A DNA stretch of 64,000 bases from Phallusia mammillata (lineage: Eukaryota). The stretch covers positions 15,128,001-15,192,000 of the forward strand of contig OZ281501.1 of the NCBI GenBank assembly GCA_965637545.1. The letters are read 5' to 3'. Below are positions 1 through 64,000 of this stretch, one piece after another (position 1 is the stretch's first letter; the number at the start of each line of letters is the position of its first letter). The notes under the pieces were generated by a model. It ran no database searches, was not told the DNA's origin, and worked only from the letters and a program-made list of their open reading frames with translations. The position numbers and the translations under genes were made by a program.

Positions 1-55
1 AAAGCTGAGACGAAAAGTGTAATGTTTTGTGTAGTTAGTTAAACATTTTGAACAG

Positions 56-123
56 GTGACAAAAAATGAGCGTAAAAGCTCCGTGGTAAAACCTGCGCCT
101 TGCTCTCACATCAAAGTCCACTA
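56..123 (+). CDS. Possible terminal coding exon of an upstream gene (VTKNERKSSVVKPAPCSHIKVH*)
   Basis: ttttgaacag| acceptor, only phase 0 open, TAG followed by AATAAA; short enough to be chance. Confidence 0.2.
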
Positions 124-997
124 GAATAAACTGTTTTCTACACGCTTTTACGGGTGATTTAACCAGTGTTTCATGCTTTGATCGTGAAAAACATGAGCCA
201 ACTTGCCCGTCTGGTGTTTGTATGTACACTTAAGGTTATGATTCTCAAGCACAGTGGAGTTTACATTTCTAATGTGAATTGTTTATTTGTATATTTCTTG
301 TTGATAAAACATGTGGTCCAGTGAGGAGATTTGATGTTGTTGTTTTTATCGTAGGCGTTTGTATCTTCTTTACAGACAGCAGTATTTTAGCAGCTTTTGA
401 ATGGTTTAGTTTAAACGGCATTTTATCAAAACGTGTTTGGTGGGTTTTTGAGTATTAAATCTAAGCAAAATTAGACGTCGTTATTACGTACGCTTTTATG
501 ACTTGCGCAAAAAAAAAATTCACCTGTCTGGATCAAACTTTACAAAAAAACGATTTTCTCGAAAAATATTTATTTAAACGACGTAAAACTCTTGGTAAGT
601 TGTTGCACCAAAATTTGAAATTAGTGATTTTTAGTCTTCAGTTAAACATATTGGTTAAGTTCGTTTAAGTTCGGTAATGTGATACATTAAGAAACCTTTC
701 CCCTTGCATTAGTTTGATCGTAAATGTAAATCATACAAATAACCTGACATGTTTATTGCATGTTCAAATATTTGACTTTCATATTACTTATTCTCCAACC
801 CCGGCAACGGGTCCAATTACCTTTTTGAAACTTGGCAACACTCCTTAATTAGAAATGTCGTAAGGGTTATTATCCCACTTCCCTTAAGCTGCTGCCTTTA
901 TGGCGCCTACGAAATTTTCTTCAAGAGGTTACACCCTTTGGCAAATTGCATTCGAAAATACGCAACCCTTACATATTTTTCTCGATATAGTTTAAGG

Positions 998-1403
998 CAG
1001 CGGTTCCCAAACTGGGGTCCGCGGTCCTTTAGGGGTCCGTGAGGCAATTTTGGGGGGACCGCGAAGCGGTTGAAGTAATTCTATAATCTTATTTGGCGTC
1101 AGTTTGTGCCACTAAATAAGATTAAATCAAAGTAGAATTGAAAATCGAATGTCTCCATTGCTAAACAATGGCCTTTATTGAATGACAACTATCAAAAATG
1201 CAATTGTTCGCGCACAATCGTAATGTTTTTTGTCCTGTTTGTGATGTCTTTGGTTGGATGATTGTTATGCGCAATTTTGCATAACTGGCTAAAATCCTGC
1301 AATCAACTTTCGTTTTTATGAAATACACATTGAGGCTTAAGGACCACGAGCCCTCGAAATAATGGCAAAGGGACTGTTTTGAAAAAAAGTTTGGGAACCA
1401 CTG
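998..1403. mobile_element. Non-autonomous hAT (Buster/Charlie-like) MITE
   Basis: TIRs CAGCGGTTCCCAAACT / AGTTTGGGAACCACTG; perfect 8-bp TSD GTTTAAGG (990-997, 1404-1411). Confidence 0.92.
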
Positions 1404-1666
1404 GTTTAAGGCAATTCGTTTGAAAAGTAACGTTTTTACAGTTCTTTTTGTTCTGCATCTCAATTTTTGTTTCAATTTTAACGTTTTGAAGTCCTTAGTT
1501 GATGATATTTTTAACATTCAAGACTGATTTATGTGTACTAAAACTAGAAGGATAGCTGCAACTACAATCGCCTTCATATTTAGGAGCTTTGCTATTCGTT
1601 TAGCGATTGCCCAAACCGTTCAGTTTCTCTTATTTTCGAAATTAATAATTTAATATTTCGCCTAAC

Positions 1667-1730
1667 CTTTCATACAGTTTTGTTTTGCTAAATTATCTAA
1701 TCCCTTCATACAGTTTTGTCTTGCTAAATT
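1667..1730. repeat. Imperfect tandem duplication (CC(T/C)TTCATACAGTTTTGT(T/C)TTGCTAAATT x2)
   Basis: Direct inspection. Confidence 0.85.
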
Positions 1731-2766
1731 CCTATACATTCAGCAAAATACAGGTTAAGGTTCAAATAAGGCGGATCAAACAATCAGTACGAATTTTGGT
1801 CACTGCCCATTATATTAGCTCTGCATTTAAAGTTTCTTAGCAATTATTGGATCGTGTATTCAAATTAGAAAGGTTTTTGCCTATTTTTTTACAAAGTAAT
1901 AAATTTAACGATTTACAACTGAGAGCAATATTCGTGACACGATTCATTTACATATAAAAAGCAAACTGAAAAATTCTTTGCAAATATTGAAGTTTTATTA
2001 GTAGGAAAAATAGGAAATACTACTCGTCCGGGGTATAACTCGTTTCTATTCGGGTATAACTCTGTGACGGTCGTGCCAATACTCGTCTGTACAAATATCA
2101 AAATTACTTAATTGATGTGAGTTGGCTTTAGAAAGGCATTCTTTCCGTACACGGGTATTAACACCTTTGCTATCACTAAATCAAATCCACTACTTGACGC
2201 AGTTCGCGCATCCACAAACGATTGCTATCTAAATTTGATTAAGTGTCTGACAGCACGCGCGCTATGGTGATCTATTGCGAGATAAAATTAAATTCCTAAA
2301 GCTACTTGGCGTTTCAATTCACATTTAGCCGCTTAAGTTGAGATGCGAAGGATTATACCGATTTGAAACGAACCGTTTTGTCTGTTTACTTTGAAAAACA
2401 AACTACAGAGAACAACTATGACCAGTTTGAATTTTAGCATTTAGTTGAATTTTTGAGTACATTTTTTGCTGGTCTTACAAAGATATTTAAAACGGAGTTT
2501 GTTTCTAACGTTTGATCCCGCCAGCTAACAGGAAACTTAGCAAATCAAAACAAAGTATCGTCGTTTCGTTAGTGATTTTTTCTGAATTACTTGTAACACT
2601 GCTTTCCTACGGTTAGTTGTGCTTCATTGAACTGTGTTGTTTTAATCTGGGAGACTTGCGTTTTTCGTGTGTTTTAGCTTGAGGTTTTTACCGCAAATCT
2701 GTTTGCTGCAAAACTGGATTTGCGAACGTAGTAGGAAAACAATTGTGTTTTTTTCCAGAATTGTAT

Positions 2767-2807
2767 CCTTCTTACTTTATGATAAAATACCCTTCTTACT
2801 TTATGAT
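2767..2807. repeat. Short tandem duplication (CCTTCTTACTTTATGAT x2)
   Basis: Direct inspection. Confidence 0.85.
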
Positions 2808-4865
2808 CAATCAGTAAACCAACTGCTTGAAAGCATTAGTTCTCATCGTAAGTAGATAACCTTCCTGAAACTCTTGCAACCAAATCTCTGCGCCTTTCAA
2901 CATTTGAACGAGAAAGGTGCAAGTCAGAATTGTGTCTGCGATAAGAGAAAGTCTGTGGGCCAACATTTTGCCGCACAAACCACTTCGAAAACTGGCCAAG
3001 CGTGTTCAGGTGACCCGATGTAGTCAGTATGTTAGAGAAAAGTTTCGGGAAAGACAGGAACAATTTTTAAGCATAAAGACGTAACATTTTGGTTGTTGTG
3101 TACATGTAGATTTAGTTCGAACGATTTAGTTTAGTTGCTGTCAAGGAGATTTACTTCGAACACAGAAAGTCCCGGGTTTAAATATATTTAGTAAGTCAAT
3201 GTGCAGTTTACAGTTATAGAGCAGGTTCCATGGTCGGACTTTTCCCTCATACTTATAACAAATCGGATAATGTATTCAAAAAAAGGGTCTTTATGGCTTG
3301 AAAGGTTGTAAAACTGTGTGGTCTATGTGCTTGTTGCAGCGGCCTGGTATACGATCAATAGGTTTTTAATGTGCCCCATACGCCAGGCATGTCAGACATT
3401 TAAAGTTTTGGGTCTTTAATGCCTTTGTTGCATCAAGTAACATTATTGTACGTCTAATGTATAGTGTATGTTTCTAGTGTGAAACTAACTTTTCTAGAGA
3501 TTTTCTAAGTCACAGCATTATGCAGTCGCTTTTGGTGTATTGAAGCTACAAAAGTAAATAAACAAAACATACTGCAGTATTCATACAGTACCAAATACTG
3601 TATCACGCTATAACGACGCCATAACGCAGTGATAACCAATAACAAAACAACTTAGCAGAAGTATGTAATCATTTCACTAACGACAGTTAAACATTGTGTC
3701 TGTGCCAATGAACCAACACAAAAGGATCATTGTTTTTCCGTATTTGGTCTGTCATTCGCATTGCGTACAAATTAAGTTTGGATAGTCGAAGCAGTTTCCG
3801 TTCAGTTGGGGTATTTGCAGCATTTCCAATTCCTACATCAGTTCACATCCACCCTCCGATGACCTTTTTCCGGCAGACAATTGTGACATCACTCAAGGCA
3901 TTATTGGCGCAGAGTAGGAAGCACTGTGACGTTGCAAGTGCTTGAGGAAGCCAGAGCTTTGCGTTTGCGCTGTTGGCACGTTAATTATTTAACTGCGGTC
4001 ACGTGATTATGAATGGTCATGCTACAGTGATTTGACCTGTAACAAGCAAGTTTGCAGAGAGATCAGCCAATCTGAGACATGATTGCTAAAAGCTGCAGGA
4101 AAGCGACGTTCTTGTCACATTGTAGGTAGATTTTTTGTACACTTAGATAGTAGGTACATTTGCTGTAGCCGAAATGCATGTGAGTTGAGGGACTTCGTGT
4201 TAACATTAAGAATTTTGAGTACAAAACATTAATTTGATTTTGTTTATGTACTTAATCGTCCCGTAAGGCTTTGACCAAGTTGAAACGGATTAAAACATAT
4301 TCTTAGTGTTTTTAAAGAAAGCCAAAGAGTACAGCTTGACAGTGAACTTGAATTGTAATTCGTATTGGGCTTTTCACGTACAGGTCCAGGCTTAAGTAAT
4401 GGGGAGCAATCGGGCCTGACTATGCTCCAGCCTTATGTGTCGTAATCTCAACTTGATTAATCTAAGTTTCGGACATAATTCGGGCTTTATTTCAACAAAA
4501 ATTTCGAGTTTAGTCCGGCGTTTGGACTTTTCCATGTCCTGTCAAATGCTTACTCAGTTAACCTGATTGTCAACAATACACGTCGAAACTATTTTTAACT
4601 TGACCGGCTATTTTTGTGGACGAATTGGTGGTGTATGTTGGCGCATTTACAAACAAAGAGTAAGCCGTGGGAATGAAATACACAGAAGCTTTGGTTAGAA
4701 AATTTGTTTGATGCAAACAAAAGGGAATTTTCCTAAGCAGAATATATTAGCACTCTGAAAGCAGGTCAAGCACTTATCTGATCAAACAGTTTAAGCGCTA
4801 TAACATCTCAATTTACTTATTTGTTTACAAATTACTAGTCTTGTTGTGTAAGAAAATAACTTAAA

Positions 4866-5079
4866 ATGTCGGGTTGGTCTTGTACCGGCAAACGGTGGCT
4901 GCTCTCTTGCGCTGGTTGTGTGCACTCAAACGCACTGAATCGTGACGAACGTAATGTGAATAACGTCATCAACATAAACAACAATCAGGAAAAGCAAACC
5001 CCTTTGATTGTCCCAAAGTTCGTCGAAGAGAAGAAATTGCCTAACGAGGAATTGTTGATTATACCTGATATCGCTGAGG
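4866..5079 (+). CDS. MYLK: MYLK-like coding exon 1, Cys-rich leader MSGWSCTGKRWLLSCAGC...IPDIAE
   Basis: ATG in AAAATG context, 71 codons, GAG G|GTGAGA phase-1 donor matching the phase-1 acceptor at 15321; no recognised domain, so linkage is inferred. Confidence 0.6.
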
Positions 5080-5651
5080 GTGAGAATGCACGTTAGAAGA
5101 TTTAAAACGTAACTCAAAGCCTCTTTTAGAATGTTGTATTTTGACTTTTTTTGTTTGGGTGTGCTAGTTAGCAAGCAGGAATGTTTTTTTGTGAAATACC
5201 CAAGTTGTGCATTCATGAGTGAATTTTTCATCAAATACATCTAAAAGCAATCAGTCACATATGACTGTCACATTTGTTGTACGCACAAAACATCAACAAA
5301 TGCAACAGTCAAACACGGTTCCAACCCAGCAGCGGTCCCTCTAAACCAGCCACCACTTTCCCTTCTAATGACGCGTAACGTTGCGACGCCTTGTGTTGAC
5401 AAACTGTGTGACAAACCCTACTTGACGATATGATGTCTTACAAGGGTCTGATTTCACGGCCCTACTCACAGTAGCTGTTGCACCTACCCAAACAACTTAC
5501 TCATTTTTAGAGTTTTTTTTACAAAACCAAATCACTGTTTAAGATCGTTTGTCATACATACGTTGTGTTTGCTCATGTTTGATCACCTACACTGTTTTTT
5601 CAACACGTTTCACTTTGGTGTAAGCACATTACGCCATCGAGCTTGTTCAAA

Positions 5652-5780
5652 TGACGTCATCTTCAATATTACGTCATCGAAGCAGTCTTTTACGCGGACG
5701 ATATTTTGCCATACTTTATTATCTCAAAGTCTGCCTGATTTTACGGAAACGTTATTATGACGTCATGAAACAAAACGTCA
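5652..5780. promoter_or_regulatory. CRE cluster in intron 1
   Basis: TGACGTCA at 5652 and 5758, TTACGTCA at 5669, ACGTCA at 5775. Confidence 0.35.
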
Positions 5781-7784
5781 TCAGTTCAGTGTCTAAACTA
5801 AGTTGTTAAATTTAAAAAATTGAGTTTTGAAGAGATTTAAGGCAATTGGTAAACGTACAGCTGCAGTAGGCTTGTCGAATATGCATTATGACTTCAAATT
5901 TTCGTCTAAACAGATCCACCAATCATCAACGGCGTAAAATCACGTGTTCTTACAACCAGCAAATCGATCCGCAACTCTGCACCAGGAACACCCATTACCC
6001 ACCAGAAGACAAGCACTCCAATGTAAGTTATGTCTTTGTAATCGAATATACTGCCGATAACATTATATTGACCAATAATTGATAAAAGTTGTTTATGGTG
6101 TTTTCCTTGAAATTGAAATACTGTATTGGCAATGCTGTTGCACAAAGTATCTTAAACTAACTGCGATTGTTAAAAAAATGGCAGTTCAAAATCGAAATGA
6201 ATGTATTATGCACTACGTTCAAAGTAAAAGTGTTTTGTCTTGAGGTTTGTGAGAAATTTCGTGAGATTCGTTGGTGGTCGCACTAGGGTTTAAACTTGTT
6301 GATATAAGTCTAAGACTATCTTGTAATATGTTGTTGTACCGAAGCTTCCCACAACCGGTTGCACAAATGTTCCAACAATACACTGGTGTTGTTTTAGCTG
6401 ATAGCAAAACCAATACAGTCAAGGTCGTCTTTAGGGAGAAAGTTTGGTTATTTAAGCTCCAAATATCATGTTGTTTTACCGGATGGGTCACACAAACTTA
6501 CACAAAACGTCTAGTAAATATTTTAAACAAGTCTGTAATAAATAAAGGAGCGGATATCTTGATGACAATCATAACTAACTTTTCTATAGGTAGTAGATTT
6601 TATTTTACTGGTGGTGATGTATCAACATTAGAAATTGCAGTATAGTAGATAATATGGACATGTGACATGAAAGAACGCTAATGCTTTGAAATCCAGATCT
6701 AGTTCTGTAATTTAAAATCTCTATAAACTCGTATGTTGTCATGCAACGTGGTGTTGAAAAAGTGCAGTGTTGATTTGTTTTCTCTCTTATGAAACCCGTT
6801 GTTTACAAGCCTTAGTAGAAAACACTGCACTTTGGTGGTAACTGTGGTTCAACGGGTTTTCGCGCATTTCTAGTGATTGTAAAGTAGCTCTTAAGCGGAA
6901 CAAGGAGATACTTGACTTTCTAGACGATTTTTTATGATAAGCTCAAACTTTTATTTCAACACTTCAAGCTAGGCATAACACACATTAATATATAATGTTG
7001 TAACGTCCTAAATGTTCGACGACCGTAGTTAGGAACTCTTGTCCGTATAGATTCCACAATCGTATCGATGTGAACGTTGCCACAGAATCTCTTGCGTGTA
7101 AACACGATTAAACGCGTAAAAGCTGAATTGTGGTAAAAAGAAGAGCTACGTGGCTAAGTTGCTAAGCTGTAAAACATATTGACAGATTAATATGTTTTAG
7201 TTTATTTAACATTTTATACTTTGACTTCACCCAAAGGTATGTATGGTGTTATGATTGGAACGGCCAAGCGCGCTTTTCGATCTAATAAGCCTTGTAGCTT
7301 GTCTTTTTACAATGAGGTCTCATATAACTGATATAAAACTTGCCACCAACGTCGCTATGAGGAGGACAAATGCCGGTGAACAAATAAAAATTGCGTGCTT
7401 AGAACTAGTTAAGGTATAGAGGTCATTTGTTGGCCGTCCAATGATTTATATCTCCCGCCTGTGCTTTGCTCGTCAATCTGTTAACAATTCTTCGATATCG
7501 AATCTCAGGAAAAATGTGTGCTTGAACAGTCCCCCGTTCCGGCAAATTAACAACTTATACCTTTTTATGTGGTTTTTTCTTTGCTGTACTACAGCAGCAA
7601 TAAATATCATATAAGTACTGCTGTGGTCCAAAAGTTGATTTATGCAGTATGCTGTTGGTTACACATTTTTATTCGAAGACAATTTTTCTTGGAAAAAAAA
7701 ACAGTACCCTCATGTAAGTCACTGTTTTTTTATCTATCGTTGACGTGACTGAAGTGCATGGATATAAACAGGTGTTACTGTTGT

Positions 7785-7915
7785 GCCCCTTCATATCACT
7801 GATGATGGCATGAGCATTTGCCGAAACGTTGAACAATAAAGCATGTCACTTTTTACGTCTATTTGGGCCGTTATTTTCATCATTAAACTTATGAACAAAT
7901 CCGTACACAGTGATC
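7785..7915 (+). mobile_element. Penelope-like short repeat copy with intact hammerhead core
   Basis: CTGATGA(7799)-T-GGCA/TGCC stem-GAAA(7823)-CGTT, then AATAAA and ...TATTTGGGCCGTTATTTTCATCATTAAACTTATGAAC shared with other copies. Confidence 0.65.
7799..7830 (+). ncRNA. Minimal hammerhead ribozyme core (probably dimer-dependent)
   Basis: Both conserved boxes CUGAUGA and GAAA, 4-bp stem II, palindromic AACGUU in place of a stem III hairpin; stem I weak. Confidence 0.5.
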
Positions 7916-8994
7916 TAAAATACCCTAATGCATTTGGCAAATGTTATTTGAAATTAGTGAATTAATCTGTTTTGTTTCGATGTTGTTTTACTTAACTGCT
8001 AATTTGAGCCAGTAGAGGATACTTTTTCAAACTCCCTAAATTACGTTCATTTCTGTCTTGGCATGTTGCCTTGCGTATTAGCGCCAGATGTTGATAAATT
8101 CCTTGTGAAATTAGCTTGGTCTGTTGCACTTGTTTCCACTTAACAACCTAAATACTTTTTCAAAATATCATGACCTCCTTTACACCTGAGTGCAAATTAT
8201 TTTCTAAATATTTGTTTTTTGAAGGGTAGCCCGCCTGTTTAGACTTATTAGCACATCAACGTACGCTTGCATTTGAAGCATATATGTAAGATTCTGACGT
8301 GCTTTAAGTCAAAAAATGCTTTTATTTTAGTTTCTTATTTTTAAACACAAAGAAATGGTGTGTAAAATGCGCTTTTTTAACAATTTGTGCATCTGGTTTA
8401 AAAATAAGCTTCACTAACTTTGTATATGCAATACGGTGGTGCTTTTGGCAATCTTTAATAACGCGTTTTCTATACATGTTATTAAAATCTAAATTTGTTC
8501 AATAAATTCCCGTTAGCAAAAACGCGATTTTTGTCACTTATTTCGCACTTAACAACTTTGCTGCTAAGTGACGCTGGAGCCTTAAACAGAGCAAATCCGC
8601 TTCTGAGCAATCACTTGTAACTCAACCCACCTTCGCTTGCCTTAATCCCCGTGATCCTTTACTCGGTGTCAGATCGACCTCAAAGAAATGCACGGCAGAG
8701 GTCTGTGGGAAAATTCAGCTGTCAAAATAAGTTGAAACCGGAACACTTTGCAGCTCGACTCTGTTCGAATCCGATATCGAATGGCGCCCGTTAATTGGTT
8801 CCTCTCTCGTGGCTTAGATTCAGGTGTTCAAACCTTACATACAGTCAATGTTTTTCCTTTGACGGGTCGCGTGTAGTTAATTCCTTAAAGTAACTGTTAT
8901 GTAAGTACAGGTACTCAATCAACAACATAAATTCATAACTGGGATCAGCTGTGAAGCGTTTATGCAAACCAGCAATCACGGTACACTCATATGT

Positions 8995-9132
8995 AAATCA
9001 CAGTACGCCAGGCCCATTGAAGGCGCCAAAATCTAGGTTTTTCTAGTTACGCCTTGATGCCATATGGTGGTTAATACTTGGGATCGACTGATTCGTAATG
9101 TCGCCTTCAATGGGCCTGGCGTACTGTGATTT
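8995..9132. mobile_element. MITE-like element with perfect 31-bp terminal inverted repeats
   Basis: AAATCACAGTACGCCAGGCCCATTGAAGGCG (8995-9025) is the exact reverse complement of 9102-9132. Confidence 0.75.
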
Positions 9133-11425
9133 TCAGGTACTGATTGAAAGACGAATATCTAAATTGCGAGAGGTTTACTTACCTTTAATTCCAATAAAAA
9201 ATTGTATATATTACAACCAAACATGGTAAGGTTACCTAAAAAGCATTATGCAACATATTGTATTTGTTGTAAAGCAAATATCTTTAGCACCGGTCAAAAT
9301 TACGACATGAGACAATTTAATAGATTTTAAATGCTAAAATTACACATCAACCATGGGTTTGTATCGTCGTAAAGGCCACATCATGACACGAAATATTCTT
9401 GCTTATGGCGCTTGTATGCTATAGAAAACGTGGTCGTTGTGACACACAAAATTGATTGTGCTTCGATTCCTTGTTAAAGTTTATTGATGTTTTGCCAGTG
9501 GCATAATTTGCTACGATGTCACAAGGCAACAAATGACGTAACTGATAGCTACATATTTGCACGAAAAAGGTATTTAGTCTTCCTGTGCATTGCAAACGAC
9601 CTCTTACGCACTCACCCGCTTAATCAACTTCGCATTAGCCTGTGTTCGTGATTGGCTCAAAGTTTGAAAACGACAAATTAACGGACATATATCGAAAGGT
9701 GCCAAAATTCCATGCACAATACAAATAAAATACATGTTTCTGTTTTGCATTCGTGTCAGACGTGATAGGAACGTTATGGACGGTTGTGTTTAGCAGTGAG
9801 TTATAAATATGAAAAAGGCGCGAATGGGACACTAAAACACAAGTACCGTTTAGTTAAATTGCTAGAAGATCTTCAGGTTTGATGTATTCAGGGCAACAAC
9901 AGTGTATTTGTGGCGTGTATGTTGTCTAGCGACAGGGTCGAAAACTGTAGCATTACTTGGTCTGTAAATGGTGCTGCAGCGGCGTGTAATGAATGAAAAA
10001 AAATGATTCTATGAATGTGGAAAAGAATCTCACCAATGATTCTAGCAAATTATTTATTCCACTTTAACAGCCATCTAAGCAATTATCGATTGTTTGAATC
10101 TTTAATGACAAAAAAGCATTCCACATTCTATGTCAGACCTCTTTTAAATGTCACACAATATTGTGCAAAATTACACACACATAAATTTATGTATAATGGC
10201 AAGATATTTAGAAACTGCACAATGTACAAAGTGCATGTGGTCTTTGTTGACTATAATAATTCCATAGAATGGGGACGATTTGTCGTTTGGGTGTTTGGCA
10301 GCCATGCGTTACGGGCTGTTTGGATTTTCATAGGACACCGTGTTTTTGCGTCAGACGTTCAGTCTAGTTTTGTGTTGTGTAGACCAAACACCCACTTGCT
10401 GGCTGTAAAGTGCGTTCGTGCTTCGATGTGCGGAACGCCATGGTTAACTGTAGCGTTAAAACATTTTTGTACAGGTTCAGTTTATTTGTAAAGTTGAATA
10501 TATTGCAGTTTTGTAAATCGAAGATTTTGAAGTGTTTTAATTTTGTTCCATTAACATTTTAACATAACTTTACGTGTCTTAACCTTTCAATCAATCGACT
10601 TGTATTGTTCGTAGCGGTGTATGATTTCGTATTATTTAGTCAAAATGTGACATGCAATTTAGTTTTTTAATGATTTGCAGCAACTATTTTAAGCACTGTG
10701 ATCCCAGTCTGTAATCTGTAATTCATTGTTTCTAAGTTGAAAGTGTATTTAGGATTAACACTAGAACTTGGCATAACTCCTAACTGTGTTATGGGCCGGT
10801 GAAAAAACTTCCAACTGGCCACAACTTCAGTTCCCAGTAGAGCGCAAAGGGCGACCACAAAAACTCGAGCTAATAATAGCAATGGCGTCACTCTGAAGGA
10901 CAGGTTCAAATTTTCCTTTTAGTCTGCTAGGAAAATCGCTGCCCTTGCCATTAGTGGTGAACCTGTTATTGCAAGGCGCGCGTTCTTTGACGTTAAGACT
11001 TCGAGAGCCTTTTTCCGGAACTCTCAAGTTTTTGCATATTTTCACACCGCCTCATGATCTGCATTTGCAGCCATATGAGGTCATTGCCCCAATGCTGCCT
11101 AATGTAAATGGACCTTTTTGCCAAATACGTTTTTAAATACATTAAAAGTCGTTTGCTTTTAGACAATTTTTTAGACACGTTTTTATATTTTATGTCCAAT
11201 GCGTGAAACTTTTTAAGGCAGAAAAGACGGTAGTGTGCAAAGATGCCCACATGGGCGAAATATACATCGTTTAACACTATTTGTCGACTGATTCTGATTA
11301 GGAAGCACTGTTGCTTATTCCATTATACTTGTAGTATGAAAATGATATTTTAAGATTTTTCCTAATAAAAAAACATGTAGTAATGTTTCGTATTTTACCA
11401 TTGCTTTTAGCGGACGATTCTTGAC

Positions 11426-11542
11426 GTGACCATTTCTATTCTTAACTTACGTGACCATTCCTATGTGACCATTTCTATTCTTAACTTACGTGACCATTCC
11501 TATGTGACCATTTCTATTCTTAACTTACGTGACCATTCCTAT
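11426..11542. repeat. Minisatellite, 3 x 39 bp (GTGACCATTTCTATTCTTAACTTACGTGACCATTCCTAT)
   Basis: Three exact units starting 11426, 11465, 11504. Confidence 0.95.
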
Positions 11543-12950
11543 TAAAGCACTCTTACCTCATTAGCCTCAGGAGCACCGGATTGGTTAATTTCATCCACGA
11601 CGTCATCTGGCAAAAGCAGCAAAAAGGCTTTCGAACAACAAACGCGATCATTCACATGCGCGTTCAAGCGAAACACAAATGACGTTTCAGGTACCAGGTG
11701 CACCGAGGTGTGACGAGATATTGACGCGTTATTTACAGCCAAAGCTCTGTAATCGGCCTTGTTCTGTTGTTCGTGCTCATAGGGCCATTGTAGAGCACTT
11801 GTACTATTTCCTGTAGTTATAGCCAGTTTGTGTGGTGTATGGTTCAAGACTGCCGCGTGGCCTGGGCAAGCATGGCATAACATGTTGATGCAGATAGCAT
11901 AGCAATGCCTCGCAGCAATACTTAAATGAAATTGCGAATGTTTGTTTGTCGTCAGTAGGCCTGTTCGCATTGTTTTGTATTTTGCATAGTTTAGGACAAC
12001 TTGACTTTAACCGTCGGTATTGTTTGTATCGTTTACATGATCAGGGTGTAGGGATATGTATCCCTAGCACTTCTGCAACGTTTGTAATGCCGTTTAGATT
12101 GATTTAGCACATTGCATGCTCATGCCGTAAAAAATAAAAACCTTAAGTAATGTACTAAACTGTGTGTAGTACATCGTAAATCACGAGTCACCAGAGACTC
12201 TAAACGGTGGACGACTTCAGACTTGTCAAATATTTTAAACTGTTAAGTAATGTAAATCGTATGTACCTAATACGACTTATTCCGGTTTTAAACAATTGTT
12301 TTGAAACGTTATCTTTAGTCATTGTTTTTGTTGTGAGTTGTTTGTTTTGACATTTACACTTTTGACGTCTGTTTTAATTGATGAAGACTACATTAAACTG
12401 TTACAGTTACTGTAACTTTGCTACATAGTTGGTTAAACACAACATAAAGACTTATTATAAACTTTTCAATCGACATATTACCGTTATGACCTCATCGCTA
12501 CCGTTTTGGGAATAGCATAAAGCCAAACTCTGACGCATGCGGTCAAATATACCAGAAAGACTGTCTCGTTCCCAAATAATTTCGAAAAACCTTGTTTGGC
12601 GAACGTAGGGTCGATGTGAACGGCTTGAATAGATGAGAGAGTGATATAGCATTCTGAATCACAAATTTACTTGCCAAGTGCGGTGTCAAGAGCACTGGAG
12701 TGCTGTGATCAACGTGAAAGCCAATATCCACAGTTTTCAAGTGTCTGTTCACGTTGTTTCAAACGGCGCTGCATTTTGAATGATGTAGAACGTAATTGTA
12801 CTGTCGCGTATTGCAGGAATGCTGTGTTGCCAGTTTAAATGTCAATAGGTTGTTGTTAGAAAGACAATTAAGTCAAAATACAGCTAAGAAAGTGCATTTT
12901 GTTTCAGCTAGTTACCCTGTTATGACGTACATTTAAGTATGTGTTTACAG

Positions 12951-13239
12951 CAGGGGCCGGCAACCTTTTTGGCGACGCGTGCAAATTTACTTGTTATTTC
13001 CATGTGTTAATGACCTCGCGTGCTAACGTTTTTCTAAATAATTGTGGTTCGTGCCAGCAGATATCAATAATAAAGAGAAAGCAGAGTGTTTTGTGCATGT
13101 AGGGCTGAATTTTAAGACAATGGCATGATAAAAAGCATAAACAAGCAGTGTAACAGGGTAAATTGTTACTTCATATGAACACGCAAATCGGTTGGCGTGC
13201 CATGAAAAACCACCTCAAGCCAGGGTTTGCCGACCCCTG
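12951..13239. mobile_element. Non-autonomous hAT MITE
   Basis: TIRs CAGGGGCCGGCAACC / GGTTTGCCGACCCCTG; perfect 8-bp TSD GTTTACAG (12943-12950, 13240-13247). Confidence 0.92.
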
Positions 13240-13855
13240 GTTTACAGGCTATTGCTAACTCAAAATTTTGATTTTTGGTTGGTTTCCAAAGCTAGCTTGT
13301 CTCATTAACCACGTTTAAAGTCAATGCATCTAATACTGGTTCAATTCTTTTTTTTCGACAGCATTATCAAAACAGTGTGTTTATAAAAAAACAGTCACTT
13401 ATTAACATTCAGGCCCTTTCGAAAACAGTAGTTGCGCATTTAACAGAAGTACAGCGATAAGGTACGTTGCATTTAAAGACCGAAGTGAAATGTCAGGAAA
13501 CACATTCCTTGCAACCTATACTTGTTCATTTCCTCAGTTGCTCCGTGCAGTAAGTTGTTAGGGTTCAAGTCGAACATGCTTGCTTTTGGTCCCAGTCAAA
13601 ACATTTGCAGTGTACAAAGCATGTAGTTTAGTGCAGTTGTGTATGATATTGAGGCGAGATATTTAAGCACGTACGAGGGGTGGTAATTTTTATTCACATC
13701 TGATTTGTATTTGCGACCCCTTTACCTGGAAGACAGACTGTCTTAATCTTTTGACGTTTTCAATTAGGGGTGGCATTTGTAAGTTATATCTGATGCCTCG
13801 TTAATGTGTTTTAATGCGTATGAATTCCTTTGTATGCTAAGCGATATTACAAATA

Positions 13856-14088
13856 GATGGTTTTGCCAAACTGTTTTGGTCTGTGGCCCAAATGTCTAGG
13901 CTCACCACGTGCTGTAAATTTGGGCACAAACAAATAAAAATTAACTCAAAAACAGGCGAAATGGTTTCTAGCAATTTATTTTCTGCAGTATAACAAAACA
14001 GTAGAATCTGTTCAAATGGCTCTGTAGCCCATTAAAAATGTCTTGGTGGCCGAGTACTAGGCCATGGCCCACAGTTTGGGAACCACTG
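13856..14088. mobile_element. Degenerate hAT MITE
   Basis: Intact right end CAGTTTGGGAACCACTG as in the 998..1403 element, decayed left end GATGGTTTTGCCAAACTG; no matching TSD. Confidence 0.6.
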
Positions 14089-14812
14089 GCCTAGGACAAA
14101 ACGGCGGCCTTAGGGAGTTGCATATTCTGTTTACTAACGTCTTGACCTTTAGATTCAGAGCCAGGTGAAATCAGCCATGTTCTTTAAAATCGGTAAATAA
14201 ACGCAACCAAATGAACGCAAACTTGCTATATCGGTAATAAAGTATATAATGATGCCACAACCTTTTCTTCGGTAACGAGTGCTCCGAAAATTTGTCGCAT
14301 AATTCTCGGTCCTACGCTGGCCAGCAGTTGGAATTTGTGTGTGAAGGTGTGATAAGGTTGAAAAGCACGAGCAAGCTGTCATACGCCCAATTAAACCCAT
14401 ATCCCTACGCTAAACGAACTTTTGACGTGGTACGCTTCCTTGCCAACCAATGACTGGCGAAGACAATTTGTAAAAAAGCGGATCAGGAAAACGACTGGTA
14501 GAAATGTCACATGTGAGATTTATATTGAACTAAATTCAGTTTCATGAACTGAAGGCATTTGATATTAAAAAATGTTATCACAAGTGTTAGATAGTTCCTT
14601 GTCATATTTCTTGGGCAAAATGTTTGTAGATGCGATTGGGTATAGATGTGATACAAAAATTTTAAATTGAATATTTCCATTTAAGGATTGCCGTCAAGCA
14701 CAATAATGCAGTTTATTTTAAAACTTTTACCGTTTCAAACTTTTCCTAAACATAACGTTTGTGTTTTTGCAGCGGTAATAAACTCGAGGTAGGGAAAACC
14801 CCTGATTTCCTT

Positions 14813-14915
14813 GTTGACGAGTCGGCGTCAGTCAAGCGGAACAGCTTGGCATCTATAACGTCATCACATACGTCACGTACCACGTCAGAGAGTGACGTAT
14901 TCCTTCCCGGACCTG
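14813..14915 (+). promoter_or_regulatory. Dense CRE-like (TGACG/ACGTCA) cluster ending in a GTAAGA donor; candidate internal promoter and non-coding first exon
   Basis: ACGTCA/TGACGT at 14858, 14870, 14882, 14893 plus GCGTCA at 14825; CTG|gtaaga after 14915. Confidence 0.4.
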
Positions 14916-15147
14916 GTAAGAAATAAATGATCAAATTTCAATTGCTACATTATCGTTGATTAATACTTCATATACCTACGTCTTGTCAAATTTTTCTAAA
15001 GCCAACATAAGTTTTGAGAAGTTGATTTAACATGAAATTAACTTAAATCAGATCATTTGTTAGAACCTGGTGCTGAATGAATATAGTATTATTACCAGCC
15101 ATATTTCACAACCTTTCCTCCTTTTTTTCATCCGGCAAATATAAACA

Positions 15148-15243
15148 AGTCATCCGACGTTTCTACGTCCTATCAGAAACGTCTTCATCAGGGTAATGTC
15201 AGCTACCAAACACAGTCGTTCTTAACATTACCCTGATGAAGAC
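15148..15243 (-). mobile_element. Second hammerhead-like motif with 19-bp inverted duplication
   Basis: Minus strand CTGATGA-AGACG...ACGTA-GAAAC-GTC; perfect IR 15181-15199 / 15225-15243. Confidence 0.5.
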
Positions 15244-15320
15244 ACCCCATAACAAAAAAGGAATATGTCTTGGCGAATCTCTGTTTTCTTAGGTTTAACC
15301 TTTGTTATTTTCGTGCCCAG

Positions 15321-15472
15321 CCGTTTCCAGTGACACTGACATGAACATACGTTCGTTGAAATCGCCCCAATTCACACTAAAACCTCAATCAAAAGTAGCA
15401 GAGGAAGGAAAAGGCATCAGCTTCAAATGCAAAGTTTCCGCTCAACCCATGCCCACAGTTGATTGGTACAAG
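15321..15472 (+). CDS. MYLK: Exon 2, Ig1 N-half (AVSSDTDMNIRSLKSPQFTLKPQSK...FKCKVSAQPMPTVDWYK)
   Basis: cccag| acceptor, AAG|gtatgt donor, I-set P.F...C...P.P.V.W pattern. Confidence 0.92.
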
Positions 15473-18400
15473 GTATGTTAAAAAAATCGACTGTAACATT
15501 GCAAGTATGTTAAGATTACCTTAATGGTATGCATGTCGAAACATATAAATGAAAGGAGTACGATTAGTTTTTTTTTGTGTCTCAATTTTCAGTTATTTAC
15601 AAATCGGTTATTTGCTTTTACTTTAAAACTACATTTCCAGCTTTACTAAACTTACATTTCTCAAAGTGAGTGTAAAAAGTTAAGTATAGCAAAGGAAAAA
15701 TAAAGTCTAGATTGAACTGAAATCCACCCACAGTAGAAGTTTTCCCGGTGATTACTGTTTTCTACATCAATATAATTCAAAAAATAGAATCTATTTGAAT
15801 AAGGAACTGAAGATGCCAAAACTTTTTGGTGAAATATATATCTCGTGAAACTATGGTGTTCAACGGTTGATTCTGTTTGGCCTAGAGTTTCATACACTGG
15901 GTTTTGAATTATAGCAAAGGGTGACGGTTTTGAGCTAACGTTTTGTACAGCATCTAGGAAAGGGCGATGTAGGTAAAGATCGTCAGTCGTCACACATAAA
16001 CCTATTTGAATTGTCTACCATTTAACGTAAGTACAGTGTTGGGTTGGCAATTTTAAGTAATGTTAACCAAATAAGTGTTACATTTTGCATCAAAGAATTT
16101 TTACCGCGCTTTGATACCCGCGTAGTTTTTTCTGCTATTATCCATCGCGACATGGGTGGTCCACTTTAGATGAAAACCATGCTATAATTCGGTCATTCAA
16201 CACCGCTAATGCACGCTCCAATAGCTTTTAAGAGTCCAGAGAGATTTCAAATTGGATTTGTTACAAGTATTTGACACATACTATCTTTACCATTGTGATG
16301 TTTTACTGAAAAGAACATGTTAGCTGCAATGTCTCTTCAATTAGAATTGAAGAATTACATAAGACAAACTATATGGACCTAATTTCAAACCTTTACGTGC
16401 TATGTGCGCATAAAGCCCCTGTCGTCAATTATCTAATCATTTGTAAAACGAAACCTGCCCACAGACCTGCACTCAGCCAGTCGATTGCCAAGCGACTTCA
16501 GTTTCAAAGCCCTTGTTTACGTAAGGTGTGGGGGTTTCCCGACAATGCTTTTGTGCTGCGGTGTCCGTTTTCGTGATGCTGATCCCACAGATTAGAATTA
16601 GATGCCTCGACCTTTTCAATGCACTTACCCATAACCGTGTAACAACGACCTGAAATTTTGCTTTCACTTCTTGTTTTTGTTAAGACAAAATTGTTGATGG
16701 CCTTTTTATGAATAAGTTTCTTCTTAACTGGGCAAATGTCTTGGTTTGTGATGTAAAATATGAAAGAGGAACCTTTTATCTTTGCAGACCGAAAAACACT
16801 GTTTTCTTATTATCCATTTATTTAACGACAAAATGTCATTTGTTTTATTTGTTTTGTTGAATATGCAAATAGTTTTGTCATAAAACATATTATCACTTGG
16901 TAAAACAAAAATACACATATATTTAAAAAATATTTGACTGATTTAACCCGTCGTTTTTCGGTTTATTAGTGATTGTTATAAGTAGTTGTTATTATGAAGT
17001 ACACCCCAGGCTGTGAAAACGGCGAAAGAAACACCATTAGTGGTATACTACGGTATACTACCGTTTTTGTCTAAAGTACTATTTATTATTTGTGTATCAG
17101 TACGAGAAAAAGTTCTCTGATTAGTATCAATACTTTATCTCTGCTGAACTTTTGTCGTCTGTTGATGATGCATCACGATGACGTCACAAGTGGTTTGATG
17201 TTTATGCTCAATTGGGTCCATAAGATAGATTCATTTGTCGTAATCCCCTCGCACCGCTGGGTGTAAACTGAACCTCGAAATTGCCCCCGCAACCTATTTA
17301 CCTTTCCGCCAACATTTTCACAACACAATGGAACGATTGTTTTTCTTATACTGACGTCACCCAAACCAGGGAATCTGATGTAAACAAGGGATGACCTCTT
17401 AGACGTTGATGAATTGACGTTATAGGTTAAAAATAGTTTTCATTTGCTTCTGGATGAGTTTAGAACAGTTTACGTCGTTTGTCAGTGATTTAATCATACA
17501 TTTACCACTTTATTTACGTGTAGTTATTGTAGTGATTGAACAGTTTGTGTGCTAAAATGAAAGCTCTAAACCTAAAACGTGTTGCTGTTATTGTTTCTTT
17601 ATTCGCGGGCACTAACAGGTGATTACCACCAAATTTGAAACTCGGCTGGTTTAGGACACAAACTTCGGCCGCTGTTTGGCGCTAGAGCACCTTGTTTCCA
17701 GATTTTGACTCCTGAATATTTGTTAGCGAATACTGGATGTCCTTTTGGTGTGCATAGATATCTAGTCAAAGGGTAATTTGACTATTAAATAACTTTTTTG
17801 TCAATTAATGATTCGTATGTATACTTTTGCGGCACCAAATATTCTTTAAAATGAAAGTAAAAATTGTCAACATTGAAAGTGTGTATGACAAGCTGTGAAA
17901 AAAATTGTAAATGAACACTTTCGTACAATACGTCTACGGAAAATGTTTTAAACTCCTTCTCGAAGTTAGCTTCACATAAATGACTGCAAAACAGCTTTTT
18001 TACGGTTTTGCAACACCTGCTAAGTATCGCTCTTATTATCTGGTGCTCCAGTCCTATGCGCAACCAAGCGTGCAGTGAAAGTGCGCCCTGATTGGTTAAG
18101 CTGCGTCTCGTGACCTTTTCGTGCTGGAAAATTGACGAGGCTTTCACCTTTTGGCCGGCGCTCGTCGCGTGCTTGACATTTTTTGGCCGCTTTTTTGACT
18201 AACTTGCGATGCATGAGCTGCGTTTTCGTCTCGGGATTAAGGAAACTGTAGCTGCCATCAGAGCGACGGGTCTGAGAGATTGCACCTTATCTCGGGCACC
18301 GCTGGCAAAATGGGCATTGGACATGCACTGAAAATATGTTAAGTCGGGGTTTTATGCAGCGTTTCGCTTTTTTGCCGACGGTTGTATGCTGACAAATTCC

Positions 18401-21400
18401 AAATATTAGTCAGGTATCAAGTATAACATTTGACGTGTTTTTATCGTTTTGGAGCGATTGAACATGTCTTGCACTTCAAAACAGTGTCTTTACAATGTCC
18501 ATTTCATTTTAAACATATCGTAATGTGTTCTTTTACAAAGCGAAATACTCAACTGAACACAATTGTTTGTTTTACATTGGCAAATTACTTTGGGTTTTAG
18601 TGATTCCTGGGTATTCTTGTTTAAAAGTTATCCTATGCTATTAGCTCAAAATATTCTCAGTTTTAGACCGTTACTAATCTTTCAAAATTAGAACAAATAA
18701 GTTTAATAAGTTTGTGCTTGCTGAGAGTATTTCCAACCGGGATATGTGTGCCCTACCTAAGGGCTGTATCAGTTAAAATACTTTGAAATATCTCCCTTTT
18801 CCACCGCTGTGGCTTTTCTCTGCGGCGTAACAACAATCCTATTGCGATGAATAGAAAGGGGAAAGATTATCCCAATCTTGAAGCACACGGACAAATAGGG
18901 CCGCATGGGGTGCAAATCCATAAATACCGTATTCCAAGCTGAGCCAAACCCTTGCCTACCAAACAAACAACCGCACTAGACTAGCAAAAAGCTGAAACGG
19001 TGTTGATATTGAAGTACTTGATCTGGGTCGGCGCGAAACAGTCACTTTGCGAGGGCTGTTTGCCGTTAAGGAATTTATATTATAACCGCATTTTCATATT
19101 TGTTGAAACCACTATGTTTGGGACTAGGTTTCAAAATGAACTGATTTGTAGTCATAAGATTTTGGCATTGGTTTCTTCAAGACTTGTTCGGTTCGGATGT
19201 TCTATACACGTATTTATTAAGCGATTTTTTTGGCTTTGTAGCATTATTACAGCTTAAGAGCCCCTTCTCGTGGTGGAATTTTGTAATTTAATGATAAGAT
19301 TCGTGAACAGTGCGAGATTTCAAATGACTTGGAATTATTACTTTTGTCTGTTTTGCATTTGATGTGTGGTTGATTTGGGAATTTGTGCTAAATATTGAAT
19401 CGCAGTTTTGTGTTTTTTGACACTAATTGTTAAGTTTATTATTAACAAATCTTTTGTCAGTCATCCAAATGCATCTTTTCCACATGTCCAGTATATTTGT
19501 CCAAACATGGTATTTGCATTGCTAGCGATTTGCCTTTGCCCTTACATGCTGTACTTAGTAGATGGGAGAAACACATGTTCGGTGTTATTATAGGAAACCC
19601 AAAACACTACGTTCAACCCATTTTAGGCAAAACATTAACTCCACGTGGCAACACTAAGAAACTGTTCACCACAGGAATTTGATGGCTTGTAATTTGACAT
19701 ATGTTGTTTGTTTACTAAGGTATTTTTAACCGATTTAAGACACGGTTACACTAACATAACTTTCACTATGTTTAAAATCATTTAACATGCAGCCTTTTTG
19801 GTCGAATATACCACTCTTAATACCACTGAAATATTCTTAATCGTTCATTAGAAGAAATTGTTTGAGACAAACATATCATCGTAAGTAAATAAGACATATA
19901 TAGTTACATTTTTGCAGGTAATGCTTAGACTTTGCCAATGAGTGCAACTTTACAATAATTTGATGAGCTACATGAATTAATGGTTTGTTATGAAATTTCA
20001 CGAATATGCGATTTGTTGTGAAAGTGTATCTCGGATTTTTTATTCATCTGCTTACGCCTCCTAACATACTGAGTACACTGTTGTTTAACACCCTCAGGCG
20101 GTTTAACCCGGCGAAAGCAGCAAATCAACACTAAACTTGTCGCGCCTTCACGGCTGTTTTAAAACGGTTCAAAGTCACTATCATGGACACTTTGATTTAA
20201 ACATGCTTAAAACAGTAGAACGGTTAACGATTTGTACATATTTTAGCCTGATGAATGCCAGTTATCATTTACTTCAACGACTATTCAGCAAAACACTTTC
20301 CTGATATTTATTTAAAAATTTGACATGGTATATACCTAAACTTTAAACAAACTGTTAAGTTAAGCCACCGTAAAGAGTAAAACTCATCATGTTTCTGTGC
20401 TTTACCATTAACGTTTTCCACGTGATGCATGTTTCACAATACAACGTCGTCTTGTCAGCAAAATCCGTTCAACGTGATCCAAGTAATCTGATGTTTGTTG
20501 TCAGTTACGGTGTCGGCCAAACTCTTCACTACCCTATGTGTGTGGTCGGGCTGTTGGACAGCCAGATAGAGGTTTATTGTGCTGAAATTGACCGTACCCG
20601 CGCGTACAGCCATTGAAAGATGTGTGTATAGTGTGTAAAGCAAAAATTGGCAAATTTTTTTTAAAAAAATTGCAATGTTTCTTCTTAACTCAGTGTGGGA
20701 CAACGTTTTGTGTTGCTAGGTGTTTTTTTGCAAAACCGTTTTTATAGTAGGTAGAACTGTTTAAAACTTCAAATGTCTTCAGACCAATGTATTTGTATGT
20801 TACAATTTCTCTGTAGAGAAGTAAAAAAAATGACCCCGTCTGTGGTGGTACATAAGAGATTTTCCCGTTTCAATGTTAAAAAGATCAAAAAGATCAAGTG
20901 TTGCAATGTAACGGGGACATTTGTAAAGCAACTTCCTGATGAAGAATTCGTTCTTCAGAAACATCAAAGAAATATGCTGTAATATAATGTGCTATTAATC
21001 GACAGGCTTTGTGAAATATACTGTACTCGACATCCCAACCAAATCAAATGGCGACTTACGGCCGTCGTTTACGTTTATATGTCAAATAACTTCATCATGG
21101 CATGACTTGGTACTATTGAAACCATGTGTTTTAGTTTTCCATTGTAACTCACATCACATCGCTTTGCCGTCATCAGCAATCGTAGTTGCGCAGAACTCTG
21201 GTATATTTGCGCAGAACATTCCTCTTTGTGAAAATAACCGCGCGAGGTAAAGTCGATGGAAAGGAATTTCGCCCTTCCACGCATCACTGCTAGCCAAGAG
21301 TTTTTCGTCGGGACCAACCCTCGCGTTTTTCGCTCAAAAATGTCTACAGCGCGACGGGCTCCAGCTTCTTCACCTGATGTGTTTCTTTTTTGCTTGTGCT

Positions 21401-24400
21401 TCGTATTCTAGCGTTGAGTTGAGTTGCTCAAGGCGGTGTGCGCCCGTTCAAACAAGTTCGGCTGGCGATATAGCGTCGGCAAGACCGGAGATTAATTGCA
21501 CGTTCGGCCATTAGCAAACGGTGATTACGGATTCGCTAAAGCTAAAACTTTTCCTATGTAAAGGTGGTGTCTCAGGCTAGGCTTTTATGGCTGTGCATTA
21601 GCCTTACTTGACATTAATTGCTGCCACAAAGGTTTTTGGATGTATTGAAAGGTCGGAGGTGACGGTTTGAAGACTGAAAGAACTGTACAGCATCTATTTG
21701 TAAATTCTTCTTCTTTTCTGGAAAGGTAAGGATGCTAAAGTTGTACAGAATATCATAGCCTGACTCTAATATATTGCAGTAAATCACCATAGAAGCAGGC
21801 CGCATGAAAAAACATCCAAATGCATTATACATGTTTTAAACGCGAAAATCGTTTGTAATTAGGTTAATTTGTGAAATATACACCCCATATGTGAAAAATA
21901 TTGTTTCATTGTCTTCCTAATGTTAAAGCTTTTATCGCAGTAAAATGGATCTTTTTCAAATCACATGTATTTGTGTAGACATAACTTCAGACTCTAGTTT
22001 ATCATTAACTCGTTGTTACAAGATTGTTCAGCTGAGATGTATCGCACGGCACACTATACAAATCATGATCGCTTTATCAAACTAGAGATACAATGCGGCT
22101 TTTATCAAGCTAAACAGTAAATTATTTCTTATGATGTTGTTCTGCCGTGGTTATATGCTTGAAGATTCCAAGTAACATAACACTTTTTCGAGTTTTTTAC
22201 GTCGTTTGCCACATTGCGATTTCTCATTTGCTTTGTGTGTTGTTTGGTATGGGTTAAAAGTATTAAACCTTTCATAGAAGTGTGCGGATTAATGTAAATG
22301 CTTTATCACGTCCGAAACGGTACAATATTTCAGATTAGCGATTTAGCAACCCAGGGTAAATCACTACAAAATCATTGTTCCCTTTTCAAACCAAAGACTA
22401 TGAAAAGCCTTGACCGCCCGAGCGTAACGCCATAATGTTCAGTTCAGCCTGTGCGCTTTAATAAAACCTGGTTTACTGACTGGCTTTTTGGCGACAGGAC
22501 GCCTGACTACTGATGTGGAACCACGCTTGGTAAAACTGGGCGGAAATTTAAGCATCTACAAATATTGTGGTATAATCACTTTGGTTAACCTATTTTTTCA
22601 TAGCGTTGGAATGGTGTACCCGTGGTACATTGAACTTACAACCAATTTTGTTTTGTGGTGTACAAACATATGTACGTCTCATGTGTAAATGTTTTTTTTC
22701 TTCTGTCTGAAATGATTTAGTGCACCTTTCGTGAGGGGTGCATTCTGAATAGTTGTTTAGTTCGGTATCTGATGTTAGATAAAATGTTTGGCTGTTGGAA
22801 AAATCGTTTTTTGGTAATTGGCTCCATATGTGTGTACATTAACAAAAGTTGCGTGAACTTAGTATCCTCTTAACGCGACCCATTACTATCACCTATTAAA
22901 AGGATATTAGATCCAAATAAAAGGGTTCATAGTCTCGGTGTCGGATAACATTACAATACCACTGAGACAGTTGAAACACGACCCAATGCCAAGTAGGGTA
23001 GGATTTAAACTCATTTACGTACGAGCTTGTTTACTAATACTGTCCATGCCGTCATACTATCTAAAACGCAAAAAGTGCAACAGTAACCGTCCTATTAAGA
23101 GGCCACTTGGTCGCCGAACTTGCTGTGCTCGCCCGAGGCGGTTGCATGGACCTTCTCAGTCATTCCTGTGGTTAGGTTACTTTTCTTGCTTTAATGCACG
23201 AGTAGCATTAGCCAGAAAAGTGCGGCTGACGTTGAAAGTCAAGCCCATCATTACAAACCTAGTTTCTCCTTGGCTCTGCCGATAAACTATACACGATTTA
23301 ATGCTTCTCAGGCCTTGTTATAGATCCCTAATGCCCTAAACACTTGGGTAAAAACCGTTAATGTGGCGTTGGCATTCTTGTTTTACAATGTTGGATAATA
23401 CTTTACTGATTTCAGTTATTCAAATTGTTTTTTATAAAAACAACGTTTTTGTCACTAAGAAATTGTTTGTATCTTACGTTGAAAACGCGACTTGTCTTAA
23501 ATTTGGATGCAGAAGGCAATATTATACTGCAACTGTTTGTGCATTTCGTTTACATTCAACATAAATACAGCACACGAACTTGCATTTAACCTCTGGTGCT
23601 TTTTATAATCATGTACTAGTTATTTGGTACAGAAGGTTACCAACTGTTCTAGTCCTTCTATAATGAAGGTCAAAGTGCTTGTGGTTTCTGCTTGGTTTTG
23701 AGACCAAAATGTTTTTCCCTCTGCGTACGCTATTTAATCAAATGTTTTTTCTATTTATTCTGTATGCTTTTGCATTATTTTGTACATTTCATTCGAAAAT
23801 CGGGGCATTTGTCAGCATATTAGATGTTTGGTGCAAATAACCAACGTAATAACTCAGTTAATATTCGAATTTGCCACAAAGTCCAGTCATATGAGTGGGC
23901 TATGAATTGGAAAGTTATTTTACGAGGAACTTTGTAACTAACCACATCCTGGTAATATACACAAAACGCGTCCAGAGAGGGAGACAATCCAAACAAATTT
24001 TCTTTTTGTGTTTATACCCGCTTCGTAGGGGTCAGTAAATCAATTAAATCTTTTCTCTGTGTGGGGGTATAATAAACGTGTGGTTGTTATGTGATAAACC
24101 TAACAACAATTTTGCAACAACAAAAAATGTTTACAAATCCACGTTTCTTCGTAATGATTTACAAAATTCCATAACTTTAACATGGAATGTTTACAAAAGA
24201 GTGACGTTGTCATTATTGTTTTTTTGGTTATTAGTTTTCAGTAACTGAAAGCTGAATATTGTGTGTTAAGCACTGGACTTGCGTTTGGGTTAATACATTT
24301 GTTAATATCCTTGTTAAATAGGCGTTATCAACCTTGCAGTCAAGTTTCTACAGTTTTATTTGCACGAAGTGTCATCCAAGTACATTCCTACCTGACTAAC

Positions 24401-26844
24401 GCTGACCATGACCACGTGTCAAATTTCAACCAATCATAGCCCTAAGCGGCGTTTCAAAGCTCTCTGATCAACGTAATCCGACTGGGCCGTAACTTTTCTG
24501 CTCTTTGTTGTTGTTTTAGGTCTTTTCACGCGCCGGCGAGTTTTAGTGGGCAGCAGAGAATAATTGGGTTGTTGTTGTTTGTTTCCAGTCTCTTGTGCGA
24601 AGGTCTACAGGCAGAGAGAATAAGGTTGCCTATTGTGGATTGTTGTCATGTATGATAACACATTGCTGTTCACTGTAGTTGCGGGATAGTCTGATGCTAA
24701 TAATACAATAGTAAGTTGTTCGTGACAGTTAAGAGATCATTTGATATTTGCATTACTTTTTCGTGTATGCGTTGTTTAAAACATTGCGTAACTACCTTGA
24801 TACTATCAGGTACTAATTCATTTTTGCGCATTTTTGCCAATAATAGTTTATCTGTAGGAACTTTATAAAAAGGAAATGAAGAAGAATTGTTACAGTTGTA
24901 AAAGTACGCGTCTCATCAACAAGTGTATGTAAAAGTATTGAATGCTATTCAAAACGGGTTTTTAATTTTTGTAGCAAATCATTTGATGCAGAAACTGCTT
25001 GTGTTTTTTGCTTGTGTCTATTTGCCGACTTTACCTATAAGCTGAAGAAAACAGTCCAGCGAAAACTTTTCTATTTAAATTAAAAGCCATTGAAGTTCAC
25101 ATCTTTTGTGCAAACTTATCTATGTAATTTGCGTTATTCACCAAATGGTCGTCATGAATCCACAAGCTTTCACCTTATCTAAAAATGCCGCACTTTTGTT
25201 AAACTGTAAGCCCCAACGCAATCAATGTTTCGTTGTATTGGTTTACTTTAAGATAATTCGCCATACATAAGCTTTATCATGGATCCAATTTACGACATAC
25301 TATATCACGTACATTACAACGCATGCTAGCAGACTTTAAAACACGATTCAAAACTTACAAAGTTATCTAGCAGCAACGCAGCATCCCTATAGAGTTGCAA
25401 GGATTTCGTGTAAATGGTGGATAACTGGCATTTTTGGCATTACCTTGCGTGAAATTTGGCCTCCGAAGCGGTCATGCTTTGACCACATGTCAGGTCTTAC
25501 CAAACAAAGTTACGCTTACTCGGCATTATCCCGTACTCCCCGCACTCTAATGCGATTCTCCAGGGCGCATTAATGTCGTCTTGCCCTGTTTTACGCTGTA
25601 CCCAGTAAAGAAGATTTGCTCTGCCCTTTACTAGTGACTTTTCGGTGGCATTTATACAGTTTTTCAGTGCTTAAGATGTTTTGTAGTACTTTTACATTAC
25701 ATAGGTGTGGTTTGCTTTAATGCATGTTACTATAAGTATAACTTGAAATGAATGTTGAAACATATTAGCTCAAAACGTCGACTTAAAAACTTATGCGATT
25801 CTACTTGACTAACTTTTGTACAAATACGTTTTTCCTAGGGTTCACAAGATATTTAACTTGAATATCAAAGGCATGTGTATAAATGTGCTTACTATATTGT
25901 TTTTCAAAGGCCTTTGCAATAGGTGGTATCTAGATAGCATACTGGATGGTTTAATTAGGTGAACAGTTTTTTATTTTAGCAGGAAAATTGTGACCAAAAC
26001 CAAAAAATGTATTTTGCGACGTCGCCTAAATTACAACATACGAGCACACACAAATTTGCTTGTAGCCTTACGGTGGGTACAAGAAAACAATTAAGTCTCC
26101 ACTGAAGCATAGGGTGTCCTTGTTTGTTGTTCAACCAACTAATTCCATTTGTAACAACGCCCTCTCAAGCAACGTATATTTATCACCAAAACAGCGGTTT
26201 GCATCATCAACACACCCTTACGTAATGCAACTTGATCACTTAAACCAGTCTGGGAACTCAAAGCGTTTAGTGCACAATTGTTAAAATGCATGGTGCATAT
26301 ATAGACATCAATACTAAAAGACTAATATTTGCAGCACTTTTTAAATCACACAATAGTCACTGCTTTGTATGTAGTATGTCTATTCAGTTGATTGATAACT
26401 TAAAGGCTTTTGTTATGTTCAGTTATTGGCCTAATTTGTTGCTTCGACATTTGTCTGTTGTTGAAAGTTGCAATTTTTGTATCGGTTGTCAGCTGTAACG
26501 AAACCTCTAGGCCATTTCTTTATACGAACTACAGAACAGCACGAAAAAATTAGGCAAAGCTGACAAAGTGGTATTTAAAGCTTTCCAAATATGTCGTCTA
26601 CATTTTTATTGGATATATCTCTTGCTTAATCCACAAGGTAGACAAGATCTTAACTTATTTAATAACAATAATCAGCAACAAGCATGCACAATCGGCTTAA
26701 ACTATCGCTTGTGTGAACTTTAATCCCCGATAAGTTACAGTTTTTAAAGCAATAACCTGACACAAAAGCTTCTTAAAGTTGTCAAGGCATGGAATGCTAT
26801 TAATTTGAACCATACTGTCGTTTCAAAATGCTCAACAAAAATTT

Positions 26845-26930
26845 TGTTGCAGGCGGGCTCTGGTCTAAAAAGATTAAGTCAACTTCAAAGCTATTCTACC
26901 ACTGCTGTTGCAGGTGGGCTCTGATCTAAT
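26845..26930 (+). repeat. Direct repeat TGTTGCAGG(C/T)GGGCTCTG(G/A)TCTAA x2, 61 bp apart
   Basis: Copies at 26845 and 26906, just upstream of the exon 3 acceptor. Confidence 0.8.
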
Positions 26931-26953
26931 CGGTGTCATTTTACTCGCTGTAG

Positions 26954-27122
26954 GGCGCTGTTAAGCTACGTGGGTCGGAACGTGTGAGAGTCGAGAATCT
27001 TCCATCTGGGGAATCGATTCTTGAACTTGAAGATTTAAGACCAACGGACGCTGGTTCATATCGTTGCGTGGCAACAAACACCGCCGGAAAAGCTTCGTGC
27101 TCTGTGGAATTAATACTTACAG
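26954..27122 (+). CDS. MYLK: Exon 3, Ig1 C-half (GAVKLRGSERVRVENL...DAGSYRCVATNTAGKASCSVELILT)
   Basis: ctgtag| acceptor phase 0, G|gtact donor, D.G.Y.C.A.N..G motif. Confidence 0.93.
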
Positions 27123-27840
27123 GTACTAGATTTAGTAAAACCAGTGGTACTTAAACCTTTTCATATTTTTTTTCATAGCTCACATATTTATTAACAGTTA
27201 AGCTTGCATGTAACCAGCAATTTCACGTTATTTCGTTATATTATCTGATGGACTAGGGATACTTTATTAACCAAGTCAGCCATTTACAGCCCTTTAAACA
27301 AACTAACTTTGCTTTGCATATTATGCAAATAGACGAGTAAATTCTGCTTATCGTGTTTAAGCAGAGAAAGACTAGCGTGCAGTGGGAGTCAAACCATTTC
27401 CCCTGGAAAATATAATATTTGACTGGGGAGACATTATACTTTTAAGATTGCCCAATCGGTTGAAGATTTTTTTTTAAATTGCCTGGACATTTGCAAACCT
27501 TTGTTCTTGCAAACCCCTGGAAACCTAAATTGATTGATACTTTTTGGCAGCGTACCTTAAAATTTGTGGTAATCACCGTAACGAGTCGAGGTGCCTCACC
27601 GGATTATTTAATTTTCTTCATCTTGTGGTCATAAACCATGTTTCCACAACAATCATGCGTTTAAATGCAACTAAATGCAACTTTGCAGGGCTTAGGTAAG
27701 AAAAAGTTTCACCAATAGCCAAGTTTCACTTTTGTCCTTCTACATAAAATGTTTGTTCAAATGAACATTATTCCACTAAAATCAAGTATAAGACTTCAAA
27801 TGGGGTTACTTTTACGTTTTAACATAGGTCTAGTAAATAC

Positions 27841-27898
27841 TAAACGACGGTTTCAGTGATGGATTAAAACCATCATCATCAGGGTTTAAACTGATGAT
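27841..27898 (-). mobile_element. Third, degenerate hammerhead-like motif
   Basis: Minus strand TAAACC-CTGATGA-TGATGG/CCATCA-CT-GAAAC-C-GTC-GTTTA; partial inverted copy on plus at 27888. Confidence 0.4.
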
Positions 27899-28095
27899 CA
27901 CTGTTTGCCCCTTTCAGCGATAAAAGAGTAAAACTAATAGACTGTAAAATCCTTGGTTTGAATAAAATCAGTCAGTTTCATGTGAAGGAATATATATTTC
28001 GCGTAAATGGCATTATCAGCCTAGTAAATATGTACGTAATCATGAAAAACATCTAAACCTGTACAAAACCAAACCAAGAATTTGTTGTCTCACAG

Positions 28096-28241
28096 CGAAA
28101 GAAAGTGTCTCCCAAATGGCTCAAGATCGCCCTCCAGCGTTCAGTCAGTCTCTCCTACCAGCTGAAGTTCGAGTTGGAAACCGAATTCGATTCGAATGTA
28201 AAGTGGAAGGAAGACCGAAACCAACAGTTGTATGGAATAAG
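28096..28241 (+). CDS. MYLK: Exon 4, Ig2 N-half (AKESVSQMAQDRPPAFSQSL...FECKVEGRPKPTVVWNK)
   Basis: cacag| acceptor, AAG|gtaagc donor, I-set pattern. Confidence 0.93.
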
Positions 28242-30010
28242 GTAAGCCACTCGAAAATAAAATCATAAGGTCGCAGGCTGTAATCTCACAGTTTTTACAT
28301 TTAACGTTGATTATAATCGGACAAATGTTTTATTGAATCTATCTGATGAAAAGGTATTGTCTAAACCAAAACTTTTTAAATCTTCTAATGAACGGTATTA
28401 TCTGAACGAAAACTTTTAACAGCTGCAGTTTGTTGAAGAAGGTCAGTAATGTCATTTAAGTACAGTTTAGAGCATTTAAGGATTATTGGTAACATTTCAT
28501 ATATTTTCTAATTCTGAGGACAGTTGGACTGGCTTTCCATTCATTTGTAGTATCGGCGTTGCCTACTCAGTCACAAGTTTCTAAATAAAAAAACAGTTAT
28601 TTTGCACTACAAGCTGATCTTAAGAAGACTACCGTCTTGTCGCGTAAAAACGCTGTCAGTCTGATCATTACATTCCTAAGAAAGTGTTCGGCGTTCAGTT
28701 TATTTGCTGTTTATGCGTTGGCACAGGGCCTAACAGGTGTGCAATGCTCGTATCTGTACCACAGGGCTAAGCTCAAACGAAGGCTAAGTGACACGTAAAA
28801 GTTTCTGTGTTTGCAATAAACCAACTTTAGCTATGTGGTAATTGCTGACACGGGATAGACCTAGTGCCCTGTTCGATAACCTCAAGGCCATGTCAGTTGA
28901 ATGCTTAAATGGGGATGGGTTTAGGAGGGCATTGGTATGTCAAAATTGTCGCCCTGTATTTCCCCTCAAGGTCGTTTGCTTTTCCGCTTCAAAACAGGTA
29001 AACGCCAAAACAGTCGGTTCAAATTACCTGAGGTGAGAATAGGGGATGTGTATAATGACTTGGTCAGTTTTTTGAACAATGGTTGGTATAATTCCCTGCA
29101 TAATTTCCCACGAAAATTTTTTAACGTATAGGGATTTTTTAGATTTTTGTTTTCAGTCAAGAACATATATAATGCGACTAACATATGAAATAAAACATAT
29201 GAATATAAATAATATTTTGTGGATGCTACAATGTCCTAATTTTGAGATGAAAAAGCTTGACCCAAATAGTGGTGAAAATAGTGTCTGACATGTGTTTTAA
29301 TTTCTACTGTCTATGAAGTGGCATTCTAGTCCCAGTTAATGCAAGTGTGTTGTTCTACTTTTCTCGCTCCATTGCACCGTATTTCACAATAAAACCGACC
29401 CATAATTGGCAGCGGCTTTTACCATACAGGCCTAATACCGCACCGCGAAGCCAGTCAATGAGTCACCCAGCACACCTTAAGGCATAATTTGATGGAGGCC
29501 TTGTACCTTTTGCCGCCTCGTAATAGCCCATGGTTTCCTGAAACATAGTCGGGTTTAAGGCTTGGCCCTGGAGTATTTTATTGACGGGCGTTTAACAGGG
29601 GGAATTTTGTGCAAGCAGATGAACTGAAAGATTGCTGTTGGTAATTTGAAAACATGTTGAGTTCCTTGTGCTTAAAGTACCATGAAAACTTTGTTGTGGC
29701 TTACCCAAATTCAAATTCTTAAGCTTTGGTGTGCATTGATTACATTTGCCCTTTTTTACATCAAACAGAAGTTCATTCAAACAATGGTAATATCAAAATA
29801 TTTTTTACAGACTTGTACATACATTTTCCAGCTTATACAACCGGAAATTGCAATTGACCAGTAACGCAAATCACAGACCAATCACACAGTCACAAAAAAT
29901 ATATTTCCTTCCGTGAAAATGAGTAAATGGCTTGTGGTGCTAGAACAAGAAAAATCACTAGCTTGAAAATCGACAAATTTCGAACAATTTTATAACATTT
30001 AAATCACTCA

Positions 30011-30960
30011 CCTAATAGACCAGTTTAACACAAGACGAGAAACGATTTACGATAAAAACGTGACACAATTTTATACATGCGAGCCATCTTCAAAGCACCG
30101 ACACACCCATGTAATTTGAAATCCACACTCTTGAAATTCCCTTCATGCAAACGCCTGTCGACTAAGGCTGCAAATTCCTTTGCACGAATCCATAACAAAA
30201 CTAAAGCAGCATTGGTTGGCTTATACAGAACAGCTGCTGCTGGCGAAATGCGCTGGTATTCAAACGATCTTTTTGCCTGGATAAGTTTCCCAGTTGCAGG
30301 ACTGTAAATCAATGTGACAGGCGATCTTTCGTTGAATTCCATTGGTGAAGGCGAACGTGACTTTTAGGGACTTGCTTGTGAAGCTGAAACATTCTTGCTT
30401 GAAGCTTTTTTAGACTGTGTGACTTGTGTCAAGAAAAGCAAATGTTTTTTTTTCAAATTTAAAATATGAAATATATAGTCTACTTTGTCAGTTATAGGTA
30501 GGGAGTAAGAAGCCTGGTTACTACCATCAAATATCTTTAATTGTTTTATGATCCACAATTATGTTTCTCACCTTTGGAAGTTTTAGCAATGCTGTTCCTG
30601 TATCAAAAAAATGTTGTTGTGGTTTTTCATTGCTTTTTCTTTCATTGCATTGCTTTACCTGTTAGGCAAGCGATAACGCCTGGATTTTCATCAACAAAAT
30701 ACCTGCAACTTAAAATGTTTTTGCAGTAAATCCACCCCTTAGTGTTCATTTTAACTTGGCCACCAGCATTGCCAAAGTTGCCTTATCATTGCCATTATAA
30801 GCCGGTGTGGGGAGCCCTTGTCATCATATGTCAAATTTCCTTTCTTTTCTTCCATGCCGTTTCTTTATGTTAGATGGTCCATCATTACTCTGACTGTCAG
30901 ATAGAAGATGATACGATATATTTAGGGGCTTAGCTTCCGTTTAAGATACGTTCTGCTGGA
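30011..30960 (-). pseudogene. Possible decayed, spliced antisense coding remnant of unknown family
   Basis: Minus-strand micro-exons 30702-30659 and 30597-30572 with GT-AG 61-nt intron read YFVDENPGVIACLTGTALLKLPK; next segment joins ORF 30025..30342 across one TAA. Confidence 0.25.
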
Positions 30961-31261
30961 AAATGTGTAACGCCGTGTAATCTTTTTGTTTATTCAACAA
31001 GATAGAAAATGTTTAAAAAACGGTTGTAAAGTTGTTGTCTTGACAAACCTTATCAAAGCAATGTATTAGCCAATTTGTGATAGCTTTGTAAGGCTGTTTT
31101 TGGTTTTGTTTGAATTTGGTTTGCAGAAGGACTTTTAATGGTTGATTTTTTTTGTTTCGCGGTCAATTTTACTTACCAGTTCTTTTCAGAATTCTGCAGC
31201 AGTCTAGCATGTAACTGAAATATTAAAAAAAACAAGTGAATTCGTTTGTTTTTGTCTAAGA

Positions 31262-31807
31262 CAGTGGTTCTTAACCTTTTTTGTGTGGTTTCCCACTAAA
31301 GTAAATCATCAAGTTCGAATTTCCCCCTCTGTTATTTTTATAATGATGTTTTGTGCCCAACATTAACAAAAAAGTTATTGTTTAATCGAAATACTTGAAG
31401 CGAAGCGATTCGGTTGGGACCTTAAAGGTGTACTGCAATCTTATTGAGTTGAATAGTCATGAGAAAGTAAATTCGTGTGGAATTTTGAAAAATCTCATAT
31501 GCTTGCGTTAGTCATTTATTGCATCATAATCAACAGATCAAATGCATATATTCGCGAACAATAACAAAGTCATTGATACTTTTAGTAACTTCTGTGACGT
31601 AACAAACGATTTTTGGATTTTTATGCGCCTTGTAAAACTAGGTGATCTTAATCTTACATGTTGTTGCGGAAAATATTGTATTAAATTAATTTTCAAAATT
31701 TTAATTTCAACGGGCCCGAGTTTGGTGACTTCTGACTCACATAATTTCCCTCTGAAAACATTAAATTTCCCACTAGTGGGAAATTTCCCACCGGTTAAGA
31801 ACCACTG
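31262..31807. mobile_element. Non-autonomous hAT MITE
   Basis: Perfect 15-bp TIR CAGTGGTTCTTAACC / GGTTAAGAACCACTG; perfect TSD GTCTAAGA (31254-31261, 31808-31815). Confidence 0.93.
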
Positions 31808-33196
31808 GTCTAAGACATCTTCTTAACTCAATTCTCTATCGTATGTTGGAGGCCGTGATGGGTAAAATCAAAAAGTAAATTTATCATAAGAAAACTTTTA
31901 ATCTTTTTAATGTTTTGGACGTCAGTGATTTACGATAAATATATTGGCTTTGTTTCGAGTAAGACCAATGCGTTTTCTTTTCAACGAACTGTTAGTGACC
32001 AAGACAATTTTGAAACATGAACAAAATCGTCACATGGAAAGTTCAAACACATTACTTTGCTTCATGCGATAACGCCACACTTACATTAGCCCGTTCGATG
32101 TATTGTTGTGAGGAGAAACATAACTAATGCATACCCCGACAAATACTTTATCCTTCTATGCAAAGATGACGTCAACCAGTATGCTTCGTCCTAACGCAGA
32201 AAACATACAGCTGAAATTAACATTTGTTTTTGCCAATTGGTTTGTTTCTCGACAATACATCAAATGTTATTCATGGGTCATTTTGCAATATGAAGTCAAA
32301 CTATTGTGGACAAAATTTCAAAATACTTGTCAACCAACATATATATATATATATCCGTTGCTAAGCAACAGTGTTGTTATGACGCGCTTCAAAACAGCAG
32401 TTAGATAACACACATACACTTTAAATGACCCGAATCTTAAATTGCTGAGCAATCTGTGTTGTTGTTTTTTGACGCATTCCTATTGTGTATGAAATAGATT
32501 GCATATGCTCTAGTTCAAGTCTTTGGGCACCCCTTGCCTTTCAAAGAACCAAACCTGCCATTGGTTTGATGTTTGGTGTAAATCAATAAAGCCTACATGG
32601 AAATGTAATCTCGACTCTTCACTTTGGCCTAAAGCAGACCATTTAAACCGGAAAAACTTAATCCTCTCGTCTGTTTTATCTAAATATATAGAGAGGAGAA
32701 CAAATTAAACACTTCTGTGGTTCTTAATAGCTGCAGGCAGTTCATTTGGACCGGAAGACTTGAGATAGTATCAGTAAATTACCTGCCGGACTGTGCACGA
32801 TCGCGGTTTCCAGTATTTACCTTTACAAACTCTCACATTGCCCACAAAAATCCACTCCCTCGCTTTAGTTTTCTTTGTTTCCATCCTTGTGCAGCACTTT
32901 AGCCAGCAACAAAACCAGTTGAAGTGCCCACCGCATGCGGTTGTTCTGCTATCAATTGTGTTTCGGCGTTGATGCGAAGAATTTTGCCAGCACCCTGCGT
33001 TATACGGAGAACGCAGAACACAGCAAACATTACCTGGCTCGCGAAGGGAGTAATTACACAGTCATAGGCGGGATACATTTGGCGTGAGCAGGACCGCGAA
33101 GCCGTCATTACAGTGCCATCGTTGTCAGGTGCAGATAACGCCGTGTATCTCTGCAAGCTTATAAGTTAGGAAAATTTTAAAACTTGGACACGTTCG

Positions 33197-33280
33197 ATGC
33201 CCAAGGCCAGCCTTTGCAACCCTGAGGAATACTCTGGTTGGCCGCTTGAGCCTGTGTTTTGGACGAGTCCTGTGCTAAGG
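33197..33280 (+). CDS. Candidate alternative first exon, MPKASLCNPEEYSGWPLEPVFWTSPVLR
   Basis: ATG plus exactly 28 codons ending at AGG|gtaagt (phase 0), in frame with exon 5; lies at end of a GC-richer island. Confidence 0.4.
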
Positions 33281-36200
33281 GTAAGTGACTGTGTGTTAGT
33301 AAGAAGAACATACTAATTATATAGGACGGTCATCAAAAAAAATGCTTTAGAAAATTGTAACAAAGTAGTGCAAGGTTACAAAGTCATCGAGCCACGTAAA
33401 CTTATTAAAGCTATTGAAGCTAGAAACAAGGTCAAAGCAGTCGGCCAAATAAAACTGAAAACAATAGAAAATGAAAAAAAAACTTTGAATGAAATTCGAT
33501 TTTAAATCTCATAAAAGTACACTCGCAAAGTATATACAGTAGAACTATGTTTTGATTATAGGACCCAGAGTTTACACCTAGTTGCAAGCTGATTGCCTTA
33601 AAGAACTACAAGACCCTTGTCGAGATTGCTGTCCTATATTTAGCAGCATCTAGGCTTTTGTTTGTCATTTACTTAGTAAACATTCTGCCTTGTCAAAGCT
33701 ACTAAACTCGGTAAACATACATCAGCCCGCTAATGGCGATTGTAAATTGTTCATAGCCCGTGTAATTGCACTTGAAACCGTCGCGTGGCCAGTCCCATAT
33801 ACCGATTTCGAGTCAGTTTATTGTGACGCTAAGTCGAAAATCAAACAAGCTTCCCGCTGTGCGCTTACGTTCCGAGAATCCCATGGACAAACAGAACCCT
33901 CCTCGGACGGTTTGAAATGCTTTGGATGTTTGTTGTCGACTTTAATTAAAACCTGACTGTCATGTTTTGAAGTCTGCGTCGCCGGGAAAGTTTTTCTACA
34001 CTATTTGACTTTCGAAGTTGAGGCAGCACTTTAGCACAGAAGCTTTTGCAAGTTAACGTGAAGGAATGTGGGCCAAATGTTATTTTGCGGAATTTAGGAA
34101 GTAACGGAAAGCGTTTAATTTCCAATTTTCGCTGTATTAGGTATTTGCAGTCAAGTCTAAAAATAAAACTTTTAGCAAAAGGGTTTTAAATGAACGATTA
34201 TTTTGTTGTGTTTCTTAAAAGATAAATTTACACCTTTTTAGCAGGTTAATCAACCACTTTGAACAATGTACACTTAGCAAAGGCAACTGTATCATAAATT
34301 CGTCTAAAAGTGTAAAAATTCGTTTTAAAATATAACAAAAACAATAGTCATAACGTAGATACCGTTGTCTAAACAAAAGAGCTTGAATTCTTTGATCTTG
34401 TACTTGTAATTCCAATATTTTATCTCTACATTGTGTAGGCTGCGTATTATATTGTAGACTGCGTATAAGATTATCTTTTCATTCCGAGGCATTCGGAAAT
34501 TAAGTTATCCAGGTTAACATGCTTCAGTGATCCAGAAAATTCCGACAAAAAATAGTTTTACAGAAGTTGGAGAAAAATCTTTCGAAATATTCTCTGATAT
34601 TTAAAATGCCTAAAACACCAGTTTAACAGTTAAATACGGTTGTTTTGTGTGTTATGATAAAGAACAGAATAGTTAATAAAAGAATTTGTTAGGAATACAG
34701 TTTTTTTCTTGTCTTTTCTTGAGTTAAAAATACATTCACATTTTTTGTGTGTGTATGACATAAAATGTACCTTAGTTTTTTTTTTCACACGAAAACCTTC
34801 CATTAACCATCGCTGACCGTTTTCGTTGTAATTGTAATAAAATCCACAAACATGTGGGCAAAGTGTGTAACCGTAGACACTTTTGTTACGCCCTGTACAA
34901 TCTTTTCCCTGCCTAAAAGCTTCGGTGATTTTTGCAATCACCTAAAATCGTCTAACGTCGCGCTATCGCCCTTATCAATTCCATTGTGACGTCAAAGTAC
35001 GGAAGTGTGAGACCACAGTGCCGCATTGTTTCGTCACAGTGGCTAGAGCAAGGAGAATAGATCAAAACGTTGCAGGATGTCAACCTGTGGTCTGGAAAAC
35101 ACAATGGTAGCATTATCTTTGACTGCTGGTGCCAATGGGACGCTTTATAAGCTCCTGTAAAAGGTTGAAGTTTCAGAGTAGTTCTGTTTGTTGGTTGGCA
35201 ATATGTGCAAACAGGTCTGGTGAGCATAAGTGATAAATTACTACACTGGTAAATATTATTCAGTTTTGTCGTTAGCAACAAGTTTTTAAAATGTTGTCGT
35301 GCTGCAAGGTCACATGTTGACTTTCGAAAGAAAACAGATTTTGGCAGTTGAAAATGAGATTTAACCTGCAAATTAAGGAAACATTAAGTTCTAGTCTAGT
35401 GCAGTTACCTTTGTAGGTTTTTGAAGCCGCGAATTTAACACCAACGTTTCATAACATTTTTTTCAAAAAAAAAAAAAGGTTTTCGAAAGAAAATGTCACG
35501 AAGTGTTTTCAATTTTCTGCTTTTTAACCAAATGTAACTTTTTGTTTGCGTAAAATGGTGTTTTATTTCACTTAAACACTATGCGCAAGAATAAAGATGT
35601 ACCGTTAAATTCGTAAAAAAACAAATACAGTTCCAAACGTGCACCAAATTCCTTTACAATTTGGTACCATGTAATCACTACAACGTCAAATATCCTGTCT
35701 CATTATTTTGAACGAAGCGAAATATTGTCTTTCAAATTGCGTTTTGCCATTCCACATATATTCGTTTTTGCCTTGGAGCGCTTAATCCAACCAGTCGAAG
35801 CTTTTTCCCATAAATGGAAGGCGTTACGCTTTACTGCACGTGTGACGTATCTTCTCAGGTGCCTGCATACGCACAGGCGAATTTTTTCTTCACTTTCACC
35901 ATTAGTGGCCTAGAGACAAGTCGAAATTTTAACCTCGGTGTTTTGCAAGGAAAGGTTACTTTTGAGGCGAAGAGCTTTGTGGTTTGCTTGCATTATAGGT
36001 GATTTTTTGGAAAATGTAATTAGTTGCAGAAATCGGTCAGTGTTTTTTTTTTACTTTATTTTGTGTGATTTGAGATTTTTTTTAATGCAGGTTTTGATAA
36101 GAGATGATTTTGATATGGCAATAAACGCTATTCAATGAATACGCGAAAGATTAAAATAGATTGGTTTAATGGTATTGGTTTTTGACAAAATGAAATAACC

Positions 36201-38303
36201 TAACATTCTTACCAACAATGTTCATGTTCAATACTAAAACCACCATCGAATTTTCATTGTCACACAGACAGACAGTCCTGTTAAGCCGAATATATTTAAC
36301 AAGTTATTTGGACATGAAGCAATTCAGTACATTTTAGGTCCATTAAAGCCGTGTAGTACCTAATTTCAACCATTAACTAAACAGTACTGGTACAAGGTCA
36401 ATTAGAAATCCCGCTTACGAAGGTACAACACCCGTATATGTAAACACGAAGGGGAGGTAATGCCGTGTTGGAATTCTGATTGACGTTGATAATATTTCTC
36501 TGCCATCAATTAAGTACTTCACTGCGCTAGCGTGTTGCCGGTTTGCGGAGGCAACGCAATGTGCGGAATTTGTGGATTTGCATTTTTTGCGGAGCTTGTG
36601 CAATTAGTTTTATTGGCCTGTGCGGGAGACCAGATTTTTGCGCTAAGTATATTGTATTTTTTTGTAGAACCCTTAAGCGTTTAACATTCTTTAGTTTAAT
36701 AACGGTTTGCGTTTATTAGAAAGTACGATCACACTAAGATAAAAAAGGACAAAAACTGGTTAGGAATCTTTTGAAATAAAAAAAAACATTATAAAATTGT
36801 TAAATTCGCATCGCTGTGACCATTAATTGTGACTCAAACCATAAAACAAGTCAATTTTTTTTTGGTTTTGGACTAAACCGCAAAAGGGGTGAGTAATTGG
36901 ACCCAAGCCTTTAAGAATGTTAATTGGCGACTCTTTGGTGCCAGAAAACCCTAACCCTTAATCCGGTGCGGTGGGGTAAACTCTCGTCGTACGCCTATTA
37001 ACCGTGATTACACCGAGATGTTAACGCATCAAACCCCTGCGGTAGCGGATTTACGTTTCAAGCACGAAGATCGGGATATTTGTGGATGATCCGCCGCTGA
37101 GTCAGGACTTGTTTTGCCGCTGAAGGGAAACGATCACCCAGCTTATCCTCAATAGGGACAATTTAACTTTAAGCTCTCCACTGAGCAATGGCATTAGTGA
37201 ACAAAATTTGACCACCCTTTGGCTAGGGCTTTATCTTATTCTTCACATTTGAATCGTACCACAATAAAAAAGTCAATCTTAGTGTATAGTATTGTTACCC
37301 ACGTTTTCTGTTAGGAATAAGCAAATATTTTTTTTCAACATGATTATTGTTACTTGAAAAATATACGTGTGTTCAACCAAGTCCAAAAACGTGCTTCTTT
37401 GCACCACGCTATTATCTTTTTTTCGATAATTCTTTATTTAAACTGGTTTGTTTTTTACACTAACCAGCGCGATTACAATCATAACTAATGTTGAAATGTT
37501 TAACTAAAGTAACGATAAGAAAAAAACTAAAGTCCCCATAGAGTTGTTTTGTAGATTTTTCCCAGAACGCTGGCCTGGTAATGTTATCATAACTACGGCA
37601 GAAACATATTTCGTTTAAACTTCTTTGGCTCAGCAAGAAAGATTGACGTCTGTTTATCTGTCTGTCTCTACTTGTGATGTTCAGAGCTTTACGTTGATTG
37701 TAATCAGTGGATAAACTTGCGATTATTGCAAGCAGTTGATCTGTATCATTTGCTCTGCCTGCAAACTGGCCTTGGAGGTCTTGCAAGCAACAACTATTCG
37801 CATTTGAGTACATAAGTTTGATTGATCAGGCGTAACAATTCCACTCCTTGTCTTGTATTTGGCAAACATGCCCTCTTGGTTGATGGATTATGTGTGGTAG
37901 GAGAGATTAGTGGAAAGCGCTAGACATGCTTTGGGCTCAATAAGTGAATGTTGCTGGATTTAAAAAATGTCTAGGCCTGTGAAACTTGTAAGAAGGGTGC
38001 TACGGTGGATTTAATTTTTAAACCATGAACAGTTTTTTCTATTGTTACTGGATTATTGAAAATACTTTTCTACATTGATCTGAATACTAAAATAGCAGTT
38101 ATAACGACTAGTTAGGACAGTTTATGTATCTCCTTGTGTGTGTTACTATTAATCCTGTTTAACAAACAGTGAACCGTATTTAAGTGTATATTGTTCATTG
38201 TGTATTTACGAAAAAGTTATGCGTTACTTTGTACCTAATACATTTTTTTATCATGCTATTAATGTATGTAACCAATCTCACTCCAATCTGTTTCTCTGTG
38301 CAG

Positions 38304-38469
38304 GACGGTAAGGTTGTAAGCGCATCAAGTCGTGTGAGGATAATGGAGGTATACGGAACTCACAGTCTTGTAATTTCGCGTACTGAAGCTGCAGACAGCG
38401 GGGTATATTCGATAACTGCCTCCAATCACGTCGGCTCCGATTCCTGTTCTGCTCAACTCCATATACAAG
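38304..38469 (+). CDS. MYLK: Exon 5, Ig2 C-half (DGKVVSASSRVRIMEVYGTHSL...DSGVYSITASNHVGSDSCSAQLHIQ)
   Basis: gtgcag| acceptor phase 0, G|gtataa donor; within ORF 38184..38495. Confidence 0.93.
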
Positions 38470-39700
38470 GTATAATATTCTCATTTGCTTGCTGAAAATG
38501 TAGTAACATGGTAAAAACAACTAGTTGTGTAGATTTAAATTTAAGTATGTTTTGTTCAAAATAGTGCCTAATTGACTTCCTTAATCATACATTACGCACA
38601 AATTTATGGTCAGAATTCCAGTTATGGATTGATGGATTAATTGATGATTGTGATTACTTTATACATCGCTGCAATTAGTTTAATTTCTGCCAAAAACAAT
38701 TTTTGCTCATTTTACAAGTATTTTTTGTTGGGCAAATTTTTTTATCACTTTAGCAATATCGCATTTTAATATTGGTTACTCTTGAACCTTGACGGCGTTC
38801 CAGACATTCCGAACATGTCTACAAAATAATCCATTAATCACACGGTTTCACGATATTTAAGTGTCTATTTCCGTTACCTCAGTTACCAACATGTACAGAA
38901 AACTTCATATTAACACCGAAGCAGTTAACCAGCAACGGTATAAAAAAGGAAACTTTCTCTAACCTATAATTTTCAACGGCTGCACGTGGCTCAGACAGAA
39001 ATGCAATTTATCGCGAGATTTCAGTGTGTCTGGGTCGAGCGTTTTGGAATTTGAAGAATGTTTCTAGTCGCGGCTCTTCGCCGTTATCGGTCTCCAAATA
39101 TCTGCACGAATACACGTGTTTTGCATGTTAGCTTCACTTCCGGGAAAAGTAACATTCTCTTAACCTAGTTCTCGGTAACGCTAAATTTGCGAACCTGGTT
39201 TAAAATATTTAGGTTGGCGGTACAAATTCGCTTTGAATCCTAATCTTGCCAATGTGGTTTGCTACGTTTGAAACGTTAACAAACTAACGTTTTTTGCCGG
39301 AACATGTACATAGTTTTCGAGTTAATGCTTTACACATAAAGATTGCTTAAACAAAATCAATTGTTTCTGTTAGTATGATGGTATCGTTTGTCTCAATTTT
39401 GATGCAAGTTTATGGAATCTTTATTTTATAGTCTCGCTTTATTGTCACAAGACTTTAACTGCAAATTAAAACCGTCTCCAATTTACAGAACATATCTTAG
39501 CAGACAATTTCAGCATACTCAAATTATTCTGCGTATTTCTTATTATGCAAACCACTGCGGATATCGATTTCGCCCAAAAAATTAATTCCAATCTGCATGA
39601 ATTATTAAAAAAATTTTGATAGTGCTTACGTAGGTTGTATGCGCGCAAACTTGCATTTATTTGTATCCAAAACAAAAATGTTATGCTTTTGCTTTCAAAG

Positions 39701-39971
39701 ATATCGCAACCTCTCGTGGATCTTCAAGCAGTCAACTTTCTGCTTACGGAATCAGCACCAGTTCAGACCGTAGCAGTCCCAATACTTCGAACCTAAGTTC
39801 CCCGTCACTTTCACCAAAGCTGGGCAGGGCAATAACCTCAAGACCCGTATCAGGAAATTCTTCGCCATGGGCGTCTGGGGTAAAAACCGGGGGCGGTGGA
39901 CCTCCACCAAGACGACGGGGCCCTGGGTTCATTCTTAGACCAAGACCCCAAACAGCAGCGGCGGGGGACAG
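39701..39971 (+). CDS. MYLK: Exon 6, Ser/Pro-rich linker (SSPWASG) and start of Ig3
   Basis: ttcaaag| acceptor, AG|gttagt phase-2 donor; within ORF 39661..40026. Confidence 0.88.
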
Positions 39972-40012
39972 GTTAGTATATAAAATATATGGTAATGTGG
40001 AACACTATATGA

Positions 40013-40150
40013 GGATCTGTTCATAAGTTTAATGATGATAACGGCCCAAATATGGCCCTTTATATCACTGATGATGGCATGCGCATTTGCCAAATCGTTT
40101 GAACAATAAAACATGACATCTATTTGCGCCGTTATTTTCATCATTAAATT
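40013..40150. mobile_element. Same repeat family, inverted partial duplication; hammerhead GAAA box mutated
   Basis: 40013-40052 is an inverted copy of the family 3' part; CTGATGATGGCATGCGCATTTGCC-AAAT at 40068. Confidence 0.75.
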
Positions 40151-40765
40151 GTAATGTGTTGTTAGGATTACGGTGTATTTTGGTGAAATCCATTTTGTAG
40201 TTTCATTATTTTACCGCGGTGTTAGCAGAATAGGTACAGCCTAGCAGAAAATAAATAATTACGACAGAATTGTGCACGAAAAACGTATTGCAAACAAAGT
40301 TTGTCCCCCAAATCATTTCCCACACAAAAACACGCGAGCGAGTCAACAATCCTTTCGTAGTCCCAATCATTTCCGCTCTCACAAAACATGACCTTCAAAC
40401 TTCAAAGCACCTTGACATTGCAAGCAAGGTCAAACCCAAATTAGGCCCCAAGATTTACTTTCGAACTGTGGGTAACCGCGTTTCTGTGTGATTGTCAACA
40501 AGACGTTTTAATTTCCTCGCTGAAAGGATTCTTGAAAGCTAAATGCCGCATTCGCGAAGCATTTCAGCAAAACACAACGTGAACTTGGGACATTTTGTCT
40601 ACAATCGAAGCAAAACCACTTTTTTGTCTCGAAAGTTTACATTCTCTCAGCAAACCGGTGTGATGGCCTTATGTTGCAATACGGTAAATAATTTTATGCG
40701 AATAAATTAGCCCTCAATATAGCTTCAAAATTGATGTTTAACCTGTAGTGACCTTTTCGTTGCAG

Positions 40766-40998
40766 ACTTTGCCTTAAGTGTACGTTGCTTGGCAACCCGA
40801 AGCCAACAGTCACGTGGGAAAAGGATGGCGAGCTGGTGGATGAAGAGCGAACCAACGGTCACATACAGACGCGTAACGATGGCAACGATTATTTCCTGGA
40901 GATCGAGGAAAGTTGTACAGACGATGCGGGAAAATACACGGTCACTGCCAGAAATTCACTGGGAAAGCAGACGGCTTCGGTGGAGGTTACTATTACTG
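40766..40998 (+). CDS. MYLK: Exon 7, Ig3 (LCLKCTLLGNPKPTVTWEKDG...DAGKYTVTARNSLG)
   Basis: ttgcag| acceptor, G|gtaagt donor. Confidence 0.94.
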
Positions 40999-41308
40999 GT
41001 AAGTGTTGCTTGTTCAACAAAAGATAGCAACAGTTTTTGGCTACTGGTTTGTGAAAACGCGTGTTTCAGGTCTTGGGATTTCTGGCAGCGTGCTATCATT
41101 AATGTTTTTTAGGCAAGAAAGTCTTGACAGACACTGTGATTAATACATATTTCATCCCAAAGCAGTTTTCTTTTAAAATGATTAAGCCGATTTTGTGTCC
41201 TGTTTAAACTGACCTAAGGCATTCTTATACTTGTCTAAAGTTAACTTTAAACTGTGAACTGATCAACTGCTTGTTTGACATTTTATTACACATATGTTTT
41301 CTTAACAG

Positions 41309-41746
41309 GAGGATCCCCTAGCGTAAAGACGACTAAGGGCAAATCTTCTCCTGCAACCAACAATAAGAGCAACCACGTGGCCAACGACAATGCAACACAT
41401 GACGCGACACCCAACAGCAACAAAAACATTAGCTCCACAGCGCAACCTGGCGACGAAAACGTACGACCAGCGCGAATCGGCGAGCTCATCCTTCCGTCGA
41501 ACGCTAAACCGGATGACAGCAAGGATTCTCCCACCGGATCAATTTCGTCGACTATGTCGTCACACTCTCGCATATCTACGTCATCTTCACGGTCCAATGC
41601 GTCGGTTAAACAAGAGCAAGAGGCGGCGGAAAAGGAGGAACACACTGCTCCTGCGAGCTCCTACACCAGGAGCAGCAGAAGTTGGAGACGTAGTTACGTT
41701 GCACCAACTTTCACAAGGAGATTGTCGAGTACACAAGTATTGGAGG
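41309..41746 (+). CDS. MYLK: Exon 8, long Ser/Thr/Asn-rich linker and start of Ig4
   Basis: ttaacag| acceptor, G|gtaggt donor; ends APTFTRRLSSTQVLE. Confidence 0.9.
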
Positions 41747-42124
41747 GTAGGTGAAATACAATTAAACACTTTAGTAACTTGACTTAAATGTTTTGTGGGG
41801 AAAGGCTGTGTTAGATATTTTTGCCTATATAATTGTTTAAAACTACATGAATAATAAAGGATTTTCGACACTTTAGCTCCTTTTGAAATGGGAACTTTAA
41901 TGTTTAAAAAAGAATATTTAGGAACACTATACTATGAATTGAATAGTAATTTATTCAAAAACATGCACTTGTGTACATATAGTGTTGTCACCTGCACTGA
42001 TAATGACAACACAAGATTCAGCCGCGATTTTGCCTGCTTGATTTAACTACTATATGGAATCACTAATTCATTCTTAACCCCTCCTACAAAAATTAATAAA
42101 CAAACATTTTTCTTCTTTACCAAG

Positions 42125-42358
42125 GCGAGGAACTGCTCCTCCAGTGTGAAGTATCTGGAGAACCGGAGCCGGAACTAAGATGGATGAGGAACGGAATAGA
42201 GGTTGGCATTGATGAGGACGAGGTCTTCACATCATTCAGGAACGGCATAGCTAGATTGAGACTGAGAGACTTGCAGGCTACCCATGCTGGAGAATATATC
42301 TGTAAAGCAAGAAACGAAGCTGGGGTTATTCAATGCAGCAGTCGTGTGACTGTAAAAG
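42125..42358 (+). CDS. MYLK: Exon 9, Ig4 (GEELLLQCEVSGEPEPELRW...HAGEYICKARNEAG)
   Basis: accaag| acceptor, G|gtgggt donor. Confidence 0.93.
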
Positions 42359-42589
42359 GTGGGTGTATAAAAATAACCTAATTCTGCGTTTTGAGTGTAG
42401 AAACGAAAACCTGTTGGGATTAATTTTAACATACGCTTCGGTAACGTTTTTCTTTGGTAATGAGTATTCAAAAGTTGAAAAAAACAAAAAAAATCCTTGC
42501 TTTAGTTTTTGAATTTGAGGATAATGAAACTCATAAAATATGCAATTAAGCACAAATTTCACAAAAAAATGCTGCTTTGATATATCTAG

Positions 42590-42770
42590 TGAAACCGGTG
42601 GTGACCCGTCCTCGCTTCTTGAGAGCCCTTTCTGACGTCAGAGTAACGGAGGGAGATACCCTAACGTTGGAGGCTGAGGTAGATGGAAGTCCAACTCCTG
42701 AAATATTGTGGTCTTTGGATGGCGAGGAAATATCCAATGCCGAGTGCTCGTTCAACAAAAGCATTGCTAA
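42590..42770 (+). CDS. MYLK: Exon 10, Ig5 N-part
   Basis: atctag| acceptor, AA|gtaagt donor; PRFLRALSDVRVTEGD...PTPEILW. Confidence 0.93.
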
Positions 42771-43155
42771 GTAAGTTTGAGACTGATTAGCCAGCAAAAA
42801 TACATAAACCTTATTGTACTCTCTTCTTTTTCGCAATACTAATTGTAATGTGTCTGATTGTAATGTTGTGTGAGTTTCGTCCGAATCCCTAAACACAAAC
42901 GAAGGTGTTCAGGTAGCACAAGGTTGTTAGTATTCAGTCCTGCAGTCTTTGACACCTTTATGCATAAATCACAGTACCCCTGGCCTATTAGAAGCGTTAC
43001 CACAAGGTGATTGGCTTGAGCTCTGTTAATTACATTTTTAATCAAGTTACGATTATAGGACACGACTGTTATGCCATGGCTGGTGTCACAAATAGTCCTG
43101 TAAGACTTCCATTCAACATTCTTTGCTTGGTTAACTGAGTTTTGTTTTGTTTCAG

Positions 43156-43259
43156 ACTTACTGTTTACAATGTGACACATGCACGCAGTGGCCAGTACAT
43201 GTGTAACGCACTGAACTCTGGCGGTGAAGACTCGGTCGCCTGCAGAGTCCGAGTAAAAG
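43156..43259 (+). CDS. MYLK: Exon 11, Ig5 C-part (LTVYNVTHARSGQYMCNALNSGG)
   Basis: tttcag| acceptor, G|gtgagt donor; not in ORF track. Confidence 0.92.
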
Positions 43260-43414
43260 GTGAGTACAACTCGCACCGACTCCGCAAATATGCATCCAAA
43301 TGCAATACTGAATTTTAAAAATCGAAAATTTATTTGTGCAAGCACATTTTTGTGTCATTGATATTGATATTGGACATTGCTGAAAAACTCGAACGGTAAT
43401 ATTTTATTTTGCAG

Positions 43415-43551
43415 CCAAGAAAACTGACATTACTCCGGAGTTCACCGCCCCCTTGTCTGACGTAAAAGCAGTGGAGAACGATGACGTATGCTTACGTTGC
43501 ATGGTAACCGGAATTCCAGAACCTTCTGTGAAGTGGATGTACAACGAAGAG
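43415..43551 (+). CDS. MYLK: Exon 12, Ig6 N-half
   Basis: ttgcag| acceptor, GAG|gtatat donor; PEFTAPLSDV...CMVTGIPEPSVKW. Confidence 0.92.
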
Positions 43552-43647
43552 GTATATACGTTTTATTGCTATATTAAACCGGCCAATACAATTATGTTTG
43601 TTATTTCTCGAGTTTTAAGAGCTTTCAATCAATAGTATTCTAATTTT

Positions 43648-43788
43648 AATTGTGAAAATAACGGCCCAAATAGACGTAAAAAGCGACTTGCTTCATTTTT
43701 TAAACGTTTTGGCAAATGCTCATGTCATCATTTGGGCCGTTATTTTCACCATTTAACTTATGAACAGATCCGTATTTAGTGTTCCAAA
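43648..43788. mobile_element. Same repeat family, inverted arrangement, truncated hammerhead on minus strand
   Basis: GAAAATAACGGCCCAAATAGACGTAAAAAG...GGCAAATGCTCATGTCATCA-TTTGGGCCGTTATTTTC...GAACAGATCCGTATTTAGTGTTCCAAA. Confidence 0.75.
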
Positions 43789-43985
43789 TTATTCTAACTG
43801 TTTTCGTAAAAATGTAGCACTAAAAGAAATACTAGTTTTAACAACAACAAATTAAAAAGCTGGACATTTGTTGTCTGTTGTAGGGCCATTTTAACAAACT
43901 GTCCTATACTTTGCAAACAGGCAAAAAAACTAATAACATCTAGTCCAATTTTGGACATGGTTTGTAATTTTATTTATCTATTCAG

Positions 43986-44142
43986 CTTTTGGAGCCGGAG
44001 GAAGGAGTTGAAATTAGTTACCATGACGGAGTAGCTGCTTTGACATTGGAACAAGCCACAGACGAAGATACTGGAACTTACACTTGTGTGGCTGTAAATA
44101 GCGAAGGACAAGCAAAAACTTCCTGCCAAGTATCTGTTACTG
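43986..44142 (+). CDS. MYLK: Exon 13, Ig6 C-half (LLEPEEGVEISYHDGVAAL...DTGTYTCVAVNSEG)
   Basis: attcag| acceptor, G|gtaagc donor. Confidence 0.93.
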
Positions 44143-44567
44143 GTAAGCAATAACGTTTTGTAGAAAATGAATTTCTTAAAGGCCTTTGGTATAGAGTTTT
44201 ACATATTTTTTTATTATTTTTTTGCATTTTTTGTCCTAATCTATACAATTATGATCAGGATAAGTCATATAAATAAGCTGTTGTTTTAAAAATGTTTAAA
44301 AAATGCAACGTCGCAACGTCGGTTACTTACAACAAAAATCTACTGGAACGGCAATTGTGAGGACTAACTTTGTGTTTGAAATTCAAACTTCGAATTTTTG
44401 AAATATTGAACAATTATGACATTACTAGAAATACAACAATAGAAACAAAAATCATTTGCACTGTAATTTGCTAAAATGCCACTTTCTGAAACAAAAACTT
44501 GGACAAAAAAACACACAAAAAAACAAAAACACCTTAACTATTGTTAACTCTGCTTGAAAACATTTAG

Positions 44568-44758
44568 CTGCAAAGAAACCAGAGAAGAAAGCTGCTCCGA
44601 GTTCACCACCCAAGTTCACCACCCTGTTTGACGAGTACCTTCGTACACAAGAGGGCGACACACTCACCTTGGAATGCACGATTTCAGGAAGCCCTCTTCC
44701 ATCCGTGAAGTGGACCGCCAACGATCAACCGCTGGAGGAAGCCACGAGTGAAGTTAAT
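44568..44758 (+). CDS. MYLK: Exon 14, Ig7 N-half
   Basis: atttag| acceptor, AAT|gtaagt donor; PPKFTTL...LECTISGSPLPSVKW. Confidence 0.92.
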
Positions 44759-45124
44759 GTAAGTATCTAAAACGACAGTTAGTTGTTGCTTTACTATCAC
44801 TTTTGCAAAGGAGAAAATGAGACGTAGCTGCACAAGACACGGCCTTAAATAGTAGCTTTACTAAAAACAAACAAAATTGCCAGCGATGTAGAATAAATTA
44901 TTGATTGCACTATTCATTTTTCACTGAAGAAACGATTGTTTTTGTCGAAACATTTGCCAAATAAAATGTCTACGTTTTGTTCAACATCTCTGGCAATTGG
45001 TTATTAGCATTATTAAACGTGAATGAAAAACTAGTTAACGTTTATTATTTTGCCATCATATGTACTCTTGATTTTGCTAAAGTTAAAATTTGGACAAAAA
45101 CGTGTTTTTTGTTTTTCTGCTCAG

Positions 45125-45242
45125 GGTGACAAGGTACAATTGGTGATAAATCCTGTTACGTCATCGCACAGTGGTCACGTGAAATGTACAATCCAGAATT
45201 CAGCGGGTACTGCATCCCATGAGGCGAGGATATATGTCCGTT
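45125..45242 (+). CDS. MYLK: Exon 15, Ig7 C-half (GDKVQLVINPVTSSHSGHVKCTIQNSAG)
   Basis: gctcag| acceptor, T|gtaagt donor. Confidence 0.92.
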
Positions 45243-45526
45243 GTAAGTAAAGTGTAACAATGTTAAAGTTAAGCCATATGTAAAAACAAAACAATGCGAG
45301 GTAATATTAACATGCGAACACAATCTTATTTGTCGCTTTTATTTGCTAGTATCAGTATTAGTGGAATCGACAACCTTGGTCAAAAACTTTGGCCATGTAT
45401 ATCAGGCAATACAATAACTTTTTTTCTTTATTACGGGATTCAAACCCAGGACGCTCCCGGGGACGAATCCCGATCAAGGTTTTTAATGTCGATATGTGAG
45501 TCCAATAACTTAGTTGTATTTTTCAG

Positions 45527-45700
45527 CAAAACGAGTGGCACCATCTTTTGACACTGATCTTCCATCAACTATCGAAGTCCAAGAAGGAGCTGAAGCATCG
45601 TTTGAATGTCGGGTCACAGGTCATCCGCAGCCACGCGTGACCTGGACACGTGACGGACGGTCGCTGAGTATTCTGACAACAGAAACAACATACGAAGATG
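45527..45700 (+). CDS. MYLK: Exon 16, Ig8 N-part
   Basis: tttcag| acceptor, G|gtaata donor; APSFDTDL...FECRVTGHPQPRVTWTRDG. Confidence 0.93.
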
Positions 45701-45702
45701 GT

Positions 45703-46050
45703 AATATGGTTAACCATAAATGTGATTTCTAAAAAATTAAAATACTGTGGTTCTCAAAATTGTGATTAACCATAAAATTGTGGAAAACTATGAGAACGTT
45801 GAATATGGTTAACCAGATACTATGGTTCTCAAAAATATGTCAACCATTAGGATATGGTACTTGTGGTGGACGATTAGCTTATGGTTCTGGCAAATATGAT
45901 TTTTATAAAAATCTGGTTTTAAAGATTATGCTAAACCTTCAGAATACGGTTTTAGAAATATGGTCAACCATTCGAATGTGGTTCTCAAATTTTTGACTGA
46001 CAATATTGATATGGCTTTTAAAGCATAGTTAACCATAATGTTATGGTTCG
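45703..46050. repeat. Degenerate repeat array of ATGGTTAACCAT / GTGGTTCTCAAA motifs filling intron 16
   Basis: About ten alternating copies visible. Confidence 0.7.
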
Positions 46051-46120
46051 TGTAAACAAAGGCGGGGTCAAAAGACAGAACTGTGGCAAACATCTTGTCA
46101 ATAAGATCTTTTTACACCAG

Positions 46121-46334
46121 GTGTCGCTGCTGTTCGTATTCGCAAAGCTGGTCCAAGAGAAGGTGGCAAGTACATCTGCACTGCTCGAAATTTGTCTGGC
46201 GAATCGCAGTCGATCTGCACCGTTATCGTGAGTCAGCAAAAAAAGGAGGAAACTCCTAAAAAACCAACGAAGTCAGCACCAAGTTTCACTAAACAACTCG
46301 GCGATATGACACTTGAGGACGGACAGGATTTGAA
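46121..46334 (+). CDS. MYLK: Exon 17, Ig8 C-part and start of Ig9
   Basis: caccag| acceptor, AA|gtaggt donor; GGKYICTARNLSG...APSFTKQLGDM. Confidence 0.92.
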
Positions 46335-46693
46335 GTAGGTTCATTAATGTTATAAGATTTAATGTTTAGACACATCGTTTCGCAAAACAGTTTTATAAAC
46401 AAATAGTGTTTGCTGAGTTATGTTTGTTAAAGATAAAGAACCTTTCTGAAACACAAGCTTACTAAAATAGCAACTTGATATCCAAAATTGTATTTGCTAT
46501 GCGTTTGCTATTTGTTATCCGTTTGTTGCTTTATCTCTTTTACTAACTACTTTCTTTTAAAGTAATTTGAATTATCTAATATGTTTTCAGTTTTTAGATA
46601 GTTATGATACTGCTGACACGTTTATTGCCTGAAGATTAAAAACATATTTTGCAAATATAATACCCACATCTAAGTTTTTTTTTGTCTTTTTAG

Positions 46694-46908
46694 GTTGATC
46701 TGCAACGTCACTGGCACGCCGACCCCCGAAATCACGTGGTTTTTGGATGGACTTCCGCTAGAGGCAGAAGACGGAGATGCAACTTTCAGTGATGGAGTAG
46801 CGATGATGGTGTTGGAAGATGTGATGCAGGATGACTCAGGAAAATACAAGTGTGTTGCAACCAACAGTGCCGGATCAGTCGAAACTTCATGCAAAGTGAC
46901 AGTTAAGG
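46694..46908 (+). CDS. MYLK: Exon 18, Ig9 (LICNVTGTPTPEITW...DSGKYKCVATNSAG)
   Basis: ttttag| acceptor, G|gtacgt donor. Confidence 0.94.
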
Positions 46909-47147
46909 GTACGTACAAAGATTTTATGTTGTCTTTGTTAATTTGTGTTTGCATACATACAACATTTTTTTGAAACACGTATTGCAACGGTAAAGCTTTG
47001 CACATTCTTTTTTGCATCGCAAAACCAGCAAGTACAAAGTGAGATTAATTATTGAGTGCCGTTAAATCAAGGTTTCTTATTTCTGTCACGTTATAACCGT
47101 TGCGTGTTTTGGCAACATAAAGATTTTTCCACACACACTGGTATTGT

Positions 47148-47202
47148 TTGTGGTTTCACTGAATATGACTCAATTGTTGTGGTTTCACTGAATATGACTC
47201 AA
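47148..47202. repeat. Tandem duplication, 29-bp period (TTGTGGTTTCACTGAATATGACTCAA)
   Basis: Copies at 47148 and 47177. Confidence 0.9.
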
Positions 47203-47416
47203 AATCGTTTACTTAGAAAGCGCTTTGTTTGTTGGAGATCTCATAGTCAACTATAGATGTGATCTCAAAAGAATAGTAAATCAGTGCTTTTGCCTGAGAA
47301 AACGATTGTGACATAACATATCATAATAATATATATTGACCAATTAGCCGATAGAAGCTGTATTGCTGTTTACATACATTACATAAACAAACAAGTTAAT
47401 CAAGTAGTCTAACCAG

Positions 47417-47550
47417 GACCAGCAAAGAAAGAACCAGAAAAACCAAAAGATACGGACCCGTCTTTTCCTATCGTGCTTGAAGATAAGACGATCAAGGAAG
47501 GCGATGATATTGTGCTCAAATGCAAAGTGATAGGCCAGCCAAGACCAAAG
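47417..47550 (+). CDS. MYLK: Exon 19, Ig10 N-part
   Basis: ctaaccag| acceptor without pyrimidine tract, AAG|gtagat donor; DPSFPIVLEDK...LKCKVIGQPRPK. Confidence 0.88.
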
Positions 47551-48015
47551 GTAGATAACTTAAGTGTATTCGGGGCGATTTATTAAATCAGTTGTCACGG
47601 AGTACAAGTAGGTGTTTGTGAAATTGACAAATCTTGTTGTGTGTCAAACTGTAATCTATTTACGACTTCTTAACTGAATGTGGTAAGTGACCTAAAATTG
47701 TGTGGATTAATTTGTTGAGTTTATTTGTTGATAAAACAGGTAAAAATCGTGATAAACCTGTCAATTCAACATTGATGTATTCTTGGTTTTAGACTAGAGC
47801 AACTACAGTTACTAATAGTAAGCTTTCTTCAATATAAATTTTCCCACAAACAAACATTTGACCCAAATTTGTTAATCTTATCCAAACACAAAGGTACATG
47901 TCTTAATTTAATACTAGTAATCACATTCTTCACGCCGGCGTTTCACATTCGTTTCAAACCAGCTAATGACCAAACTGTGGCTCTAATTTTACTTTTTTGA
48001 AACCAATTGCTTTAG

Positions 48016-48190
48016 ATCACATGGCTTTTGGACGGAGAGGAAATTCTAGATGCTGAACTTAAGTATGAAGAAGACGGTAACATCGAATTGCTTTTACCAG
48101 AAGCTTTGCCCGAGGATGAAGGCGTCTACACTTGTATTGCTGAGAACCCACTCAAGCGTGTCATGAGCTCATGCACAGTGACCATTGAAG
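48016..48190 (+). CDS. MYLK: Exon 20, Ig10 C-part (ITWLLDG...ALPEDEGVYTCIAEN)
   Basis: ctttag| acceptor, G|gtttgt donor. Confidence 0.93.
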
Positions 48191-48530
48191 GTTTGTTTCT
48201 CGAAACTGAAACATTGTTGTCGTATAATTAGGATAAGTACAGTTAATTTTTAACTGTAGAATTTTGGGGTATTTCAATACGTATGATTTTTGACTTCATG
48301 CGTTTTGTTGGGTAAAGAAGAAGAGTTTATCTATCTTTCTGTAGTTGTAGGAGTTAATGTGGTAGTTATTTTTTGCACTATACGTTTTTCGTATTATGAC
48401 AAGTCCTAATGTGTTGAGTTTCTTTCCTAAGAAAAATTAACAGCTCACCTTTAAATGTTTTGTTTTACGAAATGGTAATTGTTGTGCCAACATTTTTCCC
48501 CTTTTAACAGTAAATACTTTTGATCTTTAG

Positions 48531-48596
48531 CGCCACCAAAACAACCCAAAAAGAAAAGCGCACCAGCGCCGAAACAAGACGAACCAGTCGCAAAAC
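48531..48596 (+). CDS. MYLK: Exon 21, Pro/Lys-rich linker (APPKQPKKKSAPAPKQDEPVAK)
   Basis: ctttag| acceptor, C|gtaagt donor, 66-nt symmetric phase 1-1 exon. Confidence 0.82.
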
Positions 48597-48666
48597 GTAA
48601 GTAAAACCCCAAAACAAACGTCTTCTAAGGTTTTGTTTGGTCTGACTTTGATTTTTAAACTTTCAG

Positions 48667-48789
48667 CTGTTGACGTTTCGCCAGCTAAAAAGACGGGATC
48701 TCAAGTCAAGCCAGCATTTATTGACGGTTTGACCGACGTTACTGTAGCCGATGGAAGCACCAGCTTTAAACTTTCCTGCAAAGTTGAAG
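48667..48789 (+). CDS. MYLK: Exon 22, Ig11 N-part (KPAFIDGLTDVTVADG...LSCKVE)
   Basis: tttcag| acceptor, G|gttaat donor. Confidence 0.9.
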
Positions 48790-49022
48790 GTTAATAAGAC
48801 GTTGTAATTTTTGCTGTAAGTTGTTTCTCCAAAGAGGAAACAAAGTAAAGCGTTTTGCATGGGTTACGTGAAAATATGAAACCTTTTATAAACTGTTTAA
48901 TACGCTAAGTTTCAAAACAATTAGCCGCACCAACATTCTAAAAGAGGTAATTTGTTTCGACCTAATTAAAATAAACTTCCAGAAATTGCGCAAGAAAGTC
49001 TCCAGCTGTTATCAGCAACATT

Positions 49023-49123
49023 CTGTAAACCTCAATTAATCCGGACCCGTTTTGGACCAAACAATTTGTCTAGATTAAGGGAATATTCGGATTAACCCAA
49101 TCCGATTTAACCGAGGTTTACTG
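49023..49123. mobile_element. Small Tc1/mariner (pogo/Tigger-like) MITE, degenerate
   Basis: Left CTGTAAACCTCAATTAATCCGGA vs right TCCGATTTAACCGAGGTTTACTG followed by TA. Confidence 0.6.
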
Positions 49124-49286
49124 TATTTGGAAGATAATTGTCGATTTATGGGTAGATGATATTTTATCACTTTGATTTTAATAGTATAATTAAATAGGAT
49201 TCAATTATCTATAACATAACTCAAATCTTATCATATTGGCAATATTTTACATGTCACTTTGCAACGTTTTAATTTTTTAATTTTAG

Positions 49287-49484
49287 GAAAACCATCTCCA
49301 GTTGCTCGTTGGTTCTTTGATGGCGAGGAAAAAGAAAACAATGAGGACTTTCGGATCGTTTCATCTGGTGATGACAGGACCTTGATATTTACCGAAGTCT
49401 TCCCAGAAGATTCTGGAACCTACAGCTGTGTTATCAGCAACAGTGCCGGTGAAGCTACGTCCAAATGTAAAATCACCGTGGAAG
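49287..49484 (+). CDS. MYLK: Exon 23, Ig11 C-part (EVFPEDSGTYSCVISNSAGE)
   Basis: ttttag| acceptor, G|gttcgt donor. Confidence 0.93.
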
Positions 49485-49904
49485 GTTCGTTTTTTTTTCG
49501 TGTTTTTTTGTACAAGCTGTGATATTTCAATTATTAATTGTGCTCATTTTGGACTAAATTCCCTTCCATGCCTTGCGTAATAGTGCATTTTATGCAGATA
49601 TTAAAGAACTTGTTTGCTATGACTTGTTTCGCATAGAACGTTTTCGATTGATAATAAACTTGTGTTTTTAGTAAATTACTTTTTTGGTACCAACTAATTT
49701 TAGGTGGGCTCTTTACACATTTATCTTTTTGCAATTGCGGTCGAACACAAAGATGATTGCGCAATAGGCGTTGTACACTTTTATTTCAACGTTTGTGTTA
49801 ACATTAATTAATGTAACACTCTAAAAAGCCATTGAGTTTACAAAAACATTTCCCCAAACATAACAAGCATTATGAAGAAAAAAGTTTTTGTTTTATTTTC
49901 ACAG

Positions 49905-50031
49905 AGATTGATGGCGAAGCACCGTCATTCATTATGAAACCAAAACCAGTGAATGTGAATGGTGGAGAGAAGGCTATTTTCAGCTGTCGTGTGGACGGTG
50001 ACCCATCACCATCAGTTCAATGGCTATTCTG
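49905..50031 (+). CDS. MYLK: Exon 24, Ig12 N-part (APSFIMKPKPV...CRVDGDPSPSVQW)
   Basis: tcacag| acceptor, TG|gttagc donor. Confidence 0.92.
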
Positions 50032-50214
50032 GTTAGCAAATTTCACCATTGTATTTGTTAACTTGTGTTAAAGTTCATACATAATTTATGAATACAACCA
50101 TTTTCTAGTTGCTTGTGTTGATGTATTTCTGAAATCAAAATTGCGTGGGCCAAATGTATGTCTGTTTTTATATGTCTAACCATTTTATTTTCATTTTTTA
50201 AATTTAACCTTTAG

Positions 50215-50343
50215 CAACCGTCCAATCCAAGATCTTGACCGCATCCATATATCCGAAGCCAACCAATCAAATAATTACACGCATTCGTTGGAAATTCCAA
50301 TTGTGTCGCCTCAGGACGCTGGGAGATATTCTGCTTGTTGCAG
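50215..50343 (+). CDS. MYLK: Exon 25, Ig12 middle (NRPIQDLDRIHI...PQDAGRYSACC)
   Basis: ctttag| acceptor, AG|gtatgt donor. Confidence 0.9.
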
Positions 50344-50655
50344 GTATGTGCTTGAACATGTCAAGTTTTGGATTAAATTTTTGATTGTTCCCATGATATT
50401 AATACTGCTACCAGTTTGTATATACATGTGGAGACCCATTCGTTTCTGCTTCAAAAACTAATTAGGTCATTAAATGCCAGAAACGAGGTTAAGACCCAAA
50501 TTTAACCAACAAATATAAAGTTTGAATTTTGTCAACAGAATATACTGTTTAGAAATTGGCGAAACCCTTTTCTTGCAGTGTATTTATATTTTAAAATGCA
50601 ACTCTGGGCATTTTCAACTCAACTGTTCATTAACCTTAACAATACTGAATCACAG

Positions 50656-50794
50656 GAACCTGCTTGGTGACGTCACATGCACAGTTTCGCTGATCGTGAG
50701 CGACGCCAAGCGACAGGATGCCTGTACAGATTTTCGGGGTGTTCTGAAGAAAACAAAATCACCAACGTCACCCAAAGCGACTTCGGAGGAGCAG
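50656..50794 (+). CDS. MYLK: Exon 26, end of Ig12 and first DFRxxL repeat (DFRGVL)
   Basis: tcacag| acceptor, weak CAG|gttcga donor; EEQ|VDFRSVL junction resembles vertebrate QQVDFRSVL. Confidence 0.88.
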
Positions 50795-51790
50795 GTTCGA
50801 TAACCGACCTTTGTTAAAACCCAAATGTTTGAATTTGTCTCCAGTTTTATACTAATTTAAAGATACACATAGAAAAAAAGAATATATGCCAGTTTGAATT
50901 TTTAATGTCATCCTTGTTCTAAAATGCCCTTTTACATCCGTGGGTAGGTTTGGTTGAACTTTTGACATATTCGTTGGGCATTGAGTTACATTTTCAGCGT
51001 TTGAATAAGGATTTAGAGCAGTCAGTGTTCAATGTATTTCTTTATAGGTTAATACAACTATAGGTCACAATGCAGCTAATTTTGAATGCTAGTGTAAATA
51101 GAGCGTGCAATGCGTCAGCCAACGAAGTAGATATAAAATACAGAAACCCAGTTTCCCTAATAGAAAGATCGTAAACAATGGCTTAATACACACGTTTTAG
51201 TTTATGATGATGCTATAGCATCTAAGCCCAAGAACAGAGATTGTGATACATTACAATGCGGAAACATCTTACTGCTGCAAAACTGCGCTTTCTCACTTCG
51301 CTGTGCCTTGTTACGTCACAAACGTGCTCTTCGCGATGTTGGAAATATGCCGGAAGTGTGTAAAGCAGTCTGAATGGGCTAGAAGGCGTTGAAAGAGGTG
51401 GTAGTTAGGTTAAGTGAATCAGTGGTATTAATAGCATAGACGCAAACGAGTTATTCATTAGTATTGGAGGGATAACAGCACCTTGTAGACTTAGGTACAC
51501 CTTACAGTTAGGTATAGTATGCTTCAAAGTTCTACGAAATATAATAAAATGATTGTTGGGTGTGTTGTTTGTTTGGGAAAAGAACAGTCAGTGAAAGCCT
51601 GTGAAGATTGATAATAACATTTCATACAAATGTTTGTTTCCATCCAGATAACAAGGTTTTATTGATAATACAGTCTACATTAAAAGGTTTTTTTTCAATT
51701 TGTGGTTTCAATTTGTGCATTACAAAAGTGTCTACATAAGTAGAAACCATGTCACAGTCAGCACCAGGCTAGTACCATCAGCTACACAAA

Positions 51791-51922
51791 ATGTGGAAAG
51801 ACTTAGTGAATTGCATTCCGTTTTGTGACGGCGAGGAGAGATGGATCTTCAGCTGTGTAGCTTGTTGTTATGTCGTCTTCAAGCTTTTAAAGCGTCGCAA
51901 GGAAAGGAAGCAAGACGACCCG
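51791..51922 (+). CDS. Candidate alternative first exon, MWKDLVNCIPFCDGEERWIFSCVACCYVVFKLLKRRKERKQDDP
   Basis: AAAATG start, 44 codons ending at CCG|gtattg phase-0 donor, in frame with exon 27; GC-richer than surrounding intron; hydrophobic Cys-rich stretch then polybasic patch. Confidence 0.55.
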
Positions 51923-52104
51923 GTATTGCAGATTAGATTGTGTAAAATGATTAGTAAAGTATATAGTAACCGAAAAATATTAAGTTTTGTTAAATCGGTC
52001 ATTTATTCGAATAGAATCTCATCAATTTGACAATACTATATTATTAGATTAAAGAATTAATTTATCTGATATGCTGGTGTTATAGAATCTTTTTGTCTTC
52101 TCAG

Positions 52105-52190
52105 GTTGACTTCCGTTCTGTGTTGAGGAGCACTTCAGCCGACCGAGACTTGGGAAGAAGGGGTGATTCGACCGGATCCGAAAACTCGGG
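52105..52190 (+). CDS. MYLK: Exon 27, DFRSVL repeat
   Basis: tctcag| acceptor, GG|gtaagc donor. Confidence 0.9.
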
Positions 52191-52390
52191 GTAAGCAATA
52201 ATATCGACACATGCGTAATATGCCATTTAAACAAAAAGTAGTGCTCACGAAAAAATAGAATCTGACTGCCTGACAGTTGGATATGTGTAACTACCACCGA
52301 TTTGCGAGATTCTTGGTGCTGCAATAAAGTGATGTACCCCCATACTTCGACTGTATACTTAATCGCACCTATTACTGCTAATAAATTTCT

Positions 52391-52417
52391 TTTGGAACAC
52401 TACATACGGATCTGTTC
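52391..52417 (-). mobile_element. Terminal fragment of the same repeat family
   Basis: TTTGGAACACTACATACGGATCTGTTC identical to 57715-57741. Confidence 0.65.
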
Positions 52418-52556
52418 TTAAATTGCTTTTGTTTTTGATGAACACCTTGGTTTTGAATATATATGTAGGCTACGTATATTAATATCAACTTGGTGTATTT
52501 TGTTTCTAATTGTGCTAAATCATAAGATGGGAACCGTTTTATTTCCGTATGCGCAG

Positions 52557-52687
52557 CGAGGACCCTGGAATGATCTACAAGGAAGCTTTAACTACTACCG
52601 TGAAAACGAAAGCTCTCACTGAAGAGGAAAGAAAACGTATGAAAGCGGAACAGAAAGATTTCAGATCGAATCTTGTTCGTACTGTTG
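52557..52687 (+). CDS. MYLK: Exon 28, TVKTKALTEEERKRMKAEQKDFRSNL repeat
   Basis: gcgcag| acceptor, G|gtaagt donor; hallmark MLCK actin-binding repeat. Confidence 0.93.
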
Positions 52688-53134
52688 GTAAGTTTAATGT
52701 CTAAAAGTTTTCATAGATAGAAAACAAAAATTTCTAAACGGTTTCTTCTAAACTTGAATCACATTAATAAGAGTGTAGAGTTGTTTAATAAACAAAAGTA
52801 AACGTAGTTTCGTTTTACTTTTTAACAAATCTACGTATTTGAACAAAAACCAGTTAACATACTTGCTTCTATAAATTTAAATTTCATCCATCATTAGCTT
52901 GTGCTGCTTTGTTTTTAACTAACACATTCCCGCCGATAAAAACTGTGCTATGCAGTGTAAAGTTAAAATGTTTACGTTTTCTTGAAATACTTTTTAGCAG
53001 CTTGCAATTTCAGTAACTTAACAATACAGAACAACAGCTACTTACGATACTTTGTCTTTTTCATCTTTTCATTTAACAGGCTTAATAACCTTAACACCAT
53101 AAAAAAACCTTTTCCACTTTTCACTCACCTTTAG

Positions 53135-53346
53135 TAAATCCTGAACACGCAGAGACGAAAACCGATGTAAAAAGTCGAGGACCGGAACAAAAAGACTTCC
53201 GGGACGAAGCGTTGAAGACTAAAGTGCAGACCAAGGCATTGGGTCAAGAAGATTACAAAATCATGCACGGAGAACAAAAGGACTTTAGATCAGAAACTAT
53301 CAAAAGCAAAGTTGTCACTAAGTCGTACAACGAGGATTTGGTGAAG
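53135..53346 (+). CDS. MYLK: Exon 29, two variant repeats (EQKDFRDEAL, EQKDFRSETI)
   Basis: ctttag| acceptor, AAG|gtataa donor. Confidence 0.92.
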
Positions 53347-53693
53347 GTATAAGAAAATATGACTTTTAGTTGAAGCAATTGTTTGTGTAGTGGTTTGCTG
53401 TACTTTGTATGTGTAAATAACGTGCACCACTATTGGTACTGTTTACAAATGTAAACAGTGTGGAGTATGTGGGAGAATTTTGGTTTAATTTCTACTCAAA
53501 ACTTAAGGGAAAATCTTTAAAGAGTTTAAAAAAGCCTTTTATTTCTGCTTAAGTAGGCGTTATTAAGGTGTCGTTTCGTGTATGCTGGAATAGTTTAATC
53601 CCATTTTTTTCCTTATTCTCATGTGCTAAAAATAGAAGTTTTTGCAGTTAAAATGACACAAACATTAGTGAACACTGTTTCTTATATCTGTAG

Positions 53694-53984
53694 GCAAAAC
53701 GCGCCGAACAAAAGGATTTCCGGAACGTTCTTTCTCCGACTAAACGCGAAGGGGATGAGGATAAGCATAAAGATACGGAGCATGGAGGTACATTGAAACT
53801 AGCGGAACTGCCGAAAGCAAAATGGAAGAAGGGATCAACCATGGACCACAACACAGTAGCAACAAAACGTTCACGTCGTCGGGAAGTTGTCCCTGAGAGG
53901 AAGATCCAGCAAAATGGCGATGAACAGGACGAGGAACCAGTTGGAACTAAACCTCAGTTTGTTCAACCTTTGGCTGATATGGAG
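53694..53984 (+). CDS. MYLK: Exon 30, EQKDFRNVL repeat, charged linker, start of Ig13
   Basis: ctgtag| acceptor, GAG|gtaaga donor; ends GTKPQFVQPLADME. Confidence 0.92.
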
Positions 53985-54546
53985 GTAAGATATAATGGTC
54001 TTCTTGTCTGAAGGTGCATTTTTGGAATAAGTTAAAAATCGAAAGCTAACAGCCTGGCTATACTAGCCTTTACGGCTATTGTCTGGTCACCAGCAGCACT
54101 AATTAGACCATGTATGCCAAAACGTTGTATACTGTCTTCTCCCATTTAGTTAAGTTGTGCCGAACTGTTCACAGTAAAATAGGAACCAAAAATTAGTCGA
54201 GAAATCGTCCTTTACCGCCCTGTACCTAATACTAGAATTAAATTTTTATTCTTATGGGAAAACCCAACAAATAAGTTTACGCAAAGCAATCCAGATAATA
54301 TATCACCGTGCCACAACTTGTATGATCAAAACAATAGTTGATGTTAATTGTGAAATAAAACAAAATAAATATAATATCCGCTCGGACAAAGTAACAACCG
54401 AATCCAGATTAGGCTATAAAAATACAAGTGGAAAAATTCTCTGTGATTGTGATTCGTCCGCGACGTACAACACAAAATCAATTATTTCATGTTATGGTTA
54501 TCCGAACATGTTCTTTTAACAAATTGTTGTGCATTTTTTTTCACAG

Positions 54547-54670
54547 AACAAAGACGGTGAACCGTTCGAGCTTGTTTGTCACGTGACTGGAGAGCCAAGG
54601 CCCGAGATCACGTGGTTTCTTGAGGATGAAGAAGTAAAGGCCGAAGCCGATATTGCTATCACATACGAAG
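54547..54670 (+). CDS. MYLK: Exon 31, Ig13 middle (ELVCHVTGEPRPEITWFL)
   Basis: tcacag| acceptor, G|gtaaat donor. Confidence 0.93.
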
Positions 54671-55168
54671 GTAAATACAAGGCTTAAAATGGAAAATGCT
54701 TTCTGGTTAATGTTATTGTTCAACTAGGAAGTCAAACTTTTTTGTGTGTGCTAATAACCGCGTTTCCTTGTAACGGTTGCAATTGTTGATGTTTGACGTT
54801 GTTAGGGACTTTGTCTGACTTTGTGATTTCCTTAAAAAAAGCACATTTTGTTTTCCATTTTAATTTTTTTCCTGTATTTACGAATTTCACCCCCCTTGGT
54901 CAAGATAGAGTAATTCAAAATTCTTCAAGTTTTCGCTATTGTTGGTTATTATACATTTTGATCCCTGTTGAAGCCTAAAAATCGTTTTAGCAATGATCGT
55001 TTCTAAGCCAAAATTTAGGCACAAAGATTGACCATTTTATTAATATGTTTGTTGCATTCCACAGAGATTGTCAAAACCAATTTAATAAATCATATTCAAG
55101 CCGCTATAAAGATGTCTATCACATTTTTACATGAAAACTGTGATTTTTATGAAACTTTGCTTTTTCAG

Positions 55169-55291
55169 GGGATGTGTGCCGACTGTCTGTGACGGAGAGC
55201 TTTCCAGAGGACCAGGGTAGATACAGTTGCACAGCCCGGAACGACCACGGGCAGGTCACGTGCTCGTGTTACGTCACAGTGCTTACTGAGG
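55169..55291 (+). CDS. MYLK: Exon 32, Ig13 C-part (DVCRLSVTESFPEDQGRYSCTARNDHG); last MYLK exon found
   Basis: tttcag| acceptor, strong G|gtgagt phase-1 donor; read-through would give GESA-stop at 55303-55305. Confidence 0.93.
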
Positions 55292-55699
55292 GTGAGTCGG
55301 CGTGATCTCTAGCGCCGCTGCGTGGAGCCCCTGCCGTAGCGAGACAAGAAAAAATTCGAAACAAAAAACTCTGACCAGATTTGCGGCGCGTGCGTAAGAC
55401 AGAACAGACACCTTTTCACTCCCCCCTGCTTGCACCCCCAAACCACCCCCGAAATGCTTTTACCCTTTTTACCATTCATATATTATTCTACTTCTTATTA
55501 TTATTATTTGTATTGTTATCCGAAGGCCGACTAATTCTGTAGCTGCACCCGAAGTACCATTTGCGTTGCCAGCCGATTAACTGTGTATGAAAACGTGCAG
55601 GTGTTATTGCCGCAATTGAAACTTTCTATGCGTAGCTTCACTCCCCCAAAAAACCTTACGAAAAGCACCCTAATACTACCGCTCACGAAACCGTTGTAA

Positions 55700-55745
55700 A
55701 TTCTAACGTCATGATATGTGACGTCATGCTCGACCCCTCCCCCTT
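55700..55745. promoter_or_regulatory. CRE pair plus C-rich box downstream of exon 32
   Basis: ACGTCA 55706, TGACGTCA 55719, CCCCTCCCC following. Confidence 0.3.
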
Positions 55746-57714
55746 TTCATATGTGCTGCTTCAACTTGGTGGTGACGCAACAATAAAGGGCTATGATGTA
55801 AGAATGCATCTGTGTCTTTGTTGCTTAGTTCGAGGTCAGGCGAGATTTTAGTCAGGGATTTAGGCGGCTACGGTGGTCCAGGCTTCACGCGGCGCTCGCT
55901 TATGTGTTCTGCTATGATTGTGATGCCACAGCGATGTGCACGCGTCGAAGCATGCATTGCGATTTGGCGTAGATTGTGGTGTGAGAGTAGAGCAGTGCAG
56001 ATGCATTTAAGATTATGGAAGTAACTGATGATTTTTATGAATAAGTGATTATTGTCAACAATACAAAGTTATCTACAGTGAAAATAGCTCTCGAAGAAGG
56101 CTTGTACATCCACCTACTACTGTAAACATAAAGTTTTTAAAGCGAAACCAAAAAATGATTATTTAGTCAAGCATTACTGGTGGTCCATATACAAATTTAG
56201 GGTAACATAGATTTTTTCCTAACAAATATTACTAGCGTTAGACATTTTAACATTTTCATCACACTAGAAGCGGCATAGAGCCACTTGCAAAGTAAAGTCG
56301 AAACGTTGGTTCACAAACAAAGGATAATACGTTGAAAAGTAAACCTTGACAGCTGTTTCAGAATACTTGTTGCAGTTCTTCACAGAGTTTAGGTAATTGC
56401 GTACAACAAACACACAGCGCTTTGTATTTCACGTATAAAGCACCTGCAACTGTTTATCTTATTACAATCTACTTGTATTTCCACGTTGAAAGCAAACGAT
56501 CGAACAATACGACAAAAGAGGCTTTGAAATTCCAGAACACAAGAAACAAAAAAAAACTATCTTTTTTGACTTCGTGAATACAAAGCTAATAACGTTGAAC
56601 ATCTTTAATCGTTCAAACACTTTTCAAAGGTATTTTGTAACTAATACACAAACCTTATTTCATATGTTACAAAATAGTTTTTAATTAGTCAGTTAAAAAC
56701 CCACTAAATGAAAAGCTTAAGAATAGATTCAAACCTGGCAATTCAATATCGAAATTTTACACAACCTTAAACATATCTTAACTTTCGACAAACAAACTTC
56801 TTGCATAAGTATTTGGCAACTTGCGCGTGTAAACGAGCCATAGTAGTGGGAGAAGGAAAGAGAAAGGCAGGAGGAGCAGGGAGCGTAACCTACATCCGGA
56901 TGGGGGAGATTTGTTGCCAACTAAAATACTGAGCTTCAAACTGCCGCTAAAATGCGTGGGATTTTAAAGCTGTTGCGCAGGGTAGTTATGGCAACGGAGC
57001 ATATTGCTTTTTACAAACGTACGAAAAAGTGCATTAAATACAAGCTTTGCATTTTCTGTAGAGCTTTTGCGTACACTAGTTCGTAAAATGTGAGGCATAT
57101 ATTTTCGTTTTAGGTCATTTTTTTGCTTACATTCTTTTGAATTGTTCTTGTAGGACGCTTTGAATCAATGGCAGTCAGAAGTCCCTTTACATTAATTTGA
57201 TTTTATTTCTTACGACGGAGGGCTATAAACCTTATGCCTTGCTGTCAGTATGGTTTACGATTGCATTGGGCCCTATCAATTATCGATGGAAATGTCATTA
57301 CATTGGGTAATTACAGGCTGACGATTCCTCTTGATTTACTTGTCTCTCATCAGATCCGCGGTGTTAATGCTGTAAATGTAGTAAGGTTTATTCAAAGCAG
57401 TTGCCAGTGAAAAATGGTAAGGTTAAAAAATACAAAGAACATTTATCAATATCTAACTTTTTATGGCGATGGCCCTATACAGGCTAAACTTGTGCCAGTA
57501 CCAGATTGGCCGCTATTTAACACGAGGTAATTGAGTTTCCGCTTCACTACACGATATAATGTGTGATCGATTTATCTGCTAATCCTGTTGTTATGAGGAT
57601 TATATATGTGAGGAATAGCGTTTATTCAGAAACTTAAGAAACCAAACACACTAAAACTTTCATAAATCGACCTAAATACACACTAAACGTACCCCTTACA
57701 AAAATATGTATTAC

Positions 57715-57863
57715 TTTGGAACACTACATACGGATCTGTTCATAAGTTTAATTTATGAAAATAACGGTGCATTTTAACGTGTGTAATTGATGTGGCTGTC
57801 ATTTGAACAATAAAGCATGTCGCTTTTTACTTTCATTTGGGCCGTCATTTTTATCATTAAATG
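57715..57863. mobile_element. Same repeat family, inverted arrangement
   Basis: TTTGGAACACTACATACGGATCTGTTCATAAGTTTAA ... TTTGAACAATAAAGCATGTCGC...TTTGGGCCGTCATTTT. Confidence 0.72.
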
Positions 57864-60800
57864 TATTACCTTACATTTGAAAAGAATAACGTTACTATTG
57901 CCAATAAGGTGACAACGAACTAGTGTGGCAATATGATTATTTAGCAAATTTGGTTTTGTAAACATTGTTGTCTATCTCGTTGCTTGGTTGCCAACTGTCA
58001 AAGTGTACAATCCACAAAAATGGAGACACGCACGAACCGAGGTTGGAACAGGAAATTGCAGGCCGCACTCGCAAAGGCCCTTTCATGTAAACGCCGCATT
58101 ATATCACACTGTAGCCATATGCAGTAAAGCATGACTGCTGGTGGCCCTAACTACTGTCTGCAGGCTGTGCTTGCATGAAAAACCGTGCGACTGGAAGGTT
58201 ACGTTGTGCAAAGCAGGATATGTTATGGCTTGATCTTATTTCAAAGTTTAGTTGTGTGTAGCTATAGGCATAAGTTGGCAGTGCAATAGGAGTCGAATGG
58301 CGTTAAGCAGTGATTGGCCTTTCTGTTTTCCAAAGTGTTTCTTAAGACTAGTATAACATCAGTGAAATATGTAGTGTGTCAAAAAGCAGTGTTTGATTAC
58401 TCTTGGGCATTGGCCGTGTTTTAGTCAATAGTTTGTCAGTTAAACAATCATACAAATACAGTGACAAAGTTGGGAAAGCGATTGTTTGGTGAGGTAACCT
58501 GTTCGTTAATGTTTTGTACACAAGCCTGGAGACAAAAAAAGTCGCGTAAAACATATCAATAGTAAGTTCTCAAACTTACATGGCAGTTGTACATAAATAG
58601 TATGCTAAAAAAATGTCTTAAAATGTAGTCAATATCCTTATAGGCAGTGATTACACAGAGGAAAGGTCCAGAAGTACCCTGTGCACATCTTGCAATAAAC
58701 AAACTGGCCGGAAATATATCATCTGTTAAACTGTCGTTTTTGACCAGAAGTTGCTGAGTAACGACAGCAAAAGGCAAAAGGCAAAAGGCGGAAGTCAAAC
58801 TCTGTATAAAGTTACCGTAAAATGTTCAACAAGTGATTAAGCGGCACCTAACAAGTGGTTACTGCAGAAAACATAAGTAACGAATTTCTACATAAACACA
58901 TACAACATCGTTCGGCTTTAGTAAGATCATGGAAAGATAAACAGTGTAGGCGTTGAGTTGAAACTGAAAGAATCCAAAAACGCGGTAAAGTGTAACAAAG
59001 TGGATTGTGTTTGTTTAAGTTAGTTAGAACTTTAGTAAACAACAGTATTTGTAGGATAGCATACGTTCCAAATTTTAACTAAACTAAATCTTTTTTTTAC
59101 CTAACATGATTTAGAATTTGTTACCAGTATTCCTACAGTGTCCAGCATTTCACAGAATTATTTGTTAGGTAGCTTTTTCATCATACTTGCCATACTTCAA
59201 TTTTTTATGGCGTGATTTTAATATCCTTGCCAACGATCGTTCATGCTTGACAACGTTCCAATGAACAATTAATTCTAGAATTTGCGGTCACCATGAGTAT
59301 GACGTCGTTCCTGGTGATAGCTATTGTTTCTTAGTTCTTTCTGCGTCGCTGCTTAATCATGGGGGAATGTGTTTAGGTACAACAATAGCGTTGGGCTTAA
59401 GATAGTGTCTGTAGCATGCGGTGGTAACTAAATAACTGATTTTAAATCTGGTTTGCCTAATGTTTTTCACTGTGAGTTTTGTAAAATCACTCAAAAAAGT
59501 GAAAGATATATCTGCAATGTAGGTTCTATACGTTTACAAGTTTCAGAAATGAACTTTTACCCTGACTTTATCAAGGTATCCGACAGATATTTTTGATTTT
59601 CACTTACAACTTGGTTAGTAAAATCTCTGTCGATTTAGTATTGTCGTGTCCAGTTCATGAAGCTATTCTAGGCCTACGTGATAATTTAGGTTAAGTTTGA
59701 TTTGTGGTAAAACTAGTAGAAAAACAACACAGTAATTACCAAGCCGCTAATATATCGTTAGATTTATATGAAAAAATGTCTCCGTTTAAGTTCCATTGCA
59801 CTATAGTTGCATCATGGTTACATTTTATATGTAATCAACGAGTTTTAGCTGTGAATTGATATTCTTGGCTTTGCTTGCATATAAATGGCACACTTATAGG
59901 TCAATGTGGCTCTTATTGGGTGGCAGTAATTGTGGACAAAATATTTCGTTTCACACTAGCTAAACAGCTAGAGTAAAAACTATTTTAAATGCTTTGACAT
60001 AAATTATTACCATTTAGTCGATGTAGTGTATCCACCAGTTATATATAAAAAGTGCTATTATTTGCCACTGGACCATTACGCTGTAAAACCAAGTTCTAAA
60101 TTTGAATTCTATTTTATCTCACAACGGATTTGGGTTTTCCGAAAAACGAAGAATGTCTCGCTTTCTAATCCGCCTATCCCTCGACCGCAGTAAAATAGAA
60201 CCACAGTTAAGTCGTATTAGCATACAACGTCGCCCGTTATAGGTTGTATTTTCCAGCTCAGTCGCCTTCAAGACGTTTACGTTACACGTTGTCACTTCAT
60301 GAACGGTCTGACTCGTGTCTAAATTAGCCTTGTCGATCGATCAGTGAAATTTCGGTCAACTTTTGATCAATGCATGCGATGATGCTAACATGTACGTGAT
60401 CTTTAACTTTGGCAAGGTCATGTCACTATTTTTGTATACTATACTTCATTTGTTTACAAAATGAAAATTGGATGGAAAGTCACCGACTGCAAGGTTTCAA
60501 AGCTGAAAAATTCTTGATCAGTACACAACTATTAGGCAATGGTTTCAAAAGATGTACATTTTCTTGAATCAGGAATCTGATGGTACAAGCCAGGCAAAAT
60601 GTTTATTAATAACCATACGGACTGATTTTGTTTTTCACAAGGATTTAAAGCTCAAGGGTTGTATATTACTCAGGTATTCGTCCACTTAAGTGTAGATCAA
60701 TATTTAATATTTGGGCTCTTCTGGTAATATCCTCATCCTAATAATCAATATTTGTTTATTTGGGCCGTCATTTGTAAGTTTCAAATGGCTAATACGGCAG

Positions 60801-63319
60801 CTCGGAAAAAGCTATGAGCATTATGGTAATTTAAACAGTTTTATTAACCTGGTTGTTTTATGTACCTTTGCTCAAACAGCTCTGCCCGTTTGCCATTGCC
60901 CTGCGTACATTAGACATGCCATTTTTAAGAGGAAGTGATTGTTACTCAACTTAAACAAATAAACAAAACGTTTGAGAGGAAACCGTACTTCCACCCCAGT
61001 GCTTGTAATATACAGGTCTTGTGTGCAAAATTTTTCCAGTAAAACCAAGAACATTTTTTGTCTGCAATCCCCACTGGTCATAGGGTAATCACTTCGTCAC
61101 ACAAATTCCCTGTAAAACTGTGGCAACGTACATAACACGACCGGAAAAGTTTCACGCCTAAGTTACTTTCCTACGACCTATTATTAATAACATCCACTTT
61201 GTATAATTCTAGGCTAAATATAACTGGAATATCCTTAAACAGACACTTGCAAAAGTCATATCAAGAACTTTTTTTAAGGTGAAATTAAACAATCTTTTTA
61301 CTTGTCGTGTGTCACATAGCAACTGTTAAATAAGTTCATTATGGGTCCTCTTCCATGATATTCCACCTTTCTAGTTAGAAAGCATTAAAGGAGATTTTAA
61401 CTAACAATAGCCGTTAGTTCAATTCGAATCCAACATTGTTGCTTATCGCAATTATGTGTGATCAAATGCCTACTTCGAGGCATTTACTAATCTTAAACTA
61501 CGGCTGTTCGCGAAATGGAAGCATGGTAATTGGGATATCTTTTAAATTAGCAACATAGCCACTTCAGGAAAATGACACTGTTTAGGTTTCCGAACGGGGC
61601 ATTTGTATTGAACTTTCACCTTAGAAAGTGCAGGCCAACATGAATCAGTGTTTTCTAAACTTACAAATTCAGTCATAGATAAAGCATGTGAAGGACAAAA
61701 ATATCTAAGCGCTACTAAGAATTTGATTAATTGGTTTTCGGCACATGACAGGAAGAGCGGACCCCATGACTTTCAGTTCGATGGAGCTTCAGATATCATA
61801 GTTATTACCTACTTATAAGATAGGGTAGTTTGTATTCAGTGGTTGTGCACATGCATAATATCGTTATGTAAGTGCATCTATAAGAATGTGTGGAATTTGC
61901 GAGAGTAGAATCTTTGATTATCGTATTTCTGACCCGTGTTCAGCCAGCCATGTTCTTTGCCTACTCTTGAACTAGTTCGATGTTTTCAAGCAACACACAC
62001 ATGCTGCATAGGGACTAACTTTCCAGTTTGCAAGAATTTGCAACAAGGCAACTTAGAAAATTCGTACATCTTGGCCTTGTATCAGTTACTACGCATTGTT
62101 TGCATTTTGAAATCAATTCCAATTTAGCTGCTACACTTTTATTGTGTGCAGTTAGGTTTGGACTAATTTTCTTGATGTAACATTGGTTTGTTGTGCAAAA
62201 GCTCAAATGCAACTGCTGGAAATATGCTGAATGCTAAAATACATCTGCAACCGCAAAATCAGATTTTCGCTACTTGAAGAAACCCATTGTTTTGGTCGCG
62301 ACTTATCTTAAGGACATTATAGCCTTTGGGCTTTAGCACAAAGTTTCAGGTTTATTGCCGAAGTTTTTTCATATTTAACATATACTTAGAGGTTTTTATT
62401 GTTGGATATAGTTTCAGAGTGGAAAGATGTGTTCGATTATTTCGATAGTGTCAGGATTGTTATTGCCACCATAATATTTGGACAATAAGCAGGCAGGAAA
62501 GAGCTTTTCCATGTTACGCCGTGTTGTGCATGGATTGCTTGGAAGGTATTCAACAGTGCATTGGAACTTATATTTGCGAAATTGTTGATTAGGTCGGACA
62601 GTGCGCATCACTTGAACTGTAATATGTCTTCATGTTAATTAGCAAATCTGCTTCAAGCTACTTTTTTGTCAATGTGACTCTTTTGCTGTAAAAATTAAAA
62701 CTAGCTGGTTAGCTGGTTTTCGATTTAGCTTGGTTTAGAGATGTTAAAGAAACCGTATTTTGCAACACTGAAAAGATTTAGAGTGTAGCTGCAAACCGTG
62801 CACACTGTCTCGGCCTATTCAGTCTCATCACTCAAGCTGATAACAAGGCATTGGCGTATGGTCTAGTATAGCCAAAAAGTAACAGACTAAAAAGCACCCT
62901 TGTATAGGATGTGACATTTTATACACTATAGCAAACGTTGCCGAAATATTGTGTATATTCTTCGTGGGCTTGGCCCGTTTTTCAAAGTTATTCTTCTTGC
63001 AATGTGACAGTTATAAACGTGAAAAGTGTACTTGTGGCGTCATGAAACATACAGAAAGTTTGCCGGAAAACGAAACTGGTTACGGTCAAACCGTGGAGCT
63101 CCAGAGGATGTCACATACTTTCGACTATACGTAATCTTTAAAAAACATTCTCTTTGGTTGGGTAGATAGTAGTGAGAACTATGTGGGATATTTAACATAA
63201 TGTTTACCTTTGATTCCATGCAGATTTAACGTTAAATCTCCAAATCATTTACACTAAATTAAAAACCACAAAAATGTCACTGCAATTTAAACGTCCTTCG
63301 AAGGAAAGTTGAATCCAAG

Positions 63320-64000
63320 ATGGCTACTAAAATGGACACTATTATTTCTGCCCTCGACCGTGACGAACTCGATCACGTGATGGCGGTGCTCAACCGTGAC
63401 CGAGGCTTGCGTGACCGGGACCAGGAGAGGTTGGTTCGACTCAGAATGGACCTGGTCCGGGAAAAACGCAATGGGGCTTTAGTCGTGGGGCAGAATTATC
63501 ACCGCGACCCAAATTCTCGCTGCGCGCGTTGCCTGGGTGCTTTGGACCTATACGACCGGTGGGATAAACAAAAGGCGAGATGTTTTCTATGCAAACATCT
63601 CATCTGCAAAAAGTGTCGTGTTACAAAATGGAGGACGGAGTGGGAAGAGACGAGCGCCTTGATGCACGAAAAGGAGAATAAAAGAGAAATAGTTACGTCG
63701 AGTGCTCCTGTTTCTCCTGCAAGGAGCTTGGATAGACCGATCATAAAATCGGTTGCGGACGCCATGACTCAAACTGAAGTTAGCTGTGGCCCACTACAGA
63801 CGAACTGCCCTCTATGTGGTGAAATAAGAGAGGCTACCCCAGAAAAAAGCAAGCGGAAATCTACTACTGGTAGAAGGTCAATAGAAAAGTCTACGAAGAA
63901 AAAGAAAAAATCGAGCAGGTCAAAACAAAACGATAAGACGAACGTTGCTGTATCTCAAAGCAGAAGGAGTAAAACGCCGAAGGAAAATGCCAATTCGCTT
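63320..64000 (+). CDS. ORF open to window end with N-terminal Slp-homology/Rab-binding (FYVE_2-type) zinc-finger domain, then Ser/Lys/Arg-rich region
   Basis: Hand translation: MATKMDTIISALDRDELDHVMAVLNRDRGLRDRDQERLVRLRMDLVREKRNGALVVGQNYHRDPNSRCARCLGALDLYDRWDKQKARCFLCKHLICKKCRVTKWRTEW...; matches the SHD pattern L..EE...+L.VL.RD..LR..+..R+..L plus CxxC pairs of SYTL4/5, rabphilin, melanophilin; 227 codons, no stop; in-frame TAA at 63260 upstream. Confidence 0.8.
   Translation, partial: MATKMDTIISALDRDELDHVMAVLNRDRGLRDRDQERLVRLRMDLVREKRNGALVVGQNYHRDPNSRCARCLGALDLYDRWDKQKARCFLCKHLICKKCRVTKWRTEWEETSALMHEKENKREIVTSSAPVSPARSLDRPIIKSVADAMTQTEVSCGPLQTNCPLCGEIREATPEKSKRKSTTGRRSIEKSTKKKKKSSRSKQNDKTNVAVSQSRRSKTPKENANSL

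What the first reader, a model, noticed from the sequence alone, without database searches (positions are those of the whole stretch)
51791..51922. Candidate short-MLCK first exon encoding a membrane anchor, placed just before the actin-binding repeats
Seen: 44-codon ATG-initiated segment ending at a phase-0 GT donor and in frame with VDFRSVL of exon 27; peptide has WIFSCVACCYVVFKLL (hydrophobic, 3 Cys) immediately followed by KRRKERK. Established: vertebrate smooth-muscle (short) MLCK starts from an internal promoter within the DFRxxL region and is soluble/actin-bound; hydrophobic-Cys-basic segments typify signal anchors or palmitoylated anchors. Inference: a membrane-tethered short MLCK isoform at the position analogous to the vertebrate internal start.
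Basis: partly seen in the sequence, partly recalled or inferred. Interest (0 to 1): 0.75.

Follow-up and report, generated by a model that had tools for sequence, protein, structure and literature searches.

The report
Possible extra start exon in sea-squirt MLCK
An intron of the sea squirt Phallusia mammillata's myosin light chain kinase gene holds a short open reading frame that looks like a diverged second copy of the gene's normal protein start, so it may begin a shorter kinase, but no RNA yet shows it spliced in.

Summary
An ATG at 51791 opens 44 codons that end at CCG|GTATTG and are in frame with the VDFRSVL exon at 52105.

The window is the Phallusia mammillata MLCK gene. The ORF sits in the 1310-nt intron between two RNA-confirmed exons.

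ORF plus in-frame donor is not unusual: 32% of shuffled introns give the same. In four RNA contig sets the main transcript (depth about 300) joins 50794 to 52105 directly. No 51922 to 52105 joint was seen.

New evidence: residues 12-26 (CDGEERWIFSCVACC) match the conserved extreme N-terminus of ascidian long MLCK (GKRWLL[SA]C in Phallusia, Ciona and Clavelina). None of 50,000 composition-preserving shuffles reach the score, and it is the only hit besides exon 1 in all six frames of the window.

I read it as a diverged paralogue of coding exon 1, probably a rarely or tissue-specifically used alternative first exon (about 0.5).

A transmembrane anchor is not supported, because the apolar run is only 13-16 residues. 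Cysteine acylation is plausible but untested.

It is absent from the 450-nt orthologous intron of Clavelina and from all annotated ascidian isoforms.

The parts
51791..51922 (+). Candidate alternative first coding exon: 44 codons, ATG in an AAAATGT context, GC 0.46 against 0.24-0.38 in the flanks
51824..51868 (+). Residues 12-26, CDGEERWIFSCVACC, which match the conserved N-terminal motif of ascidian long MLCK
51923..51928 (+). Putative phase-0 donor GTATTG with G at -1. It is weak but comparable to RNA-proven donors of this gene (GTTCGT, GTTAGC, GTTCGA)
51770..51772 (+). In-frame upstream stop (TAG), so 51791 is the first ATG of the ORF. Read as an acceptor for a cassette exon, it lacks a pyrimidine tract
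50656..50794 (+). Constitutive exon A (end of an Ig domain plus the first DFRGVL). It joins directly to 52105 in the main mRNA
52105..52190 (+). Constitutive exon B (VDFRSVL...), the proposed splice target
4866..5079 (+). Coding exon 1 of the long isoform (MSGWSCTGKRWLLSCAGC...), the proposed paralogue of the candidate
51311..51357 (+). CRE-like TTACGTCA (51311) and ETS-type CCGGAAGT (51350) in a local GC/CpG peak about 450 nt upstream of the ATG. This is a weak promoter hint only

Best explanation
The ORF at 51791-51922 is a diverged paralogue of the first coding exon of the Phallusia mammillata MLCK gene. It most likely serves as an alternative first exon driven from inside the exon A/exon B intron. 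Spliced at 51922 to 52105, it would give a kinase of about 1055 aa that lacks the N-terminal Ig array. That kinase would keep five of the six DFRxxL actin-binding motifs and carry its own version of the Cys/Trp N-terminal module (G-x-R-W-hydrophobic-hydrophobic-S-C-x-x-C), followed by a hydrophobic and then a basic stretch. Shown: the ORF, the frame, the donor-like site and the homology to the conserved N-terminus. Inferred: transcription start, splicing, translation and any membrane association. If there is membrane association, Cys acylation plus the basic patch is more likely than a transmembrane helix. Use must be rare or tissue-restricted, because the dominant mRNA skips it.
For: BLASTP of the 44 aa against residues 1-110 of the long isoform gives E=3e-4. 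The N-terminus is conserved in Phallusia, Ciona X1 and Clavelina X2. M, G, R, W and C are invariant across all four sequences. A profile built from Ciona and Clavelina alone, run against all 2916 six-frame ORFs of the window, finds exon 1 (E=1.4e-10), then this ORF (E=0.0044), then nothing better than E=0.7. Simulated 64-kb windows reach that score in 2 to 4 of 150 cases. None of 50,000 shuffles of the peptide's own residues reach it. Three motif regexes hit only these two places in the window. There is no DNA-level similarity, and by eye the shared Arg and Ser use different codons, so the likeness is at the protein level. The ATG contexts match (AAAATGT in both). The donor has G at -1, like all 9 proven donors. 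GC drops from 0.46 to 0.24-0.32 right after 51922. A low-depth RNA contig spans 51772-51924 and ends at the last base shared by the unspliced form (GTA..) and the spliced form (GTT..). That end point is suggestive only.
Against: No 51922->52105 joint appears in four runs; the depth-300 contig joins 50794->52105 in all of them. RNA over the ORF has depth 3-4, the same as pieces in other intronic stretches (51120-51388, 52213-52366), so it may be pre-mRNA. Twelve further RNA-like runs hold only the constitutive exons (share 0.17). Clavelina's orthologous intron is about 450 nt and has no similar ORF. No annotated isoform in Ciona, Clavelina or Phallusia starts here. The codon-usage score (0.021 per codon) lies below all 23 real exon windows and is matched by 9 of 95 null ORFs. 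The ORF, donor and frame alone are expected in 32% of shuffled introns. The comparison with exon 1 was made after the fact.
Confidence: 0.5

Rival explanations
1. Relic duplicate. The segment descends from a copy of coding exon 1 but is no longer, or never was, used as an exon. The RNA over it is pre-mRNA.
For: The homology evidence is the same. No junction was seen, and RNA depth equals the intronic background. The segment is absent from Clavelina and from all annotated isoforms. The codon score is below real exons.
Against: No DNA-level similarity remains and shared residues use different codons. A neutral relic that old should have lost its ATG, its open frame, the motif and the in-frame donor. 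All four are intact.
Confidence: 0.2
2. Chance ORF in an intron. The resemblance to exon 1 is coincidental and favoured by a Cys-rich, hydrophobic composition.
For: 32% of shuffled introns give such an ORF with an in-frame GT. Hydrophobic 16-mers occur in 5-10% of random ORFs. Simulated windows reach the profile score in 1.3-2.7% of cases. There is no junction and no conservation in Clavelina.
Against: None of 50,000 composition-preserving shuffles of this pre-specified peptide reach the score. The match sits near the N-terminus in both sequences, on the gene's strand, in an ATG-initiated ORF. The exon-like GC step coincides with the ORF limits.
Confidence: 0.15
3. In-frame cassette exon 51773-51922 (150 nt, 50 codons) occasionally inserted between exons A and B.
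For: The 150 nt are open in the frame shared by exon A (phase-0 end) and exon B. The low-depth contig spans 51772-51924, almost exactly from AG to GT.
Against: The would-be acceptor (cacagtcagcaccaggctag|) has no pyrimidine tract, unlike all 9 proven acceptors. No 50794->51773 joint was seen. The homology is to an N-terminal, Met-proximal module.
Confidence: 0.04

Closest known systems
Vertebrate MYLK nested promoters (long/non-muscle MLCK, short/smooth-muscle MLCK, telokin)
   Same: One gene yields a long and a shorter kinase. The short form begins inside the run of DXRXXL/DFRXXL actin-binding motifs that spans the junction (PMC2185581). Here the candidate start lies between DFR motifs 1 and 2 of six.
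   Different: To my knowledge (not tested here), vertebrate short MLCK has no unique hydrophobic, Cys-rich N-terminal peptide. No transcript start or splice junction is shown here. No ascidian has an annotated short isoform at this position.
Conserved N-terminus of ascidian long MLCK (Phallusia A0A6F9DL23/CAB3264137, Ciona XP_018668913 isoform X1, Clavelina XP_076821518 isoform X2)
   Same: It shares the M...G-x-R-W-hydrophobic-hydrophobic-S/A-C-x-x-C module within about 25 residues of the initiator Met.
   Different: In the candidate, Lys becomes Glu before Arg-Trp, there is one extra residue, LL becomes IF, the lead-in is longer (residue 12 rather than 6-9), and a hydrophobic-then-basic tail replaces a polar Asn-rich sequence. 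Exon 1 ends in phase 1 and the candidate in phase 0.
N-terminal S-acylation (palmitoylation) membrane-targeting motifs such as GAP-43 or PSD-95 (own knowledge)
   Same: Clustered Cys residues lie next to hydrophobic and basic residues near an N-terminus.
   Different: No acylation data exist. The motif is not a recognised consensus. The function of the homologous long-isoform motif is unknown.

Membership tests
Alternative first exon from an internal promoter (MYLK short-isoform type) | A splice junction from the exon's donor to the shared downstream exon in RNA | tested here: not met
   four runs show only 50794->52105 and no 51922->52105 joint. Contigs drop rare forms, so this is not proof of absence.
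Alternative first exon from an internal promoter (MYLK short-isoform type) | A transcription start upstream of the exon, inside the intron | not testable with these tools
   Only assembled contigs were available, and these cannot show starts. CRE-like and ETS motifs at 51311-51357 are only hints.
Alternative first exon from an internal promoter (MYLK short-isoform type) | An ATG-initiated ORF in frame with the downstream exon through a usable donor | tested here: met
   This alone is expected by chance in 32% of shuffles.
Alternative first exon from an internal promoter (MYLK short-isoform type) | Conservation of the exon in related species | tested here: not met
   Clavelina intron (L002 about 45160-45608, 450 nt) has no similar ORF. 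Clavelina is distant (about 63% aa identity), and no closer genome was reachable.
Ascidian long-MLCK N-terminal module (GKRWLL[SA]C) | A match to the conserved residues near the initiator Met | tested here: met
   M, G, R, W and C are invariant in the four-way alignment. Profile E=0.0044 window-wide. 0 of 50,000 shuffles reach the score.
Signal anchor / single-pass transmembrane helix | An apolar stretch of about 19 or more residues | tested here: not met
   The best 19-residue Kyte-Doolittle mean is 1.12, below the usual 1.6. The uncharged run W18-F30 is 13 residues, or 16 counting K31-L33.
S-acylated N-terminal membrane anchor | Cys residues flanked by hydrophobic and basic residues, with demonstrated acylation | not testable with these tools
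   The sequence feature is present (C22, C25, C26, then KRRKERK). Acylation needs an experiment.

The most novel reading that the evidence does not exclude
Ascidian MLCK carries a conserved, undescribed Cys/Trp N-terminal targeting module. In Phallusia this module has been duplicated onto an internal promoter inside the DFRxxL region. The result would be a short MLCK that is tethered to membranes by acylation plus a basic patch. This would be a convergent or ancestral counterpart of the vertebrate long/short MLCK arrangement, with a membrane-localised kinase no one has reported.
Probability: 0.2. Interest if true: 0.6.

Novelty: new variant of a known kind. Interest (0 to 1): 0.45.

Why it matters
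If the exon is used, a tunicate MLCK gene makes a short kinase from inside the actin-binding repeat region, as vertebrate MYLK does. That bears on whether the long/short arrangement predates vertebrates or arose twice. The conserved GKRWLL[SA]C start of ascidian long MLCK, and its second copy here, also point to an unstudied N-terminal targeting module. If the exon is not used, this is a clear case of a decayed or silent exon duplicate that a sequence-only reader will flag.

Tried and rejected
- **Word-indexed protein search, 79-aa ORF:** no hit. The length filter limited candidates to 43-138 aa.
- **Word-indexed protein search, neighbouring Ig exon:** no candidates, so exon-level ORF calls of ascidian genomes are not in that database.
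- **Exhaustive representative search with an Ig exon:** swamped by titin-like giants ranked on summed domain scores. It was rescued by local tblastn of the 150 hits against the window, which picked out P0080 and P0078 and led to Ciona, Clavelina and Phallusia proteins.
- **Genomic loci:** Ciona (P0080, P0202) and Phallusia (P0152) are not on record. P0078 is an intron-less transcript contig.
- **Rfam on the intron:** nothing.
- **Repeats and DNA similarity:** the intron is not repeated elsewhere in the window and has no DNA similarity to the exon 1 region.
- **Pfam on the peptide and on long-isoform N-termini:** only Ig domains, and nothing for the motif.
- **Codon-usage test:** a small training set made the ORF look exon-like. 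A larger set made it equivocal, so I give it little weight.
- **Enrichment of RNA pieces over the ORF:** rejected as evidence, because the runs were chosen for holding words of that very stretch.
- **Spliced-leader acceptor at 51772:** considered, but a literature search for the Phallusia SL sequence gave nothing usable.
- **Earlier-findings look-ups by words and by sequence:** blank.

Full report
**What is there**

The window reads exactly as described.
- An ATG at 51791 opens 44 codons, MWKDLVNCIPFCDGEERWIFSCVACCYVVFKLLKRRKERKQDDP, ending at 51922.
- These are followed by GTATTG. An in-frame TAG lies at 51770-51772.
- The ORF continues another 35 codons into AT-rich sequence.
- The next exon begins at 52105 with VDFRSVL in phase 0.

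**Gene and organism**

An exhaustive search seeded with a neighbouring Ig exon returned mostly titin-like giants. Local tblastn of those hits against the window singled out two orthologues. A region search with one of them then found named ascidian MLCKs.
- P0152 is Phallusia mammillata 'myosin light chain kinase, smooth muscle' (A0A6F9DL23 / CAB3264137, 2630 aa). It matches the window's exons at 97-100% identity from 4866 to 55290, so the window is that gene.
- Ciona intestinalis and Clavelina lepadiformis orthologues are about 60-63% identical.

**Exon map and RNA**

Sixteen RNA-like runs from four studies hold the constitutive exons of the query stretch. Four runs from one study hold more. 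I laid three of those plus one other on 49400-55300 (5901 letters, within the operators' limit).
- In every run one contig of depth 20-330 joins 50794 to 52105, and likewise all neighbouring exons. The ORF therefore lies inside a 1310-nt intron that the dominant mRNA removes.
- No contig joins 51922 to 52105.
- Low-depth (3-4) colinear pieces lie at 51772-51924 (X1), 51688-51854 (X3), 51120-51388 (X2) and 52213-52366 (X2, in the next intron).
- That is about 1% of exon depth, which is what pre-mRNA would give.
- The runs were ranked by how many words of this stretch they hold, so their coverage of the ORF cannot count as enrichment.
- One detail is worth recording. The X1 contig stops at 51924. 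That is the last base shared by the unspliced sequence (CCGGTA...) and the predicted spliced sequence (CCGGTT...), where a de Bruijn graph would branch if both forms were present. A fragment end or a polymorphism would give the same result, so this is suggestive only.
- Contigs cannot show rare junctions, starts or strand.

**Is the ORF more than chance?**

- 32% of dinucleotide-shuffled copies of the intron hold an ATG followed by at least 44 open codons ending at an in-frame GT.
- Hydrophobic 16-mers of this strength occur in 5-10% of random ORFs of at least 44 aa in the window.
- The adjacent basic cluster makes the combination unique among 569 ORFs, but that is a post-hoc criterion.
- The donor is weak, yet the gene's proven donors are loose (GTTCGT, GTTAGC, GTTCGA, GTATAA). 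All nine have G at -1, as does the candidate.
- A codon-usage log-odds trained on 1638 codons of this gene places the ORF in the top tenth of null ORFs but below every real exon window. A smaller training set had looked more favourable. I treat this test as equivocal.
- GC content is 0.46 in the ORF, 0.27-0.38 just upstream and 0.24-0.32 just downstream. The step coincides with the proposed exon end.

**The new evidence**

The long isoform begins MSGWSCTGKRWLLSCAGC. This start is conserved in Ciona isoform X1 (MSGSRGKRWLLACTAC) and Clavelina isoform X2 (MSKWNCAGKRWLLSC). Residues 12-26 of the candidate read CDGEERWIFSCVACC.

| Test | Result |
|---|---|
| BLASTP, 44 aa vs residues 1-110 of the long isoform | E=3e-4 |
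| Four-way alignment | M, G, R, W and C invariant |
| Profile from Ciona and Clavelina only vs all 2916 six-frame ORFs of the window | true exon 1 E=1.4e-10; candidate E=0.0044; next best E=0.7 |
| Markov-simulated 64-kb windows reaching the candidate's score | 2 to 4 of 150 |
| Shuffles of the candidate's own residues reaching it | 0 of 50,000 |
| Three loose regexes for the motif | hit only these two places in the window |

Allowing for the comparison being noticed after the fact, chance is still unlikely.
- The two exon regions share no DNA similarity. By eye, the shared Arg and Ser use unrelated codons. The likeness is therefore at the protein level and old.
- That is hard to reconcile with a neutral relic, which should have lost its ATG, frame, motif and donor.

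**What speaks against use**

- Clavelina's orthologous intron (L002 about 45160-45608) is only about 450 nt and holds no similar ORF. The motif occurs there only at the X2 first exon.
- None of the annotated isoforms starts before exon B. These are Ciona X1-X3, Clavelina X1-X5 and the single Phallusia entry.
- The search range (994-3162 aa) would have included a short form of about 1055 aa.
- Every ascidian transcript in hand reads straight from ...EQ into [VLMI]DFR.
- No closer genome (another Phallusia, Ascidia or Ascidiella) was reachable with the tools.

**Mechanism**

I consider a diverged paralogue of coding exon 1 that acts as a rarely or tissue-specifically used alternative first exon the most likely reading (about 0.5).
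- It would give a kinase lacking the N-terminal Ig array but keeping five of the six DFRxxL motifs (motif list).
- The transmembrane-anchor idea is not supported. The best 19-residue hydropathy mean is 1.12 and the uncharged run is 13 residues. The homologous long-isoform motif has no hydrophobic helix at all.
- Clustered Cys next to hydrophobic and basic residues is compatible with S-acylation, but that is inference.
- A cassette-exon reading (51773-51922, 150 nt, open in frame) is disfavoured by an acceptor with no pyrimidine tract.
- An ETS-type CCGGAAGT and a CRE-like TTACGTCA sit in a GC/CpG peak about 450 nt upstream. This is a weak promoter hint. CRE-like octamers are over-represented across the whole window.

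**Comparison with what is known**

- In vertebrates, one MYLK locus gives long MLCK, short MLCK and telokin. The DXRXXL motifs span the junction between the N-terminal extension and the short form (PMC2185581). The position here is analogous.
- The differences are a unique Cys-rich N-terminal peptide, no demonstrated transcript, and no counterpart in two other ascidian genera.
- I found no report of a membrane-anchored MLCK or of this ascidian N-terminal motif in the searches run. Those searches were narrow.

**Verdict**

- The finding is worth a targeted RNA test.
- Interest is moderate. If real, it is a new variant of the known MLCK alternative-promoter theme, with a duplicated N-terminal module.

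Noticed in passing
window 4866-5079; P0202 and P0203 N-termini: The extreme N-terminus of ascidian long MLCK (MSG/K-W-x-C-x-GKRWLL[SA]C) is conserved across Phallusia, Ciona and Clavelina. It has no Pfam family. Its function appears undescribed.
   Followed up: partly
window, whole; e.g. 5652-5765, 17179-17359: CRE-type octamers (TKACGTCA) occur 25 times against 4.8 expected, including three within 115 nt in intron 1 just downstream of exon 1. Several others lie inside Ig exons, where they encode Asp-Val-Thr.
   Followed up: no
L002 59349-61235 (Clavelina lepadiformis OX392446.1): In Clavelina a 5227-aa multi-Ig gene begins only 114 nt after the end of the MLCK gene on the same strand.
   Followed up: no
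P0080 residues about 790-810; P0154 residues about 770-800: The old Ciona intestinalis (UniParc) and Ciona savignyi (H2YHI4) gene models replace the VDFR exon B with unrelated residues, unlike the RefSeq Ciona isoforms. These are probably mis-predicted exons in the older annotations.
   Followed up: no
P0201 and P0204 N-termini: Ciona X3 and Clavelina X4 share another alternative N-terminus (M..GWP.[DE]PVFWT.P...DGKVV). Several alternative first exons of this gene are therefore conserved between genera, which shows that promoter multiplicity is normal here.
   Followed up: no

Follow-up and report, generated by a model that had tools for sequence, protein, structure and literature searches.

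The window, i.e., the whole stretch of 64,000 nucleotides analysed here, ends inside an open reading frame (ORF) that codes for a Rab-binding domain (RabBD). Comparison with homologous loci of related species suggests that this ORF is probably a giant first coding exon that is spliced to the Ig, Fn3 and kinase exons of the MYLK-like gene surrounding it. The gene structure is well supported by the sequences of several species and is partly visible in the window; the transcript is a prediction. With about even chances, a clade that probably consists of tunicates possesses the complete system: a Rab-recruited protein of the myosin light chain kinase (MLCK) family, whose RabBD is split by an insert of ~500–900 residues and re-forms on folding, and which links Rab27/3/8 vesicles to myosin II via an Ig-Fn3-(pseudo)kinase-telokin module.

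The Rab-binding domain in the window

The ORF starts on the forward strand with the ATG at 63320 and stays free of stop codons for 227 codons up to base 64000, the end of the window. It had been noticed in the first-pass annotation as a hidden ORF without a stop before the window end; the peptide quoted there and the motifs CARC, CFLC and CKKC are indeed present. By chance, 227 open codons are expected with a probability of ~1.6e-6, given the window's stop-codon frequency of 0.057 per codon. On the upstream side, a stop at 63260–63262 closes this frame. An alternative start is the second ATG of the ORF at 63332, where the conserved block begins. Ordinary exon tracing had missed the ORF, and a large coding exon should be added to the gene track of the window. 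Its features are:

63320–64000, + strand: 5′ part of the putative giant first coding exon; no stop in its 227 codons up to the window end
63350–63460, + strand: SHD1 helix, aa 11–47, LDRDELDHVMAVLNRDRGLRDRDQERLVRLRMDLVR, aligned to SHD1 of melanophilin
63521–63616, + strand: zinc-finger Cys pairs 1–3, i.e., CARC (63521–63532), CFLC (63581–63592) and CKKC (63605–63616)
63617–64000, + strand: start of the long S/K/T/E/R-rich insert that lies between Cys pair 3 and Cys pair 4 plus SHD2

The Pfam profile FYVE_2 (PF02318) matches aa 11–110 of the ORF with 46.4 bits (gathering score 27.2; E 5e-12), and the match spans positions 2–92 of the 118 profile positions. By sequence, the closest solved relatives are melanophilin (2zet_C, in complex with Rab27B; E 1.8e-7) and then Slp4; a search of the protein atlas yielded weak FYVE_2, RIM and spire-like leads only. 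The SHD1 columns are conserved in the alignments A1 and A2, and the columns of Cys pairs 1–3 are invariant in both. In an AlphaFold2 model of the homologue P0002, the SHD1 region is helical (pLDDT 83–89). On sequence grounds, the ORF encodes a genuine Rab-GTPase-binding domain of the FYVE_2/Slp-homology family, and the earlier assignment to this family is borne out by the FYVE_2 match and by the matches to melanophilin and Slp4. As to the layout that had been proposed, SHD1 and three of the four Cys pairs are found in the window; the fourth pair and SHD2 lie outside of it, and the domain is therefore partial within the window.

Most of the ORF is of low complexity and predicted to be disordered. 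Its likeness to P0001 (1150 aa; 43% identity over 198 aa) nevertheless continues past the zinc finger with TSSAPV, DRP, TQT and CPLCG. The extra CPLC(G) inside the insert, at 63806–63817 of the window and at aa 200–203 of P0001, is absent from the other six family members.

A zinc finger in two pieces

When 1.84 billion representatives were searched exhaustively with phmmer, 22 proteins emerged, and the top nine clusters comprise P0001–P0005, P0007–P0009 and one fragment. The eight full-length relatives measure 737–1150 aa, each being encoded by one uninterrupted ORF on a genomic contig. Their Pfam content is FYVE_2 only, mostly in two separate stretches: the N-terminal parts correspond to FYVE_2 positions 1–91, the C-terminal parts alone to positions 89–116. 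Since the C-terminal pieces match exactly those profile positions that are missing from the N-terminal ones, the relatives contain an Slp-type RabBD in two parts. The fourth CxxC and the ‘SGxWF’ helix of SHD2 are present in 8/8 relatives. The corresponding consensus, W[VI]C[RK][VI]C...K[KS][TS]G[DEN]WF, is likewise found in all eight near the C-terminal end, 490–880 aa past the third CxxC, whereas in the canonical Slp-like relatives P0014, P0016 and P0018 the same motif follows after ~10 aa. The displaced motif, e.g., WVCKVCAKSLDLNKKSGDWF, closely resembles that of P0014 and P0018. The family alignment shows no variation in the zinc ligands, in the SHD1 columns or in the W.C..C...G.WF motif. 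What the family possesses is an Slp-type RabBD divided by a long, largely disordered insert of 490–880 residues. This division had been overlooked in the first-pass annotation.

The AlphaFold2 model of P0002 was built from the eight-sequence alignment. It is poor overall (mean pLDDT 46) and confident at residues 10–45, 60–100 and 580–605; the insert region has a pLDDT below 50. The top structural match is the zinc finger of Slp4 (53/53 residues, rmsd 2.0 Å, Z 6.8), followed by Rim2, the SHD of melanophilin and rabphilin, with structural Z values that are modest (5–7). Each structural alignment covers the model from residue ~60 to residues 594–609. In this model, the distant fourth knuckle and the helix pack onto the N-terminal finger and thereby re-form the zinc finger.

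The possibility that the insert is an unrecognised intron was ruled out, as it is open in 8/8 species and includes blocks that are conserved; 700 codons would stay open by chance with a probability of ~1e-18. The conserved blocks read EVMxRFLxMAGV, LTSTPxKxL and SPLxxASKLF (alignment A1; P0002 aa ~270–345 and 488–518). A basic ARKxRR helix, with a pLDDT of up to 84, is also predicted within the insert. These blocks and the helix may be binding sites.

Among the known Rab27 effectors, melanophilin and MyRIP (Slac2-a and -c) share with the family the N-terminal SHD1 helix, the two-zinc finger and SHD2, and melanophilin, the best solved match by sequence, is a structural match as well. They differ from it in that the family's finger is interrupted by the insert. 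With Slp1–5 and rabphilin-3A the family has the FYVE_2 RabBD in common. The tandem C2 domains that characterise Slp proteins and rabphilin were found in none of P0001–P0009. Nor did any of P0001–P0009 contain Rab_eff_C (PF04698), which binds myosin V/VII and actin, at E <0.01; this domain is present in the distant P0020.

The surrounding MYLK-like gene and the ends of the exon

Upstream of the ORF, the window contains the following features on the same strand (the slash marks the splice boundary):

52519–54008, + strand: MYLK-like exons with DFRxxL-like motifs, in the open segments 52519–52701, 53095–53349 and 53694–54008
54520–54684, + strand: first half of an Ig (I-set) domain ahead of the RabBD exon, with the motif CHVTGEPRPEITWF
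55169–55291, + strand: second half of the Ig domain, last MYLK exon before the RabBD ORF, phase-1 donor GAGG/GTGAGT
63203–63223, + strand: acceptor, pyrimidine-rich tract (70% pyrimidine) plus AG, gtttacctttgattccatgcag/ATTTAACG
63224–63319, + strand: leader of the RabBD exon; joined to 55169–55291 it adds 29 codons up to the TGA at 63310–63312

The limits given for 52519–54008 and for 54520–54684 are those of open frames, not exact exon limits. Four DFRxxL-like motifs, EQKDFRSNL, EQKDFRDEAL, EQKDFRSETI and EQKDFRNVL, are followed by an Ig domain. DFRxxL motifs and then Ig is the order of the short form of vertebrate MLCK, and a single vertebrate MYLK gene runs collinear with the whole succession DFRxxL, Ig, Ig, Fn3, kinase, Ig. 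Each of the motifs is preceded by EQK; they form an MLCK-type actin-binding repeat over the three open segments.

The same surroundings are met in the relatives. L002 and L003 have segments homologous to the DFRxxL exons, arranged in the same order, and 54520–54684 is 69% identical to L002 2282–2536. An exon homologous to 55169–55291 is located directly upstream of the RabBD ORF in L002, L003, L004, L005, L007 and L008. In these six species the ORF is succeeded, on its own strand, by two I-set half-exons and fn3, and then by Pkinase exons where the locus extends far enough (L002, L005, L007); L002 also shows a final I-set domain after the kinase, and for the P0009 locus an I-set ORF is listed downstream. 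The best true PDB match of the kinase exon is MYLK4, then twitchin. By this exon order, at least six other species have the RabBD ORF in a MYLK-like gene, within the intron that separates Ig1 from Ig2. The earlier placement of the ORF inside such a gene is sustained by the DFRxxL and Ig exons of the window together with the synteny in the six relatives. A position kept in at least six other species is taken to exclude a recent retrocopy and also an ordinary neighbouring Slp gene. The contigs of the closest relative, the species of P0001 (L001, L006, L009, L010), are short: they end 0.2–4.7 kb past the ORF, and no Ig exons were seen in them within 10 kb upstream of it.

Neither a mobile element nor an RNA gene is indicated in the 8-kb intron before the ORF, since Rfam yielded no match in the window at gathering score and the repeats in 55000–64000 are short chance pairs only. 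In MYLK introns of the relatives, ORFs of mobile elements were seen: three long ORFs at L003:12219–15765 (minus strand), Transposase_1 at L007:19797–20366 and RVT_1 at L008:18587–19093. They explain the variable length of these introns. Right after the Ig exon of the window, at 55300–56000, there is a GC-rich island (0.44–0.47 versus ~0.36 nearby), which harbours the full CRE palindrome TGACGTCA at 55719–55726 and a half site at 55706–55711. This island, which precedes the RabBD exon by ~7.5 kb, is a possible internal promoter.

The AG at 63222–63223 defines an exon start at 63224. The acceptor precedes the ATG by 96 nt, and either cis-splicing or a spliced leader could make use of it. Comparable acceptors are found upstream of the ATG at the other loci. 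It had been stated before that the acceptor at 63223 would continue the upstream frame for 29 codons to the TGA at 63310–63312, 7 nt before the ATG, and that the preceding exon has a phase-1 donor; both statements hold. A long transcript using this acceptor would thus terminate just ahead of the ATG, which leaves a tandem, operon-like reading open. The leader also contains an upstream ATG at 63272, which starts a uORF of 12 codons that ends at the same TGA as the upstream MYLK frame. Across the loci, the frame of the ORF is closed by a stop 2–19 codons before the ATG; L004 and L005 lack an in-frame phase-1 acceptor on the upstream side of the ATG, and in L002 the join of the upstream Ig exon to the RabBD exon stops after 6 codons. 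At 6/6 loci the ATG is found in a good, Kozak-like context at the start of the conserved block. An internal cassette exon, in frame with the upstream Ig exon, was considered and ruled out by the missing acceptors in L004 and L005 and by the stops before the ATG. The same stops and missing acceptors, together with the exon's own ATG, imply that translation begins at the exon's own start codon.

At the other end, conservation between the eight proteins ceases at ..[YH][VIL][PES]G, and the remaining 3–36 codons up to the stop are unrelated. A GT occupies codon positions 2–3 of this endpoint in 7/7 loci read, i.e., it is a phase-1 donor:

L001, CCAG/GTGGTG
L002, CCGG/GTAAAC
L003, GAAG/GTTTGT
L004, CCAG/GTGTGT
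L005, CCAG/GTTTTG
L007, TCAA/GTGTGA
L008, TCAG/GTGATT

In L007 the codon is AGT (Ser) instead of GGT; it is therefore the GT that is conserved, not the amino acid. The donor of the upstream Ig exon is of the same phase. A phase-1 acceptor opens the next Ig exon, at a distance of 105 nt in L004, ~180 nt in L005 and 420 nt in L002, and the joined product reads E/D-P-S-x-x-E at this exon. The distance is ~1 kb in L007 and L008 and 5.3 kb in L003, where the gap contains the ORFs resembling a mobile element. The phase match alone has a 1-in-3 chance per lineage. The conserved phase-1 GT at the end of conservation and the phase-1 acceptor on the next Ig exon favour an alternative first exon, which was one of three models put forward in the first-pass annotation; the case for it is a comparative one. 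SHD2, donor and kinase exons of the window's own gene would lie beyond 64000, and the window copy is expected to end like its orthologues. Word-index searches with P0001 residues 1–120 and with the A2 profile returned only P0001, and thus neither a transcript nor an annotated protein that joins the RabBD to the kinase parts; blanks of this kind say little.

Competing readings and functional meaning

Unlikely on the whole, yet foremost among the alternatives, is the idea of two tandem genes. The first, with the DFRxxL motifs and Ig, would end in the RabBD leader after use of the acceptor at 63223 and the TGA at 63310; the second, RabBD-Ig-Fn3-kinase-Ig, would share its primary transcript and be expressed by spliced-leader trans-splicing in an operon-like manner. 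The joins described above, with their stop after 29 codons in the window, 7 nt before the ATG, and after 6 codons in L002, would fit this idea, but the peptide added before the stop is unconserved, the phase-1 donor of the upstream Ig exon fits the same downstream acceptor, and the domain order is, as is generally known, collinear with one vertebrate MYLK gene. The fusion of RabBD and kinase is retained in the tandem model; the sole difference is the existence of a long isoform that skips the RabBD exon. Quite unlikely is a stand-alone single-exon gene nested in the MYLK intron, possibly a retrocopy, that leaves the GT unused and encodes a RabBD-only protein with a disordered middle part. That all eight homologues are uninterrupted, reach a stop 3–36 codons past the conserved ..VPG, contain no other Pfam domain and have their own ATG is what such a gene would look like. 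Its tails, however, would be the sequences past the GT, which are conserved neither in length nor in sequence, while the GT itself is kept in L007 despite the codon change. Moreover, in three species the next MYLK exon is just 105–420 nt away, with little room for a 3′ UTR and a poly(A) site. The intronless retrocopy, a second model of the first-pass annotation, is also disfavoured by the intron position and strand, which are the same in six or more species.

The two remaining explanations fare worse. An ordinary Rab27 effector in the neighbourhood, with the ORF as exon 1 of a gene of the synaptotagmin-like or melanophilin/MyRIP type that has C2 or Rab_eff_C exons downstream, is very improbable: the RabBD sequence is closest to melanophilin, Slp4 and Slp-like proteins, but in the relatives the same strand continues with I-set, fn3 and Pkinase exons, and 0/8 family members have C2 or Rab_eff_C, in contrast to the distant P0014, P0016, P0018 and P0020. 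These downstream exons equally disfavour the third earlier model, according to which the ORF opens the next gene, with C2 exons, after a kinase-less MYLK. The least probable reading of all is a decaying pseudogene or a chance ORF with a motif resembling a zinc finger. The low complexity and predicted disorder of most of the ORF might suggest it; it is refuted by a Pfam score well above the cut-off, by 737–1150 codons that stay open in eight or more diverged species, and by the invariant zinc ligands, SHD1 columns and W.C..C...G.WF.

According to the favoured reading, then, a giant first coding exon, ~0.7–1.15 thousand codons long in the relatives, would lie within the short-MLCK-like part of the MYLK-like gene, in the intron that separates the first Ig domain of this part from the second. 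Its 5′ end would be set either by an internal promoter or by trans-splicing of a spliced leader to the acceptor at 63223, and translation would begin at its own ATG. The exon would supply the RabBD in two pieces, the SHD1 helix with three zinc knuckles at the N-terminus and, far downstream, the fourth knuckle with the ‘SGxWF’ helix of SHD2. It would end at the phase-1 GT donor, from which an in-frame splice would lead to the MYLK exon that follows. The predicted product is RabBD - Ig - Fn3 - kinase(-like) - regulatory segment - Ig (telokin-like). Rabs of the Rab27/3/8 group, in their GTP-bound form, could then recruit the MLCK module to secretory vesicles and couple these to myosin II, be it by phosphorylation of the light chain or, where the kinase is degenerate, by means of a myosin-binding Ig/kinase scaffold.

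The state of the kinase deserves some caution. In L002 (17350–17517) the motifs are HLDLEPCN ... GFS, aligned to HFDIRPEN ... EFG of titin kinase; in L007 (22293–22424) they are YLTLEPKH ... GFG. Intact HxDLKPEN and DFG motifs were found in neither of these two relatives. Both kinases are devoid of the DFG aspartate and the catalytic-loop lysine, that of L007 also of the catalytic aspartate. What is kept are the N-lobe lysine and the motifs APE and DxWSxG. The kinases of titin and twitchin are CAMK-like and have Fn3 and Ig on their flanks; some of them are catalytically impaired. The catalytic-loop exon of L002 aligns best to titin kinase. Titin kinase has EFG for DFG, and L002 and L007 degenerate further; the overall gene layout, in contrast to that of titin, is MYLK-like. 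Judged by these motifs, the module of L002 and L007 is probably a conserved pseudokinase, and a kinase output appears doubtful in both. Binding to myosin II would still be possible through the telokin-like Ig and the kinase fold. The loss of key catalytic residues in two relatives had escaped the first-pass annotation; for those species, ‘vesicle-recruited MLCK-family module’ is a better term than its ‘myosin kinase’, a label that may overstate the output.

As a gene, the system resembles vertebrate MYLK, whose internal promoters give rise to short MLCK and telokin/KRP. A nested alternative 5′ exon and a shared C-terminal module are common to both, as are the DFRxxL motifs in the window gene and the Ig-Ig-Fn3-kinase-Ig order in the relatives; the difference is that the alternative exon here is a coding exon of 2–3.5 kb. 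We know of no vertebrate MLCK isoform with a Rab-binding domain, and a literature search found neither such an isoform nor any description of a RabBD-MLCK architecture. In its logic, a Rab-bound adaptor that links vesicles to a myosin system, the predicted protein is like melanophilin and MyRIP; instead of their motor-binding tail, its output would be an MLCK-type Ig-Fn3-kinase-Ig module directed towards myosin II. To our knowledge, Rab27/Rab3 effectors end in C2 domains, motor-binding tails or active-zone scaffolds, none of them in a protein-kinase module.

The divided RabBD is a natural case of a small zinc finger that accommodates several hundred extra residues between the final two of its metal-binding knuckles. 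The nesting of alternative 5′ exons known from MYLK would here have been used to swap the actin-binding head for a vesicle-binding one. If the splice is real, there is a direct link between Rab-marked secretory vesicles and the machinery that regulates myosin II. If this reading is true, it would represent a third solution, beside melanophilin and MyRIP, to the problem of coupling Rab vesicles to myosin.
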